NCBI GenBank assembly: GCA_965223855.1
Contig: CBDCXM010000009.1
Span: forward strand, 288,001-352,000
DNA: 64,000 bases
Reading direction: 5' to 3'
Source of the DNA: Candidatus Multivoradales bacterium
GTDB taxonomy: Bacteria > Acidobacteriota > Thermoanaerobaculia > Multivoradales > JAHEKO01
Position 1 is the first letter of the stretch; every line of letters starts with the position of its first letter. The notes below the pieces were generated by a model. The model worked only from the letters and a program-made list of their open reading frames with translations, was not told the origin of the DNA and made no database searches. Shown here one piece after another: positions 1 to 64,000 of this stretch. A program made the position numbers and the translations under genes.

Positions 1-213
<213 letters not shown>

Positions 214-245
214 TCAGCCACCGCCCGATCCTCAGGAGCCTCCCC

Positions 246-1631
246 ATGCCGATCCTCGACCCGATCCGACTCCGGCCGACGACCCTCGTCGCCGTGAGCC
301 TCATGCTCCTCTCCTCCCCCTCCGCCGCCCGGCAGGATCCGCTCGTCGAGCGCTTCGACGCGTGGGTCGAGCCGATGGTCGCGGCACGCGATCTCGCCGG
401 AACCGCCCTCGTGGAACACGCCGGCCGCACCGTGCTCCACCGCTCCTGGGGCCTGGCGGACCTCGAGCGCGTGCGGCTCAACCGGCCCGAGACCCGCTTC
501 GGAGTCGGCTCGATCACCAAGCAGTTCACGGCGGCGGCGGTGTTGCAACTGGTCGACGACGGGAAACTCCGCCTCGACGACACGATCGCCGATCTCCTCA
601 CTCTGCCGCCCGCCGTCGACCGGGAGCTCGCACGATCGATCTCGCTCCGGCAGCTGCTCGGCCACAGTTCCGGGCTGGCGCGCGACGTGCCGGAGACGCT
701 CGACGGCTCGGACCTCCAGGCTCTGGCGGCCCGGCTTCTGGCTCTGCCGCGAACCTTCGAGCCGGGCGAGAGGGTCGAGTACAGCAACAGCGGCTACGTC
801 GTGCTGGCAGCGGTCGTCGAGGCGACCACCGGGCAGCCGTTCGAGCGCGTCGTCACCGAGCGAATCCTCGCACCGCTCGGCCTCGCTTCGACCGGCTTCC
901 GCACCGGCAGCGAAACGATCCCGACGGCGACCGGCTACGACCCCGGGTTCGGCCCTGCGGGCCTCCTGCCTACTCCGGAGACCGACGTCCGCCGATCGCT
1001 CGGTGCGACCGGTCTCGCCTCCACCCCCGCCGACCTGGCCCGATGGATCCGCGCTCTGGCCGCCGGCGAAGTCCTCAGCCCCGAGTCGACCCGCCTGATG
1101 CTGGAGGACCAGGGAGCAGGTCGGGGCTTCGGCACCGGGATCTATCGCCGTGGCGGCCGCAAGGTGATCGGTCACGACGGCGTCGAGAACGGCTTCGTCG
1201 CCTTCGTAGAGTTGTTCCCCGACGACGACCTCATCGTCGCCTTCGCCGGCAACATCCGCACCTCGGCGTTCGAGTACCTCGAGGATGCCCTGCCGAGTCT
1301 CGCGGTCGACCTGCCGCTCCCCGAAGTGCGCCGCCCGTGGAGCGCAAGACCGGCGACCGACGCGAGCCTGATCGGGAGCTTCCGCGTCCACGACAGCCTG
1401 GTCATCGACATCGCGGCGAGCCCCGAAGGGTTGATGTTGCGAGGCTCCGGTGGCTACTTCACCCCCCTGCTCCAAGTCGAGCGCGATCGGTGGTTCTATC
1501 CCGCCCTCTACGCCGATATCGTTGTCCAGCGCGACGATCGCGGCTCGGCGATCGCACTCGCCTGGACCACCGTCCAGGGCGCTCGCTTCGAGATTCCACG
1601 TATCGACACCGACGACCCGGGAGAGTCCTGA
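246..1631 (+). CDS. secreted serine hydrolase, beta-lactamase class C/AmpC-like family
   Basis: Signal peptide; GSITKQF (SxxK), YSNSGY (YxN) and GHDG motifs. Confidence 0.9.
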   Translation: MPILDPIRLRPTTLVAVSLMLLSSPSAARQDPLVERFDAWVEPMVAARDLAGTALVEHAGRTVLHRSWGLADLERVRLNRPETRFGVGSITKQFTAAAVLQLVDDGKLRLDDTIADLLTLPPAVDRELARSISLRQLLGHSSGLARDVPETLDGSDLQALAARLLALPRTFEPGERVEYSNSGYVVLAAVVEATTGQPFERVVTERILAPLGLASTGFRTGSETIPTATGYDPGFGPAGLLPTPETDVRRSLGATGLASTPADLARWIRALAAGEVLSPESTRLMLEDQGAGRGFGTGIYRRGGRKVIGHDGVENGFVAFVELFPDDDLIVAFAGNIRTSAFEYLEDALPSLAVDLPLPEVRRPWSARPATDASLIGSFRVHDSLVIDIAASPEGLMLRGSGGYFTPLLQVERDRWFYPALYADIVVQRDDRGSAIALAWTTVQGARFEIPRIDTDDPGES

Positions 1632-1636
1632 GCGGG

Positions 1637-2212
1637 ATGAACTCCGACCCCACGGACGAGGAACTGATGCTCGCGGTGCGGCACGGACGGCTCGACCGGA
1701 TGGGCGAGCTCTTCGACCGCCACCACCGCCGGGTCTTCGGTCTCCTCCGCGGGCTCGGTCTCGACTTCGAACTGGCCGAGGACGCCACTCAGGAGGCGTT
1801 CGCGCGGGCGCTGCGCTACCGGCGCAGCTTCCGGCAGGGGCGCCGGTTCCTCCCCTGGTTCCTGACGATCGCCCGCAACGCTGCCCGCACCCGGGGCGTC
1901 TACGAGCGCGAGCCGACCGTCGGTGAGCCGGAGCAGGTGCAACGAATCGAGGACCCGACCGCACTCGAGGCGTTCGACCTCACCGGCGTCGAGGCTCGGG
2001 AGCTGAGGGAGGCGCTCAGCCGGATCCCGCTGCTGCAGCGCGAAGCGCTCCTGCTGACCTACTTCCACGAGCTCGAATCGCCCGAGGTCGCCGAACTGCT
2101 CGGGACGACAGCCGGAGCCGTCCGCGTGCGCGTCCATCGTGCGCTGCGGAGCCTCCGTGAACTGCTCGAGCCCACTGCGACCCCAACGCTCCACCAGGAG
2201 ATCGAATCATGA
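1637..2212 (+). CDS. ECF RNA polymerase sigma-70 factor
   Basis: ATG 1637: MNSDPTDEELMLAV...AEDATQEAF...WFLTIARN...EVAELLGTTAGAVRVRVHRAL (sigma regions 2 and 4). Confidence 0.9.
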   Translation: MNSDPTDEELMLAVRHGRLDRMGELFDRHHRRVFGLLRGLGLDFELAEDATQEAFARALRYRRSFRQGRRFLPWFLTIARNAARTRGVYEREPTVGEPEQVQRIEDPTALEAFDLTGVEARELREALSRIPLLQREALLLTYFHELESPEVAELLGTTAGAVRVRVHRALRSLRELLEPTATPTLHQEIES

Positions 2213-2697
2213 GCGATCCGTATCGCGTCCCGGAGAACGATCCGCTCGAGCTTCTCGGCGCCGAGGCGCCCTCGGCGCGCCTGCGAGAGCAGCTCGAGCG
2301 GAACCTTCGGCGCTCGCGTTCCCGTCGTCGATGGGCCGTCGCCGCCACCGTCGCCATCGTCGGCCTGGGTGCGGGCCTGCTGTGGATCGGCCGCGCGCCG
2401 GAGTCCTCCTCGCCGCTCGCAGCGGAGCTGCGCTCCGAAGCCGTCTTCACCCGGCTCGCCGCGGTCGCCCGGGCGCTCGACCAGCCGGACCTCGACCGGA
2501 GCTCCCTCGACGAGCTCGTGCGGCTCGCAGGAGAAGACCCCAGCCTCAACGTTCGGCTGCTGAGTCTCGACGTCCTGTCGCGGCACGCCCTCGACCCGGG
2601 AGATCTCCGTCGACTCCGGAAGACGGACCAGGCGCCGATCGTGGAGGCCCATCTGCAACGGCGCTTCGCGAGCGCACCGTCGCGGGGGGGCGCATGA
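2209..2697 (+). CDS. putative anti-sigma factor (single TM, short HEAT-like C-terminus)
   Basis: ATGA overlap with the ECF gene; one hydrophobic helix WAVAATVAIVGLGAGLLWIG; DPSLNVRLLSLDVL HEAT-like segment. Confidence 0.6.
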   Translation: MSDPYRVPENDPLELLGAEAPSARLREQLERNLRRSRSRRRWAVAATVAIVGLGAGLLWIGRAPESSSPLAAELRSEAVFTRLAAVARALDQPDLDRSSLDELVRLAGEDPSLNVRLLSLDVLSRHALDPGDLRRLRKTDQAPIVEAHLQRRFASAPSRGGA

Positions 2698-3473
2698 TGC
2701 TTCGCCGGCCGCTTCAGCTCCGGAGGTTCCTCGCTCCTGCTCTCGTGGTCCTCGTCGTCGCAGGCGGCGCCGAAGCAGCCTCCTCGGAAGACCGCTACCT
2801 GGACCTCGCCCGGCCCGGCGAACCGTTCGAGATCGCGGTGCACGTCTACTGGGGCGACCTCCGACTTTCCGCCAGCGAAGACGAGTGGCTGGTCTTCGAC
2901 GCTCGCGACGACCATGGCGAAGCGGCCGAAATCGAAGTTACGCATCGCAACAACCGCGTCGAGATCCGCCAGCCGCCACCCGACGAGGGGACCTTCGCAA
3001 GCGCCAATCTGGACCTCCGTCTCCCCTCAGGGGGAACGATCCATCTCTTCATCGAGCGCGGCGGCAACGTCCGTTCCCGAGGCCTCCAAGCCTGGCTCGA
3101 GGTGACCAACCTCAACGGATCAGTGGACATCTTCGACCACCACGGCGTGGCCGCCGTCAACGCCAGCAACGGCACGATCCGGGCAGAGCTCGTCGAACCG
3201 GAGGAGGCGCCGATGATCTTCACCTCCCTCAACGGCAGCGTCCACCTCTGTCTTCCCGAGGACGCGGGCCGCAACGTCTTCCTCAGCACCCACGAGAACG
3301 AGATCCTCACGGAGTTCGCGATCCGTCGGGAGCCGCCCGCGCGCTCGATACCGGCAGGCTGGATTCTCGACCGCGAGACGCAGGCGGTCCGTGGTCGCAT
3401 CGGCGAGGGCGGGCCACTCCTGCGCGCGTCCACGGTGAACGGAGACGTCCTGCTTCACATCTGCGGGCGCTGA
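2694..3473 (+). CDS. DUF4097-like beta-strand repeat (adhesin-like) exported protein
   Basis: ATGA overlap; signal peptide; repeated TNLNGSV / NASNGTI / TSLNGSV / STVNGDV motifs. Confidence 0.75.
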   Translation: MMLRRPLQLRRFLAPALVVLVVAGGAEAASSEDRYLDLARPGEPFEIAVHVYWGDLRLSASEDEWLVFDARDDHGEAAEIEVTHRNNRVEIRQPPPDEGTFASANLDLRLPSGGTIHLFIERGGNVRSRGLQAWLEVTNLNGSVDIFDHHGVAAVNASNGTIRAELVEPEEAPMIFTSLNGSVHLCLPEDAGRNVFLSTHENEILTEFAIRREPPARSIPAGWILDRETQAVRGRIGEGGPLLRASTVNGDVLLHICGR

Positions 3474-5224
3474 TCGCGCACCGCACGCACCAGGTAAGGC
3501 CCAAGGGCAAGTGCGTCCAGGTCGGTCTTCAGGAAGGTCCGGCAGGCGTCCGCCGGGGTGTGGACGATGGGCTCGTCGGCATCGTTGAAGGAGGTGTTGA
3601 GGAGAATCGGCACGCCGGTCCGCCGGCCCGTCTCCAGGAGAAGCCGATGAAGCTGCGGATCGGATTCCGCGGTGACCGTCTGGATACGACAGGTGCCGTG
3701 GTGCACGATGCTCGGAATCCGCTGCCGAGCCGAGTCGCGCACCGGGACGACGAACTGCATGTAGGGCGAGGGCTCCGAGCAGTCGAAGAACTCGGCGGCG
3801 CGCTCTGCCGGCACCACCCCGCCGAAGGGGCGGAAGGGCTCGCGGTGCTTCACTCGCGCGTTGATGGTGTCCCGCATCTCGGGATCGCGCGGACTGGCGA
3901 GAATGCTGCGATGTCCGAGCGCTCGGGGTCCGAACTCGTCGCGCCCCTGGACCCAGGCGACGATGCTCTGCTGCGCCAGCAGGTCGGCCACCTCTGTCTC
4001 GATCGAGGCCGGCCGACGGGAGTCCAGCCGTCTTCCATGCCCCTCGATCGCGTTCCTCGCAGTCGCCTCGCTGAAGTCGGTTCCGAGAAACGGGCTGAAG
4101 TGCAGATCGCGCCGAGGCGCTCGCCCATCCCGATGGACCCACCACGCCGCGGCTCCGAAGGAAGCACCATGGTCGCCAGGCACCGGTGGCACGTGGACCG
4201 AGTCGAAGAGCCCTCTCGCCAGCAGCTTCCCGTTCGCCACCGAGTTCTGGAAGACACCCCCGGCCAGGCACAGGTTCCTCGCTTTGGTGAGCTGGCGAAG
4301 ACGCTCCGCCAGCCGCATCAGCACCCTTTCGGTGGCCGACTGGAGCGCTGCGGCGACGTCGAAATGAACCTGCTCGAGTTCTTCTGGGTGGCGGCGCGGT
4401 TTCAGGCCGAGCAGCCTCGCCAGCATGCGGTCGCAATAACCGGGACGGAAGACCATGGCCGTGCGATGAGTCCGATACCGACCGTCCGACCGATCACTCA
4501 CCAGACGATCGAACGCAGCCCTGAAGCGCATCGGGTCGCCGTACGCCGCCATGCCCATCACCTTGTATTCGTCCCAGGCGGCCCGCATCCCGAGGAAGTC
4601 GGTGACCATGCCGTACAGGATGCCGATCGAGTCGGGCGTGGGAATCCGACCCAGGCTGCGATAGCGCGTCCCCCGGAACTCTCCGAGGGTGGCGCTCTCA
4701 TCCTCACCCTGGCCGTCCACGGTGAGCACCGCCGCCTCGTCGAAGGGCGATGAGTAGTAGGCGGCAGCAGCGTGGGCGAGATGATGCCCGACACCTCGGG
4801 TGCGCCCACGCGGCACCGCGGAGCCGATCGCCTCGGCGAGCGCGATCCCCGCACGCCGTGGGCTCATCAGATCCCGCACCACCCTAACGCCGGCGCCCGC
4901 CAGGGCCGGCCAGTGCCAGACGGGGATACGCCACGGATGCCTGGCGAACATGCTGGCCAGCCGACCCGGAGTCGCATGCCAGGGATAGACGAAGCAATCG
5001 ACATCCTCGACTCGAAGCTGTGCGGAGTCGAGAGCGAGCCCCAGCGCCGACGTCGGAAGGGCGGACGTGTGCTTGGCACGCGTCGGGCGCTCTTCCTCCA
5101 AGGCGAACGTCAACCGACCGTCGACGAACAGCGCTACTGCCGAGTCATGGCCCACGAACCTCAGGCCGTACCGCCGCCGGTAGAACTCGCCGTTGGGAAT
5201 GCCCGAAAAGCCGACGACGATCAT
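3455..5224 (-). CDS. carbamoyltransferase, NodU/CmcH family
   Basis: GHDSAVAL, EEER, HHLAHAA, TVDGQGE, EYKVMGMAAYG, EFGPRALGHRSILA, KHREPFRPF and LLNTSFN motifs. Confidence 0.92.
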   Translation of the reverse strand: MIVVGFSGIPNGEFYRRRYGLRFVGHDSAVALFVDGRLTFALEEERPTRAKHTSALPTSALGLALDSAQLRVEDVDCFVYPWHATPGRLASMFARHPWRIPVWHWPALAGAGVRVVRDLMSPRRAGIALAEAIGSAVPRGRTRGVGHHLAHAAAAYYSSPFDEAAVLTVDGQGEDESATLGEFRGTRYRSLGRIPTPDSIGILYGMVTDFLGMRAAWDEYKVMGMAAYGDPMRFRAAFDRLVSDRSDGRYRTHRTAMVFRPGYCDRMLARLLGLKPRRHPEELEQVHFDVAAALQSATERVLMRLAERLRQLTKARNLCLAGGVFQNSVANGKLLARGLFDSVHVPPVPGDHGASFGAAAWWVHRDGRAPRRDLHFSPFLGTDFSEATARNAIEGHGRRLDSRRPASIETEVADLLAQQSIVAWVQGRDEFGPRALGHRSILASPRDPEMRDTINARVKHREPFRPFGGVVPAERAAEFFDCSEPSPYMQFVVPVRDSARQRIPSIVHHGTCRIQTVTAESDPQLHRLLLETGRRTGVPILLNTSFNDADEPIVHTPADACRTFLKTDLDALALGPYLVRAVRDQRPQM

Positions 5225-5385
5225 CGGTGCATTGTAAGAGTCTGAAGCTCCGGGTCCGGAAAGGAATCGACCGCCTTCGGCCGAGAGGCTGGCAAGCTGG
5301 CCTAACCTGAACTCCTCACGCCAAGCGCAATCCGGCGGATCTCAGCTCCGGCGGGTATCCTCGCCGCCTTTCGAGGAGGAACCCG

Positions 5386-5770
5386 ATGCGAATGAAGACG
5401 CACTCGCCGACCGAAGGTGTGTACGCCGCCACCGACGACTACTGCCACGCTCTCGAAGTCAGCGGAGCCGCTCGAACCCTGTTCGTCGCCGGCACCATGG
5501 GCCTCGAACCGGACGGAACACCGGGAGCCGGTATCGACGAGCAACTCGACTTGGTGTGGGACAACCTCCGCGCGATTCTCGCCAGCGCCGGCATGACGAC
5601 CGACAACATCGTCCGTCTCACGAGCTACCTGACCGACCCGGACTACGCGGAGGCGAACGCCGAAGCTCGACAGGCGGCCCTCGGGGGCCGCCGGATTCCG
5701 ACGACAGCCATCGTCGTGCAGACCCTCGATCCGGGCTGGTTGGTGGAGATCGAGATCATCGCGGCAGCCT

Positions 5771-5772
<2 letters not shown>
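5386..5772 (+). CDS. RidA/YjgF/UK114 family protein
   Basis: GGAGG RBS; LFVAG, NLRAILASAG and LVEIEIIAAA motifs. Confidence 0.88.
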
Positions 5773-6373
<601 letters not shown>

Positions 6374-6498
6374 GCGGGGGTGACGCAAGGGGATGCATTG
6401 TAGGTGCGGCGCAGGGTGGAGTCAAAGAGACTCGGCTGCTACTCTCGCCGCGCACCTGAATCCTGTGATTGCGGCGCTGGACCCCGGAGGATGCGTTC

Positions 6499-8499
6499 AT
6501 GAGTGAGGCCGAGGCGGACCTCGATCTGTTGGCGATCAACACCATCCGCTTCCTCGCGGTGGACATGGTCGAGAAGGCGAACTCGGGGCATCCGGGGGCG
6601 CCGATGGGGCAGGCGCCGTTGGCGTATCTGTTGTGGACAAGGCACTTGCGCCACGACCCCGCCGACCCCGCCTGGCCCGACCGGGATCGCTTCGTGCTCT
6701 CCTGCGGCCACGCCTCGGCGTTGATCTACTCGTTGCTGCATCTGTCGGGTTACGACGTTTCGCTCGACGACCTGCGCGACTTCCGCCAGTGGGGTTCGAA
6801 GACTCCCGGGCACCCGGAGTACGGCCACACGCCGGGGGTGGAGACGACCACCGGGCCGCTCGGCCAGGGGCTCGGCAACGCGGTCGGCATGGCGATCGCC
6901 CGGCGCATGCTGGCGGCCGAGTTCGATCGGCCCGGATACGACCTGTTCCGCCACCGCATCGTCGTGCTGGCGAGCGACGGCGACCTGATGGAGGGGATCA
7001 CCTCCGAGGCGAGCTCACTCGCCGGTCACCTGAAGCTCGGTGAGCTGAAGGTGTTCTACGACGCCAACCAGATCTCGATCGACGGCTCGACCGATCTCAC
7101 CTACACCGAGGACGTCGGCAAGCGCTACGAGTCCTACGGCTGGAACGTTCTCCACGTCGACGACGTCAACGACCTCGCCCAGACCGACGCCGCCATCGAG
7201 GCGGCGTTCGCCGAGAGCGAGAGGCCGACGCTGGTCGTCGTCCGCACCAACATCGGCTACGGCAGTCCGGGCAAGCAGGACACGGCCGCCTCGCACGGTG
7301 CCCCTCTCGGGCCGGACGAGGTCGCTGCGACGCGCACCAATCTCGGCTGGCCGGAGGAGACGTTCCTCGTCCCCGACGAGGCGCGTCGGGCCTTCCGGGA
7401 ACGCGCCGAGCGCGGGGCACAGAGGCGCGCCGCCTGGGTCGAGTCGCTCGACGACTATCGCTCCGACCACCCCGAAGCGGCTGCCGAGCTGGCGCGGCGC
7501 CTCGACGGCCGCCTGCCCGAAGAGTGGCCCGGATCACTGCCGGACTTCGACCCCGCGGACGGCCCGCTCGCCACGCGCAAGGCCTCCGGCGCGGTGCTCA
7601 ACGCCATCGCCGGCTCGGTGCGCGAGCTCACCGGCGGCTCCGCCGACCTCACCGGCTCGAACAACACCTGGATCGACGGCCTCGAGGCGTTTTCCGCCAC
7701 CGCCCTCGACGGCCGCAACTTCTTCTTCGGCGTCCGCGAGCACGCCATGGGCTCGGCGATGAACGGCATGGCGCTCTCGGGGTTGCTGCGCCCCTACGGC
7801 GGCACCTTCCTGATCTTCTCCGACTACATGCGTCCGGCGATCCGCCTCGCCGCCCTGATGGGGCTGCCGGCGATCTACGTCTTCACCCACGACTCGATCT
7901 TCCTCGGCGAGGACGGGCCGACCCACCAGCCGGTCAGTCAACTGCTGTCGCTGCGCTCGATCCCCAACCTCACCGTCGTGCGCCCGGCCGACGCCAACGA
8001 GACCGCCGGCGCCTGGCGGGTGGCGGTCGAGAACCGGGAGGGGCCGACCGCCCTCGTCCTCACCCGGCAGAAGCTGCCGATCCTCGCCGCCACACGGGAG
8101 GCGGGCACCGACGCCGTCGGTCGCGGCGGCTACCTGCTGCGCGACGGCTCGGATCTCGTCCTGATCGCCACCGGCTCCGAGGTCCCTCTCGCCCTCGAGG
8201 CGGCCGACGCCCTGGCGGCCGACGGCATCGAAACCCGGGTCGTGAGCCTCCCGTCGTGGGAGCTCTTCGACCGCCAGAGCCGCGACTACCGCGACAGCGT
8301 GCTGCCGCCCGACCAGCCACGAAGACTGGCGATCGAGGCCGGCTCACCGCTCGGCTGGGAGCGCTACGTAGGCGACCGTGGGGCCGTCCTCGGCGTCGAG
8401 GGCTACGGAGCCTCGGCACCGCTGGCCGACCTCGCTCGCGAGTACGGCTTCACCGTCGAGAGGGTGGTCGCCGCAGCCCGACGGCTGCTGGAGAGCTGA
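6499..8499 (+). CDS. tkt: transketolase
   Basis: [47 protein letters not shown]; GGAGG RBS before ATG 6499. Confidence 0.97.
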
Positions 8500-8506
8500 C
8501 CGCAGG

Positions 8507-9277
8507 ATGAAGAACAAACCGGAGATCGTCTCCAACTGGTTGCCGCGCTACACCGGCACGGCAGCGGAGGACTTCGGCAAGTACATCCTGCTGACCAACT
8601 TCAACAACTACGTAGAGAAGTTCGCCGACTGGCACGGCGTCGAGATCGAAGGTCGCGACCGGCCGATGCCCAACGCCACCGCCGAGGGGATCACGATGAT
8701 CAACTTCGGCATGGGGAGCGCCAACGCCGCGACCATTCTCGACCTGCTGACCGCGGTCAGCCCGCGCGCCTGCCTCTTCCTCGGCAAGTGCGGCGGCCTG
8801 AAGAAGAAGAACTCGCTCGGCGACCTGATCCTGCCGATCGCCGCCGTGCGCGGCGAAGGAACGTCGAACGACTACCTTCCGGAGGAGGTGCCGGCGCTGC
8901 CCGCCTTCGCCCTTCAGAAGGCGATCTCGACCACGATCCGCGACCACGAGCGCGACTACTGGACCGGCACCGTCTACTCCACCAACCGCCGGGTGTGGGA
9001 GCACGACGACGACTTCAAGAAGTACCTGCGGCGGCTGCGCACGATGGCGATCGACATGGAGACGGCGACCGTCTTCACCGTAGCCTTCGCCAACAAGATT
9101 CCGGCCGGAGCGCTGCTGCTGGTCTCCGATCAGCCGATGGTGCCCGAGGGTGTGAAGACGGAGACGAGTGACCGCAAGGTCACCGAGGAATTCGTCGATC
9201 TCCACCTGAGGATCGGCATCGACTCGCTGCGTCAGCTCATCAACCAGGGGCACACGGTCAAGCACCTGCGGTTCTAG
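8507..9277 (+). CDS. amn: AMP nucleosidase (short PNP/UDP-phosphorylase-fold type)
   Basis: MKNKPEIVSNWLPRYTG, YILLTNF, INFGMGSANAA, LGKCGG, RGEGTS, IDMETAT, LLLVSDQP. Confidence 0.85.
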   Translation: MKNKPEIVSNWLPRYTGTAAEDFGKYILLTNFNNYVEKFADWHGVEIEGRDRPMPNATAEGITMINFGMGSANAATILDLLTAVSPRACLFLGKCGGLKKKNSLGDLILPIAAVRGEGTSNDYLPEEVPALPAFALQKAISTTIRDHERDYWTGTVYSTNRRVWEHDDDFKKYLRRLRTMAIDMETATVFTVAFANKIPAGALLLVSDQPMVPEGVKTETSDRKVTEEFVDLHLRIGIDSLRQLINQGHTVKHLRF

Positions 9278-9311
9278 CTCGAACGTCTCACCGGCTCCCG
9301 TCGCGGCAGGG

Positions 9312-10661
9312 TCAGTCGGCTTCCTGTCCCCCGAAACTCTTGAGCTTGTTGTAGAGCGTCCTTCGGCTGAGGCCCAGAAGCTCGGCCGCCTGCGTCTTGT
9401 TTCCGCCGGTGTGCTCCAGGGTCGAGAGAATCAGACGGCGTTCCAGATCCGCGACCTGAGTTCCCACCCGCACATGAAGCGCCGAGCCTGCCCGCGCCGT
9501 CTGACCGACGACCGCCTCCGGCAGCTGAGCACGATCGATCACGTCGTCGGCGAGGATGAACGCCCGCTCGATGGCGTTCTTGAGCTCGCGTACGTTGCCC
9601 GGCCAGTGATGCGCCTCGAGGCTCCGAATCGCATCCAGGGAGAGGCGCTTCGACTCTCCCTCCTCTCGATTGAGCCGATCGAGAAAGCCGGCTGCCAGCA
9701 GCTCGATGTCGCCGGCGCGATCCCGCAACGGCGGCATCGGGATCGCAAACACGTTGAGACGGTAGTAGAGGTCGCTTCGCAGTCGCCCTTCCTCGACCGC
9801 CTGCAGCGGATCCCGATTCGTGCCGGCGAGCAGTCGCACGTCGAAGCTGATCTCGCGATCTCCACCGACCCTGACCACACTGCTGGACTCGAGCACCCTC
9901 AGGAGCTTGACCTGCAGATCGACGGGCATCTCCGTGAGCTCGTCGAGGAAGAGCGTGCCTCCGTCCGCCTGCTCGAAAAGACCTCTATGCTTTCTGGCAG
10001 CTCCGGTGAAGCTTCCTTTCTCGTGGCCGAAGAGCTCGCTCTCCATCAGGTTGGGAGAGATGGCGCCGCAGTTCACCGGCACGAGCGGGCCGTGCCGCCG
10101 GCCGCTGAGCCGGTGCAGGGTCCGGGCCGCCAGCTCCTTCCCGGTACCGCTCTCGCCGATCAGGAGCACCGAGGTCGAGGTAGGTGCCACCCTCTCGATC
10201 AGGCGGTAGACCTCCTGCATGGCCGACGACGCCCCGATGAGCTCTCCGAACCGCCCGAGATCGCGCAGCTCCCCCCTCAGGCTCGTCAGCTCCTGCCGCA
10301 GCTCGACAGTCTTGCGCACACGCTCGAGCAACGCGTCGAGTCGCGCGACGTCGATCGGCTTGGTCAGGTAGTCGCTCGCCCCTCCGCGAAGAGCCGTGAC
10401 CGCGGATTCGAGAGTCGCGCGGCCCGTGACGACCACGAACTCGGCAGTGCCGCCCTTCTCGCTGTGTTCCCGCAAGAGGTCCGTCCCCTTGCCGTCAGGC
10501 AGCACGAGGTCGCAGAGAATGACGTCGAAATCGTCCGCGAGTGCTTCACGAGCGTCTTCGACAGTCGCGGCCGCCCGGGCTTCGAAGCCGGCTCGCCGCA
10601 CCAGTTCCACGAGCGCATCGAGGGAAGCCTTCTCGTCCTCGACGATCAGTGCGCGGCTCAA
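9312..10661 (-). CDS. sigma-54-dependent response regulator (NtrC family: REC-AAA+-Fis HTH)
   Basis: TTG start overlapping the kinase stop (TTGA); LIVEDE receiver; GESGTGKE, ESELFGHEKGSFTGA, LFLDE, WPGNVREL; GNKTQAAELLGLSRRTLYNKL. Confidence 0.93.
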   Translation of the reverse strand: MSRALIVEDEKASLDALVELVRRAGFEARAAATVEDAREALADDFDVILCDLVLPDGKGTDLLREHSEKGGTAEFVVVTGRATLESAVTALRGGASDYLTKPIDVARLDALLERVRKTVELRQELTSLRGELRDLGRFGELIGASSAMQEVYRLIERVAPTSTSVLLIGESGTGKELAARTLHRLSGRRHGPLVPVNCGAISPNLMESELFGHEKGSFTGAARKHRGLFEQADGGTLFLDELTEMPVDLQVKLLRVLESSSVVRVGGDREISFDVRLLAGTNRDPLQAVEEGRLRSDLYYRLNVFAIPMPPLRDRAGDIELLAAGFLDRLNREEGESKRLSLDAIRSLEAHHWPGNVRELKNAIERAFILADDVIDRAQLPEAVVGQTARAGSALHVRVGTQVADLERRLILSTLEHTGGNKTQAAELLGLSRRTLYNKLKSFGGQEAD

Positions 10662-11725
10662 GCCTCGTCTCCGTCGACCAGCGGCATCCTCAATTCGAAG
10701 ACCGTCCCCTCGGGCGAGGTCTCCTGCACGTCGAGCGTCCCGCCCTCCGCTTCGACCGCTGTCCGGGCCACATAGAGACCGAGGCCGCTGCCGCTCGACT
10801 TGGTCGTGAAGTGGAGATCGAAGACGCGCTCCTGGACCGGCGACGGAATGCCCGGGCCACGGTCGCCGACACGGAGGGTCGCCCACTCGCCGTCGCGCCC
10901 AGTCGAAAGGGTCAGCTCGTCCCCGTCGCCGGAGACCTCCACTCCGTTCACAGCGACGTTCAGCAGAGCTCGCAGGAGCCGGTCTTTGCGCGCCGAGACG
11001 AGCAGCTCCTCCTCAGCGAGGCTGATCTCGAGCTCCACGCCTTGCTGGCGCAGCTGGCCGTGGAGCAAGCCGGCGAGTTCCCCCACCAGCTCCCGCAGAT
11101 CGAACTGCGCCGCTTCGGAGGTCGGTTGGACGGTCTGAGCGAGGACCGCGTCGAGGGCCTGGGAGAGCCGCCGCGTCTCTTCCTCGAGTACCTCGAGGCG
11201 CTCGGCCATCTGCGGGCTCGGCCGATCCTCCCCGTCCTCGCCGCCACTCTTGAGCAGCTCGAGGTGCAGGACGATGCTGTTGAGAGGCGACCTCAGGTCG
11301 TGGGCCAGGCCAAGGTAGAGCCGGTCCAGGTTGCGCTGTTGAGCAGCCAGCGCGAGGTCGGTCTCGAGTGCCCGCTGCAGGGAGCGGTTGCGGACGATGA
11401 GCAGGAAGCCCTCACACTCGTCCTCCGAGAGGAGATAGATCTGCACGGTCAGTTGCACCGAATCCTCGCCGTGGCACCAGGGGAGATCGACGATCTCGCC
11501 GTCGATCCGATCGGTCCACGAACGCGAGACGCTCTCCTCCAGCAACTCCAGCAGTTCGTTCCATCGCTCTTCGTCCTCCGGTCCCAATCCGAGGATCTGC
11601 TTAGCCCGTCGACTGGCGAAGTCGAGCTCCTTCGCACCGCTGAGCAGGAGCACACCGACATCCATCAGATCGGCGATGCGCCGGATCCTCTGATCGAGCG
11701 CGTACGGGCGCGACTCCATCTTCAT
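10658..11725 (-). CDS. cytoplasmic sensor histidine kinase
   Basis: LAHDLRSPL H-box, NVAVNG N-box, DRGPGI G1, FTTK and GSGLGL G2; no TM segment. Confidence 0.92.
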   Translation of the reverse strand: MKMESRPYALDQRIRRIADLMDVGVLLLSGAKELDFASRRAKQILGLGPEDEERWNELLELLEESVSRSWTDRIDGEIVDLPWCHGEDSVQLTVQIYLLSEDECEGFLLIVRNRSLQRALETDLALAAQQRNLDRLYLGLAHDLRSPLNSIVLHLELLKSGGEDGEDRPSPQMAERLEVLEEETRRLSQALDAVLAQTVQPTSEAAQFDLRELVGELAGLLHGQLRQQGVELEISLAEEELLVSARKDRLLRALLNVAVNGVEVSGDGDELTLSTGRDGEWATLRVGDRGPGIPSPVQERVFDLHFTTKSSGSGLGLYVARTAVEAEGGTLDVQETSPEGTVFELRMPLVDGDEA

Positions 11726-11801
11726 ACGTTTCTGAAGCTCCAGGGGAAAGACCGAGGAATCCTACCGGAATGCCTGGCCTGACAATCTCGACAGGTTGGG
11801 G

Positions 11802-12269
11802 CTAATCGACCTCGGCGACCGCGCGCGCACTCGCCGGCGGCCGCTCTTCGACGCCGGCGATCAACTCCAGCAGCGAATCCACGTCGATGGGCTTGGCAAA
11901 GTACTCGGCGAACCCCGCCTCGTCCGCCCTCTCGAGGTCTCTGCGCCGACGTCCCACTCCGACGGCGAGGAAGGACGTCGTTCGACCACAACGATCACGA
12001 AGGCGCTGCCGGAGCGCCCCGGGCGAGCGGGGGCCCCTCAGCCCGAGATCGACGATCACGACCGCGTAGGAACGCTCTCCGACCAGAGTCAGCGCAGCTT
12101 CCTGGTCGGGGGCGCACTCGACTTCGCAGCCGGCCCGACGGAGAAGTTCGGTCAGCGCGTCGCGAGCCGGAGAAGGGTGATCGGCCAACAGCAGTCGGGG
12201 AGCCAAGTGGAGTGCCTCCAGGGTTGGAAGTTCGTCGGTGGTGTTTCGACCCGACTCTTCCCTTTGCAA
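11802..12269 (-). CDS. stand-alone response regulator receiver domain (start uncertain)
   Basis: C-terminal part of the long ORF: RLLLADH...VVIVDLGL...[20 protein letters not shown]. Confidence 0.7.
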
Positions 12270-12286
12270 GAACGCTTCCCACAGGC

Positions 12287-12301
12287 TGGCGCGTTCCTTG
12301 C
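12287..12301 (+). promoter_or_regulatory. sigma-54 (-24/-12) promoter for the DUF1328 gene
   Basis: TGGCGCG-TTCC-TTGC matches TGGCACG-N4-TTGC; adjacent to an NtrC-type activator. Confidence 0.7.
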
Positions 12302-12335
12302 GACAACGCGTTTCCCAACCCAAATCCGACGTGAA

Positions 12336-12375
12336 TCCGCGGTGTCGGGGAAAGATTCCGCGGTGTCGGGGAAAG
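12336..12375 (+). repeat. 19-bp direct repeat x2 (TCCGCGGTGTCGGGGAAAG), 21-bp period, in the DUF1328 leader
   Basis: Exact copies at 12336-12354 and 12357-12375; the second runs into the AGGAG RBS. Confidence 0.8.
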
Positions 12376-12384
12376 GAGTCCTCA

Positions 12385-12549
12385 ATGCTTCGATGGTCCC
12401 TGATCTTTCTGGTCGTCGCGCTGATCGCCGGTTTCCTCGGCTTCGGCGGCGTCGCGGGGGCAGCGGCGGGCATCGCGAAGATCCTCTTCTTCGTGTTCCT
12501 CGTGGTCTTCGCCGCCAGCCTGCTGATGCACCTGCTACGCGGCGTCTGA
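12385..12549 (+). CDS. DUF1328 (UPF0391/YtjA-like) small membrane protein
   Basis: [42 protein letters not shown]; AGGAG RBS. Confidence 0.92.
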
Positions 12550-12554
12550 GGTGA

Positions 12555-12603
12555 GCCGGGCGTGCACTTCTTGCGAACACCGCGCAGGAAGTACACGCCC
12601 GGC
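12555..12603. promoter_or_regulatory. long inverted repeat: terminator-like hairpin and/or enhancer (UAS) for the downstream sigma-54 promoter
   Basis: GCCGGGCGTGCACTTCTTGCG...CGCAGGAAGTACACGCCCGGC, ~70-120 bp upstream of the -24/-12 element at 12673. Confidence 0.45.
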
Positions 12604-12672
12604 GACCCGATCCGAAGCCGACCCGGGCGCCTCGCAGGAGTTCTCAGGCCCGTGCGGCCGGCCGGAGCACGT

Positions 12673-12687
12673 TGGCACGACTTCTGC
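12673..12687 (+). promoter_or_regulatory. sigma-54 (-24/-12) promoter for the BON/CsbD genes
   Basis: TGGCACG-ACTT-CTGC with correct GG-N10-GC spacing. Confidence 0.7.
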
Positions 12688-12770
12688 TCTTCAACAGTCC
12701 AGATATCGATTCCGTCGGTTCCGCCGGCGGATGTCCCTTGCCATTGAAACGAAGAGAAGGAGACCCCGAG

Positions 12771-13319
12771 ATGAACCGTTTCGACAGACCGAGACTCGGT
12801 CTGCTGGCCCTCGGCGCCGTCGTGCTGCTGGGCGCGGCCTGCGCCTCGACCCAGACTGCCGGTGAGCAGCTGGACGACAGCGCCATCACCACGAAGATCA
12901 CCACGAAGCTCGCCGCGGACCCGGAGATCAACCCGTTCAACATCGACGTCGACACCATGGACGGTGTCGTGACGCTCCGTGGCGAGGTGGAGAAGGAACT
13001 CGCCCGCACCGAGGCGGAAAGCCATGCTCGCGCCACCAAGGGAGTACGCAGCGTTCACAACGAGATTCGCGTCGTCCCTGAGAAGTACGAGGACGACGAA
13101 GAGGGCTCCGACGCCTGGATCACGACCAAGGTCAAGGCCAAGCTGATCGCCGACCCGCAGCTCAATCCCTTCAACATCGACGTCGATACGCAGGATGGCG
13201 TCGTGACGCTCTCGGGCCGCGTCAAGGACAACGCCGCGCGAGCCGAGGCCGAGAAGCTCGCGCGCGACACCGAGGGCGTGATCCGTGTCGCCAATCAGCT
13301 CCAGACTGAGAACGGCTGA
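12771..13319 (+). CDS. dual BON-domain lipoprotein (OsmY-like)
   Basis: Lipobox LGAAC; two repeats of D..ITTK(I/V)..KL.ADP..NPFNIDVDT.DGVVTL.G.V. Confidence 0.92.
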   Translation: MNRFDRPRLGLLALGAVVLLGAACASTQTAGEQLDDSAITTKITTKLAADPEINPFNIDVDTMDGVVTLRGEVEKELARTEAESHARATKGVRSVHNEIRVVPEKYEDDEEGSDAWITTKVKAKLIADPQLNPFNIDVDTQDGVVTLSGRVKDNAARAEAEKLARDTEGVIRVANQLQTENG

Positions 13320-13338
13320 GGGACCGGAGCACAACGAC

Positions 13339-13914
13339 ATGAGTATCGACAAGCCTGTACTGAACAAGCCGTGGCTCCAGGGAAAGTGGAACGAGCTCAA
13401 GGGCAAGGCCCGCGAGATGTGGGGCGAACTCACCGACGACGACCTCGACAAGGTCGAAGGTCAGAAGGACCAGCTCGTCGGCTTGCTTCAGCAGCACTAC
13501 GGACGCCAGCGTGCCGAAGCGGAGGCCGAGGTCGAGGCGTGGGAGCAGCAGCTGGGCCTGCGCGAGCAAGGCTCGCTGACCGGCAAGATCGCGAACAAGG
13601 TGGCCGAGCTCGACAAGAAGCAGGTCGCCGCTGGCGTGGGTGCCGCGGCCGCAGTAGCTCTCGGAGTCGCCGCGATTCGCAAGCTGAGGCCGGCCCGCGG
13701 CGAGGGTGATGCGATGAACGTCTACCACCTCGAGCCGCAAGAGGAGGGTTGGAAACTGACCCTCGAAGGAGCCCTCGGCGCGGAGGCGCACTTCGACACC
13801 AAGGAAGAAGGTTTGGCCGCCGCTCGCGAACTCGCGGGTGAGCAGGCTCCATCCCAATTGGTCGTTCATCGCAGCGACGGCTCCGAACAGAGCCGGCATC
13901 GCTACGACGATTGA
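13339..13914 (+). CDS. CsbD-family / DUF2188-like fusion protein
   Basis: N-terminus LQGKWNELKGKAREMWGELTDDDLDKVEGQKDQLVGLLQQHYG (CsbD); C-terminus YHLEP..EGWK...FDTKEEGLAAARELA...LVVHRSDG (DUF2188-like). Confidence 0.8.
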   Translation: MSIDKPVLNKPWLQGKWNELKGKAREMWGELTDDDLDKVEGQKDQLVGLLQQHYGRQRAEAEAEVEAWEQQLGLREQGSLTGKIANKVAELDKKQVAAGVGAAAAVALGVAAIRKLRPARGEGDAMNVYHLEPQEEGWKLTLEGALGAEAHFDTKEEGLAAARELAGEQAPSQLVVHRSDGSEQSRHRYDD

Positions 13915-13924
13915 CCTCTCCTCA

Positions 13925-13983
13925 CTCCCGGTCGCGGCATTGGGCGCTCGCCCATCCGGAGTGCCGCGGCCGGGAGGTCTTTT
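13925..13983 (+). terminator. probable intrinsic terminator after the CsbD fusion
   Basis: Stem CTCCCGGTCGCGGCA/TGCCGCGGCCGGGAG followed by TCTTTT. Confidence 0.5.
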
Positions 13984-14037
13984 CCGCCCGATCCCCGGGC
14001 TCCATCGCACAAACACGACAGAATCGGAGTTGCAGAC

Positions 14038-15513
14038 ATGCGCTCACCGTCACGCCGAGTCCGTACGCCGGCAAGGCCGGTCACATCGTCCGAACAAGCA
14101 GGGCGTCCCGCGCGAGCTGCATCTGACGCTCGCCGGCCGTTTGCGAGGCGCCTGACCGGGCTCTCCCCGCAGGTCTTCGTCGCCGCCTGCCTGGCGCTCC
14201 TCTTCGTGCTCGCCGGCTGCGAGCGGGACGTCTCGTCGGAGACGACGCCACCGACGATCGTCTTCGTGGTGCTCGACAACGTCCGTGCGGACCGGCTCTC
14301 GCTGTGCGGCTACGAGCGGCCGACCTCACCGTTCCTCGAGCGCACTTGCGAGCGCTCGGCGGCGACCTGCGAGTGCCGGGCGCAGGCTCCGTCGAGTTGG
14401 ACGGTTCCATCCCACGCGAGCTTCTTCACCGGTGCCGACGTGGCAGTCCACGGCGCAGGCATGGGAGACCTGGGGACCCAGGAGAGCCGCCGGGGCCTCG
14501 AGACCTCGGCGCGGCCGCTCGACGACCGCCTGCCGACGGTCGCCGAGGTGCTGTCGCAGCGCGGCTACCAGACGGTCTCGGTCTCGGGCAACCCGCTGAT
14601 CTCCCCGGCGTCGGGGCTCACCCGCGGCTTCGGTGTCGCCCACCACGGCCGGAAGTTCGGTGACCTGTCGGGCCCCCGGCTCCTTCCGCTCCTCGAGAGG
14701 ACCCTCGCCGGGCTCGACCGCGAGCAGCCCCTCTTCCTGTTCGTCAACCTGATCGAGGCTCACAGGCCGTGGACGGCGATCCCCGAAGACCGCTTCGACT
14801 GGCTGCCCGCGCGCCCTTACCTGAGCTTCTCTCAGCGGCCGGGCGAGGCGAACCCCCAGCGCAGCAACTACATTCGCGGCACCATGCCGCCGAACCGCGA
14901 GCGGGCGATGCTCGAGCATCTGGGGGACGTCTACGACTACGGTGTCTGGCGCGCCGACGCCCACCTCGGAGGGGTGATGCGAAGGCTGCGCGAGGGTGGC
15001 TGGCTCGAGGACGGCTTCCTCCTCGTCGTCACTTCCGACCACGGTGAACACCTCGGCGACCACCGTCTCCTCGGCCACGCCGGGCCCTTCCTCTACGAGG
15101 AGATCACGCGCGTCCCGCTCGTCGTTCTCGCTCGCGACGGTCGCGGTCGCCGCAAGCTCGAGTCCCCGATCTCGGCGCTGGCCGTCCACGACCTGCTCCT
15201 GGGAGAGCCGATCCGTCGCCGGCCGGTCGTCTCGCAGGCGTTCGAGAGCGCCATGTGGCACGACTGGTACGGCATCGGCGACCGGCCGGCAGTGGCGCTG
15301 TGGCGCGGGCGGACGAAGTACCTGCGCCAGAGCGGCAAGGTGGCGGCCTTCGACCTCGCCCGCGACCCCGGGGAGACGAGGCCTGCCCTCCTCGCAGAGG
15401 GGCCGGAACGCGAGCTGCTCGACCGCATGATCGCCGCGCTCGAAGCGAGCGCCGCGGACCATCCCCTCGACCCCGAGATGACCGAGCTGCTGCGGTCGCT
15501 CGGCTACCTGTAG
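14038..15513 (+). CDS. sulfatase-like hydrolase (start uncertain)
   Basis: VVLDNVRAD, SWTVPSHASFFTG, TSDHGEHLGDH, RVPL and LRSLGYL motifs. Confidence 0.88.
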   Translation: MRSPSRRVRTPARPVTSSEQAGRPARAASDARRPFARRLTGLSPQVFVAACLALLFVLAGCERDVSSETTPPTIVFVVLDNVRADRLSLCGYERPTSPFLERTCERSAATCECRAQAPSSWTVPSHASFFTGADVAVHGAGMGDLGTQESRRGLETSARPLDDRLPTVAEVLSQRGYQTVSVSGNPLISPASGLTRGFGVAHHGRKFGDLSGPRLLPLLERTLAGLDREQPLFLFVNLIEAHRPWTAIPEDRFDWLPARPYLSFSQRPGEANPQRSNYIRGTMPPNRERAMLEHLGDVYDYGVWRADAHLGGVMRRLREGGWLEDGFLLVVTSDHGEHLGDHRLLGHAGPFLYEEITRVPLVVLARDGRGRRKLESPISALAVHDLLLGEPIRRRPVVSQAFESAMWHDWYGIGDRPAVALWRGRTKYLRQSGKVAAFDLARDPGETRPALLAEGPERELLDRMIAALEASAADHPLDPEMTELLRSLGYL

Positions 15514-15537
15514 CCGGAACGTCTCGCTCCGCCTCCC

Positions 15538-16725
15538 TCAGTACTGGGGCCCCGGGAAGAGCGACCGGTCGATCCCCGGAATGACCTCGAGCGCGTTCTC
15601 GAAGTAGAGCTTGCGCAGCACGTAGTCCGGCAGCGACAGCCCGTACATGCGCCAGAAGGCGTGGCGGCGGCGGTAGTAGGGGAAGTACTCGTCGGCGGTC
15701 TCGAGCACCCGGAAGTAGGTGTGGTACTCCTCCGGGTTCCAGCTGTCTTTGCCGAACATCACCCGGTCCTGGTAGTGGATGAGGAAGGCGCGGGCGAAGC
15801 GCGGCTGCCGGCCGAGCTCCGCCAGCACGGCGCCGATCTCGGTGTACATGTTGGGCAGCTCGTCCATCAGCGCGCCGAGACGGGCGAGGTCGTTGCCGAG
15901 CCAGCCGAGATGCGCGTTGATGAAGTTGGTCTCCGGGTGGCGGCGGAAGACGTCGTGCTGCTCCGCCATGATCTCCTCCCACGACGGGTACTCGGCCGGA
16001 TCGCGGTAGCGCCCGGGGCGCTCGTGCATCTCCTGCAACCGCTCGTTGTTGCCGTCCTTCGGATGCCAGAACGACGCCGGCTCACCGGTGTGGATGAGGA
16101 CCGGAATCTGCAGCTCACCGCACTTCGCCCACACCGGGCCGAGGCGCGGGTCGTTGACGGCGATCCGGTTGCCGTCGACGTCCTTCGAGTCGAGGCCGAG
16201 CCCCTTGTAGATCTTGAGTCCCACCGCACCGGCGGCGACATCGGCCTCGAGCTCGGCAACGGCGTTCTCGGTCCATCCCTCCTCGCCGAAGCGGGCGAGG
16301 CTCAGGTTGGTGAAGACGACGAAGCGGCCGGGCGCGTTCTCGCGCGCGTTCGCGATCGCCGAGGCGAGGTACTCCGGCGGCTGCAGATCGAACTGCGTCG
16401 AGCCGTCCGGCAGCTCGACTCGCCGGAACCCCCGGCCGCTCAGGTTGACCATCACCCCCATGTTGAGCTCGTCCATCGCTGTCACGACCTCGGAGAGATC
16501 CTGCCCCTCCCCCATCCGGAACTGATGGTTGTGGACGTCGATGAACGGGTAGCGGGCGCGGGAGATCTCCGTCTCCGGGACGACGAGGGTCGACGGCGGG
16601 TCGTACTCGTAGAACGGGATTGGCGGGACGTCCGACTCCGGGCGCTCCTGCTGGGCCACCGCCGCCCAGGCGCCGACGGCCACCAGAGCCGTCACCAGTC
16701 CCCTCACCAACACCGCACGCCTCAA
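15538..16725 (-). CDS. amidohydrolase family protein (Amidohydro_2-like), exported
   Basis: TTG start overlapping the upstream stop; signal peptide; IDVHNH, GLKIYK, PVLIHTGEP, NAHLG, RVMFGKD. Confidence 0.85.
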   Translation of the reverse strand: MRRAVLVRGLVTALVAVGAWAAVAQQERPESDVPPIPFYEYDPPSTLVVPETEISRARYPFIDVHNHQFRMGEGQDLSEVVTAMDELNMGVMVNLSGRGFRRVELPDGSTQFDLQPPEYLASAIANARENAPGRFVVFTNLSLARFGEEGWTENAVAELEADVAAGAVGLKIYKGLGLDSKDVDGNRIAVNDPRLGPVWAKCGELQIPVLIHTGEPASFWHPKDGNNERLQEMHERPGRYRDPAEYPSWEEIMAEQHDVFRRHPETNFINAHLGWLGNDLARLGALMDELPNMYTEIGAVLAELGRQPRFARAFLIHYQDRVMFGKDSWNPEEYHTYFRVLETADEYFPYYRRRHAFWRMYGLSLPDYVLRKLYFENALEVIPGIDRSLFPGPQY

Positions 16726-17081
16726 GATTCCTCCTCCGGCAGCACGACCTTCGTCGGCAGCACGAACCCCTCGGCGCGCAACGTCACCTCGGCGCCGGCC
16801 TCGATCTCGAAGCCGTCGAGCTTCTTCCAGCCGAGCTCCTCGGTCGCCCCCGCCGCCAACGAGGCGAAGGCGTGGTTCCTGACGTCGCCGTTCGGGTTCT
16901 CGATCCGCACCTCGACGCCGGTCAGCGCCTCGCTGTGCCGGTTGGTGATGCGGAGGATCTTGCCGATGCCGACCAGCGACGGGCGGTATTGAATCTCCAC
17001 CGGCGGCGCCGACACCGAGGTCGAGCAGGCCGCCAGCGACAGGGCGACGAGGAGGGCGAGTCGGTTGCGAAGAGCGCTCAT
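16722..17081 (-). CDS. hypothetical lipoprotein
   Basis: MSALRNRLALLVALSLAAC lipobox; short beta-rich domain; coupled to the amidohydrolase gene. Confidence 0.65.
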   Translation of the reverse strand: MSALRNRLALLVALSLAACSTSVSAPPVEIQYRPSLVGIGKILRITNRHSEALTGVEVRIENPNGDVRNHAFASLAAGATEELGWKKLDGFEIEAGAEVTLRAEGFVLPTKVVLPEEES

Positions 17082-17176
17082 CCGCGGATCGTACCTCGCA
17101 CCGTAGAATGCATTCCGGCGCGTCCGCGCCGTGCCTGAACCGCTCTGCACCTCTCAGAAGGGGGACTTCCCGAACC

Positions 17177-17728
17177 ATGCGTCTCACCCGACTCTTCGTC
17201 GTCGCCGGCATCGCCGGCGTGCTGCTGACGACCGCCTGCTCCTCGACCCGCCCGGTCCGCGACCAGGCGAGCGACGCCGCCATCACCTCCAAGATCACCG
17301 CCAAGATCGCCGCCGACCCGGAGGTCAATCCGTTCAACATCGACGTCGATACGACCGACGGCGAAGTGGTGCTGCGCGGCAAGGTCGAGAAGCCCGCCGC
17401 CAAGGCCGAGGCGGAGAAGCACGCCCGCTCGACGAAGGGGGTCGTCAGCGTGCGCAACGCCATCGTCGTCGTCGGCCACGACGAATCGGACGACGGCTAC
17501 TTCTCGGACGCCGCCATCGCCACCAAGGTCAAGTCGAAGATCACCGCCGATCCCGAGCTCAACCCGTTCAACATCGACGTCGACGTCCAGGACCGGGTTG
17601 TTCTGCTGACCGGCGCGGTCCGCAGCCAGGCGGCCAAGGACGAAGCCGAGAAGCTGGCGCTCGCGACCAAGGGGGTCGAGCGGGTCGACAATCAGCTCGA
17701 AGTGAAGCCGAAGGACGGCGGGAGCTAG
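17177..17728 (+). CDS. second dual BON-domain lipoprotein
   Basis: Lipobox LTTAC; two D.AI..K...KI.ADPE.NPFNIDVD repeats; paralog of 12771-13319. Confidence 0.9.
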   Translation: MRLTRLFVVAGIAGVLLTTACSSTRPVRDQASDAAITSKITAKIAADPEVNPFNIDVDTTDGEVVLRGKVEKPAAKAEAEKHARSTKGVVSVRNAIVVVGHDESDDGYFSDAAIATKVKSKITADPELNPFNIDVDVQDRVVLLTGAVRSQAAKDEAEKLALATKGVERVDNQLEVKPKDGGS

Positions 17729-17732
17729 AACC

Positions 17733-18461
17733 CTGCCCGGCGGGCGTTTCCTCGCCTGCGCTCTGGCGCTGGCCGTGGCCGGCTGCAGTACCTCCGGGTC
17801 CCCGACCGACCCCGGCGGCGGCAGCGGGGGCACCGGCCTCGCCGTCACCTTCGGCGACGGCGGCCTGTCGCCAGATCAGCAGGCCACGGTGCTGGCACTC
17901 CTGCGCGACGCCTTCAATCGTTCGGCGCCGCGCATCCCGATCGACGGTACGCGCGCCGAGGTGTCCACCGACCCGGCTCGGGTGATTCCGGGCTGGGGCG
18001 TCGGCGGCTTCGCCCGTGGCCCGAACGACGTCCTGATCGTCGTCGATCCGACCTTGCCCGAAGCCGACCTGGAAGCTCGCCTGCCGCCGATCGCGGCCCA
18101 CGAGTACCACCACGCCGCGCGCTTCCGCGGCCCAGGCTACGGCAACACACTGCTCCAGGCACTGGTCTCCGAAGGGCTCGCCGACCGCTTCTCCCAGGAG
18201 GTCTACGGCCCACCCCGTCCGCCCTGGGTGCGGGCGCTGCCGCCAGGCGACATCCCGATGTGGATGGCGACCGCCGCGATGGAGTTCGACTCGACGAGCT
18301 ACGACTTCGATGCCTGGTTCTTCGGCACCGGCGGCGAGATCCCGAGATGGACCGGGTACACCCTCGGCTGGGCCCTCGTCGGCGACTACCTGGCCGTCAA
18401 CCCGGGGAGCTCGGCGGCAGGGCTGGTGCACGCCGACGCCGAGCGGTTCCGGCCTGACTAG
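17733..18461 (+). CDS. DUF2268-like Zn-dependent protease lipoprotein (probable CTG start)
   Basis: AHEYHH, SEGLAD and WTGYTLG motifs; the lipobox LAVAGC requires a start upstream of 17775. Confidence 0.7.
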   Translation: MPGGRFLACALALAVAGCSTSGSPTDPGGGSGGTGLAVTFGDGGLSPDQQATVLALLRDAFNRSAPRIPIDGTRAEVSTDPARVIPGWGVGGFARGPNDVLIVVDPTLPEADLEARLPPIAAHEYHHAARFRGPGYGNTLLQALVSEGLADRFSQEVYGPPRPPWVRALPPGDIPMWMATAAMEFDSTSYDFDAWFFGTGGEIPRWTGYTLGWALVGDYLAVNPGSSAAGLVHADAERFRPD

Positions 18462-20486
<2,025 letters not shown>

Positions 20487-20572
20487 CTCTCGCCAGTCCT
20501 CCCCCGACACTACGGCATCACCACCTCCGGGGTTCGGTCCCGCCGCAGCCGGCCGATACACTCAGCCGCCGC

Positions 20573-20662
20573 GGAGGGGTGGCTGAGTGGTCGAAAGCAC
20601 TGGTCTTGAAAACCAGCGACCGTGCAAGCGGTCCGCGGGTTCGAATCCCGCCCCCTCCGCCA
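20573..20662 (+). tRNA. tRNA-Ser (anticodon TGA)
   Basis: GGAGGGGTGGCTGAGTGGTCGAAAGCACTGGTCTTGAAAACCAG...GCGGGTTCGAATCCCGCCCCCTCCGCCA; long variable arm, encoded CCA. Confidence 0.97.
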
Positions 20663-21237
20663 CCGAGGTTCGAGTCCGCATCTCGACGACGAGAGTTCTC
20701 ATCGAGCGGGATTCGAACCCGCCGTGAGCGAGCGGTGAGCGAGCGAACCGAGAACAACGGGCTCATCGGCCGGCGAAGCCGGACGACCGGCTTCCGAAGG
20801 AAGACGGGCCCCTCGAATCCCGCCCCCTCCGCCATTGAGGTTCGGACCGGCACTTCGACGACGATGGTTCTAGTCGAGCGGGATTCGAACCCGCCGTGAG
20901 CGAGCGGTGAGCGAGCGAACCGAGAACAATTGGGCTCCTTGGCCGGCGAAGCCGGACAACCGGCTCGCAACGCGAGACGGGCCCTCTAATCCCGCCCCCT
21001 CCGCCACTGAGGTTCGAGCCCGCATCTCGACGACGAGAGTTCTCGTCGAGCGGGATTCGAACCCGCCGTGAGCGAGCGGTGAGCGAGCGAACCGAGAACA
21101 ACGGGCTCATCGGCCGGCGAAGCCGGACGACCGGCTTCCGAAGGAAGACGGGCCCATCGAATCCCGCCCCCTCCGCCATTGAGGTTCGGACGCGCACTTC
21201 GACGACGACAGTTCTCGTCGAGCGGGATTCGAACCCG
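20663..21237 (+). repeat. tandem array of 3.3 x 172-bp structured repeats downstream of tRNA-Ser(TGA)
   Basis: tRNA 3'-end copies TC(G/T)AATCCCGCCCCCTCCGCCA at 20813, 20985 and 21157; antisense T-arm GCGGGATTCGAACCCG at 20706, 20878, 21050 and 21222; exact 172-bp period. Confidence 0.95.
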
Positions 21238-21242
21238 ATTCG

Positions 21243-22742
21243 TCACGAGCCCATTGGCGATGCCGATCCCCCGTCCTCGCAGAGTTTCTCCTGCGCTCGG
21301 ATCTCCACGAGATCCTCACGTGCTGCGAGATCCCAAGCCACGTCCCGACCCGCGAAGTAGTCGGAGGCTCTTGGTTGTACACAGAGGTGGATCGGAAGGA
21401 TCTTCGCTCGATCCGCCGGGTGCCCCAACTGCCAGTACAGCGTGGACACGACCAGCTCCAGCCGACCGCTCGGCAGCCTCAGCGAGATCGGATCGCCGTA
21501 GCTGTTCAACGGAGCACCGGGAGGCTCTCCCACGAAGACGGCGTCCGTGTGGTCGATGAGCTCGGCCACCAGCATGACGGCGGCGCTGAAGGTCTGGCGA
21601 CCGGTCAGCACGACGAGACGATTGTCGTTGGCGTACCTCGGCCTGGCCAGCAGCTCATTGACGAAGGCGGTCACCATCCGACCGTCGCCACCGAAGTTGT
21701 AACGCAGGTCGATGACGAACCGCTCCGGCTGCGCCCGATCGACCATGTCCCACATCCGGGCACGAAAGTCGTCCCAACCTATATCCCCGATGTCGGCGAA
21801 GAAGTTGAACTGGAACGTAAGGACTGTCTGAGCCTGATCCAGCCGTGCCCAGAAGGGCTTCCGGCTCGCGTAGAACGGCGCATCCTCTGCCGCCGGCGGG
21901 TCGCGGTAGGCCAGCGGAGGCTTGCCACCGTCAAACGGCGTCCTGTAGTTGTCGAAAGGCTCGAACGGCGGCCCGAAGAGCTCTCCCCAGTTTCTGTAGT
22001 TCGCCGAGTATTCGCTGTGGATCCTCGGCAGGCGACGGGTTTCGGTAGTGCCATCACCATGCTCGAAGGCGAGGGACACAGCGTCGGTCGACGGGTCCGT
22101 GACACCGAGGGCGGAGAGCAGCCCCACGTTTGAGAGGAGCGCAGCGGCGCCCTCTTTCACCTGAAGCGCGTTGTCGCCCGCCGTGGCCAGCGTGACCTTC
22201 GCGAGCACCTCCTCGACTGGTAGTTGCTCCACCCTTACCAGACGTCGACCGATGAGCTCGGCGTGTTGCTCTGCCGCGACCGTCACGTACACCCCGTCGT
22301 CAAACTCGTAGAAGCGCAATGGCAGCCAGACCGCAAAGCCGTCGATGCCGACCGGCTCGAGTCGAGTGTGGCCGTCACGAAGCCCCGCCACGGCCGACAT
22401 CAGGGTCGTAGTGATCTCGACATCCGAGCCACCCGCCAGGACGAGATCACGAGCTTCTTGCAGACCGTCACGCCAACGACCCTCGCCGGTCTGGAAGAAG
22501 GGATCCGGGTGATGCTCACGCAACAATCGATTCAGCGATTGGATATCCGCCATCCAGGCCTCCGCCGCGCTCGGCACGGCCTCGTCCACAGCCTGTGCTT
22601 GGCACGGCGAGGCAAGTGAAGGCGCCAGTACGAAAGGAATGGCGAAACGGAGCACCGGAAGACATCGGCCGCGAAGGATCCCGAGAGCCGTCTTCGCACC
22701 CAGACAAAGCAGTCCGGCGGTAGTCATCGTTGCAGATCGCAT
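21243..22742 (-). CDS. S41-peptidase-like exported protein
   Basis: GGAGGAGG RBS; LRDGHT, VIDLRYNFGG, GRQTFSAA and VGEPPG motifs. Confidence 0.7.
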   Translation of the reverse strand: MRSATMTTAGLLCLGAKTALGILRGRCLPVLRFAIPFVLAPSLASPCQAQAVDEAVPSAAEAWMADIQSLNRLLREHHPDPFFQTGEGRWRDGLQEARDLVLAGGSDVEITTTLMSAVAGLRDGHTRLEPVGIDGFAVWLPLRFYEFDDGVYVTVAAEQHAELIGRRLVRVEQLPVEEVLAKVTLATAGDNALQVKEGAAALLSNVGLLSALGVTDPSTDAVSLAFEHGDGTTETRRLPRIHSEYSANYRNWGELFGPPFEPFDNYRTPFDGGKPPLAYRDPPAAEDAPFYASRKPFWARLDQAQTVLTFQFNFFADIGDIGWDDFRARMWDMVDRAQPERFVIDLRYNFGGDGRMVTAFVNELLARPRYANDNRLVVLTGRQTFSAAVMLVAELIDHTDAVFVGEPPGAPLNSYGDPISLRLPSGRLELVVSTLYWQLGHPADRAKILPIHLCVQPRASDYFAGRDVAWDLAAREDLVEIRAQEKLCEDGGSASPMGS

Positions 22743-23051
22743 GGAACGTTCCTCCTCCTAGGGACATGCCGGCGCCCCCGCCCGCGAAACGGTGGCGCGA
22801 AGACGAACCGGCACTGCTTGAAACAGAAGACAGCAAGGAAGAAGAGTTGCTAGCCCACGGTCAACGGGTTCCCCCGCAAGAGAGGTTCCCGTTGTTTGTT
22901 CATGCTTCGATCCGTTCTGCGATCACACCGATTGCTGCAGTGAGAGCCTAGGGTCCGCCGCTCCGAGGGCGTCCGAACGCTGGCCCTGAACCGTTTCTGA
23001 ATCGCCGATCCCGGGCGGCGCCGGAAGGCACGTCGGTACAGAATGGTCGAT

Positions 23052-25007
23052 ATGAAACCTCGAACCCTGACCGGTTGGTTCCCGTCCAGCCCCGTTCTCG
23101 GGCTTCTCCCTGCCGCTCTCCTGGCAGCACTCCTCTCCACCGCGGCCACCGCCCAGATCCACCGCGTCTCTGACGCAGTGCGCCAGGCCGACCTCCACCG
23201 CGAGGCAGAGATCCTCCGCATGGTCAAGGTCCCCATGCGCGACGGCGTCCACCTCGCCACCGAGATCTACCTGCCGAAGAGCCGCACCGGCCCGGTGCCT
23301 GCGGTCTTCTGGCGCACCCCGTACAACTTCTCGGAGCTCGCCGGCTCGAATCCGGCGCGGCCGAACGCGCGGCTCAAGTACGCGCTCGATTCGATCCGCA
23401 ACGGGTACGCCTTCGTCGTGCAGAACGAGCGCGGCAAGTTCTTCTCGGAGGGCGAGTGGGAGATCCTCGGGCATCCACGCACCGACGGCTACGACGCGCT
23501 CACCTGGATCGCCGACCAGCCGTGGTCGAGCGGCAAGGTGGCGACGCTCGGGTGTTCGTCGACGGCGGAGTGGCAGATGGGGCTCGCCGCCATGGACCAT
23601 CCGGCTCATGCTGCCGCGGTGCCGATGGGGCAAGGCGCGGGCATCGGGCGCATGGGGCCGTACTTCGAGCAGGGCAACTTCTACCGCGGCGGGGCGATTC
23701 AGATGCCGATGGTGGTGTGGCTCTTCGGCGAGCAGGTGTCGCCGCGGCCGACCTTCCCGGCCGACGCCACGCGCGACGAGCTCGAGCGGATCGCGCGCTG
23801 GTTCGATCTCGCGGCGCGGCCGCCGAGCGTCGACTGGGGCGCCCGGCTGCACGACCTGCCGGTCGTCGGGATGATGGAGCGCAACGGCGGCGGCCCCGGG
23901 CTCTTCGCTGCCGCGACGCAGCGGCTGCCGGACGACCCTGCCTGGTACGAGAGGGGTCTCTACCACGACGACGAGGGCTTCTCGGTGCCGGCGCTGTGGG
24001 TCAACTCCTGGTACGACCTCGGGGTCTCACCGAATCTCGAGCTCTTCCGGCACGTGCGCGAGAACGCCGACGAGGACGTGCGCGACCACCAGTACATGAT
24101 CGTCGCCCCGTCTGCGCACTGCGCGATGTACCGGCTGACCGACCCGCTGATCGTCGGTGAGCGCAACATGGGGACGGTCGATTTCGGTTTCGACGACATC
24201 GTCTTCGACTTCCTCGACCGCTTCCTCAAGGAGCCGAGCGACGAGGAGGCCGGGCGCTACGACAGCGAGACCCCCCGGGTGCGCTACTTCGCCATGGGGG
24301 ACGCTCCCGAGAAGGGGTGGAAGACGGCGCCCGACTGGCCGCCGGCGACCCGGGCGAAGACCCTCTACCTCGGCAGCGGCGACGGCGCCAACAGCCTCTT
24401 CGGTGACGGGGTGTTGATCGCCGACCCGGCGGGGGACGGTTCGGACGTCGACCGCTTCACCTACGACCCGATGGTTCCGGTGCCGACCCGCGGTGGCAAC
24501 TTCTGCTGCCTCGGGGGCGAGCCGGAGGGCTCGTTCGATCAGCGGCCGGTCGAAGCGCGGCAGGACGTCCTCGTCTACACCTCGGAGCCGTTCACGGAGG
24601 CGACCGAGGTCTCCGGCTTCGTCGAAGTCGTGCTCTACGTCAGCTCCCATGCGCGAGACACCGACTTCACCGTCAAGCTGATCGACGTCGACCGGGAGGG
24701 CCGTGCCTTCAATCTCGACGACGCGATCCTGAGAGCGCGCTATCGGGAAGGGTTCGACCGCGAAGTCTGGATGGAGGACGGCGAGGTCTACGAGATCCGA
24801 CTCGGCCCGCTCTCGACCTCGAACATCTTCGACGAGGGACACCGCGTGCGGGTCGAGGTCTCGAGCAGCAACTTCCCGCGCTACGACCGCAACCTCAACA
24901 CCGGCGGCAACAACTGGGACGAGACCGAGGGGGTGACGGCGCACAACGCGGTGCACCACTCGACGCAGTACCCGTCGCGCATCGTGCTGCCAATCGTCGG
25001 CGACTGA
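23052..25007 (+). CDS. CocE/NonD family hydrolase
   Basis: VPMRDGVHLATEIYLP, RTPY, QNERG..SEG, GCSS nucleophile elbow, C-terminal VSSSNFPRYDRN. Confidence 0.92.
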   Translation: MKPRTLTGWFPSSPVLGLLPAALLAALLSTAATAQIHRVSDAVRQADLHREAEILRMVKVPMRDGVHLATEIYLPKSRTGPVPAVFWRTPYNFSELAGSNPARPNARLKYALDSIRNGYAFVVQNERGKFFSEGEWEILGHPRTDGYDALTWIADQPWSSGKVATLGCSSTAEWQMGLAAMDHPAHAAAVPMGQGAGIGRMGPYFEQGNFYRGGAIQMPMVVWLFGEQVSPRPTFPADATRDELERIARWFDLAARPPSVDWGARLHDLPVVGMMERNGGGPGLFAAATQRLPDDPAWYERGLYHDDEGFSVPALWVNSWYDLGVSPNLELFRHVRENADEDVRDHQYMIVAPSAHCAMYRLTDPLIVGERNMGTVDFGFDDIVFDFLDRFLKEPSDEEAGRYDSETPRVRYFAMGDAPEKGWKTAPDWPPATRAKTLYLGSGDGANSLFGDGVLIADPAGDGSDVDRFTYDPMVPVPTRGGNFCCLGGEPEGSFDQRPVEARQDVLVYTSEPFTEATEVSGFVEVVLYVSSHARDTDFTVKLIDVDREGRAFNLDDAILRARYREGFDREVWMEDGEVYEIRLGPLSTSNIFDEGHRVRVEVSSSNFPRYDRNLNTGGNNWDETEGVTAHNAVHHSTQYPSRIVLPIVGD

Positions 25008-25085
25008 CGGCGGGAGCCTGCCGGTGAGCGGCATGGCGCGCCGGTCGGCTTGAACCGTTTGCGGGCCGGACACGAAGTAGGGCAC

Positions 25086-26087
25086 ATGACCCGGCTTCGC
25101 TCTCTCGCGCTCCTCGCCCTCCTTTCGCAGACATCCTCTCTGTCGGTGGAGGCCGCCGACCGGCAGGTTCCACCGACCCTCGAGGTCGCCAGAGAGGTCG
25201 CGATCGCACCGGGCACCTCGGAGAAGATCGTCGTCGCCGAGAAGGCCGGGCCGTTCCGCCGCAGCCTGCGGCTGCACGTTCCGAAGGGCTTCGACCCGAG
25301 TCGGACCTACCCGCTCGTCGTCGCGCTCCACGGAGGGGTGGCGACCGCGAGGATCTTCGAGACACAGAGCGCGCTCAGCGAAGCGGCCGATCGACACGGC
25401 TTCTTCGTCGCCTATCCGAACGGCATGGGCATCTTCTCGGCGCTACGGCACTGGAACGGCGGGTACTGCTGTGCGCGGGCAAGAAGAATCGGGCTCGACG
25501 ACCCGGGGTTCCTCGACCGGGTGCGCGACTGGGTGTCGCAGGCCTACCCGATCGATCCCGATCGGCACTACGTGATCGGCTACTCCAACGGCGGCATGCT
25601 CGCGTACTGGTACGCCGCCACGCGCGCCGACGAGCTTGCCGGGCTCGGTATCTGGGCTTCCTCGATCAGCCTCGGCGGCCTGGAGGGCCGATGGACGATG
25701 CCGTCGCCCGAGACGGCCGTGCCCGCGGTGATCGCTCATGGGCTCGAGGACCCGAGGCTGCCCTTCGACTCCGGGTACGAAGCGGGCGGCACGAAGCGCG
25801 AGAACTCACCCCTGCTCGGTGCCGTCGGCTCGGCCCGCTGGTGGGCCGAGGCCAACGGCTGCCAAGAGGAGCCGACCACCCCTACCGCGACCGACGACGC
25901 CTATGAGACGACCGCCTGGTGCGCCGAGTCGACGGAGCGTCGGGTCACCCTCCTCGCCTACCCGGAAGGGACGCACGACTGGCCCGGCCCGAATCGAGCC
26001 CGCAAGCTCGACCCGGGCCATCCACTCAAGAATGCCGACCTCGCCGAGACGATGTGGCGGCTGCTCGACGGCGACCGTTCGCCCTGA
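25086..26087 (+). CDS. PHB-depolymerase/LpqC-type esterase, exported
   Basis: Signal peptide; PLVVALHGG, AYPNG, WNGGYCC, GYSNGG and HDWPG motifs. Confidence 0.85.
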   Translation: MTRLRSLALLALLSQTSSLSVEAADRQVPPTLEVAREVAIAPGTSEKIVVAEKAGPFRRSLRLHVPKGFDPSRTYPLVVALHGGVATARIFETQSALSEAADRHGFFVAYPNGMGIFSALRHWNGGYCCARARRIGLDDPGFLDRVRDWVSQAYPIDPDRHYVIGYSNGGMLAYWYAATRADELAGLGIWASSISLGGLEGRWTMPSPETAVPAVIAHGLEDPRLPFDSGYEAGGTKRENSPLLGAVGSARWWAEANGCQEEPTTPTATDDAYETTAWCAESTERRVTLLAYPEGTHDWPGPNRARKLDPGHPLKNADLAETMWRLLDGDRSP

Positions 26088-26136
26088 TCCTCTCGCCGCC
26101 CTCCCGAGGGCCGGGCGGCCGCTAGAGTGGGTCGCC

Positions 26137-26952
26137 ATGCGGATCGAGATCGAACTCGAAGGCGCCCGCCACACGATCCACTGCCGCCAGTTCGGACAGA
26201 AGGGTCGCGACCAGCCGACGCTGTTCCATCTCCACGGTGGCTGGGGCTACTCGATCTACCCGTTCGATGTTCAGATCGAGGCTCTGGAAGCGAGTTGCCG
26301 GATCCTCATCCCCGACCGGATCGGCTACGGCCGATCAGGACGGCGCGAGGCGCCTTTGTCGCTCGACTTTCACCGGCAGGCCGCGCACGAGACGCTCGCC
26401 GTGATGGACGCTCTCGGCCTCGAGCGGGCGTGGTTGTGGGGCCATAGCGATGGAGCGTGCATTGCCGCCTGGATCGGCCTGTTGGCTCCCGAGCGATGTC
26501 GGGCGCTCGTTCTCGAGGCGCTGCACTACGAGCGGGCCAAGCCGCGTTCGGTCGACTTCTTCCGCGCCATGGAGGTCGCCCCCTGGTCTCTCGGGGCGAG
26601 GGTGGCCGAGGTGATGGCGGCAGAGCACGGCGACGACTCCTGGCAGGAGCTGATGCGACTCGGCGGGGAGGTGTGGCGGCGCATCCGCGAAACGCCGCAT
26701 TCGCACGAAGACCTCTTCGACGGCAGGCTTGGAGAGCTTCGGACGCCGACCCTCGTGCTTCACGGCGCCCGAGATCCTCGCACCGAGCCGGGCGAACTCG
26801 AAGCGGCGAAGGCCTGTCTACCGGGTGCCGAGCTGAAGGTGCTCGAGGAGGGGCGGCACTGCCCCCACGCCGAAGCCGAGGTACAGGGCGAAGCGACCGC
26901 GGCAGCGGTCGACTTTCTGACTCGGCATGGGCTTTCGGCGGGGGGAGCCTAG
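26137..26952 (+). CDS. alpha/beta fold hydrolase
   Basis: LHGGWG, DRIGYGRS, GHSDG nucleophile, HGARD and HCPH motifs. Confidence 0.87.
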   Translation: MRIEIELEGARHTIHCRQFGQKGRDQPTLFHLHGGWGYSIYPFDVQIEALEASCRILIPDRIGYGRSGRREAPLSLDFHRQAAHETLAVMDALGLERAWLWGHSDGACIAAWIGLLAPERCRALVLEALHYERAKPRSVDFFRAMEVAPWSLGARVAEVMAAEHGDDSWQELMRLGGEVWRRIRETPHSHEDLFDGRLGELRTPTLVLHGARDPRTEPGELEAAKACLPGAELKVLEEGRHCPHAEAEVQGEATAAAVDFLTRHGLSAGGA

Positions 26953-27845
26953 CGGTCGGCAACCGGGTCGGCGGAAGGCTCCTTCAGCTGCACGTCGAGG
27001 TACTCCAACACCCGCTCCCGAGTCTCCTCGACCTCTGCGTTGCCCGGATAGTGCCCTGTCAGCACCGAGTGGTCGTCGCCGGCCAGCTGGTGGACCTCGA
27101 TCTGCCCCTCGAAGGTCGAAGCGAAGGCCGCCATCCGCTCCCTGGGGCTGATGGTGTCGCCCTCGAAATGAAGCGCCAGAAACGGCAGTCCGGCATCGCG
27201 TACGGCGTCGATCACTTCACCCGACACCCCGAGACTGGCGCGCCGCTTCGCCTTGCCGGGGCCGACCGGCAACGGCAGGCTGGGCTGACTGAGGACCGCC
27301 GCTCGCAACGGCACCCGGGGCAGCAACTCGAGCGGCACGGCGCCGGTGAGGCACATGCCGATCACACCGAGACCCTCGGCGCCCGTATCGACGAGAGCAC
27401 GGTGGGAGAGATCCGCCAGCCAGTCGACGATCGGAGAGCCGCCCTCGATGGCGAACGGGCTCCAGCGCCCCGAGAAGAGAACTCTCAGACTGTTGCCCAG
27501 CGAACCGCGGCGAGCCGGCTTGCCGAAGAGCAGCGGCAGGTAAACCTTGAAACCCCTGTCCACGAGGTCCTCCGCCAGGCAGACGGACTCCGGAGTCATC
27601 CCGGGGAGCTCGTGGAGCAGCAGCACCGGCGGGCCATCGTTGTCGGAGACGAAGACGGGTTTCGTCAGACCGAGCGCCTGATGCTCGACTCTCGAGAATC
27701 GGGATCTCAGAACATCGTCGGCGGCGCTCTCGCCACAAGCCGGAGCCGGCTCGTGCTGTGAGCCCGAGATGGCCACCACGACAAGGGCGGCGAGCATGGC
27801 GGCCGTCACCGCGAGTGTCGCCGCACGCTTCGATCGCTGTCTCAT
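26949..27845 (-). CDS. dienelactone hydrolase family protein
   Basis: LLHELPG, GVIGMCLTG (Cys nucleophile), D...HSVLT triad; N-terminal membrane anchor. Confidence 0.82.
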   Translation of the reverse strand: MRQRSKRAATLAVTAAMLAALVVVAISGSQHEPAPACGESAADDVLRSRFSRVEHQALGLTKPVFVSDNDGPPVLLLHELPGMTPESVCLAEDLVDRGFKVYLPLLFGKPARRGSLGNSLRVLFSGRWSPFAIEGGSPIVDWLADLSHRALVDTGAEGLGVIGMCLTGAVPLELLPRVPLRAAVLSQPSLPLPVGPGKAKRRASLGVSGEVIDAVRDAGLPFLALHFEGDTISPRERMAAFASTFEGQIEVHQLAGDDHSVLTGHYPGNAEVEETRERVLEYLDVQLKEPSADPVADR

Positions 27846-28038
27846 CCCTCGAATCCTCGGTCTGGCCGGTGCCCGGAGCCCTCCGCAGAGGCTGGCCGGC
27901 GGCACGTCGCAGGCTCCCCCACACTGTATCCGTCTCACAGACAACAAGCCCCAAATACAGATAGTGCGGAATCCCTCTGGTACCCTCGGTGAGTTCTCCC
28001 ACAGTTCAATGGCACCACTCCGAGACTGGAGGCCTTCG

Positions 28039-29907
28039 ATGTCGAAGTTCCGTGGCACGCCTCACCCTGCCCTGCGCCTCGTCGCAGCCGCGCTGTTCGT
28101 GGCCTTCGCCCTCACGGCCGGAGGCCCGTCAGCCGACACCACCGCTCCCTTTGCGGTCGATCTCACCAGCCCGGCGCCTCCCGACACCACCGGCCTGCCG
28201 ATGACGATTACGGCGAACAACCAGTACGCCTGGGACGCCTTCGCCTGGCAGTCGTTCGTCGCCATGAACTGGCCGGCGATCACGCCGACCGAGGACAACG
28301 GATGGCTACGGGGATGGCCGAGCCGGGCGGCCGGTGAGACGTTCGACAACGCGGGTGCTGCCGAGATGCTGGTGTGGGAGACCTTCAAGGAGAAGCGCGA
28401 AGTCTTCTACTACGGCGTCGACACGATGAGCGAGGCGGACCCGTCGCCGTGGAGCGCCGACTTCAACTACGGCTCGCAGCCCTCGGCGGACGATGGCGGC
28501 GATCATCCCAAGCGACTGACCGCCAACGCCAAGCAGACCCCTCCGGCCGATACGGTCGACACGCTCGACGAGACGGTCGAGGTCAAGGGCGAGGCGCTCG
28601 AGAGCTACTACGCGGACATCAAGTTCCGGAACCACACGCCGACGGTGGCGCGGGTCTTCCGCGGCACCCAGCCGGACCTCGGCGGCTACGGCGGCGGCAA
28701 CCCGAGCCCCGGCAACGCGGTGCGCTACGAGGTCAAGGTCAACTACGACTTCTTCGACTACGTCGTCGACAACGGTCTCTACTTCGACGCCACCCGCAGC
28801 GCCAAACTGCCGGCGCAACTGCCGTGGCGCACCAGCGCTTCCGGAACCTCGACCAGCCACCACGAATTCGGCTACGACATGAACACCTGGGCGACCGAGA
28901 AATACGTCGCCTCACCGCCCAAGGGGGCCAACCCGCCGCTCATCGGCTCGGTCCACATCAAGGCGGCGTGGGCGCCGATCGAGGAGAGCGAGAGCCAGTA
29001 CTTCGTTGCCCGGGAAGCGGAGTACTTCGTCAGCACCGACCCGAGCGATCCCTCCACAAAGACCTACGAAACGGGGCTCTACGGTCTGGTCGGGCTCCAC
29101 ATCATCCAGCGTATCAAGGTCGATCCCGACAAGCCGCTGGGGGGAGCCTTCATCTTCTCGACCTGGGAACACCGGGGCATCGACGACCCCACCGACCCGA
29201 CGCAACCGAGCTACCCGGGACCGACGACCCAGTACTCCTACACCAACTACTTCCTCAACCCGGTCACCTACCAGTTCAGCGAGCCGATCCCGAACGTCTT
29301 CGGCACGGGCGCCGAGGCGCCGTTCTACGTCAACCGCCTCTACCCGATCCTGCCGCACACGGTGAGGGCCAACGAGATGTTCTGGAGCCAGCTCTCGCCC
29401 GACTCGATCTGGCACAACTACCGGCTCGTCGGCACCCAGTTCATGCCCCACAACATCACCACCGACGGCCCGATCATGGGCAACGGCCAGGCGGGCAAGA
29501 ACCCGCCGCAGCCCAACACGACCACCAACCCCAACACCGGCGGCGAGCCGGGGGTCGGCGACCAGCCCTACTACCTGTCGAACCTGGTGATCGAGACCAA
29601 CCTCGGTCTGCAGCAGTTCCAGGGGCAGCCGCCGAGCTTCTTCCCGGCGGTCAACTTCAAGACCAAGGTCGACCCGAACACCTCGGTGTCGGATTTCGTC
29701 CGCACGGGGACGTCGTCGAAGTTCGGCAACATCTCCTACGGCGGCACCACCTACAGCACCGGGGGGTGCATGGGGTGCCACGGCGTGGCTCAGCTGCAGG
29801 GCTTTTCGTTCAGCTTCGTGCTGCTCGCCGGTCAGGCGGGCGCGGACCCGGATTCCGAGCTGGATTTCCTGGCGCCGTTGACGGCACCTACGACCAGCTC
29901 GAACTGA
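28039..29907 (+). CDS. large exported protein with a single C-terminal c-type heme motif (CMGCH)
   Basis: GGAGG RBS; signal peptide; AWQSFVAMNWP, VWETFK, IKAAW, LVGLHI and NYRLVGTQ blocks; CxxCH near the C-terminus. Confidence 0.75.
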   Translation: MSKFRGTPHPALRLVAAALFVAFALTAGGPSADTTAPFAVDLTSPAPPDTTGLPMTITANNQYAWDAFAWQSFVAMNWPAITPTEDNGWLRGWPSRAAGETFDNAGAAEMLVWETFKEKREVFYYGVDTMSEADPSPWSADFNYGSQPSADDGGDHPKRLTANAKQTPPADTVDTLDETVEVKGEALESYYADIKFRNHTPTVARVFRGTQPDLGGYGGGNPSPGNAVRYEVKVNYDFFDYVVDNGLYFDATRSAKLPAQLPWRTSASGTSTSHHEFGYDMNTWATEKYVASPPKGANPPLIGSVHIKAAWAPIEESESQYFVAREAEYFVSTDPSDPSTKTYETGLYGLVGLHIIQRIKVDPDKPLGGAFIFSTWEHRGIDDPTDPTQPSYPGPTTQYSYTNYFLNPVTYQFSEPIPNVFGTGAEAPFYVNRLYPILPHTVRANEMFWSQLSPDSIWHNYRLVGTQFMPHNITTDGPIMGNGQAGKNPPQPNTTTNPNTGGEPGVGDQPYYLSNLVIETNLGLQQFQGQPPSFFPAVNFKTKVDPNTSVSDFVRTGTSSKFGNISYGGTTYSTGGCMGCHGVAQLQGFSFSFVLLAGQAGADPDSELDFLAPLTAPTTSSN

Positions 29908-30023
29908 CGCGAGTCAGCCGGATAGCCCCGGGTGCAAGATCCCGAAGGGCGATTCCGTCCTGGATCGTGGAGGGCGGCCGTGGCGCCGCCCGGGTCCAAC
30001 GAACCAGGAACGGGAGAGCAGCC

Positions 30024-30308
30024 ATGTCCTCAGGCTTGTACACAGTGATCGTCGATTTCGACGGGCAGACCCACGGGATGCAGGTCTTCGCCGGCACCCT
30101 CGAGAGCATCCTCGACACCTGGCTCGGGTGGGGTGCGCGCGGCGGAGTGCCCGAGCACTTCTCCGCCGTCCTGAACGCGGTGCACGAATCAGGGCAGATA
30201 CCCGAAGAGGTGGAGTCGCTGCAGCACGTCTGGTCGATGACGGAGACCGTCGGCGAGCAGCAGGCATTCGTTCACGTCGTCCGAACGGTCGAGGACGATC
30301 CGTTCTGA
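30024..30308 (+). CDS. hypothetical protein (94 aa)
   Basis: GGAG RBS then ATG; MSSGLYTVIVDFDGQTHG... with protein-like composition. Confidence 0.6.
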   Translation: MSSGLYTVIVDFDGQTHGMQVFAGTLESILDTWLGWGARGGVPEHFSAVLNAVHESGQIPEEVESLQHVWSMTETVGEQQAFVHVVRTVEDDPF

Positions 30309-30368
30309 CCGCTCGCCTTCCCCAAAGCATGGCTCGAGTCCCCAGCGACCCACAGCACATGTACCCGT

Positions 30369-31613
30369 CTACGACGCCTCGTCGGCAGAGTTGAGATCCC
30401 ACAGCGCGCTCATCGGAAGAGCGTGAAGGCGCGACCCGAAGGGCAGACGCTCTTCTCCCCCGTAGAGCACGATGCCGTGATGGAATCTCCCGCCGGCGGT
30501 CTGGCGAAGCGCCTCGAGGCCGCGGAAGTCGCCCTCGGTCACGGTACGGCCGCTCTTGACTTCGATGCCCACGATCCGCCGATCCTCGCTCTCGAGGACC
30601 AGATCGACTTCCCGCCCTGAAGACGTTCGGAAATGGTAGAGGCCATAGCGCTCGTTCGCCCAACCGCTCTGCTTGAGAAGCTCGGCCAGAACGAAGTTCT
30701 CCTGCAGAACTCCCAGCGATCTGCGATCGTCCCTGAGCGTAGCCCGGGTCCAGCCGGCCAACCGGCACAGGAGCCCGGTGTCGACGAAATGGAGTTTCGG
30801 AGACTTGACGAGGCGCTTCGACGGCTTCTTCGCCCACGCAGGAACGAGGTGAACGAGGTAGGTGTGCTCGAAGAGCGCGATGTAACGTTTGAGGGTGGTC
30901 TGGGCGATCCCGGCATCACGCGAGATGGCCGCGTAGTTGACCAGCGACGCGGCGCGATGGCTCAGCAGCTCGAGGAGCAAGGGCAGGGTGCTGAGGCCCT
31001 CTACGTTGGCGAGTTCGCGAATGTCGCGAGCCAACAGGGTCTGCAGGTACGCGTCGAACCACGCCGCCCGCCGGGGCGATGATCGTCCTTCTGCCTCAGG
31101 GTAGCCCCCCTTCAGGGCTGAGCCCACGACATCGTAGTCACCCTTCGCCTGAAACGGAGGCAGGCGCCTCTGGAAGAGTCCGTCGAGGAAGCCCTCCCGA
31201 ACACCGCGAAGTTCACCCTGAGAGAAGGGCCGGAGGGTCAGCACCTCCATCCGGCCCACCAGCGACTCGGAGACCTTCGGCAAAGCCAGTACGTTGGCGG
31301 AACCGGTGAGGAGGAACCTTCCCGGGGACCGGTTCATGTCCACTGCCTGCTTGATCGCCGGGAAGAGGGCCGGAGCACGCTGGACCTCGTCGAGAACGAC
31401 GGGCCCCTGGCGCTCCGAGATGAACCCCCATGGATCTGCGGTCGCTGCAGCCAGCACGCTGGCGTCGTCCATGGTCAGGTAGCCGGCCTGCCGCTCGTCG
31501 CCGACGGACTTCGCCAGAGTCGTCTTGCCGACCTGGCGGGCGCCCACAAGGAGCACAACCGGCGTGTCGCGGAGGGCCTCGGCCAACCTTCTTCTGAGAT
31601 GGCGGCGAATCAC
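30369..31613 (-). CDS. AAA+ ATPase (AAA_14) with DUF4143 C-terminal domain
   Basis: GARQVGKTT Walker A, VVLDEVQ Walker B, LLTGSA, ESLVGR, GGYPE, KSPKLHFVDTGL, EVDLV...GIEVKS. Confidence 0.92.
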   Translation of the reverse strand: MIRRHLRRRLAEALRDTPVVLLVGARQVGKTTLAKSVGDERQAGYLTMDDASVLAAATADPWGFISERQGPVVLDEVQRAPALFPAIKQAVDMNRSPGRFLLTGSANVLALPKVSESLVGRMEVLTLRPFSQGELRGVREGFLDGLFQRRLPPFQAKGDYDVVGSALKGGYPEAEGRSSPRRAAWFDAYLQTLLARDIRELANVEGLSTLPLLLELLSHRAASLVNYAAISRDAGIAQTTLKRYIALFEHTYLVHLVPAWAKKPSKRLVKSPKLHFVDTGLLCRLAGWTRATLRDDRRSLGVLQENFVLAELLKQSGWANERYGLYHFRTSSGREVDLVLESEDRRIVGIEVKSGRTVTEGDFRGLEALRQTAGGRFHHGIVLYGGEERLPFGSRLHALPMSALWDLNSADEAS

Positions 31614-31643
31614 CGCCGAAAGGGTACGCCCCATCACAGAGAA

Positions 31644-31687
31644 AATCAACCACGACACGGACGATAATCATCCACCACGTGGACGAT
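31644..31687. repeat. imperfect 22-bp tandem repeat upstream of the AAA ATPase
   Basis: AATCAACCACGACACGGACGAT / AATCATCCACCACGTGGACGAT (18/22 identical). Confidence 0.6.
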
Positions 31688-31734
31688 TTGCAGCCCAGGA
31701 GTCCTCCTCGGCGACCGGCCGGATTCGCCCGCCG

Positions 31735-32358
31735 TCAGCGACGCGTGATCGTGATCTCGTCCGGAAACTCGATCGGCCCCAATGGGGTCTGGAGCGTCGG
31801 ACGGACCAGCAGGCGCAGCGAGGCGCCCTCGCCATCCTCCCCCGCCGCGTCGAGAGCGACATCGACCAGCTCCCGCAGGTCGTCCTCGAAGAACCGCAAC
31901 AGGTCGAGACGGATCGGTACCGGCAGGTCCGAGACCTGCCCCGGTTCGAGCGGCGTCGTCTCGGTCACCCGGCCGCTGACGGTCTCGCGATCGTCGATCA
32001 TCAGGCGCCAGTCGAGGGCCAAGAGGCTGGCGGCGACGCCGTTCGAGGCGGGGTTGGAGACGCCGACGTGGAGGGTGAACGAGAGTGGCAGCCGGCCGTC
32101 GGCGAGGGCCTGCGCGAGCTGCACCAGGTCGCTCGGCCTGAGGTCCTCGAAGCGGCTCAGCCGATCGATCGGCACGCCGGCCAGACGGCCGGCCGAGGTG
32201 CCGTCGAGGAAGAAGTCGACGTCGCGCAGGTTGACGATCTGCTGCAGGGCGGTGCATCCCCCGACCGCCAGCGTCAACAGGACGCCTGTAACGAAAGACG
32301 CCCGTCTGCGGGAACCGAGTCCCCTGGATGTGGCGACGCGCCTTCGAGTCCGTTTCAT
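31735..32358 (-). CDS. LEA_2/WHy-like lipoprotein
   Basis: AGGA RBS; lipobox AVGGC; V.NP...LDWRLMIDD...SG and PTLQTPLGPI motifs. Confidence 0.7.
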   Translation of the reverse strand: MKRTRRRVATSRGLGSRRRASFVTGVLLTLAVGGCTALQQIVNLRDVDFFLDGTSAGRLAGVPIDRLSRFEDLRPSDLVQLAQALADGRLPLSFTLHVGVSNPASNGVAASLLALDWRLMIDDRETVSGRVTETTPLEPGQVSDLPVPIRLDLLRFFEDDLRELVDVALDAAGEDGEGASLRLLVRPTLQTPLGPIEFPDEITITRR

Positions 32359-32429
32359 CGGTCGTCCTTTCCTCGAGCGGTCCGACGCTCCCTCGCGAAC
32401 GACCGTGATCCTCTCACCCGAAGGGTCCC

Positions 32430-34655
32430 TCAACCGACCACCGAAGGTGCGCTCAGCAACGCTTGCTGTCTCTCGACGACGGCGCGTGCCTGGTCGAGCC
32501 GGGCCTCGAAGTCCGGATGGTCGCGTACGCCGGCCCAACGCGGGTCTCCCCCGAGCTCGTAGTAGCCGACCCAACCCGACCGCAGCGCGTTGGCCAGCAG
32601 CTCCAGAGCGCGGTCGCCGTCGCCCTCGATGGCGTGGAGGCGGGCCAGCGCCGCCAGGTCCGAGGGGCGCCGACCGAGCCCGGCACGGGCGCGGGCCTCG
32701 AACTGCGCTCGCAGCTCGACCAGCCTCGCCGAAGCACGCTCGGCCTGCCCGGTCTCCCGCCACGCAAGGGCGAGGAACTGCATCGCCTCGAGCACGGCGA
32801 AGTCCTCCCTCAACTCGAAGCGGTCGCGAAGCGCCGGCTCGAGCACCGCGACGCCTTCTTCGAACCGGCCCTGGCGGACGAGGGCCGACCCCTTCATCCA
32901 GGAGACGTGCGGGCCGGCGCTACCCGGCCGGTCGCCTTCGAGGGCAAGGACTTCCTCCTCGAGCGCCGCCCACTGGCCGGTCGCCGCAAGGTAGTCGGCG
33001 CGAAGTACGAAGGCGAGTCCCCGGTCGGGCCACGACGACGCGGATCGAGCCTGCTCGTAGCTCGAGGTCGCCGCATCGAAAAGCCCGAGCCTGCCGAAGC
33101 TGTTCGCCGTCACCGCCAGCGCGGAGCTGCGCAGCGGGCCGGGCAGACGCTCCTGCCGGGTGATCTCCTGCACGAGCTCGGCGTGCCGCGACCAGCTCCA
33201 GAGCACCTGCCCCAGATCGAGCAGCGCCGGCTGATCGGGGTTCGGCCACTCCCGCACCTTGCGGAGCAACCCGATCGCTCGCGGCAGCTCACCCCGTTCG
33301 GAGAACTCACGGGCTAGCGCCCGGTTGAGGCCGTAGTGGAAGGGATCGCGCTCGATCGCCGCCTGCCGGACGTCGAACGCCTCCTGCCATCGGCCGGCGG
33401 TATCGAGCGTGGCGGCGAGATAGTGCTGCGCCTCGGTGAGGCTCGGATGCAGCCGTGTGGCCTGCCGGAAATGGTCGATGGCCGTCGCAGCCCCGTCGCT
33501 CGAACGCTGCCGTGTGGCCAGGAGGCCGAGGGTGAGATGAGCTTCGGCTGCACCGGGGTCGAGCGACAGGGCCCGGTCGGCAAACTCGCGCGCTCCGGCG
33601 GTGTCGCCCTCGTGAGCCAGGACCCGGGCTAGACCGGCGTGGGCGTCGGCATAGTCCGGCTCGAGCTCGATCGCCCGGCGGTACGAACGCACCGCCTCGT
33701 CCGCATGTCGCACCAGGCCCAGCCGCGTGTACTCGCGACCGGCCAGATAGCTCTGGAGCGCCTCTACCGACACGACCCGCTCTCCTGATCGGGACTGCTC
33801 GAGAGTGAGGGCGAGCAGCCGGGCGATCGACCGTGCCACCTCACTCCTGACTTCGAGAGTGTCCGCAAGGGCGCGATCGTAGGAATCCCCCCAGATCTGG
33901 CGCCCCTCGGCGTCGAGCAGCCGCGCGGAAACCCGCAGACGTCCGTTCTCGGGATGAACCGTCCCCATCAGCAGGTAGTCGACCGCCAGCCGGGACGCCA
34001 GGTCGGTCGCCTGAGGCGGATCGCCGCCGAACGCGAAGGAGGACGTGCGCGCCATGACGCGCAGCGCCTCGATTCGCGCCAGGAGATCGAGGACGTCCTC
34101 GGAGAAGCCGGTACCGAAGAGGTCGTAGTCGGCGTTGCCACTGACGTTGACGAACGGCAGTACGGCGATCGCCCTGGCGGACGGGGTCGAGGCCGGCGGC
34201 GGTGCGGCCGCCGGATCTCCCTGTTGCCCGAGGTTCCACCAGACGGCCGCCAGGAGCAGGAAGACGAGGACTCCCCCGACGGCCAGCCGGGGTGTGACCG
34301 ACGGTTTCGCCGTCTCGCTGCTCGCGACCGCCCCCTCTTCGACCGGCTCCGGCGCGACGGCGAGCCGGTAGCCGCGCCTGGCGATGGTCTCGATGTAGCG
34401 GGGATTGCGGGCGTCGTCGTCGAGCGCACGGCGCAGCTTGGCGATCGCGCCGTAGACGGGATTGTCCCCCATCGCCCGCCCCTCCCACACGACTTCGATC
34501 AGCTCGTCGGCCGAGAGCACCTCACCGGGACGCTCGGCCAGCGCGAGCAGGACCTCCATCGTCTTCGGCTCCAGCAACTCGTGCCGCTCGTCGCGCGCCA
34601 CGGTGAGGCGGTCGGGATCGACCCGCCAGGGGCCGAGGCGGAACGGCGATCTCAT
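32430..34655 (-). CDS. CadC/ToxR-like winged-helix transmembrane regulator with TolB-N-like and TPR domains
   Basis: LEPKTMEVLLALAERPGEV, LRRALDDDARNPRYIETIARRGYRL (OmpR-type wHTH); one TM; IAVLPFVN; TPR-like repeats. Confidence 0.88.
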   Translation of the reverse strand: MRSPFRLGPWRVDPDRLTVARDERHELLEPKTMEVLLALAERPGEVLSADELIEVVWEGRAMGDNPVYGAIAKLRRALDDDARNPRYIETIARRGYRLAVAPEPVEEGAVASSETAKPSVTPRLAVGGVLVFLLLAAVWWNLGQQGDPAAAPPPASTPSARAIAVLPFVNVSGNADYDLFGTGFSEDVLDLLARIEALRVMARTSSFAFGGDPPQATDLASRLAVDYLLMGTVHPENGRLRVSARLLDAEGRQIWGDSYDRALADTLEVRSEVARSIARLLALTLEQSRSGERVVSVEALQSYLAGREYTRLGLVRHADEAVRSYRRAIELEPDYADAHAGLARVLAHEGDTAGAREFADRALSLDPGAAEAHLTLGLLATRQRSSDGAATAIDHFRQATRLHPSLTEAQHYLAATLDTAGRWQEAFDVRQAAIERDPFHYGLNRALAREFSERGELPRAIGLLRKVREWPNPDQPALLDLGQVLWSWSRHAELVQEITRQERLPGPLRSSALAVTANSFGRLGLFDAATSSYEQARSASSWPDRGLAFVLRADYLAATGQWAALEEEVLALEGDRPGSAGPHVSWMKGSALVRQGRFEEGVAVLEPALRDRFELREDFAVLEAMQFLALAWRETGQAERASARLVELRAQFEARARAGLGRRPSDLAALARLHAIEGDGDRALELLANALRSGWVGYYELGGDPRWAGVRDHPDFEARLDQARAVVERQQALLSAPSVVG

Positions 34656-34703
34656 TGCAAAACAGGGAGTTGAGGGCGATGCGTCGAGTGCTGGCGGGAC
34701 TCT

Positions 34704-34745
34704 ACAGGAAGATTCCAGACACAAACCAGAACTCCGACAGGCTTC
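34704..34745. promoter_or_regulatory. four CAG-centred repeats with exact 11-bp phasing (candidate wHTH operator)
   Basis: CAG at 34705, 34716, 34727 and 34738 between the divergent regulator and the amidohydrolase. Confidence 0.5.
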
Positions 34746-34802
34746 TCGTGGTGCCGGCGGCGAGAGTGGTGCGGTCCCGAACCACCACCAGAGGAGAACG
34801 CC

Positions 34803-36620
34803 ATGACCAGAGGTTTCCAGCCCCGCTCGCTCGCCGTCGCCTTCGCGCTCGGCGCCCTTCTACTCCCCTCGCCGCCGGCCGGTGCCGACCCCGATCGGCT
34901 CGAGTCCGATGGCGCGACCCTCGTCGTCTGCGAAGAGCTGCCGCTGCCCACTTCCGGGAGGGTGTGCGATGCCAATCCCGGCCCGGGTGCCGGGATCGTC
35001 GTGCGCGGCAACGTCCTCGACATCGACACCCTCTACGAAGGTGGAGAGGTGCTGGTGGACGGCACCGGCTTCATCCTCCACGTCGGCTGCCGCGAAGACC
35101 GCCCCTCCTACCTCGACGGCGTCGCCGCCGGCTCGACCGAGCTGGTCTGCCGCGACGGTGCCGTCTCTCCCGGGCGCATCAACCCGCATACCCACACCAC
35201 CTTCGACTCCAACTTCCCCGTCACCCTCGAGGAGCGATTCGATCACCGCAACGACTGGCGCCCGTTCTATTCGTGGGACGCCGGGCACAGCCTCCAGGCC
35301 GGCTACGCCGAGCTGCGCCACGTGATGGCCGGTACCACTGCGACCGCTTCGGGTTCGTACATCCCCGGTCTCGCCCTCAACCTCGAGGTGTTCAATACTC
35401 AGTGGGACACCTTCCCGCTCGAGGCGCCGCTCGACTTCATCAAGAACGACGCTGCGTGCGCGGACTTTCCCGAGTACGGCGACTTCCCCGGCAAGGTCGT
35501 CGGCAGTGAGTACCTGCCGCATCTCTCGGAAGGGATCGATGCCGCCGCGCAGAACGAGTTCGCCTGTCTCGAGCCGTTCATGGACGACTCCTGGACGCTG
35601 CTCCACGGCGTCGGCACCGACGCCGCCGACGGCCGTTCGATGGCAGAGAAGGGCGTCGGTCTCGTCTGGTCGCCGCGCGGCAACGCCCACCACTACGGCA
35701 ACACCGCACCGGTGCGCACCCTCGCCGACCAGGGGGTACTCCTCTCGCTCGGCAGCGACTGGACGCCGACTGGGTCCTCCACTCTCGCGCGCGAGCTCGC
35801 CTGCGCCGCCGAGTGGAACGAGAGCTATCTCGATCGCCGCTTCAGCGACCGCGAGCTGTGGCTGATGTCGACCTACAACGCCGCGCTGTCGCTCGGTGTC
35901 GACGAGCAGATGGGGCGTCTGGCGCCCGGCCTGCTGGCGAACCTGGTCGTCTACGACGGCAGTGGCCGGCTCGACCCCTACGGTGTCGCCGTCGACGGCG
36001 GCCCGGAGGAGATCGCCTTCGTCCTGCAGGGGGACGTCATCCCGCTCTCCTTCGGCCAGCCGCCCAAGGCCTCCGCCCTCTACGGCGACCTCGAGCTGAT
36101 GACCGCAATGGCCGGCTCTCCGGTCGTCGCCGGCTGCGAGGTCTACCGTGAGCCGTGGGCAGGTTCGTTCGATGTCTGCGGCATCGACAAGTTCGTCTGC
36201 ACCGATCGTCCTGAGACCCGCTCAGCGGCCGGCCCGTTCGCCCAGTTCTGGCTGCTGTCGGCGACGATCCACGACGCCGGCTACCAGTCGGTCTTCGGGC
36301 CGAGTTATCCGCTGTTCTCGTGCGGCGCCCCGGTCGACGAGCCGCCGTGCACCCCCGCTCGTTTCGGCGAGTACGACGGCATCCCGGTCGGCGGCCCCGC
36401 TTCGACGGCCGACTACGACGGCGACGGCGTCGTCGACAACGCGGACAACTGCCGCAAGGTCTTCAACCCGATCCGCCCGATGGACGGCGGCGTCCAGGCC
36501 GACGCCGACGGCGACGGGCGCGGCGACGCATGCGACAAATGCCCGCTCGATGCCGGCGCGCTCTGCACCGCGATCGACCCCTACACGGGTGCGACGGTGC
36601 TGATCACGGACGGCGACTGA
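34803..36620 (+). CDS. secreted amidohydrolase-family protein with C-terminal thrombospondin type 3 Ca-binding repeats
   Basis: Signal peptide; INPHTH, PHLSEG, LLHGVG and GSDW metal motifs; DYDGDGVVDNADNC and DADGDGRGDACDKC repeats. Confidence 0.82.
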   Translation: MTRGFQPRSLAVAFALGALLLPSPPAGADPDRLESDGATLVVCEELPLPTSGRVCDANPGPGAGIVVRGNVLDIDTLYEGGEVLVDGTGFILHVGCREDRPSYLDGVAAGSTELVCRDGAVSPGRINPHTHTTFDSNFPVTLEERFDHRNDWRPFYSWDAGHSLQAGYAELRHVMAGTTATASGSYIPGLALNLEVFNTQWDTFPLEAPLDFIKNDAACADFPEYGDFPGKVVGSEYLPHLSEGIDAAAQNEFACLEPFMDDSWTLLHGVGTDAADGRSMAEKGVGLVWSPRGNAHHYGNTAPVRTLADQGVLLSLGSDWTPTGSSTLARELACAAEWNESYLDRRFSDRELWLMSTYNAALSLGVDEQMGRLAPGLLANLVVYDGSGRLDPYGVAVDGGPEEIAFVLQGDVIPLSFGQPPKASALYGDLELMTAMAGSPVVAGCEVYREPWAGSFDVCGIDKFVCTDRPETRSAAGPFAQFWLLSATIHDAGYQSVFGPSYPLFSCGAPVDEPPCTPARFGEYDGIPVGGPASTADYDGDGVVDNADNCRKVFNPIRPMDGGVQADADGDGRGDACDKCPLDAGALCTAIDPYTGATVLITDGD

Positions 36621-36640
36621 GACCCGGTCGGTCCCGGTTG

Positions 36641-38347
36641 CTACGGCGCGGGGTAGAGCGTCGGCGCCCCGGGACCGACCGGCAGGCCGAGCCCGAAGAC
36701 CCAGATGTAGAAGAGGATCATCCAGCCGATGAGGAAGGTCACCGAGTACGGCAGCATGGTGGCGATCATGGTGCCGATTCCGAGATCACGCCGGTACTTG
36801 ACCGCCATCGCCAGGATGAGACCGAAGTAGCTCATCATCGGGGTGATGATGTTGGTGGTCGAGTCGCCGATCCGGTAGGCGGCCTGGATCACCTCCGGGC
36901 TGTAGCCGATCGACATCAGCATCGGCACGAAGATCGGCGCCGTCACCGCCCACTGGGCGCTCGCGGAGCCGAGCATCAGGTTGACGAACCCGCACATCAG
37001 GATGAACGGGGCGAAGACCATCGGGTTGTCGAGTCGCATCGCCACCAGGGCGTCGGCGCCGAGCACCGCCAGGATGCGGCCGAGGCCCGAGTAGGCGAAG
37101 AACGACACGAACTGGGCGGCGAAGAACACCAGCACGATGTAAAGGCCCATGCTGCGCATCGCGCCGGCCATCGCGTGGATGACGTCGCGATCGTTCTTCA
37201 TCGAGCCGACGATGCGGCCGTAGACGAAGCCGGGGACGACGAAGAAGATCAGGATGAAGGAGACGACGCTGCGCAGGAGAGGCCGGAAGGCTTCGGGGCC
37301 GGCGGCGGTCGGGTCGGGGTTGCGCATCATGCCGAAGCCGGGGATCCAGTCGAGGAAGCTGAGGATCGCGGGGCCGGCGAGGATCACGATCCCGAACGCC
37401 ACCATCAGCGCGCTCAGGCCGGCGTAGCGCAGCGCCTTACGCTCGACGGCGGTGACCTCCTCCATCTCCGTGCGCTCTTCCAGGTCCTCGGAAGCCTCGC
37501 TCTCGTCGTACTCGCCCAGCCGTGGCTCGACGATCTTGGCCGTCACGTACCAGCCGATCGCCGTGATGACGAAGGTGCTCGCGATCATGAAATACCAGTT
37601 GACGGCCGGGTGGACCTCGTAGACAGGGTCGATCAGACGCGCCGCCTCCTCGGTGATGCCGGAGAGCAGTGGGTCGACGGTGCCGATCAGCAGGTTGGCG
37701 GAGTACCCACCGGAGACGCCGGCGAACGCCGCCGCCATGCCGGCCAGCGGATGCCTCCCAAGCGAGTGGAAGATCGCCATCGCCAGCGGGATCAGGACGA
37801 CGTACCCCATCTCGCTCGCCGTGTTGCTGACGATGCCGGCGAAGACGATCACCAGCGTGACGAGGTTCTTCGGCGCGCCCAGCACCAGCGCGCGGACGGC
37901 GGTCGTCAGCAGGCCGGAGCGCTCGGCGACCCCCACACCGAGGATCGCCACCAGCACCGTGCCGAGCGGCACGAAGCCGGTGAAGTTGGTCACCAGGTGC
38001 TGGAAGATCCAGCGGATGCCGTCGGCGGTCAAGAGACTGCTGACGGCGAAAATCTCACCCTCGTGACCGGGACGGGGGTCGTCGACCTGGAGGCCGAGCG
38101 CGGAAGTGATCGCCGAGAAGACGACGACGCCGAGCGCGAAGAGCGCAAACAGCGTGACCGGGTGAGGCAGCAGGTTGCCGAGCCATTCGACCGCGCCCAG
38201 CAGCCGGCCGACCCATCCGCTCGTCTCCTCCGGACGAGCGGACTTCTCGCCCGGTTTCTCCGCTTTCGGCGCGTCGTCGGAGGGCTCCGGTGCGGTCTCT
38301 CGTGTTTCCTCGGGCGTGTCCTTCGACTCAGGCGGTTCGGCGCTCAT
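36641..38347 (-). CDS. abgT: AbgT family transporter
   Basis: VEWLGNLLPHP, NFTGFVPLG, GRHPLAG, GGYSAN and YRIGDSTTNIITPMM motifs. Confidence 0.92.
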   Translation of the reverse strand: MSAEPPESKDTPEETRETAPEPSDDAPKAEKPGEKSARPEETSGWVGRLLGAVEWLGNLLPHPVTLFALFALGVVVFSAITSALGLQVDDPRPGHEGEIFAVSSLLTADGIRWIFQHLVTNFTGFVPLGTVLVAILGVGVAERSGLLTTAVRALVLGAPKNLVTLVIVFAGIVSNTASEMGYVVLIPLAMAIFHSLGRHPLAGMAAAFAGVSGGYSANLLIGTVDPLLSGITEEAARLIDPVYEVHPAVNWYFMIASTFVITAIGWYVTAKIVEPRLGEYDESEASEDLEERTEMEEVTAVERKALRYAGLSALMVAFGIVILAGPAILSFLDWIPGFGMMRNPDPTAAGPEAFRPLLRSVVSFILIFFVVPGFVYGRIVGSMKNDRDVIHAMAGAMRSMGLYIVLVFFAAQFVSFFAYSGLGRILAVLGADALVAMRLDNPMVFAPFILMCGFVNLMLGSASAQWAVTAPIFVPMLMSIGYSPEVIQAAYRIGDSTTNIITPMMSYFGLILAMAVKYRRDLGIGTMIATMLPYSVTFLIGWMILFYIWVFGLGLPVGPGAPTLYPAP

Positions 38348-38446
38348 CGCGCGATGATGCCACGGACGGTGCCGACGGCTCTGCCGCAACGCGGCGTCTC
38401 GCAGCGCCGCGGCGCCGCCGGCACGAAGCCACCAGGTTATCGAGCC

Positions 38447-39922
38447 TCAGTCTGCCGGAACCTCGAAGGTGATCGGTGCGTCCGGGCAGGGCTGCGCGGC
38501 CCCGTCGACCGCGCCGGTGACGAGGAACTCCTCCACAAGAGACCTCGCACACCCGAAGCCCGCCCCGTGGCTGGCGTCTCGAACGACGAGGTGGCGGCTG
38601 TTCGGCAGGGCTCCGCGCACGGACTCGGCCGCGGAGGCCGGCGTGGAGGGGTCGTAGGCGCCGGAGACGAGCAGCGCGGGCACCTCGGATCGGAAGTCGC
38701 GGTACCAAGACTCGGGCTGCGGCTCGACGTCCCAGATCTCGCAGGCGGCGGAGTACTCGTCGATCAGATAGGAGCCGAGGAAGGTGTCGCCTTCCCCAGG
38801 GCCCTCCTCGATCCGGGGCACGTCCTCGGTGCAGTAGGACGAGAGGTGCACGCCGACGTTGAGCACCCGGAGGATCGCCGTCGTGCGGTCGTAGTGATTC
38901 TGCGCGAAGTAGGAGAGATCACCGCTCGCGGCGGCCGCGGTGATCTCTCGTGGGAGCTCGGGGATGCGGCGGGTGTTGTAGAGGAGGCCACGTAATGCGT
39001 AGCCGAAATCGCCCCGGTGGACGTCGACCGCAACGGTTCGACTCTCCGCTTCGTCGTCTCCTCCCAGAGCGATCGTCGTACCCACCGGACCCTGATCCAG
39101 CCGAGCGAGAATGCGGTCGAGCTTCCCTTCGAGATCCGGGTAGGCGGCGGCGCAGGCCGGCTGGGCGTTGCAGTCGGTGACGACGCGCTGCCAGGCGGCC
39201 TCGGCATGGCCGGCGAACGGTGCCGGCATGCGGTAGTCGATCGGGGTGATGCCGTCGAGCGCGACCGCCGAGACACGCTCGGGGTACTCGCGCACGAAGG
39301 CGAGAGCCGTGCGGGCGCCGCCCGAACCTCCCCACAGGACGACCTTCGGGTAGCCGAGCGCATCCAGCACGGCGGCGACGTCGTGAACGTAGGCGCGAGT
39401 GTTGAAGTGCGAGAGATCGCGCCCCGAGTGAGTCTCGCGGCAACGGCCGATCGCCTCGCGGTTCCACAAGGCGCCGAAGACGAGTGAAGGGTCGGAACCG
39501 AGCGACTCGAGGCAGTCGATCGGCGCCTCGTCGTCGGCGCCGCGAAGGCCAACGAAGATCGCCGGGCGGTGTTCGAGGACCCGTGCGTAGACGTCGGTCG
39601 CGAGCGGGCGCAGATCGAAGGCGCTCTGGCCGGGCCCACCCGGCAGGAAGACGACCGGAGCGCCCTCCCGCCCGGCCTCCAGACGGAGGACGGGCAGACT
39701 CAGCGTGCCCGCCGAGCCGCCGGAGCGATCCAGCGCGACCGCAACTGAGCCGCAGTCGGCATTCGGCAGCGGCGCGGTGCACTCGTGAGCCTCGAAGCTC
39801 GACTCTGCGGGCAGTGCGGCGGGCACCGACCAGACGACTGCGAGAGCGAGGAACGAGACCGCCCGTCTCCAGGCGCGCGGCATGCGGTCAGGGATGTCTT
39901 TTCTCATGATCTCCAGCTCCAT
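38447..39922 (-). CDS. exported alpha/beta hydrolase (TAP-like/S33 peptidase)
   Basis: LPGGPG, GGSGG nucleophile, DPSTP and SHG motifs; signal peptide. Confidence 0.85.
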   Translation of the reverse strand: MELEIMRKDIPDRMPRAWRRAVSFLALAVVWSVPAALPAESSFEAHECTAPLPNADCGSVAVALDRSGGSAGTLSLPVLRLEAGREGAPVVFLPGGPGQSAFDLRPLATDVYARVLEHRPAIFVGLRGADDEAPIDCLESLGSDPSLVFGALWNREAIGRCRETHSGRDLSHFNTRAYVHDVAAVLDALGYPKVVLWGGSGGARTALAFVREYPERVSAVALDGITPIDYRMPAPFAGHAEAAWQRVVTDCNAQPACAAAYPDLEGKLDRILARLDQGPVGTTIALGGDDEAESRTVAVDVHRGDFGYALRGLLYNTRRIPELPREITAAAASGDLSYFAQNHYDRTTAILRVLNVGVHLSSYCTEDVPRIEEGPGEGDTFLGSYLIDEYSAACEIWDVEPQPESWYRDFRSEVPALLVSGAYDPSTPASAAESVRGALPNSRHLVVRDASHGAGFGCARSLVEEFLVTGAVDGAAQPCPDAPITFEVPAD

Positions 39923-40043
39923 CTCCCGGCTGCGGCGTCTCCCGCGCCGACAACTCGGCCATTCTCCTTCAGACAGCGCCGATCACCGTCTCGCTAGCCT
40001 TCGACGGTTTCCTTCCGACCGCCGCTCCCGTTACCCTCGACCG

Positions 40044-40652
40044 ATGACGAGAACCGCTCCCGCCCTGCTCGCTGCCGTCGCTCTGGCCTGCCCCGTCGTC
40101 GCGCAGGAGGACGAAGAGTTCCTCGACTTCAGCGACCAGATGACGCCGATCTGCGAGCTGCTCGGGCTCGAGGTGAAGCCACCGCCGGGCTGGTTCAACG
40201 TCCCCATCGAGGAGGACCGCGACGATTTCGCCGGCTGTCAGATGATGCTCACCGGCGAGCAGGAGGAGCTCGTCGGCATGATGCGCCTGATGTCTTTGCG
40301 ATTCCCCGCCGACACGCCCGAGGAGACGTGGTTCCCGGCGATCCTCGACATGGAGATCTCGTGGCTGGCCGAGATGGGGATCACCCTCGAGGAGATGCTC
40401 TTCTCCCGCAACGACGTGCCGATCGCCGGCGACGGTTTCGCTCCCGGGAAGGGTGTCGGGTTGCGCGCCTCGATCGAGGGCAACGACATTCCGCAGGAGG
40501 TCCACTTCCTCGGCTTCGGCAAGCCGGACGAGAAGTACCTGCTCAGCCTCTCGACCCCCGGCCGCGACGTCGAAGAGGGCGTCTACTACCAGCGCAATAC
40601 CGCCGACTTCGGCGTCCTGCTCCGCTCGTTCCAGCCGCTCACGGAAGAGTAG
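40044..40652 (+). CDS. hypothetical exported protein
   Basis: Signal peptide MTRTAPALLAAVALACPVVAQ; acidic mature domain. Confidence 0.65.
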   Translation: MTRTAPALLAAVALACPVVAQEDEEFLDFSDQMTPICELLGLEVKPPPGWFNVPIEEDRDDFAGCQMMLTGEQEELVGMMRLMSLRFPADTPEETWFPAILDMEISWLAEMGITLEEMLFSRNDVPIAGDGFAPGKGVGLRASIEGNDIPQEVHFLGFGKPDEKYLLSLSTPGRDVEEGVYYQRNTADFGVLLRSFQPLTEE

Positions 40653-40708
40653 CCGGCCGATTGTCTGCCGGCGGGGCGCTTGCCGGCCGGTCGTCTAGCT
40701 GTGGGCGC

Positions 40709-41263
40709 TCAGCGGACTTCCTGCCGCAGCCAGTGACGGGCCGACTGCCAGTCGCGCTCGACCGTCCGCACCGAGGCGCCCACCGCTTCAGCGGTCTCCG
40801 CGGTCGAGAGGCCGGCGAAGTAGCGGCACTCGAACACCCTGGCGCGGCGTGGATTCTCCCTGCCGAGACGATCGAGAGCGCGGTCCAGGGTCAGGAGCGT
40901 CTCCGCTTCCCGTTCGACGCCGAAACGCTCGGGTTCGAAGGTCACCGGGCGAACGCCGCCGCCTCTCTTGTCCCGCATGCGCTTGCGCGCGTGGTCGACG
41001 AGCACCTGTCGCATCGCGCGCGCCGCCAGGTTGAGGAAGTGCGCCCGATCCTCGCCCAGGACACCTGCCCCCGACGCCAGCTTGAGGTAGACCTCGTGAA
41101 CCAGGCCGGTGGTGTTGAGGGTCTGGTTGCGGGAGCCGAGGCGTCTCAGTCGGGCGAGCCGCTTCAACTCGTCGTAGACGAGCGTGAAGATCCGCGACAG
41201 CGCGTCTTCATCTCCACGCGCATGCCGTTCGAGAAGGCCTGCAAGTTCGTCTGTCTGGTCCAA
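40709..41263 (-). CDS. ECF sigma factor, kinase-associated type (TIGR02999/ECF43-like)
   Basis: VYDELKRLA, TLNTTGLVHEVYLKL, AMRQVLVDHAR, RYFAGLS..ETAE, RTVERDW..AR.WL. Confidence 0.9.
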   Translation of the reverse strand: MDQTDELAGLLERHARGDEDALSRIFTLVYDELKRLARLRRLGSRNQTLNTTGLVHEVYLKLASGAGVLGEDRAHFLNLAARAMRQVLVDHARKRMRDKRGGGVRPVTFEPERFGVEREAETLLTLDRALDRLGRENPRRARVFECRYFAGLSTAETAEAVGASVRTVERDWQSARHWLRQEVR

Positions 41264-41341
41264 CCCGGTGATTCTAGCGGTGCCGTTCAGGCTAGACTGC
41301 CGCTGAATCCACCACCGGTAGAGATCAAGGATCCGCCAGCG

Positions 41342-44300
41342 ATGCCGCTATCCGCGCGGAAAGCCGAGTCCCTTCAGGCGCGCCTCGAGGCGTTGCCTGA
41401 AGACACGCGGAGGATCGTCCTGCTGCGTGCCGCGGACGGAGACGAGACGTCGCTCCAGGCACTCGAGGCCGTGACCGGCGCCGGTTGGGACGCCGCTACC
41501 GGAGGGGCACTCCACGGAGCTCTGATCGAAGACCTCGAGCGTGAGCTCGACCGCGTAGCGCCCCCGACCGGCGGCCTCGAGGGCACCACGGTCGGGCCGA
41601 TCAGGATCGACGAGCTTCTCGGCGTCGGCGGCATGGGTGAGGTCTACCGCGGATTCGACACCCGGCTCGAGCGGAAGGTGGCCGTCAAGTGCCTGCGTAG
41701 GGATCGATCCTGGACGAAGCAGGCCCGGGAGCGAGCGGCCCGCGAGGCGCGCATCCTGTCGCAGCTCAATCATCCGGCGCTGTGCCAGATCTACGACCTG
41801 GTCGAGCACGAGGAGGCGGAACTCCTGCTCATCGAGTACGTCGAGGGGCGCACTCTCGCCGACTTCCTCGATGAGCACCCCTCGGAAGAGAGCCTTCTCG
41901 ACGTCGCCGAGCAGATCCTCGAGGGTCTGGGCGCCGCACACTCGAGGGGGGTCGTTCATCGGGACCTCAAGCCGGGCAATGTGATGGTCGATCGGGGCGG
42001 CGCCGCCAAGATCCTCGACTTCGGCATCGCCAGCCGTACCGGCTCGGAGGACGTGAGTCGGCCCGGGCGGCAGCCTGGACAGCAGTCCGGGCAGGGGCGC
42101 GAGATCGACGTCGCCGACAGTCGACTGACCGCCGAGGGTCAGATTCTCGGCACCGTAGGTGCGATGAGCCCAGAACAGGCTCGCGGCGAACGGGCGACGC
42201 CGGCGAGCGACCTCTACTCCTTCGGCATACTCCTGCTCGAGGCTCTGTGCGGACGCTCCGCCTACGCCGGCAGTCGTGGCATCGAGCTTCTGCGCCGCGT
42301 GCGCGACGCCGCCGTGGACTTTCCTCCCTCGCTTCCGTCGGCAATGGCGAGCTTCCTCCAGCGTCTGCTCGCCGCCGATCCAGAAGCGCGGCCCACGGCG
42401 CCGCAGGCCCTGGCGCAACTGCGGAAACTACGGCGCAGTCGGGGTCGGCGACAGCGACTGGGTGCGCTCGTCTTCACGGCGATGGCCATCGCGGTTGGCA
42501 TCGGTTGGTTCTTCGCCAACCGGGAAGCGCCCGTCGATTCGACGGTTCCGACGGTCACGCAACAGACGGTCGCCGCCGCCTCGACGGTGGCCCTGCTCGA
42601 CTTCGACGGCGAAGAAGCCGGCGTGCCGGCGTGGCTCGGAGAGGCCGTGCCCGAGATCCTCAGCGCCCGCCTCGCCGAGCGGCCGACCCTCCATGTCGTC
42701 CCTCGCCGCAACGTCGCACTCGCCGAGAGCGAGCCGCGCGCAGACACGGACGCCGCCGGTCGGCGACGATGGCTCGCGGAACTCGTTGGTGCACGCCATC
42801 TGGTGTCGGGAACCCTGTCGATGGGCACCGGCGAGTCGATCTCGCTGCAGGTCCGACTCTGGGAACCTGCGGTCACGACCGAGCCGGTGGGCCTGGTCGA
42901 GATCGACGGCACGATCGATGGTCTCGGAGACACGATCGGCGAACTCGAAAGCCGGTTGCTGGCGACGATGGGACTCGACCGAACCGAGGAGCCCCATGCT
43001 GCCGCCTCGACGGCGACGCTGCCGGCCTCGCGAGAAGCCGCCGAGGCCTATCTCGCGGGCCTGGCGGAGCTGCGTCGCTTCGACCTCGAGGCGGCGCTGA
43101 AGGACCTCCAGACGTCGGCTCGTCTCGAGCCTTCGTTCGCCCTCGCACACTCCGCCCTCGCGGACGCCTGGAGAGCGGTCGGCAACGACCCGGCCGAGCG
43201 CCGCGCGGCGCAGAGGGCGTGGGAGTTGCGCGACAACCTCGGACGCCGCGAGCAGATTCTGATCGAGGCCCGGTTCCACCGCGCGCATGGTCGGTGGGAC
43301 GAGGCGACCGGGGCTCTTCGCAGCCTTCGGCGCTTTTATCCCGCGGACCTCGAGGTGGCCCTTCAACTGGCCGAGGTCGAGGTCGCGGCAGGACGGCCCG
43401 AGCCGGCGATGGATCTGCTCGAAGAGCTTCAGGAACTCTCCGCCGACCCGCGGATCGACCTCCAGTGGGCCGCCGCGGGCGGCGCCATGTCCGACTTCAC
43501 CACCCAGCTCGAGCACTCGCGTCGCGCACGCGTCAAAGGTCGGACCCTGGGATCGAATCGCTTCGTCGCCGACGCCACGGCGCAGATCGGCTGGGCCCTT
43601 CACCAGCTCGGCCGCAACGACGAAGCCGTCGTCGAGCTCGACCAGGCACGGGTGCTCTACCGGTCGGTAGGCGATGTCCGAGGCGACGCGGCGGCGGCGC
43701 TGTCTCTCGGATCGATCGCCTGGCACCAGGCCCGGTTCGAGCAGGCGGAGACGTTCCTCGGCGAGGCGGCGCGAGGGTTCGCGGCCGTCGGGCATCGAGC
43801 GGGCGAGGTGCGCGCCATCAACGGCCTCGGAGCCATCGCCACCAGCCGCGCACGCCTGGCAGAGGCCACCGAGCTCCTCCAGACGGCCGTGGCGGGAGCA
43901 AGGGAACTCGAAGACTCCGAGAACCTGGCGCGAGCGCTCAACAACCTCGCCAGCGCGCTGAGCGTTCGCGGCCTGCTCGAGGCCTCCGTGGCCGCCTCCA
44001 CCGAGAGCGCCACACTGCGTCGTCGTCAGGGGGACCTGGTCCGGGCCGTCTGGACCGAGATCAACGCTGCGAGCTGCCTCATCCGTCTCGGTCGCCTCGA
44101 CGACGCCGCCGACTTCGTCGAGCGGGCCGGAGCAACCGCCGAAACGCTCGATGACGCCTACCTTCGGACCCTTGCGGTAGAAGCCCGCGCTTCCCTCGCA
44201 CTCGCGGCCGGGGACTTCGAGTCCGCGCGACGACTGGCGGAGGAGGCCGAGGGACCGGCTGCCGGCGAAACCAATCGGGGATGGCTCCTGAGCGACGTCC

Positions 44301-44923
44301 TCGCTACCCAGGCTCGAATCGCCTTCGAGCAAGGCGAGCTCGAGGAGGCCTCGACCCTCTTCGAGCGGGCCCTCGGCAACGCTCAGACCTCCAGCGGGCC
44401 CTCGTCGATCTGGTCGCTGCGCCTGCACGCCGCACGGGCCGCACTGGCGGCGGGCGACCGTGCGGGCGCCGAGGCGGCGGCGAACGAGGTAGCCGAGCAG
44501 ATGGACGAACAGGAATCTCCCAGAGCGGGTGAGGCGTGGGCCCTCGTCGCGCGAGCCCGCTATGCGGACGGACGCTCCGCCGAGGCCCGCGAGGCACTTT
44601 CCCTCGCCCTCGAGCATCGCGATCTGCTGGAGGAGCGCAGCGGGCAGATCGAGACCGACGTCGCCGTGCTGGAGGTTTCCCGCTCCGCTCCCGAGCGCTC
44701 CGCGGCTCGCCGGAGACTCGAGGCGGCGACCGCCGAGTTCGACTTCCTGGGCGCCGATCTCGCCCTCGAGCGCAGTCGTCTGGGACTACTCATCGCCGAT
44801 GCAGCGGCCGATTCGGCGGCGGCGGGTCCGGAGATCGAAGCCTTCGCGCGCGCCGCTCGCGAGCGTGGCTTCGGGCTCGTCGCCAGAGAGGCCGAAGCCC
44901 TCCTCTCTCCTTCTCCTCTCTGA
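41342..44923 (+). CDS. Ser/Thr protein kinase with TM and extracytoplasmic TPR region
   Basis: LGVGGMGEVY, VAVK, HRDLKPGN, DFG and MSPEQARG motifs; TM at ~42460; long TPR-like helical repeats. Confidence 0.92.
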   Translation: MPLSARKAESLQARLEALPEDTRRIVLLRAADGDETSLQALEAVTGAGWDAATGGALHGALIEDLERELDRVAPPTGGLEGTTVGPIRIDELLGVGGMGEVYRGFDTRLERKVAVKCLRRDRSWTKQARERAAREARILSQLNHPALCQIYDLVEHEEAELLLIEYVEGRTLADFLDEHPSEESLLDVAEQILEGLGAAHSRGVVHRDLKPGNVMVDRGGAAKILDFGIASRTGSEDVSRPGRQPGQQSGQGREIDVADSRLTAEGQILGTVGAMSPEQARGERATPASDLYSFGILLLEALCGRSAYAGSRGIELLRRVRDAAVDFPPSLPSAMASFLQRLLAADPEARPTAPQALAQLRKLRRSRGRRQRLGALVFTAMAIAVGIGWFFANREAPVDSTVPTVTQQTVAAASTVALLDFDGEEAGVPAWLGEAVPEILSARLAERPTLHVVPRRNVALAESEPRADTDAAGRRRWLAELVGARHLVSGTLSMGTGESISLQVRLWEPAVTTEPVGLVEIDGTIDGLGDTIGELESRLLATMGLDRTEEPHAAASTATLPASREAAEAYLAGLAELRRFDLEAALKDLQTSARLEPSFALAHSALADAWRAVGNDPAERRAAQRAWELRDNLGRREQILIEARFHRAHGRWDEATGALRSLRRFYPADLEVALQLAEVEVAAGRPEPAMDLLEELQELSADPRIDLQWAAAGGAMSDFTTQLEHSRRARVKGRTLGSNRFVADATAQIGWALHQLGRNDEAVVELDQARVLYRSVGDVRGDAAAALSLGSIAWHQARFEQAETFLGEAARGFAAVGHRAGEVRAINGLGAIATSRARLAEATELLQTAVAGARELEDSENLARALNNLASALSVRGLLEASVAASTESATLRRRQGDLVRAVWTEINAASCLIRLGRLDDAADFVERAGATAETLDDAYLRTLAVEARASLALAAGDFESARRLAEEAEGPAAGETNRGWLLSDVLATQARIAFEQGELEEASTLFERALGNAQTSSGPSSIWSLRLHAARAALAAGDRAGAEAAANEVAEQMDEQESPRAGEAWALVARARYADGRSAEAREALSLALEHRDLLEERSGQIETDVAVLEVSRSAPERSAARRRLEAATAEFDFLGADLALERSRLGLLIADAAADSAAAGPEIEAFARAARERGFGLVAREAEALLSPSPL

Positions 44924-44954
44924 CCGCCGCCAACCGCACAGTCGCCAGATCCCT

Positions 44955-44980
44955 TCTCTGGCGGAATCTCTGGCGGAATC
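44955..44980 (+). repeat. 12-bp tandem repeat TCTCTGGCGGAA x2 upstream of the beta-propeller gene (possible promoter element)
   Basis: Exact duplicate at 44955-44966 and 44967-44978. Confidence 0.5.
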
Positions 44981-45052
44981 GCGCACGGATGGCGTAAGGG
45001 AGGTCAGAGGGGCGCTACGAACCGCGCCTCGCCGACCAGGAGGAGATTCCCG

Positions 45053-46435
45053 ATGCCCGCCAACGTCCGCCGTGTCTCGTACTCGACAGTACTTGTCGCC
45101 ACCTTCCTCGCCGTACCGGTAGCAACCGGCGCCACCGGCGACCTCGACCCGAGCTGGGGCAACGGCGGCAAGGTGGTGATCGCCTTCAACCTCGGCGGCA
45201 ACAACTCCGACCGGCTCTCCGACCTTGTCACCCTGCCGGACGGCAGCACGGTCGCCGCGGGCACGGTACAGACCGGCACGACCGACTCCGATTTCGGAGT
45301 CGTCAAGCTCGACCCGGACGGGCAGATCGACCCTTCTTTCGGTACCAACGGCAGCACGGTCGTTCCGTTCAACCTCGGAGGAGACCTGATCGACTACGTA
45401 TCAGCCGCCGCGCTTCAGTCGGACGGCAAGATCGTGATCGCCGGCGCCGCACAATGGACCGCCACGGACTGGGACATGGCGGTAGTGAGGCTGCATCCCA
45501 ACGGCGCGCTCGACTCGAGCTTCGCCGGCACCGGCAAGCTGACGGTGCCGTTCGACCTCGGTGGCGGCCTCTTCGACGAGGCGCTCGACGTGGTGATCCA
45601 GCCGGACGGCAGGATCCTCCTGATCGGTGGTGCGGAGCTCGCGACCGGCAACGACTGCACCGTGGTCCGACTGCTCTCGAACGGCAATCTGGACGGATCG
45701 TTCGGAACCGGCGGCAAAGCCGTGATCTCGCCCGATCTCGGCGGCGGCCTCTGGGACATCTGCTTCGCCGGCGATGTCCAGGACGACGGCCGCATCGTCC
45801 TGTCCGGCATGGCGGAGACAGCGGGCGACCGCAAGATGATCGCGATCCGCCTCACCTCCAGCGGTGGGCTCGACTCGACGTTCGACGGTGACGGTCTGAG
45901 CGTCGTCGACTTCCAGAGCGGTGGCGACGAGCGAGCCGGCGAACTGGTGCTGGTCGGCGGCAAGGTCGTCCTCGGCGGCAAGATCGACGACGGTTCCGGC
46001 ATCGCTCGTCTGAACCAGAACGGCTCGCTCGATACGAGCTTCTCGGGCGACGGCAAGTTGGAGTTCGCTCCCAGCGGCAACGACGACTTCCTCACGCACC
46101 TCGACGCCCTCCCGAGCGGAGAGATCGTCGCCTTCGGCTACGGCCAGCCCACCGGCGTCAACTACGACTTCTTTGTCGCGCAATTGCGCGACGACGGCTC
46201 TTTCGACCCCGGCTTCGGTAGCGGCGGCACCTCCTGGGTTCCCTTCGACCTCGGCGGCTCGAACCACGATCGCGTCTCCAGCGGACGGGTGCGCGGCGAC
46301 GGCTCCATGATGGTGGGAGGCCGAGTCTCAGTCTCCGACAGCGACTTCGCGCTGGCTCTCCTCCAGGGGCCGTTCATCTTCTCCGACGACTTCGAGTCCG
46401 GCGACCTGAGCGCCTGGTCGACGGTCGTGCCCTGA
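45053..46435 (+). CDS. delta-60/DUF5122 repeat beta-propeller protein with C-terminal IFSDDFESG tail
   Basis: Signal peptide; ~7 repeats of Q.DG.I...G...(V/A)RL...G.LD.SF...G; ends FIFSDDFESGDLSAWSTVVP. Confidence 0.88.
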   Translation: MPANVRRVSYSTVLVATFLAVPVATGATGDLDPSWGNGGKVVIAFNLGGNNSDRLSDLVTLPDGSTVAAGTVQTGTTDSDFGVVKLDPDGQIDPSFGTNGSTVVPFNLGGDLIDYVSAAALQSDGKIVIAGAAQWTATDWDMAVVRLHPNGALDSSFAGTGKLTVPFDLGGGLFDEALDVVIQPDGRILLIGGAELATGNDCTVVRLLSNGNLDGSFGTGGKAVISPDLGGGLWDICFAGDVQDDGRIVLSGMAETAGDRKMIAIRLTSSGGLDSTFDGDGLSVVDFQSGGDERAGELVLVGGKVVLGGKIDDGSGIARLNQNGSLDTSFSGDGKLEFAPSGNDDFLTHLDALPSGEIVAFGYGQPTGVNYDFFVAQLRDDGSFDPGFGSGGTSWVPFDLGGSNHDRVSSGRVRGDGSMMVGGRVSVSDSDFALALLQGPFIFSDDFESGDLSAWSTVVP

Positions 46436-46442
46436 CGGCTCT

Positions 46443-47015
46443 TCACTCGCCCGGATCGACGGCGATTGCCTCCACGAGACGCAGGACCAGGGTAGTCGTT
46501 CCTGCATCGATGGAGTCGCCGGCGGCGAGGAGGGCCGATTGGACCCGCTCGCCGTTGACAAAGGTGCCGTTGCTGCTGCCGAGATCCCGGAGCACGAACT
46601 CCCCACCGCGACGCTCGATCTGGAAGTGCAGGCTCGAAATCGCCTCGTCGGGAAGGACGATGTCGGCCGCCGTGCGACCCACGGTCGTGACGCCGCTCCC
46701 GAGGGGATAGCGGCCGGCCGGCGGACCCTTGCCGGCAACGACGAGCGACGCCTGAAAGACCGTCTCAGGGACCTCTCCGTCTCCAGCCGCCTCTCCCCCG
46801 TCGAGAATGCTGGTCGACGAGCCGAACGGAACGGTGGCGGACGGATCGGCGTCACGACCCGTCTCGGAGTGGAGCACGGTCTCCGCCCCGTCGAAGGCGA
46901 TCGAGAACTCGATCGCAGCCCTGCACGACGGGCAGTTGAGCCGCACGAATGCGTTGCCCTTCGTGTCGGGGATCTCGATCTCGTGACCGCAGCTCGGGCA
47001 GTTGGCGACGCTCAT
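46443..47015 (-). CDS. zinc-ribbon + FHA domain protein
   Basis: CPSC...CPSC; FHA motifs VGR, ISSLHF, DLGSSNGTFVNG. Confidence 0.9.
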   Translation of the reverse strand: MSVANCPSCGHEIEIPDTKGNAFVRLNCPSCRAAIEFSIAFDGAETVLHSETGRDADPSATVPFGSSTSILDGGEAAGDGEVPETVFQASLVVAGKGPPAGRYPLGSGVTTVGRTAADIVLPDEAISSLHFQIERRGGEFVLRDLGSSNGTFVNGERVQSALLAAGDSIDAGTTTLVLRLVEAIAVDPGE

Positions 47016-47017
47016 TT

Positions 47018-48499
47018 CTATTTCCAGGAGAGCCGGATCACACGAGGCGGAACGAGCACCACCCGCAGGCCGGGGGAGGCGTCGCTCTCGAAGGTTCCCC
47101 AGATTCGTTTTCTCGCGCGCACCGTGCCCTCGCTACCCGAGATTCTGACTTCGACGACGTGCCGGCCTACCGGCACGGGGATTGTGGCACGGACGCTGCT
47201 GCCGCGGATCCGGTTGCGGAGCCCCTCGTTGCGAAGAGCGCGCGACCAGACCTCCCGGTCGTCGATGAGCACGGTCATCGTGCCCGACTTCAGGCGATTC
47301 CGATACTCGATGCGAAACACCGTCGCTTCGGGCTCCGTCGCCTCCGGAGCAGGCTCGTCCCCGGAATCCGGTTCGGTCGGAGCAGCAGGCGGGTCGGTCC
47401 CGGGAGCCGCCGGCTCCTCCGTCCCGCCCTCGCCCGGTCCGTCGGCATGCCCTGGTCGCCCGATCGAGACGGTTAGGCCGGGGACCGTGCCATCGGGAGC
47501 GCTCAGAGCCACGAACGTGGCCAGAAGCACCGGTACCAGGAGGAGGAGCCATCCCACTCCGAGCGTGAGCCGGGCGCCGATGCGGCCACTGCCTCCGGCC
47601 GAGGACAAGGATCGGTCTCCATCGAGGATGAGCGTGCCGGTGGGCCCGTGTGTCGAGTCCCCGGACGGCTCGATCGTCTCCTCGAGGGCACGAGCGAACG
47701 CCGCCGCCGATTGGAACCGCGCCGCGGGATCCTTGGCCAGTGCCCTCTCGATGACCGCAGCGAGCCGGGGTGACACTGCCGCGTTGAGTCTTCGAATCGG
47801 TTCCGGATCGCTCTCGATGATCCGGTAGGTGACGCTGGCGAGCGAATCCCCTCCGAACGGCGAGACTCCGGAGAGCAACTGGTAGAGGACGATCCCGAGG
47901 GAGAAGATGTCGGCGCGGTGATCGACCGGGTCGTTACGGACCTGCTCGGGAGCCATGTAGAACGGCGAGCCGAGAATCCGCCCGGTGGCGGTGTTGGACA
48001 TGGTCGTGAACTTCGCGATCCCGAAGTCCGAGATTCTCGCCCGGCCCGAACGATCGAGGAGGACATTCGCCGGCTTGACGTCGCGATGAACGAGACCGGC
48101 GGCATGGGCAGCGTCGAGCGCCTCCGCCACCTGTACCGCGATGTCGACGGCGCGCTCGACTGGAAGCGGCCCCGACTCGGCCACCAACCTGTCGAGCGAC
48201 GGCCCGTCGACCCACTCCATGGCAATGAAGGAGGTGCCGTCAGGCCCCGCGCTGGCATCGTAGACGGTCACGATCCCGGGGTGGTTGACCCTGCCGGCCG
48301 CCCGAGCCTCGAGCACGAATCGGCGCCGAAGCTCTTCCTCCTCCTCCGGGCGGCTGCTCCCGACCGGATCGAGAACCTTGATGGCGACCTTGCGATCGAT
48401 GTTCGGATCGAGCGCCAGGTAGACCCGACCCATCGACCCGCGGCCGAGTTCGCCGAGGATCTCGAAGCGGCCGATTCTCTCTGGGCCCTGATGTCTCAT
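47018..48499 (-). CDS. membrane Ser/Thr protein kinase
   Basis: LGRGSMGRVY, VAIK, HRDVKPAN, DFG and YMAPEQ motifs; one TM; small PEGA-like C-terminal domain. Confidence 0.92.
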   Translation of the reverse strand: MRHQGPERIGRFEILGELGRGSMGRVYLALDPNIDRKVAIKVLDPVGSSRPEEEEELRRRFVLEARAAGRVNHPGIVTVYDASAGPDGTSFIAMEWVDGPSLDRLVAESGPLPVERAVDIAVQVAEALDAAHAAGLVHRDVKPANVLLDRSGRARISDFGIAKFTTMSNTATGRILGSPFYMAPEQVRNDPVDHRADIFSLGIVLYQLLSGVSPFGGDSLASVTYRIIESDPEPIRRLNAAVSPRLAAVIERALAKDPAARFQSAAAFARALEETIEPSGDSTHGPTGTLILDGDRSLSSAGGSGRIGARLTLGVGWLLLLVPVLLATFVALSAPDGTVPGLTVSIGRPGHADGPGEGGTEEPAAPGTDPPAAPTEPDSGDEPAPEATEPEATVFRIEYRNRLKSGTMTVLIDDREVWSRALRNEGLRNRIRGSSVRATIPVPVGRHVVEVRISGSEGTVRARKRIWGTFESDASPGLRVVLVPPRVIRLSWK

Positions 48500-48558
48500 C
48501 ACGAGCTGGAACCGCCGGCATTGTACTGACCACCGGCTGCTCGCCCCTGAGGAACAGG

Positions 48559-48741
48559 CTAGCCTGCATAGTTCACGAGATCCCGTCACGAAAGGTCGAG
48601 GTGCCCGTCAGATCAGGCCACTCGCAGCGACGAGCCCCGGAGGCGTACTTGCAGTACGTCGAGGAGGCGAGGAGTGAGGACGGCCCGAGATGGCGGGCAA
48701 GTCGACCTTGCAGTAGGGATCTCGTGAAGAATGCAGGCTAG
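48559..48741. mobile_element. MITE-like palindromic element flanked by CTAG
   Basis: CTAGCCTGCAT-AG-TTCACGAGATCCC ... GGGATCTCGTGAA-GA-ATGCAGGCTAG terminal inverted repeats; interior largely self-complementary; no ORF. Confidence 0.75.
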
Positions 48742-50030
48742 CGCGGCAGGGGTCGAACCACGACCTGAAGGAGCTCGCTGCCTCTTTGCACCTCGAAGGG
48801 GATCGGTCGCCCCGATTCGAGATAGGGGGTCAGCAGCCCCATCGGGTCGTCGCCGAACGCTTCGCCGGCGACTCTCAACAACAGGTCGCCGGTTCGAAGC
48901 CCGTCTTTCTCGGCCGCGCTGCCAGGCGCGACGGCCGTCACCTCGACGGATCCGTCCGGGCCCGGATCCAGCTGGACGCCGAGTGAGAACTTCGGGCGGT
49001 ACTCGTCGAGGAGAAGGTCGCCGAGGGCGCGGGAGACCTCGACAAAGCGTGTGTCGCCGTCCGCCATCCTCGGCTTGTTGGCGTTGGTCAGCGTGACGAC
49101 GAACGACTCTGCCATCGGCCCGCGGTAGACGAACATCTCGTAGCCGTAGGCGTCGCCGTTGCGGTTGGCGCCCGGACCGGGGCCGAAGAAGCGCTCGGCC
49201 CACTCGGGTTCGAGGATCTTCCCGTCGCGCAGGGCGGTGAGGAAGCGCCCGGTGTCGCCGGTGGTCGAGGTCTGGCCGCCGCTCCCCATCACCAGCCAGG
49301 AGGTCGGTCCCCACCACGGGGGTGCGTTCACTTCGCCGTCGCTCCGGTTGCCGTAGCCGATCGCCAGCCGCTCCTCCGGTATCGGATCGCCGTTGAAATC
49401 GGTGTCGGCCATCTCGGCGGGCCCGTAGATGTGCTCGCGGGTGTATTCCTGGAAGCTCTCGCCGCTCACGATCTCGACGATCGCCGCCAGCACCCCCCAG
49501 GCGGAGTGGGAGTGCTCGTCGCCCTCACCGGGAGGGAAGAGCAGCTCCTGAGCGAAGATGCGCCGCATCGCCTCGTCGCGATCGATCCAACTGTGATCCG
49601 GATCCCGGTCCCCCGGCAGGTCGTGAAAGTCCGGCAGGCCCGAACCGCCGGTCATCAGGTGGCGGATCGTCGTCGCCCGCTTGTCGGGAGGGACGGCATC
49701 GAAGAAGCGGGTGATCGGGTCGTCGAGCGAGAGCCGCCCTTCCTGCGCGAGCTTGAGGATCGCGACGTGGGTGAAGTCGATCGGTTGCGAGCCGACCGCG
49801 AAGATCGTCTCGGGGGTCACGGCAATCCCCTGTTCGCGATTGGCGAGGCCGTATCCGGCATCGAGGATGGTCTCGCCGTTTCTCACGACGAGCACGGCGC
49901 CGGTGAAACCGTCCTCGGCCTGCTCGTCGAGCCAGTCGGGAAGGGTCGCCCACGAGAGGGGCGTCTCGGCCGTCGCCGCAGTCGCGGCGACGCACAGGGC
50001 GATCGACAGGATCGTTCGGGTCTTCGACAT
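48738..50030 (-). CDS. beta-lactamase-family protein with C-terminal PDZ domain and non-canonical catalytic motifs
   Basis: Signal peptide; FAVGSQPIDFT (SxxK changed to SxxI), HSHSAW (YxN changed to HxH), TIRHLMT; PDZ-like VAPGSAAEKDGLRTGDLLL. Confidence 0.82.
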   Translation of the reverse strand: MSKTRTILSIALCVAATAATAETPLSWATLPDWLDEQAEDGFTGAVLVVRNGETILDAGYGLANREQGIAVTPETIFAVGSQPIDFTHVAILKLAQEGRLSLDDPITRFFDAVPPDKRATTIRHLMTGGSGLPDFHDLPGDRDPDHSWIDRDEAMRRIFAQELLFPPGEGDEHSHSAWGVLAAIVEIVSGESFQEYTREHIYGPAEMADTDFNGDPIPEERLAIGYGNRSDGEVNAPPWWGPTSWLVMGSGGQTSTTGDTGRFLTALRDGKILEPEWAERFFGPGPGANRNGDAYGYEMFVYRGPMAESFVVTLTNANKPRMADGDTRFVEVSRALGDLLLDEYRPKFSLGVQLDPGPDGSVEVTAVAPGSAAEKDGLRTGDLLLRVAGEAFGDDPMGLLTPYLESGRPIPFEVQRGSELLQVVVRPLPR

Positions 50031-50117
50031 GGGGCTTCCTCCCGGGCGGACGGTCTGCTTGCGTCGTCTTATCGCTGAGATCAACTCACGACGGCTCGAT
50101 CGGTTCCGGCGGCCTCG

Positions 50118-51068
50118 TCACTCGGCAAGACTCAGGCCGAGACGACGGCATCGCGCCCGTGCGCCAGCGGCTTGAGCAGCCCGTAGACGGTCTCGGCCAC
50201 CGGCACTGGAGACAGCCGCCCGCCGCGCCCGGCGTACCAGCTCTCCCTGGAGCGACTCGAGTTCCGTCGGCTTGCCGAGCGAGATGTCGTGGTGGAGCGA
50301 CGACCGGAGGCCGGGCTCGGTGTCGAGGGCGAACTGCACGTGACCGGCGAGCCGTTCCTCCGACAGGGCGGCACCTTCGGCCCTCGCGACGGCCGCCGCT
50401 TCGTCGAGCAACGCGCGGTAGACACCGAACGCCTCCGGCTCGGCGCGAATCTCGCCCATCGTCAGGCGCGAGAGAGCGGTCACCCCGGAAGCGGCGCAGA
50501 TGAAGGCGAACTTGCTCCACAGGTCGCTGCGGATGTCCTCCGAGAGGGTCGCCTCGATGCCCGCGCTCCCGAAGGCCGTCAGAAGGGCCCGGCCGCGCTC
50601 GCTCGACCCGCCGCCCATCTCGCCGAAGATCAGCGTCGCCGGGCCGGCGATGTGCCGCACGAGGCCCGGCTCGTCGATCGTCGCCAGCAGGTAGACGAGC
50701 CCTCCGAGGACGCGCCCTTCGCCGACCGCGTCCGCCAGCAGTTCCTCGTTGCCGAGCCCGTTCTGGAGCGATACGACGACGGTCTCGGCACCGATCAGCG
50801 GCACGATCGCGGGCAGCACGTCGGCGGTGTGCTGCGACTTGACCGCTACCAGCACCGCTGCCACCGGCCCGACCTCGTCGGTCTCGGAGGTTGCCGACAC
50901 CGTGAGCTCGAGGTCGCCCAGGAGACTCTCGAGCCGGAGGCCCTTCGTCCGCAGCGCTTCGAGATGAGACCCGGGGCGGCCGACGAAGTGCACTTCGTGC
51001 CCCGCGCCCTGCAACCGCGCTCCGAAGTAGCCGCCGACACCGCCCGGTCCCACGACGGCGAACTTCAT
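50118..51068 (-). CDS. panE: 2-dehydropantoate 2-reductase (ketopantoate reductase); apparent frameshift near the 3' end
   Basis: [32 protein letters not shown] and TELE motifs; the expected terminal helix PVPVAETVYGLLKP lies in another frame (stop 50132). Confidence 0.85.
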   Translation of the reverse strand: MKFAVVGPGGVGGYFGARLQGAGHEVHFVGRPGSHLEALRTKGLRLESLLGDLELTVSATSETDEVGPVAAVLVAVKSQHTADVLPAIVPLIGAETVVVSLQNGLGNEELLADAVGEGRVLGGLVYLLATIDEPGLVRHIAGPATLIFGEMGGGSSERGRALLTAFGSAGIEATLSEDIRSDLWSKFAFICAASGVTALSRLTMGEIRAEPEAFGVYRALLDEAAAVARAEGAALSEERLAGHVQFALDTEPGLRSSLHHDISLGKPTELESLQGELVRRARRAAVSSAGGRDRLRAAQAAGARARCRRLGLSLAE

Positions 51069-51281
51069 CGGCATCTCCTCCGACAGGGCACGACTTCGTC
51101 CGATCGGTTCACGGGCGAAGCGTATCCGAGCCTCCCGGAAGCGAGCGGCTCGCGCTCGATCGGACGCCCTCAGCGAAGGATTCCGGCCGCACGAACATCT
51201 CTCAAGGGTGTGACCCAGCGCCCCGTCCGGAAGCGGCGCTTCAGCCAACACCCCCGAATGAACCCGAGAGGAGCCCACAAG

Positions 51282-52283
51282 ATGAAAGCCCGAAACCGAG
51301 CGAAGCGCCTGGCCGTGACGACGCTACTCGCCCTCTTCATCCTGCCCGCGATCGTCAGCGCCGCAACGCCCTGCAAACAGACCTCGCTCGCCATGCGCAA
51401 GAGCTGCAAGAACGAGGCGCGCGAGGAGTACTGGGTCGAGGTCGGGATCTGCCGCAACGTCGACCCTGCCGACGAACCGCAGTGCCTCGCCGACGCGCTG
51501 GCGGCGAAGGACGAGGCGCTCGAGGAGTGCACCGACGTCTACCGCTCGCGCAACAAGCTGTGCCACGACCTCGACGAGGATCGCTACGACCCCGACTTCG
51601 ACCCGGCCGACTTCACCGACGTCTTCGACAACCGCAACGACTACCTGCCGATCGCCGTCGGCAATCGCTGGGTCTACGAGGGCGAGGACGAGACGATCAC
51701 CGTCGAGGTGCTCGACCAGACGAAGCTGATCGAAGACGTCACCTGCATCGTCGTCAACGACCTGGTGGAAGGGGAGGAAGCGATCGAGGACACCGACGAC
51801 TGGTTCGCGCAGGCCACCAACGGCGACGTTCACTACTGCGGTGAGATCTCGCGCGACTTCGAGATCTTCGAGGACGACGACCCGGCGCTGCCGGAGCTGG
51901 TGGCGATCGACGGCTCCTTCAAGGCGGGCCGCGACGGCTCCAAGTCGGGCATCCTGATGTTCGACTTCCCGCAGGTGGGGACGTACTACCGCCAGGAGTG
52001 GGCGCTCGGCGAGGCGGAGGACGCCGCCGTCGTCATGTCCAACAACTACTCCTACGGCGACGATCCCGATCTCGACGCCTTCGTGCCGCAGGACCTCGCC
52101 GACGCGATGTGCGATGACGACTGCGTCGTCACGCGCGACTACACGCCGCACGATCCCGGCGAGTACGAGCTCAAGTACTACGCTCCCGGCGTCGGCCTCT
52201 TCCTCGAGACCAAGCCCGAGGACGGTGAGGTCGTCGAGATCGTCGAGTGCAATCTCGGCGGGCGCTGCAACGACATCCCCTAG
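51282..52283 (+). CDS. hypothetical exported acidic, Cys-rich protein
   Basis: GAGGAG RBS; signal peptide; periodic Cys in a helical N-terminus; NDYLPIAVGNRWVYEG and LKYYAPGVGL beta domain. Confidence 0.75.
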   Translation: MKARNRAKRLAVTTLLALFILPAIVSAATPCKQTSLAMRKSCKNEAREEYWVEVGICRNVDPADEPQCLADALAAKDEALEECTDVYRSRNKLCHDLDEDRYDPDFDPADFTDVFDNRNDYLPIAVGNRWVYEGEDETITVEVLDQTKLIEDVTCIVVNDLVEGEEAIEDTDDWFAQATNGDVHYCGEISRDFEIFEDDDPALPELVAIDGSFKAGRDGSKSGILMFDFPQVGTYYRQEWALGEAEDAAVVMSNNYSYGDDPDLDAFVPQDLADAMCDDDCVVTRDYTPHDPGEYELKYYAPGVGLFLETKPEDGEVVEIVECNLGGRCNDIP

Positions 52284-52335
52284 CGGGACTGGTCCGACGG
52301 TACTCGGGCCTGCATCCCCCGAGACGGATCGGACA

Positions 52336-52368
52336 GCGGCGCCGGCGGTTGCCGGCGCCGCCCTTTTT
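52336..52368 (+). terminator. intrinsic terminator
   Basis: GCGGCGCCGGC-GGTT-GCCGGCGCCGC stem followed by CCTTTTT. Confidence 0.75.
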
Positions 52369-53936
52369 CATTTCCGGTCGGCGGCGCCGCGAGCGAGGTC
52401 TCGCTGGCGACCGACGTCGGGGACCCTCAACTCCCGCTCGCCACGGAAGCGCGTCAGCAGGGCCTCGGACAGTCTCTCGTGGCTGACCCGGACCCTCTCG
52501 CCGGCCGCCAGCATCGCGTAGCCGTCTCCGCCGTTCGCCAGGAACTGGCTCGAGGCCACGGTGTAGAGGCGGTCGGGATCGAGCGGTTCGCCACCGACGC
52601 TTACCTCCTGCAACCGCTCTCCCGCCGGACGTCGCGAGTCGTAGGTCGTCTCGACCCCGGAGGCCTGAGCCAGTCCGTAGTGGAGGGCGTAGCCGTACTC
52701 GAGCAGCTCGTGCAACGCGCGGCCGTCGATCCGCGTTACGACGTAGGGGCCGATGAAGGGGTAGACGTTGAGGACCTCCTCGACCGTGATCTCCCCGGGA
52801 TTGAAGTCGGCCCGCAGGCTGCCCGAGTTGAAGATCGCGACGTCGACCCCCGAAGCCTCGCGAAGGGTGTCGGCGAGCAGGTTGCCGAGGTTCGATTCCC
52901 GGTAGTAACGGCGGAACGCCAGGCGATCGATCGACGCGACGACCTCCGTGAGTTCCGGATGCGCGTCCCGCGCCCGCCGGATCGCGTCGCGGGTCGCAGC
53001 GTCGGCCGGAAGATCCTCCGCCGCCACCGGCAGCAGCTCACCCTCCTCCAAAGTGACCGTTCCTTCCTCGACCGCGAGCCGCATCCGGCCGAGGTACTTC
53101 CCCTGACCGAAGGTGAGGCCGACGAGGGTTCCGGTGACAGGGTGGCGCGCCGGCTCCCACAGACCGTGGTCGGAGTGGCCGCCCAGGATGACGTCGACGC
53201 CGCGCAGCGTGCCGGCCATCGCCCAGTCCTCGTCGAACCCGCGCTGCACCTCCGGGTCGGCCTCCTTGTCGGTTTGCATCGGTGCCGTGCGGTTCTGGTG
53301 GGTCAGCACGACCACCAGATCGACCTCCCCCCGGAGCGCGTCGACCCACTGCTGGACGATCGGCGTCGGATCGCGCACCTCCAGCCCCTCGACGTGGGCC
53401 GGGTTGATCGCGTTGACGAAGGCGTCGACCCCCATCGCGCCGACGACGCCGACGCGGAACCCTTCCTTTTCGAGGATGGTGTAGGCGCGGGTGAACGGGA
53501 TGTCGGCCCCGGCGTAGAAGACGTTCGCGCACAGCACCGGGAAGCGCGCCCGCTGGTGGACCCGCCACAAGCTCTCCCAGCCGTACTCGAACTCGTGATT
53601 GCCGAGGTTGACGGCGTCGTAGCCCATCAGGCCGTAGAGGTCGAACGGCAGGCGGCCCTCGGTCGCCTGCGACAGCGCCCCGGTGTAGATGTCGCCCGCA
53701 TCGAAGAGGAAGCTCAGCTCCTCCTCTTCCCTGGTCTTCGCGATCAACGTCGCGAGGTGCGGGATGCCCCCGATCGCCTCGACCTGCGGGTCCCAGAACG
53801 CCTCGACCGGCTCGTAGACGCTCTCGATGTCGTTCGTATAGAGCAGCGTCACGGTCCGCGGCTCCGCCACCAGAGCGCTCGAGACGAGACCGACGAGGGC
53901 GGCGGTCAGCGCCCACCGAGGAAGCGGGACGGTCAC
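52368..53936 (-). CDS. bifunctional metallophosphatase / 5'-nucleotidase
   Basis: LYTND, DAGD, LGNHEF, LTH, GGHSD, ESNLGNLLAD, NSGSLR and FLANGGDGY motifs. Confidence 0.9.
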   Translation of the reverse strand: MTVPLPRWALTAALVGLVSSALVAEPRTVTLLYTNDIESVYEPVEAFWDPQVEAIGGIPHLATLIAKTREEEELSFLFDAGDIYTGALSQATEGRLPFDLYGLMGYDAVNLGNHEFEYGWESLWRVHQRARFPVLCANVFYAGADIPFTRAYTILEKEGFRVGVVGAMGVDAFVNAINPAHVEGLEVRDPTPIVQQWVDALRGEVDLVVVLTHQNRTAPMQTDKEADPEVQRGFDEDWAMAGTLRGVDVILGGHSDHGLWEPARHPVTGTLVGLTFGQGKYLGRMRLAVEEGTVTLEEGELLPVAAEDLPADAATRDAIRRARDAHPELTEVVASIDRLAFRRYYRESNLGNLLADTLREASGVDVAIFNSGSLRADFNPGEITVEEVLNVYPFIGPYVVTRIDGRALHELLEYGYALHYGLAQASGVETTYDSRRPAGERLQEVSVGGEPLDPDRLYTVASSQFLANGGDGYAMLAAGERVRVSHERLSEALLTRFRGERELRVPDVGRQRDLARGAADRK

Positions 53937-55528
53937 TCGCTCGCCCGACCTAGCCTTCCGTAGCTCGCCGCCTCGCCTTCGGCCGGCGTCGTCGCCTCGA
54001 TGAACTCCCTCAGGTGCTGGTTGGAGGTCTCGAGATCCTCGCGGCGCAAGTACATCATGTGCCCGCTTTCGTACCCCTCGAAACTCAGCCGTTCGCGCAA
54101 TCGACCGCTACGATCGAGATTCCACAGCACGTACTTGGCGGTGAAGTAGTCGGTGGCACCGTCGTAGTAGCCCGACTGGACCAGGACCTGGAGGAACGGG
54201 TTCTGCGCCATAGCGCGGCGCAGCTCCTCGGCGACGTCGTGCTCGCCGCGCCCCTCCCACGGCCGCACCGGGCCGAACAGGTTGTACTGGAGATCGGTCT
54301 CGAAGCCGAGCTCCTCGCGCAGGTAGTGGTTGATCGCCGGGGCGAAGGCGTGGTTCCACGAGGTGAGCTCCGGCGAGTAGTCGTAGCGCTCGCCAGCCGC
54401 CTTGCGGTCGATGCCGAGGTAGCGCGAGTCGAGCCGCCCGATGGTGAAGCCCTCGTCGCGCAGCAGCTCCTTCCAGAACGCCGACACCGGGATCGCCAGG
54501 TTGTGGTCGAGCACGAAGCGCTCCGAGACCCCGGCGTAGCGGGCGACCTGGCGGGCGATCTCGTCGCGCTCGCCCTCTTCGAGGAAACCGCCGCGCGCCA
54601 GCGCCGGCAGGTACTGATCGAGGGTGAAGGTCTCCGCCTGCTCCATCAGCGCGTGGAGATCGAGATTCTGGAGGTCGTCGTCGAGCTGGCCGTGGTAGTG
54701 AGCCGCGGCGGCGTAGTAGGGAAGCTTCAGGACCGAGGAGCGCGGCGCCGGACCCTCGGCCTCCATGCCGAGGCCGGTCGGCGAGACGAGGATCACGCCG
54801 TTGAGATACATCCAGTGACGCTCCTGGAGCTCGGCCGCGAGGCCGGAGACCCTCGTCGTGCCGTAGCTCTCGCCGATCAGGTATTTGGGCGAGCGCCAGC
54901 GTCCCTGGCGCGAGACGAAGACGTCGATCCAGTCGGCAAGGTAGGTGATGTCCGCCTCGACGCCGAAGAACGTCTCGCGATCGACCTCCGGGTCGAGCAC
55001 CCGCGAGAAGCCGGTGTTGGCCGGGTTGACGTAGACGATGTCGGCCACATCCAGCAGCGAGTACGGGTTGTCGCGCACACCGTACGGCTGGACAGGGAAG
55101 CCCTCGTCGTCGATCACCAGCACCTTGGGGCTGGTGTAGCCGAGATGCATCCACAGCGAGCCCGACCCGGGGCCGCCGTTGAACGAGACGAAGAGCGGCC
55201 TGCGGGTGTCGTCGGCGACGTCGCTGCGGCGGTAGTAGGTGTAGTGGAGCGCCGCGATGGTCGCGCCGTCCTCGCCGTAGACCGGCTGGGTCCCGGTGGT
55301 GACCTCGTAAGGCACCCGCCGGCCGAGGATCTCGACGGTCGCCGCCCTGGTCAGCGCGGTGTCGGCGGGGAGCTTGCGCTCTGGGAGGCTCTCCATCGGC
55401 GACTCGGCGCCCTTCATGCTCTCCTTGTCGTCCTCCGCAGCCGGCAGAGGGCTTCCGGTCAGGAAGGTGGCGGCGAGCAGAACGGCGCTCCACGAGCGCC
55501 GCAGCGAGAAAGCGCGTTCGTGCGACAT
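53933..55528 (-). CDS. peptidase S10 serine carboxypeptidase-like protein
   Basis: FNGGPGSGS, IGESYG, GYYD and GHMMY motifs; signal peptide. Confidence 0.92.
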   Translation of the reverse strand: MSHERAFSLRRSWSAVLLAATFLTGSPLPAAEDDKESMKGAESPMESLPERKLPADTALTRAATVEILGRRVPYEVTTGTQPVYGEDGATIAALHYTYYRRSDVADDTRRPLFVSFNGGPGSGSLWMHLGYTSPKVLVIDDEGFPVQPYGVRDNPYSLLDVADIVYVNPANTGFSRVLDPEVDRETFFGVEADITYLADWIDVFVSRQGRWRSPKYLIGESYGTTRVSGLAAELQERHWMYLNGVILVSPTGLGMEAEGPAPRSSVLKLPYYAAAAHYHGQLDDDLQNLDLHALMEQAETFTLDQYLPALARGGFLEEGERDEIARQVARYAGVSERFVLDHNLAIPVSAFWKELLRDEGFTIGRLDSRYLGIDRKAAGERYDYSPELTSWNHAFAPAINHYLREELGFETDLQYNLFGPVRPWEGRGEHDVAEELRRAMAQNPFLQVLVQSGYYDGATDYFTAKYVLWNLDRSGRLRERLSFEGYESGHMMYLRREDLETSNQHLREFIEATTPAEGEAASYGRLGRASE

Positions 55529-55588
55529 GGGACCTCCTTTGGAAGAGTCGAGCGCAACCTAGCACGCGGCAGGAAGGGCTAGACTCCC

Positions 55589-55630
55589 CCGACTCCGACG
55601 AGCCGACTCCGACGAACCGACCCCGATGAA
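55589..55630 (+). repeat. 3 x 14-bp tandem repeat overlapping the SGNH start
   Basis: CCGACTCCGACGAG / CCGACTCCGACGAA / CCGACCCCGATGAA. Confidence 0.6.
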
Positions 55631-56516
55631 CCCTCCCCACCCGCATCGCTCCGCGCTCCCCGGCCAGGCCTCCGATCACCGAGCCTCGGGCCGAAGTCGA
55701 TGGCGGCGCTACGTCGCCCTCGGCGACAGCTTCGCCGAAGGATTGGACGATCCTGACGGCAACGGCGGCTTCCACGGCTGGGCGGACCGGCTCGCGGCGC
55801 AGCTGGCCTTCGGCGAGGACGGCGTGCGCTACGCCAACCTCGCCATCCGCGGCCGGCGTACCCGCCGCATCCTCGACGAGCAGCTCGCCCCGGCGATCGC
55901 CCTAAAGCCCGACCTCGTGACGCTGTCGTGCGGCACCAACGACGTCGTAGCGCGGCGCTTCGACCTCGAGACGGTCGCGACCGACATCGAGCGGCTTCAT
56001 GCGGAGATCGCCGCGACCGGCGCCACCCTGGTCGCCTTCACCCTGCCGGACCTGTCACCGATCATGCTGCTCGGCCGCCTCGTCGCGCCCCGGGTTCGGG
56101 CGCTCAACGAGGCGATCCGCGAGATCTCCCGGCGCAGCGGCGCCCGGCTGCTCGACTTCGATCCCTATCCGATCGTCGGCGATCCGCGGATGTGGAGCGC
56201 CGATCGACTGCACGCCAACAGCGCCGGCCACCGGCGGATCGCGGGGGCGATCGCCCACCTCCTCGATCTTCCCGACAGCAACGAGAGCTGGGCAGAGCCG
56301 CTCCCCGAGGTTGCCGCCCCATCCGCTGCACGCCGTCTCGCCCTGGAAGCCCGCTGGGCCTCGGACTACCTCATTCCATGGTGGTGGCGCCATCTGCGAG
56401 GTCGTTCGTCGGGTGACAGCGTCGTGGCCAAGCGGGCGACCCTGGAGACGGTGAAGGGCACCCCACTCGAAGCGCTCGTCGGCGCGGAAGGCAACCGCGA
56501 CGCGCAGCTGGCGTAG
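55626..56516 (+). CDS. SGNH/GDSL hydrolase
   Basis: ALGDSFAEG, NLAIRG, GTND and DRLH blocks. Confidence 0.9.
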   Translation: MNPPHPHRSALPGQASDHRASGRSRWRRYVALGDSFAEGLDDPDGNGGFHGWADRLAAQLAFGEDGVRYANLAIRGRRTRRILDEQLAPAIALKPDLVTLSCGTNDVVARRFDLETVATDIERLHAEIAATGATLVAFTLPDLSPIMLLGRLVAPRVRALNEAIREISRRSGARLLDFDPYPIVGDPRMWSADRLHANSAGHRRIAGAIAHLLDLPDSNESWAEPLPEVAAPSAARRLALEARWASDYLIPWWWRHLRGRSSGDSVVAKRATLETVKGTPLEALVGAEGNRDAQLA

Positions 56517-56527
56517 TTCATCTTCGA

Positions 56528-57280
56528 ATGGAGACGCTTCCGGTCCACTGGGACCACCTCCTTGTCGCCGTAGTGGCGGTCGCGCTGCCGCTCTACTCGA
56601 ACCTCACCTGGCAGGCCACCCGGCGGGCGATCGAGAGTCGCGGCGAGCCGGCGCGAGTCGCCTTCTATCGCGAGGAGGCCTGCTGGCAGCTCGCCGTCTC
56701 GCTCGCGATCGCGATCCGCTGGGCCGCTGCCGGTCGCAAGTGGTCCGAGCTCGGCCTCGGCCCTCTCGCCGGCGGACCGTGGGCGCTGCTCGCGCTGGCC
56801 GTCGTCGTTGCCGTCGTCGCGTTCCTTTGGCGTCAGTACCGGGCGGTCCACGGCGGGCGGGCGGACCTGTCGCAGGTCGCGGAGCAGCTCGACCAGCTCG
56901 GCCCCCTGCTGCCCGACACGCCTATCGAGCGCTCCTGGTACAAGGCCGTATCGGTCGGTGCCGGTGTCGCCGAGGAGCTCTTCTGGCGCGGCTTCATGCT
57001 CTGGTACCTCACCCCATGGCTCGGCCTCGGTTGGAGCGCGGTGGTCTCCGCCGTCGCGTTCACCCTGCTCCACCTCTATCAGGGGTGGAAACAACTCCCG
57101 GGGGTCGCTGTCGGCTCGACCGTCGCCACGGTGCTGAGACTCGCCACCGGCACCGTTTGGGTGCCGATGCTCCTCCACGCCGCCGGGGATTGGTTCCAGG
57201 GGCTTACCGCTGCGGAAGCGCGACGACAGCTCACCTCGACCGCAGCGGCTGAGCAGGTCGAGACTCCGGTCACCCGGTAG
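56528..57280 (+). CDS. CPBP (CAAX/Abi) family intramembrane metalloprotease
   Basis: AEELFWRG, FTLLHLYQG and LHAAGD motifs; multiple TM. Confidence 0.88.
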   Translation: METLPVHWDHLLVAVVAVALPLYSNLTWQATRRAIESRGEPARVAFYREEACWQLAVSLAIAIRWAAAGRKWSELGLGPLAGGPWALLALAVVVAVVAFLWRQYRAVHGGRADLSQVAEQLDQLGPLLPDTPIERSWYKAVSVGAGVAEELFWRGFMLWYLTPWLGLGWSAVVSAVAFTLLHLYQGWKQLPGVAVGSTVATVLRLATGTVWVPMLLHAAGDWFQGLTAAEARRQLTSTAAAEQVETPVTR

Positions 57281-57404
57281 TCACCCTTCACCCTGCTCGC
57301 GGGCCTCGAGGGGCTCGGCCTGCGTCCGAGTACACTCAGGTATCGGACGGAAGTGCACCGAAACGACGACTGCCGTCGGCTACAGAGGCAGAAGCAACCC
57401 GGGA

Positions 57405-58706
57405 GTGGCTCGATTGGAGAAGGACGAGTCCTTCATCGGTCGCCGAGGCGCCTGGTCGGGCCGAGTTCGCAAGACGATACCGGCGCTCTTCGCTGCCCTT
57501 CTGATCGGCTCCGCAGCCGCCGCGCTACCGCCAGGTACTGCCCGGAACTGGTCCGAAGACCTCGACCAGTACGCCCGAGTCCTCGAGGAGAGGCACATCG
57601 ACCTCTACCACGCGGTGCCCAAGGCTGAGTTCCTCTCGGAGGTCGAAGCTCTCAAGGCGAGACTCCACGAGTTCGACGACGTCGAGGTCGTCGTCGAACT
57701 GATGCGGCTGACCCGTCGCGTCGGAGACGGCCACACCGCCATTCCGCTCTGGGACCGCGACTACCAGCGCTTCCCTTTCGAGGTCGTCTACCTCGACGGA
57801 CAGGTCCTCGTCGTCGGAGCGTCGACGAAGCACCGGGGCCTGCTCGGCGCCCGACTCATCTCGATCGACGGCCATCCGGTTCGAGAGATCGCCGATGCAC
57901 TCTCCGGAGTGGTTCCGTTCGTCGAGAACCCCTACTCGGAGAGGATTCGGGTAGGCGGGTACTTCATGCTCGCCGACCTCCTCCATGCCCTCGGGATGAC
58001 GGCCGAGAAGGGCCGCGCCGAGTTCGTCTTCGATCTCGAAGACGGGTCGACGACCCTCCGAGTCGACGCCAGGGCACCTGGCGACCTCGGCATCGACCAG
58101 GCTACGCGCCTCAGCCTCCAGAGCTTCGAGGAGCACCACGAGATCGCAAGGGGTGGACCCGGCGCCTGGGCCTCGTCCCTGGACGCGGGCAGGACGGTGT
58201 TCGTCTACCTGAAGCGGTATCCCGACGCGGACGCCTTCGATCGCTTCGGCCAGACCGTCGTCGACTTCATCGACGAGAATCAGTCCACAAACCTGATCAT
58301 CGATCTCCGCGACAGCTACGGCGGAGACTTCTTCTCCGGTCTGAACTTCGCGTCATGGCTCGTCACGGCAGACTCGATCGACTGGCGGTCCGGGGTCTAC
58401 ACCCTGATCGGTCACCGGACGTTCTCCGCCGCGATGAGCAACAGCGTGCAGTTCCGTCAGATCCTCAACGCACGGCTTGTCGGCCAACCGACCGGCGCGC
58501 GACCGTGCGGGTATCAGGACGGCGGCTCCTTCCATCTCGATCACTCGGGGCTTCTGGTCCTGTACTCGAAGCGCCGCTACTGCTTCGAGGACACCCATGC
58601 TCCTGCCGTGACGCCGAGCGTCTCGATCCCCCTCCGCCTCGAGGACTATCTGACGGGACGCGACCGGGTCATGGAGTGGGTGCTGGAGGACATCGGCAGG
58701 CGATAG
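57405..58706 (+). CDS. S41-peptidase-like exported protein (start uncertain)
   Basis: VGDGHT, IIDLRDSYGG, GHRTFSAAM and VGQPTG motifs; same family as 21243-22742. Confidence 0.72.
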   Translation: MARLEKDESFIGRRGAWSGRVRKTIPALFAALLIGSAAAALPPGTARNWSEDLDQYARVLEERHIDLYHAVPKAEFLSEVEALKARLHEFDDVEVVVELMRLTRRVGDGHTAIPLWDRDYQRFPFEVVYLDGQVLVVGASTKHRGLLGARLISIDGHPVREIADALSGVVPFVENPYSERIRVGGYFMLADLLHALGMTAEKGRAEFVFDLEDGSTTLRVDARAPGDLGIDQATRLSLQSFEEHHEIARGGPGAWASSLDAGRTVFVYLKRYPDADAFDRFGQTVVDFIDENQSTNLIIDLRDSYGGDFFSGLNFASWLVTADSIDWRSGVYTLIGHRTFSAAMSNSVQFRQILNARLVGQPTGARPCGYQDGGSFHLDHSGLLVLYSKRRYCFEDTHAPAVTPSVSIPLRLEDYLTGRDRVMEWVLEDIGRR

Positions 58707-58776
58707 GAGTCCCTGCAGGACCGGCTCGTCCTCTGTCCCACGCGGCCACGTCGAGGTCGGGGCCGTTCGCCCCGGG

Positions 58777-59979
58777 CTAGCTCGACGGGAGCGCCGATTC
58801 GATCGCGCGACGGATCTTCTCCGCCCGATCGGGCGACGCCCCCAGCTCCTTGTAGACCAGCCTCCCGGACGGATCGACGACCGCAACGCCCGGCTGCCAG
58901 GGTAGATCGAGAGCGCGTGCCAGCTCCTCTCCTCCGAGCAGCAGCGGATAGGGAGCCTCGACTTCGCGCCAGTACGCCTGCGGATCTCCGGTCTCGAAGA
59001 CGTTCACGCCGAGGAAGGTGACCGGCTGGTCGGCGAGCGAAGCCGCGAGACGACGGGTGTCGGGCCCCATCGAACGGCACAGCAGGCACCACGTGTTCCA
59101 GAAGTCGAGCACGACCACCCGCCCCCGAAGCGATGCCAGATCGATGCGCTCGCCGTCGGGGGTCGCGAGATCGAAGCCGGGGGCGCGCGCACCGAGAGCG
59201 CTGCCGACCACGGCCTCCACCGGGCCACCCCCGGAGGCGACCGGACTCAGCCGGAAGAGATCGCGCGGCAGGTCGGCCTCCGCGTTCACTCCCGACAGAG
59301 AGAAGGTCATGGCCGGCGTGGTCGATCCCCCCGGCCAGTACCCGCGCAGGGGGAGCAGGGAATCGCGTCCGATGGCCCACTCGACGGACGAAGGGGCTCC
59401 GCCGTCGGGCCGCATCTCTACCCGGATCACGTCGCACACCTCACCGTCCACCGTGTCGACGCCGACGACCACGCTCGTCGAGGTCGGAGCCAGCTCCTTC
59501 CAGAAGGGTTGCGCCTCGATGAACTCGGGCAGAAAGCCGTAGACGGCGGTGGCTGCGAGCCGGTTGGCGCCGTCGCCGACCGGCGCCGTCCGCACCACCC
59601 CATCGTCGCCCTCGGTCGCCCAGGCGTTCTCGCCGTCGACCGCATAGGCGAACCGTCTCTCTTCGATGCCGAACTCCGGCTGCGCGTGGACCGTGCCTTC
59701 GACGCGGTACCAGCTGTCGGCGGCGTCGGTGCGCCGCATCATGCGGGTGGTGCCGGTGAGAAACCCGGTCGGATCCTCTGGGCCACCCCACTGGAAGTCG
59801 TAGGAGACCGCCGGCGTGGCAAGGATCGCTGCCGCGGAAGCGCGGAGGAGATGTTCCGCCGAATCCTCCATGGCCGAGGCGGCCGGCTCCCGCTGGGAGC
59901 AGCCGGTCAAAGCCAGGGCTACCGAAAGCAGGAGGGCGAACCGCTCGATGCGACGTCGTGCGTGCCTCACGGCACTCAT
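58777..59979 (-). CDS. lipoprotein: LolA-like N-terminal domain + TlpA/redoxin domain
   Basis: Lipobox LTGC; APGFDL, VVLDFWNTWCLLC (CxxC) and WQP...VVDPSG motifs. Confidence 0.8.
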   Translation of the reverse strand: MSAVRHARRRIERFALLLSVALALTGCSQREPAASAMEDSAEHLLRASAAAILATPAVSYDFQWGGPEDPTGFLTGTTRMMRRTDAADSWYRVEGTVHAQPEFGIEERRFAYAVDGENAWATEGDDGVVRTAPVGDGANRLAATAVYGFLPEFIEAQPFWKELAPTSTSVVVGVDTVDGEVCDVIRVEMRPDGGAPSSVEWAIGRDSLLPLRGYWPGGSTTPAMTFSLSGVNAEADLPRDLFRLSPVASGGGPVEAVVGSALGARAPGFDLATPDGERIDLASLRGRVVVLDFWNTWCLLCRSMGPDTRRLAASLADQPVTFLGVNVFETGDPQAYWREVEAPYPLLLGGEELARALDLPWQPGVAVVDPSGRLVYKELGASPDRAEKIRRAIESALPSS

Positions 59980-60114
59980 CCTAGAACGAGGCCGCAGAGA
60001 CTTCGGTCGAAGTTCTCGGAACTTTCCCCTCCGAGGTCGCGTACTCAACTACAGAGCAGCAGTTGTGCTGACACCGCCGGCGGCTGGGAGACCGCCACGA
60101 AAAGGGTCGAGACA

Positions 60115-61359
60115 ATGAGTGACGAGACGAAGCAGACGATCGACGCAGCCACGACGACTTCCGTTCTGGAGGGCTCGAGCCTCTGGCGCCAGTGGGCCGC
60201 CTTCATGGCGCTGACGCTGGCGCTGATGGCCGGCGGGCTGACGCTCACCGGCTGCGCCGGTGAAGCCAACGGCGACGACGAGGCCAAGGCCGAAGCGTCG
60301 GAGGACGGCGAGAAGAGCGCCGACGGCGAAGGTGAAGACGAGGAGGGCGACGAGACAGCCGCCATCCCCGTAGAGGTCGAGCCGGTCGCCACCGGCACCG
60401 TCGCCGCCTACGTGAGCGCGACCGCCAACCTGGTCGCCGAGAACGATGTCGCGGTGCTCTCCGAGGTCGAGGGCCGGGTCACCAGCCTTTCGGTCGACGA
60501 GGGGCACTACGTCCGCCAGGGGCAGGTGCTGGCGCGGCTCGACCCGAGCGACGAGCAGATCGCGCTGACCAAGGCGGAGCTGCGGCACGAGAACGCCAAG
60601 CTCGCCTACGACCGCAGCGAGGACCTGATGGCCAAGGAGCTCGTCAGCCGCGAGGAGCACGACAAGCTGACGGTCGACTTCCAGATCGCCCAGCAGGAGC
60701 TGGCCGAGGCGAAGTGGGCGCTGGCGCAGACCGTCATCAAGTCGCCGTTCTCCGGTCGAGTCACGCTGCGCGAAATCCAGCTCGGTCAGCACGTGCGCCC
60801 CGGCGATACGCTGTTCCAGATCACCGACTTCGATCCGCTGATCGCCCGCATCTACCTCTCCGAGAGCGACATCGTCGGCCTCACCGAGGGAACCGAGACG
60901 CGAATCCAGCTCAACGCCGATCCGAGCGTCGTGCTCGCCGGCCGGATCCGCCAGATCTCGCCGATCGTCGACACCGCCACCGGCACCGTCAAGGTGACGG
61001 TCGAAGCGAACGCGGTCTCGGGCGACGGTCCGCCGCCGGTGAGACCGGGTAGCTTCGTGTCGATCCACGTCGTCCGCGAAACCCACGAGAACGCCCTGAC
61101 CGTGCCGCGCGAGGCGGTGCTGCGCGAGCTGCAGGCGACCCACGTCTTCGTCACCGACGGAGCGACCGCCACCAAGAAGGCGATCCAGCTCGGCATCGAG
61201 GACGGCAATCGCGTGCAGGTGCTCGCCGGGCTCGAGGCTGGAGAGAACGTCATCGTCGCCGGCCAGGGCGGCCTGCGCGAGGGGACGAAGATCCGCGTCC
61301 TCGGTGACGAGAGCGACGCGACCGCCGAGACCGACGTCGACGTCGCGTCCGCGAGCTGA
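60115..61359 (+). CDS. RND efflux periplasmic adaptor (membrane fusion protein)
   Basis: Lipoyl-like halves EVEGRV..L.VDEG..V..GQVLARLD and IKSPFSGRV...GQHVRPGD; ISPIVD..TGT. Confidence 0.92.
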   Translation: MSDETKQTIDAATTTSVLEGSSLWRQWAAFMALTLALMAGGLTLTGCAGEANGDDEAKAEASEDGEKSADGEGEDEEGDETAAIPVEVEPVATGTVAAYVSATANLVAENDVAVLSEVEGRVTSLSVDEGHYVRQGQVLARLDPSDEQIALTKAELRHENAKLAYDRSEDLMAKELVSREEHDKLTVDFQIAQQELAEAKWALAQTVIKSPFSGRVTLREIQLGQHVRPGDTLFQITDFDPLIARIYLSESDIVGLTEGTETRIQLNADPSVVLAGRIRQISPIVDTATGTVKVTVEANAVSGDGPPPVRPGSFVSIHVVRETHENALTVPREAVLRELQATHVFVTDGATATKKAIQLGIEDGNRVQVLAGLEAGENVIVAGQGGLREGTKIRVLGDESDATAETDVDVASAS

Positions 61360-61370
61360 GGAGCGAAGCC

Positions 61371-64000
61371 GTGCGCCTGATCGAGTTCTCCCTCACCCGT
61401 CGGGTCACCATCGCCATGGGCGCAGTCGCCCTGGTGCTGTTCGGCCTCGTCGCCTTCCAGCGGCTGTCGATCAACCTGCTGCCCGATCTTTCGTATCCCA
61501 GCCTTACGGTCGAGACCCGCTATCCGGGCGCCGCCCCGGCCGAGATCGAGAGCCTCGTCACGAGACCGATCGAAGAGGTGATCGGCGTCGTCTCCGGCGT
61601 CCAGCGGCTGACCTCGACCTCGCGCCCCGGCCTCTCGCAGGTGACGCTCGAGTTCGACTGGAAGCGCGACATGGACTTCGCCGCGCTCGACGTGCGCGAG
61701 AAGCTCGATCTGATCCGCCTGCCCCAGCAGGCGTCGAAGCCGGTGGTGCTGCGCTTCGATCCGGCGAACGACCCGATCCTGCGGCTCTACCTGACCGGCG
61801 GCGAGAGCCTCTATCAGCTCCGCTACGTCGGTGAGGAGGTCGTCAAGAAGGACCTCGAGTCGACCGAGGGGGTCGCCGCGATCAAGGTCAACGGCGGCTA
61901 CGAGGAAGAGATTCAGGTGCGGGTCGACGAGGGCAAGCTCTCGCTCGTCGGGCTCACCATCCAGGACGTCAACACCAAGCTGCTGCAGGAGAACGTCAAC
62001 CAGGCGGGCGGCAGCCTCTACGAATCGGAAGCGCGCTATCTGGTGCGCGCCAACAACGAGTTCGAGGGCCTGCCGGACATCCTGCAGACGGTCCTCACCT
62101 CTCAGAACGGGCGCGTGGTGCGGGTCTCCGACGTCGCGCGGGTCGAGCGCGGCCACAAGCGGCGCGAGGTGATCACCCGTCACGGCGCCGAGGAGGCGGT
62201 CGAGCTCGCCCTCTACAAGGAGGGGGACTCGAACACCGTGCAGGTCGCGCGCTCGGTCAGCACGCGGCTCGCCGCGATCGCCGACGAGCTGCCCGAGGGA
62301 ATCGAGATCTCGACCGGCGTCGACCAGTCGAAGTTCATCCAGGCGTCGATCCGCGAGGTGCTCTCGAACGCGCTGCTGGGCGGCTTCATCGCCGTGATCG
62401 TGCTGCTGCTGTTCCTCAAGGATCCGCGGTCGACCCTCATCATCGGCCTGTCGATCCCGATCTCGATCGTGACGACCTTCTTCCTCATGTACCGCACCGG
62501 GACGACGCTCAACATCATGTCGCTCGGCGGTCTGGCGCTGGGCGTCGGCATGCTGGTCGACAACGCGATCGTCGTGCTGGAAGCGGTCTACAAGCACCGC
62601 GAGGCCGGCGAGAACCGCTTCGATTCGGCGCTCAAGGGTGCCTCCGAGGTCGGCCGCGCGGTCATCGCCTCGACGCTGACGACGGTCGCCGTCTTCCTGC
62701 CGGTGGTGTTCCTCGACGGTGTCGCGGCGCAGCTCTTCCGCGACATGGCACTCACCGTGTCGTTCTCGCTCGTCGCGTCGCTGGTGATCGCTCTGACGCT
62801 CATTCCGATGCTCGCCGCGGCGCTCGGGGCCACGCGGCTCGAGTCGGTGCCGACGCCACCGGCCGCCGGCCGGCGCATCGCGCGCTCCATCTGGCGTGTC
62901 TTCGTCTGGCTGCCGAGCCTGGTCCTCAAGGGGCTGCGGATCGCCGGCGGCTGGGTCGGCCGTGTGCTTACGATCGCCGCGAAGCCGATCAGCAAGGCGT
63001 TCGACGGCGTCCTCGGCACCGTGTCGAACGCCTATCCGAAGCTCCTGGGTTGGGCGCTCGCGCGGCGCATGCTCGTCATCGTCGTCGCGCTGGTGGTCTT
63101 CATCGGCGCCCTCGCGCTGGTTCCGGGACTCGGCTTCGACCTCATCCCCGCCTTCTCGCAGGGTGAGTTCAGCTTCCTCGTCGAGCTGCCGGAAGGGACG
63201 CCGCTCGAGGTGGTCGATCGCTACGTCGCCGAAGTACAGGACGTGGTGGCGGACGATCCGCGGGTCGGTTCGCTGTCGAGCATCGCCGGCGGACGCGGGC
63301 TGAGCCTCACCAACACCGGCACCGAGGGCGAGAACACCGCCCGCATCCAGGTGCTGATGGCCTCCGGTACGACGCCGCAGGACGAGCAGGCGGTGATCAC
63401 GGCACTGCGCTCGCGGTTCGACGAAACGCCGGAGGTCGCCTACAAGTTCGAGCGGCCGACCTACTTCAGCTTCCGCACCCCGATCGAGGTCGAGATCTAC
63501 GGCGACCAGCTCGAGGATCTGCACTCGGTGGCCGCCGACGTGCGCGGCCGGCTGGCCGAGCTGCCCGGCCTCGTCGACGTCAAGTCGTCGGCCGAGCTCG
63601 GCAACCCCGAGCTCCAGGTGCGCTTCGACCGCGCCCAGTTCGCGCAGCTCGACCTGGCGATCGGGACGGTCGCCGACACCATCCGCAACAAGGTGCAGGG
63701 CGAGGTCGCGACCCGGCTGACCGAGGGCGACCGCGAGATCGACATCGTCGTCCGCTCGGTCGACGTCGGCCAGGCGAAGGTGCGCGACATCGAGAACTTC
63801 ATCGTCGCGCAGCGCCACGGCGTGCCGGTCTACCTCAAGTCGATCGCCGACGTGTCGATCGTCGCCGGCCCGAGCGAGATCCGCCGTATCGGCCAGAAGC
63901 GCGCCGCGGTGGTCTCCGCCAATCTCGACGGCCGCGACATGGGCGCGGCGGCGGCCGACGTCCGCCGGGCGCTGACCGAGGTCGTTCTGCCCGCCTCGAC
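61371..64000 (+). CDS. RND efflux permease (AcrB/AcrD/AcrF family), runs off the window end
   Basis: GTG start after GGAG; MRLIEFSLTRRVTIAM...LLPDLSYP, TRPIEE, SIPISIV, GMLVDNAIVVLE, ASTLTTVAVFLP; frame still open at 64000. Confidence 0.95.
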   Translation, partial: MRLIEFSLTRRVTIAMGAVALVLFGLVAFQRLSINLLPDLSYPSLTVETRYPGAAPAEIESLVTRPIEEVIGVVSGVQRLTSTSRPGLSQVTLEFDWKRDMDFAALDVREKLDLIRLPQQASKPVVLRFDPANDPILRLYLTGGESLYQLRYVGEEVVKKDLESTEGVAAIKVNGGYEEEIQVRVDEGKLSLVGLTIQDVNTKLLQENVNQAGGSLYESEARYLVRANNEFEGLPDILQTVLTSQNGRVVRVSDVARVERGHKRREVITRHGAEEAVELALYKEGDSNTVQVARSVSTRLAAIADELPEGIEISTGVDQSKFIQASIREVLSNALLGGFIAVIVLLLFLKDPRSTLIIGLSIPISIVTTFFLMYRTGTTLNIMSLGGLALGVGMLVDNAIVVLEAVYKHREAGENRFDSALKGASEVGRAVIASTLTTVAVFLPVVFLDGVAAQLFRDMALTVSFSLVASLVIALTLIPMLAAALGATRLESVPTPPAAGRRIARSIWRVFVWLPSLVLKGLRIAGGWVGRVLTIAAKPISKAFDGVLGTVSNAYPKLLGWALARRMLVIVVALVVFIGALALVPGLGFDLIPAFSQGEFSFLVELPEGTPLEVVDRYVAEVQDVVADDPRVGSLSSIAGGRGLSLTNTGTEGENTARIQVLMASGTTPQDEQAVITALRSRFDETPEVAYKFERPTYFSFRTPIEVEIYGDQLEDLHSVAADVRGRLAELPGLVDVKSSAELGNPELQVRFDRAQFAQLDLAIGTVADTIRNKVQGEVATRLTEGDREIDIVVRSVDVGQAKVRDIENFIVAQRHGVPVYLKSIADVSIVAGPSEIRRIGQKRAAVVSANLDGRDMGAAAADVRRALTEVVLPAS

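What the first reader, a model, noticed from the sequence alone, without database searches (positions are those of the whole stretch)
20663..21237. tRNA-Ser(TGA) array: exact 172-bp period, A/B/A/B higher-order pattern and compensatory base changes
Seen: units 1 and 3 are near-identical, and unit 2 resembles the partial unit 4. Variants preserve pairing: TCG-GCCGGCGAAGCCGGA-CGA vs TTG-GCCGGCGAAGCCGGA-CAA, and CTTCC-GAA-GGAAG vs CTCGC-AAC-GCGAG, both enclosed by a GGGCTC/GGGCCC stem. Unit length is held at 172 bp. Each unit also starts with a T-loop-like decoy (GGTTCGAGTCCGC) able to pair with the antisense T-arm, and has a GAGCGAGCGGTGAGCGAGCGA motif. Inference: secondary structure is under selection. 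The antisense T-arm could pair alternatively with the pre-tRNA T-arm, the decoy or the next 3'-end copy, which could act as a switch on tRNA maturation or release CCA-ended RNAs.
Basis: partly seen in the sequence, partly recalled or inferred. Interest (0 to 1): 0.7.

Follow-up and report, generated by a model that had tools for sequence, protein, structure and literature searches.

The report
RtT-like repeats behind a tRNA-Ser gene
Behind the only serine-tRNA(TGA) gene lie three and a half copies of a 172-base, hairpin-rich unit built from a backwards and a forwards copy of that tRNA's own end; the design matches the poorly understood RtT repeats of E. coli and recurs behind other tRNA genes in this bacterial family and in salt-loving archaea.

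Summary
tRNA-Ser(TGA) at 20573-20662 is followed by 3.5 units of exactly 172 bp. Each unit has a spacer, a 17-nt antisense copy of the tRNA's T-arm, a GTGAGCGAGCG x2 hairpin, two small hairpins, and a 22-nt copy of the tRNA 3' end with CCA.

It is not a tRNA gene array and lies 60 kb from the nearest integrase gene.

The same design follows all four tRNA-Ser genes and tRNA-Gln(CTG) in this genome. It also occurs in 15 of 45 genomes of the family. The antisense arm always matches the local tRNA.

The hairpins covary strongly. Mismatches are strand-biased (30 G-U vs 8 A-C), which points to a sense-strand single-stranded structure, most likely RNA.

The closest known thing is the E. coli tyrT/rttR 178-bp repeat. 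It shares the layout and the GAGC-N-GCGA hairpin, but the Rfam RtT score is far below threshold.

Similar modules occur in haloarchaea, where one core is inverted between two species.

Transcription is untested and the function is unknown.

The parts
20573..20662 (+). tRNA-Ser(TGA), the only copy in the genome; its T-arm and 3' end are the template of the repeat arms
   Evidence: ARAGORN; Rfam tRNA 64.8 bits; genome-wide tRNA list
20663..20834 (+). unit 1 (A type), 172 nt
20835..21006 (+). unit 2 (B type), 172 nt; 23 substitutions and an offsetting +1/-1 indel pair against unit 1
21007..21178 (+). unit 3 (A type), 4 differences from unit 1
21179..21237 (+). partial unit 4; the array stops right after its antisense T-arm, 5 nt before the stop codon of the convergent gene at 21243
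20706..20722 (+). antisense T-arm of unit 1 (GCGGGATTCGAACCCGC). Same element at 20878-20894, 21050-21066 and 21222-21237
   Evidence: the repeat finder: 17/17, 17/17, 17/17 and 16/16 complementary to 20635-20651
20723..20747 (+). H2 hairpin made by GTGAGCGAGCG x2: G-C pairs alternating with tandem G.A/A.G. Repeated at about 20895-20919 and 21067-21091
   Evidence: TRF 11-nt x2; model structure and column counts; motif count
20759..20811 (+). GGGCTC...GGGCCC domain of unit 1 enclosing hairpin TCG-GCCGGC-GAA-GCCGG-A-CGA (20766-20786) and hairpin CTTCC-GAA-GGAAG (20791-20803). Same domain in units 2 and 3, with compensatory changes in unit 2
20813..20834 (+). 22-nt copy of the tRNA 3' end (T-loop to CCA) closing unit 1. 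Copies also at 20985-21006 (TCTAAT variant) and 21157-21178. Its 5' part pairs with the antisense T-arm (helix P1, 11 bp)
5949..6373 (-). second locus of the same kind in the window: tRNA-Ser(GCT) 6282-6373 followed by 171-nt units (cores 6120-6222 and 5949-6051; a third degenerate copy further on)
   Evidence: (z = -6.0)

Best explanation
The array is a tandemly amplified member of a family of tRNA-trailer modules of the E. coli RtT type.

Unit design. Each unit lies on the tRNA's strand. It carries an antisense copy of the local tRNA's T-arm, a hairpin with tandem G.A pairs (H2), one or two further hairpins, and a forward copy of the tRNA's 3' end.

Fold. As a single strand, the antisense arm pairs with the T-loop/T-stem part of the forward copy (helix P1) and encloses the hairpins. 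The acceptor 3' strand plus CCA is left as a free tail.

Most likely mechanism (inferred). The units are read through from the tRNA promoter. They are then cut at each duplicated tRNA 3' end by the enzymes that trim the tRNA, which would give stable, structured, CCA-ended RNAs of about 172 nt, as reported for RtT.

Origin of the array (inferred). Unequal crossing-over between the 22-nt copies amplified the unit, and the A/B/A pattern comes from duplication of a two-unit block.

Likely role (weakly supported). I think the role concerns the tRNA's own 3' end and the trailer: processing, and stopping read-through into the convergent gene 5 nt beyond the array.

What is shown and what is inferred. 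Shown: the anatomy, its recurrence at specific tRNAs, hairpin covariation and strand bias. Inferred: transcription, cleavage and role.
For: Anatomy.

Not tRNA genes and not coding. Only one tRNA is called. 172 is not a multiple of 3, so each unit would be read in a different frame.

Recurrence in the own genome.
- The module follows all 4 tRNA-Ser and tRNA-Gln(CTG).
- An antisense match of 13 nt or more lies within 400 nt downstream of 10 of 50 ARAGORN calls. One of the ten is a spurious call inside an array.
- Upstream, the count is 0 of 50, with a longest match of 9 nt.

Recurrence in the family.
- Model R1 hits 15 of 45 genomes and 8 of 20 genera.
- In 15 of 17 inspected loci the hit follows tRNA-Ser or tRNA-Gln(CTG). 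The antisense arm sits at +58 to +65, the 3' copy at +139 to +154, and both match the local tRNA.

Structure.
- 92.9% of cells are paired, 20 of 30 pairs have double changes, and 0 of 500 shuffles reach the observed values. Slid controls give 32-50% paired.
- 30 G-U against 8 A-C mismatches.
- GA/GA in H2 occurs in 15 of 31 distinct units and is replaced by GC/GC in 3.
- The sense-strand fold has z = -2.6 and is closed by P1. The antisense strand has z = -1.1.

E. coli parallel.
- MG1655 tyrV-rttR has the same order of parts and the same P1-closed fold.
- The GAGC-N(3-7)-GCGA motif is on the sense strand in 17 of 31 family units, 7 of 10 haloarchaeal units and 3 of 3 RtT units. It is on the antisense strand in none.
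- rttR is described as an RNA encoded by one repeat unit of the tyrT operon (passages read in PMC3318445, and in bioRxiv 10.1101/2024.07.17.603846).
Against: - No expression data exist for this organism.
- The Rfam RtT score is 18.7 bits against a cut-off of 45, and an unrelated place in the genome scores 16.7.
- The family model R2 gives only 12.0-12.4 bits (E about 0.5) on the three RtT units. Homology with RtT is therefore not demonstrated.
- The module is patchy and variable at the orthologous tRNA-Ser(TGA) locus. Of 12 related loci, 2 have both arms, 3 have only a forward copy and 7 have nothing clear, one of those with only 87 nt available. It is dispensable.
- In Halorubrum the core is inverted between two species at 46/47 identity. 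That argues for DNA-level dynamics and against a strict orientation requirement there.
- P1 complementarity could be kept by DNA-level copying, so it is no evidence for RNA.
- Alignment A2 was fitted to the structure it was scored on.
- Single-stranded DNA hairpins would show the same strand bias.
- No terminator-like site is predicted in the array.
Confidence: 0.55

Rival explanations
1. The units are DNA scars or miniature non-autonomous elements of tyrosine integrases that recombine in the T-loop of tRNA genes. On this reading the 22-nt copies are att sites, the 150 bp between them is a bare attP, and the array comes from repeated integration or accretion.
For: - The repeated block runs from the T-loop to the gene's 3' end: with CCA in bacteria and without it in haloarchaea. 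That is the usual shape of an integrase identity block (established knowledge, recalled).
- tRNA-Ser(TGA) is an integration site in the same genus, where G003 has islands bounded by 62-nt copies.
- A T-arm is a natural core site: inverted 5-bp arms around a 7-nt loop with a palindromic TTCGAA.
- The Halorubrum core is inverted between the two inverted arms.
- The distribution is patchy.
Against: - There is no integrase beside any module. The flanking ORFs are an S41-like peptidase and a SpoIIE/7TMR protein. The five integrase genes of the genome lie 37-260 kb from the five long-type modules (the four tRNA-Ser and tRNA-Gln(CTG)) and from tRNA-Tyr, the only loci I compared.
- The unit occurs nowhere else in the genome.
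- The islands seen in the genus use a different, anticodon-loop identity block.
- The model does not explain why the antisense arm tracks each local tRNA. It also leaves unexplained the hairpin covariation, the strand-biased G-U and G.A pairs, and the fixed geometry across 8 genera.
- A 172-bp circle is very small for integrative recombination (inference).
Confidence: 0.2
2. One reading: a cis-acting switch. The antisense T-arm pairs either with the tRNA's own T-arm, blocking or marking the precursor, or with a decoy or the next 3'-end copy, freeing the tRNA. This would control maturation of tRNA-Ser.
For: - All three partners exist, and the 17-bp T-arm:antisense duplex is the minimum-energy state of tRNA plus unit 1.
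- In the short modules behind tRNA-Glu, Tyr, Leu(CAA) and Gly, the antisense arm is longer against the tRNA (13-15 nt) than against the forward copy (8-12 nt).
- The array holds four T-type sites and four antisense arms.
Against: - The fold is thermodynamic only. Co-transcriptional folding and tertiary contacts of the tRNA are not modelled.
- The 'decoy' is not conserved in related loci.
- Many relatives have this tRNA without any module.
- No signal or ligand is apparent.
- There are no RNA data.
Confidence: 0.12
3. Neutral local duplication. A stretch of DNA with quasi-palindromes, generated and homogenised by replication template-switching and unequal crossing-over next to a highly transcribed gene, with no function.
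For: - Copy number and sequence vary between genera: periods of 159, 160, 163, 166, 169 and 172 bp.
- Units within an array are near-identical (97.7% here; 97% in L010), which indicates recent amplification.
- Presence is patchy.
Against: - The same tRNAs (four Ser, Gln-CTG) carry the module at the same distance in 8 genera.
- Compensatory changes keep the hairpins while the sequence drifts.
- A shared hairpin motif is found in E. coli, this family and haloarchaea, on the sense strand only.
Confidence: 0.1

Closest known systems
E. coli tyrT/tyrV 178-bp repeats and their RNA product RtT (gene rttR; Rfam RF00391)
   Same: - Tandem units of nearly the same length (178 vs 172 bp; 3.14 copies as recalled, 3 full units seen, vs 3.5 copies here) directly behind a tRNA gene and on its strand.
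- Each unit ends in a copy of the tRNA's 3' end with CCA: 19-20 nt in E. coli, 22 nt here.
- Each has, about 45-60 nt after the previous CCA, a stretch antisense to the T-stem/acceptor junction that pairs with that copy (P1).
- A hairpin C-GA-GC-loop-GC-GA-G follows, then small G+C hairpins.
   Different: - The tRNA is Tyr, not Ser.
- The E. coli antisense arm is degenerate (GGATGAGAAGC for GGATTCGAACC) and reaches into the acceptor strand.
- Model scores are not significant in either direction (18.7 bits vs cut-off 45; R2 12 bits, E about 0.5).
- E. coli has an annotated small ORF (tpr) inside the unit. I did not look for one here.
- RtT RNA has been observed; RNA from these units has not.
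Direct repeats of tRNA 3' ends left by integrative elements (att sites; cis-mobilisable elements without an integrase)
   Same: A forward copy of the tRNA's end from the T-loop to the last base, repeated downstream of an intact tRNA gene.
   Different: - No integrase, no cargo, 150 bp between copies.
- An antisense arm matched to the tRNA.
- Conserved hairpins with strand-specific pairs.
Xanthomonas sRNA sX4 (Rfam RF02223)
   Same: The model matched 20564-20740 at 35.4 bits. The consensus printed is a tRNA-Ser-like sequence followed about 40 nt later by GGGGGGUGAGA. That stretch is complementary to the tRNA's CCCCCC and resembles the start of the RtT unit.
   Different: Below its cut-off of 70 bits. 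The match rests on the tRNA part. I did not follow it up in Xanthomonas genomes, so it is a lead only.

Membership tests
Rfam RtT (RF00391) | Covariance-model score at or above the gathering score (45 bits) | tested here: not met
   18.7 and 17.6 bits on units 2 and 3. The best hit of the model elsewhere in the genome, an unrelated place, scores 16.7 bits.
Rfam RtT (RF00391) | Tandem units of about 170-180 bp directly after a tRNA gene, each ending in a copy of its 3' end with CCA | tested here: met
   Period 172, 3.5 copies, 22-nt copies. The E. coli locus was read for comparison.
Rfam RtT (RF00391) | Outer helix between a 5' stretch antisense to the tRNA T-stem region and the 3' copy; internal GA-containing hairpin | tested here: met
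   Alignment to the RtT consensus structure; consensus fold; single folds; motif counts.
Rfam RtT (RF00391) | Transcribed with the tRNA and processed to a stable RNA of about 171 nt | not testable with these tools
   No RNA run is listed for this stretch.
Integrative element / att scar | Tyrosine integrase gene next to the repeated tRNA end | tested here: not met
   Pfam on the flanking ORFs. PF00589 over the whole genome gives 5 genes, the nearest 60 kb from this tRNA.
Integrative element / att scar | Direct repeat of the tRNA's 3' part bounding the inserted DNA | tested here: met
   22-nt copies from the T-loop to CCA.
Integrative element / att scar | Occupied and empty sites among close relatives, differing exactly by the element | tested here: inconclusive
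   Presence is patchy at 12 related tRNA-Ser(TGA) loci, but the flanks are not alignable and same-genus contigs break at the tRNA.
MITE / insertion-sequence derivative | Many dispersed, near-identical copies with fixed terminal inverted repeats and short target duplications | tested here: not met
   The unit matches only its own locus in the genome. The arms differ from locus to locus and follow the neighbouring tRNA.
tRNA gene array / tRNA pseudogenes | Units recognised as tRNA by tRNA finders | tested here: not met
   ARAGORN and Rfam call only the first gene. Weak antisense-strand calls occur in sister arrays and look spurious.

The most novel reading that the evidence does not exclude
RtT is not an enterobacterial oddity. 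It would be one member of a superfamily of modules, present in both bacteria and archaea, that are templated on the 3' end of their host tRNA: an antisense arm, a GAGC-loop-GCGA hairpin and a forward copy.

On this reading the modules are either a conserved class of tRNA-trailer RNAs read by a factor common to both domains, or a new kind of non-autonomous element that targets tRNA genes and rebuilds its arms from each target.

The free tail (acceptor 3' strand plus CCA) next to a T-stem-like helix would also make the bacterial long form a natural look-alike of an external guide sequence for RNase P. That last point is my own idea and is untested.
Probability: 0.3. Interest if true: 0.85.

Novelty: new variant of a known kind. 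Interest (0 to 1): 0.62.

Why it matters
The 178-bp repeats behind E. coli tyrT have been known since the late 1970s (recalled), and their RNA still has no settled function.

This locus shows the same design in a distant phylum, at a defined set of tRNA genes, with enough diverged copies to see which parts are kept. Those parts are the P1 helix made from the tRNA's own end, and a hairpin with tandem G.A pairs.

That gives a concrete, testable core for RtT-type RNAs. It also suggests that such modules are widespread, including in haloarchaea.

There is a practical point too. These units make tRNA finders call false tRNAs on the opposite strand, and they break short-read assemblies at tRNA genes.

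Tried and rejected
Expression. The look-up of sequencing runs listed no RNA holder, so expression could not be examined.

Laid contigs. The contigs laid cannot phase spacers with cores, because all units share an identical stretch of at least 55 nt. One X2 contig joins a B spacer to an A core, which may be a graph artefact. One X3 contig skips 20655 to 21218 with only 21 letters on one side; I give it no weight.

Rfam. The RtT and sX4 hits are below their cut-offs.

Viral contigs. The pattern scan gave 2 hits, both the antisense of a tRNA-Met inside a phage tRNA cluster, which is irrelevant.

Genome contigs. Of 24 loci from the pattern scan, 19 were coding or otherwise unrelated chance matches. 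L028 (Halorubrum) has the motif but no tRNA was seen.

Class II tRNA idea. I considered that the modules are tied to class II tRNAs (Ser, Leu, Tyr, Sec) or to SerRS substrates. I rejected this because tRNA-Gln, Glu, Gly, and in haloarchaea Lys, Arg and Asp, carry them too.

CsrA sponge idea. GGA hairpin loops occur in some sister units but not in this array (by eye).

Orphan half unit. I followed a half unit in G003:C17 (L007) in the hope of finding a full-size integrative relative. There was no tRNA in the 26.5-kb contig and no integrase among the 7 ORFs tested on one side.

Phylum search. The search with R2 used strict filters and scored only 27 candidates per genome. Its single hit outside the family (G187) is the tRNA genes themselves. 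'Not found' there is weak.

Haloarchaeal loci. Of 11 loci inspected, 5 (L106, L107, L108, L112, L113) had no tRNA called in the fetched piece and were not examined further. L038 (inverted core) was left out of the motif count.

Reciprocal model. R3 (haloarchaea only) finds the three units as the best hits in the window (E = 3e-4 to 7e-4). Its training rows had themselves been found with models or a pattern derived from this family, so the test is not independent.

Literature. The searches found no description of RtT-like modules outside enterobacteria in the held library. This covers only that library and those terms. Bosl and Kersten 1991 (PMC329039) is not held, so what I say of it comes from citing passages and from recall. 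Supplements were not consulted.

Unpublished genome. G005 is counted in the tallies. Its element (L009/L067) is identical over the compared stretch to the public record L049.

Taxon label. 'Thermoanaerobaculia' comes from the titles of the public records L039 and L049, which carry the same element.
Full report
WHAT IS THERE

The window holds one tRNA-Ser(TGA) gene at 20573-20662 on the + strand (ARAGORN; Rfam tRNA 64.8 bits). It is the only gene for this tRNA in the 4.5-Mb genome.

From its T-loop onward, Tandem Repeats Finder reports a repeat of period 172 with 3.5 copies and 87% matches, over 20641-21237. The repeat finder gives spacings of 172 and 172.

Reading the sequence, each unit consists of:
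- a spacer of about 43 nt;
- a 17-nt stretch that is the exact reverse complement of the tRNA's T-arm (17/17 in units 1-3, 16/16 in the partial unit 4);
- GTGAGCGAGCG twice in a row;
- a GGGCTC...GGGCCC domain with two 5-bp hairpins;
- a 22-nt copy of the tRNA from the T-loop to CCA.

The array ends right after the fourth antisense arm, 5 nt before the stop codon of a convergent ORF (21243-22742, weak Peptidase_S41 match). The gene on the other side is a SpoIIE/7TMR-DISM protein. The unit matches nothing else in the genome.

Units 1 and 3 differ at 4 of 172 positions. Unit 2 differs from unit 1 by 23 substitutions, one inserted base and one deleted base, so the length of 172 is kept by offsetting indels (counted on its alignment).

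Partial unit 4 is nearer to unit 2 (5 differences in 59) than to unit 3 (7) or unit 1 (10). That margin is small.

The two quoted compensatory cases are real and make three compensated pairs. A spacer hairpin that is perfect in unit 3 is broken in unit 2.

Public short-read contigs carry the A-core to B-spacer, B-core to A-spacer and last-unit to flank junctions. The A core has about twice the depth of the B core. This fits the assembly, though the runs may be its own source.

IT IS A FAMILY, NOT A ONE-OFF

In the same genome the same layout follows all four tRNA-Ser genes and tRNA-Gln(CTG). These are:
- TGA;
- GCT, at window 6282-6373 on the minus strand, with two to three 171-nt units;
- GGA;
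- CGA;
- Gln(CTG).

In each case the antisense arm and the forward copy match that tRNA and not tRNA-Ser(TGA).

A simple scan of all 50 ARAGORN calls looked for stretches antisense to the tRNA's own last 23 nt.
- Downstream (400 nt), a match of 13 nt or more is found for 10 calls. One of them is a spurious call inside an array.
- Upstream, none is found; the longest match is 9 nt.

Besides the long form, a short form follows tRNA-Glu(CTC), tRNA-Glu(TTC), tRNA-Gly(TCC), tRNA-Tyr and tRNA-Leu(CAA). It has the antisense arm at +22 to +27, one long hairpin and an 8-12-nt forward copy.

ACROSS RELATIVES

A covariance model built from seven units (R1) hits 15 of 45 genomes of the family and 8 of 20 genera.

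In 15 of 17 inspected loci the hit lies behind tRNA-Ser or tRNA-Gln(CTG). The antisense arm is at +58 to +65 and the forward copy at +139 to +154. The other two loci are contig ends without a tRNA.

One relative has the module behind tRNA-Sec.

Tandem arrays with other periods occur in other genera: 159, 160, 163, 166 and 169 bp.

At the orthologous tRNA-Ser(TGA) locus the module is patchy. Of 12 related loci, 2 have both arms, 3 have only a forward copy and 7 have nothing clear.

A sample of 151 genomes of the phylum gave no true hit outside the family, but under strict filters. Named public records with the same element are titled Thermoanaerobaculia MAGs.

STRUCTURE

The consensus fold closes the unit with an 11-bp helix, P1, between the antisense arm and the T-loop/T-stem part of the forward copy. 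The acceptor 3' strand and CCA stay free.

On 38 distinct units, 92.9% of cells pair and 20 of 30 pairs show changes on both sides. The covariation score is 0.198, against 0.014-0.026 for slid partners, and no shuffle out of 500 reaches the observed values. The alignment was fitted to the model, which favours the structure.

P1 itself proves little. Both arms are copies of one hairpin-forming tRNA segment and could be kept complementary at the DNA level.

The internal hairpins are the real evidence. Helix 5 is 98% paired, with double changes in 7 of 8 pairs.

Two features are strand-specific.
- Mismatches are G-U 30 times and A-C 8 times.
- The hairpin right after the antisense arm (H2) alternates G-C pairs with tandem G.A/A.G. 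This is seen in 15 of 31 distinct units, and GC/GC takes its place in 3.

On the other strand these would be C-A and pyrimidine mismatches. The sense-strand core folds with z = -2.6 and the antisense strand with z = -1.1. So the constraint acts on the tRNA-sense single strand. RNA is the simplest reading, but single-stranded DNA is not excluded.

CLOSEST KNOWN THING

Weak Rfam hits to RtT led me to the E. coli K-12 tyrV-rttR locus. Its 178-bp unit has the same order of parts:
- a spacer of about 59 nt;
- GGGGAAGGATGAGAAGC, a degenerate antisense of the tRNA-Tyr T-stem/acceptor junction;
- the hairpin CTC-GA-GC-GCCA-GC-GA-GAG;
- small G+C hairpins;
- AATCCTTCCCCCACCACCA, the tRNA's end.

The Rfam consensus structure and a single-sequence fold both close it with the same kind of P1.

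The motif GAGC-N(3-7)-GCGA is on the sense strand of 17 of 31 family units, 7 of 10 haloarchaeal units and 3 of 3 RtT units, and on the antisense strand of none. Mononucleotide shuffles give 0.75, 0.17 and 0.11. The family and haloarchaeal sets were found with models or a pattern that hold the motif. The E. coli set was not.

Formal membership fails. The score is 18.7 bits against a cut-off of 45, no better than chance in this genome. The family model gives E about 0.5 on RtT.

So the array works like RtT as far as anatomy can tell, but it cannot be filed in RF00391.

HALOARCHAEA

A pattern taken from the window found Halorubrum loci in which tRNA-Leu(TAA) is followed by:
- a 46-nt spacer;
- an antisense arm;
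- GTGAGCGAGCGGAGCGAGCGAAC;
- a 22-nt copy of the tRNA's end.

The family model then hit 11 of 41 genomes of that archaeal family at E up to 0.05. In 6 of 11 inspected loci a tRNA (Lys, Ser, Arg or Asp) is followed by an antisense arm and a 17-23-nt forward copy. Both follow the tRNA's own T-loop variant (TTCAAAT or TTCGAAT). One search shows a further case behind tRNA-Lys.

Two of these cores contain GAGCGCCAGCGA, the same 12-mer as the RtT hairpin.

Between two Halorubrum species the 47-nt core is inverted relative to the tRNA, at 46/47 identity. The inverted arms therefore recombine as DNA, and orientation is not strictly needed there.

In the bacterial family every unit that the models aligned has H2 right after the antisense arm. 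The models would score an inverted core poorly, however, so this is weak evidence for a fixed orientation.

HOW IT MOST LIKELY WORKS

I commit to this reading: a co-transcribed trailer module of the RtT type.

There is no gene and no predicted terminator between the tRNA and the units, and the units are on the tRNA's strand. Read-through from the tRNA promoter is therefore expected.

The duplicated 22 nt would present the same 3'-end context to the trimming enzymes. Units would then be released as CCA-ended RNAs of about 172 nt, folded as P1 plus hairpins. This is what citing papers report for RtT (passages read; the original paper was not available).

The array probably grew by unequal crossing-over, and A/B/A points to duplication of a two-unit block.

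The role is open. I favour handling of the tRNA's 3' end and of read-through into the convergent gene. The stringent-response role proposed for RtT cannot be tested here.

The integrase-scar reading explains the forward copies and the inversion. It does not explain the matched antisense arm, the strand-specific hairpins, the fixed geometry, or the lack of any integrase nearby.

VERDICT

The structural inference is supported. The mechanism is not shown.

It is a new variant of a known but barely understood kind. The larger point is that RtT-type modules may be widespread and may occur in both domains.

Noticed in passing
window 5780-6373 (-): A second array of the same kind behind tRNA-Ser(GCT) (6282-6373). 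It has 171-nt units with a different core: hairpin GCACGCC-GGA-GGCGTGC and a 9-bp hairpin before the forward copy. The forward copies lack CCA. One unit folds with z = -6.0.
   Followed up: partly
window 19544-19629 (-): ARAGORN calls a tRNA-Pro(TGG) of 86 nt without CCA inside the SpoIIE-family ORF (18462-20561). The Rfam scan of 19000-22500 at E up to 10 shows no tRNA there, so it is probably a false call.
   Followed up: partly
own genome C8:294413-294498, C9:456986-457061, C9:2762657-2762733, C8:282392-282466, C9:3100717-3100803 (outside the window): Short modules behind tRNA-Tyr, Glu(CTC), Glu(TTC), Gly(TCC) and Leu(CAA). A 13-15-nt antisense of the tRNA's T-stem/acceptor junction lies about 22-27 nt after the gene behind Tyr, Glu(CTC), Glu(TTC) and Leu(CAA). 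After it come one long hairpin and a short GAATCCC-type copy. The module is in tandem twice for Glu(TTC), Gly and Tyr.
   Followed up: partly
own genome C9:791116-791205 (+); L052:416-501 (-): ARAGORN calls a 'tRNA-Val(AAC)' and a 'tRNA-Lys(CTT)' on the strand opposite to sister arrays. The antisense of a unit looks tRNA-like, with a true T-arm at its 3' side. This is an annotation pitfall.
   Followed up: no
L041:6088-6174 versus L038:107-195: Two Halorubrum species have the same tRNA-Leu(TAA) module, but the 47-nt core between the inverted arms is flipped, at 46/47 identity. This is a recent DNA inversion.
   Followed up: partly
L056 (G003:C290:1000-13400): In a genome of the same genus, tRNA-Ser(TGA) is followed by two islands (2.4 and 8.4 kb). 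They are bounded by 62-nt copies that start in the anticodon stem, with GTGGTCCA-type repeats on both sides of the copies. This integration system differs from the 22-nt copies of the array.
   Followed up: partly
L099 (G019:C185), tRNA-Sec at 1344-1443: A relative carries a full module behind tRNA-Sec, with arms matched to that tRNA. The window's own genome has none behind its tRNA-Sec.
   Followed up: no
L007 / L064-L065 (G003:C17 about 17023-17115): A half unit (hairpin domain plus forward copy of a tRNA-Ser(TGA)-like end, one mismatch) sits alone in a 26.5-kb contig without any tRNA gene. Its origin is unexplained.
   Followed up: partly
window 20564-20740 (+): Sub-threshold match to the Xanthomonas sRNA sX4 (35.4 bits, cut-off 70). 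Its consensus looks like a tRNA-Ser plus the start of an RtT-like trailer, so similar modules may exist in Xanthomonadales.
   Followed up: no
own genome C9:3055281-3055367 and C9:3057867-3057953: Two tRNA-Leu(TAA) genes lie 2.6 kb apart with nearly identical downstream sequence for at least 260 nt. This is a recent tandem duplication of a gene-containing block.
   Followed up: no
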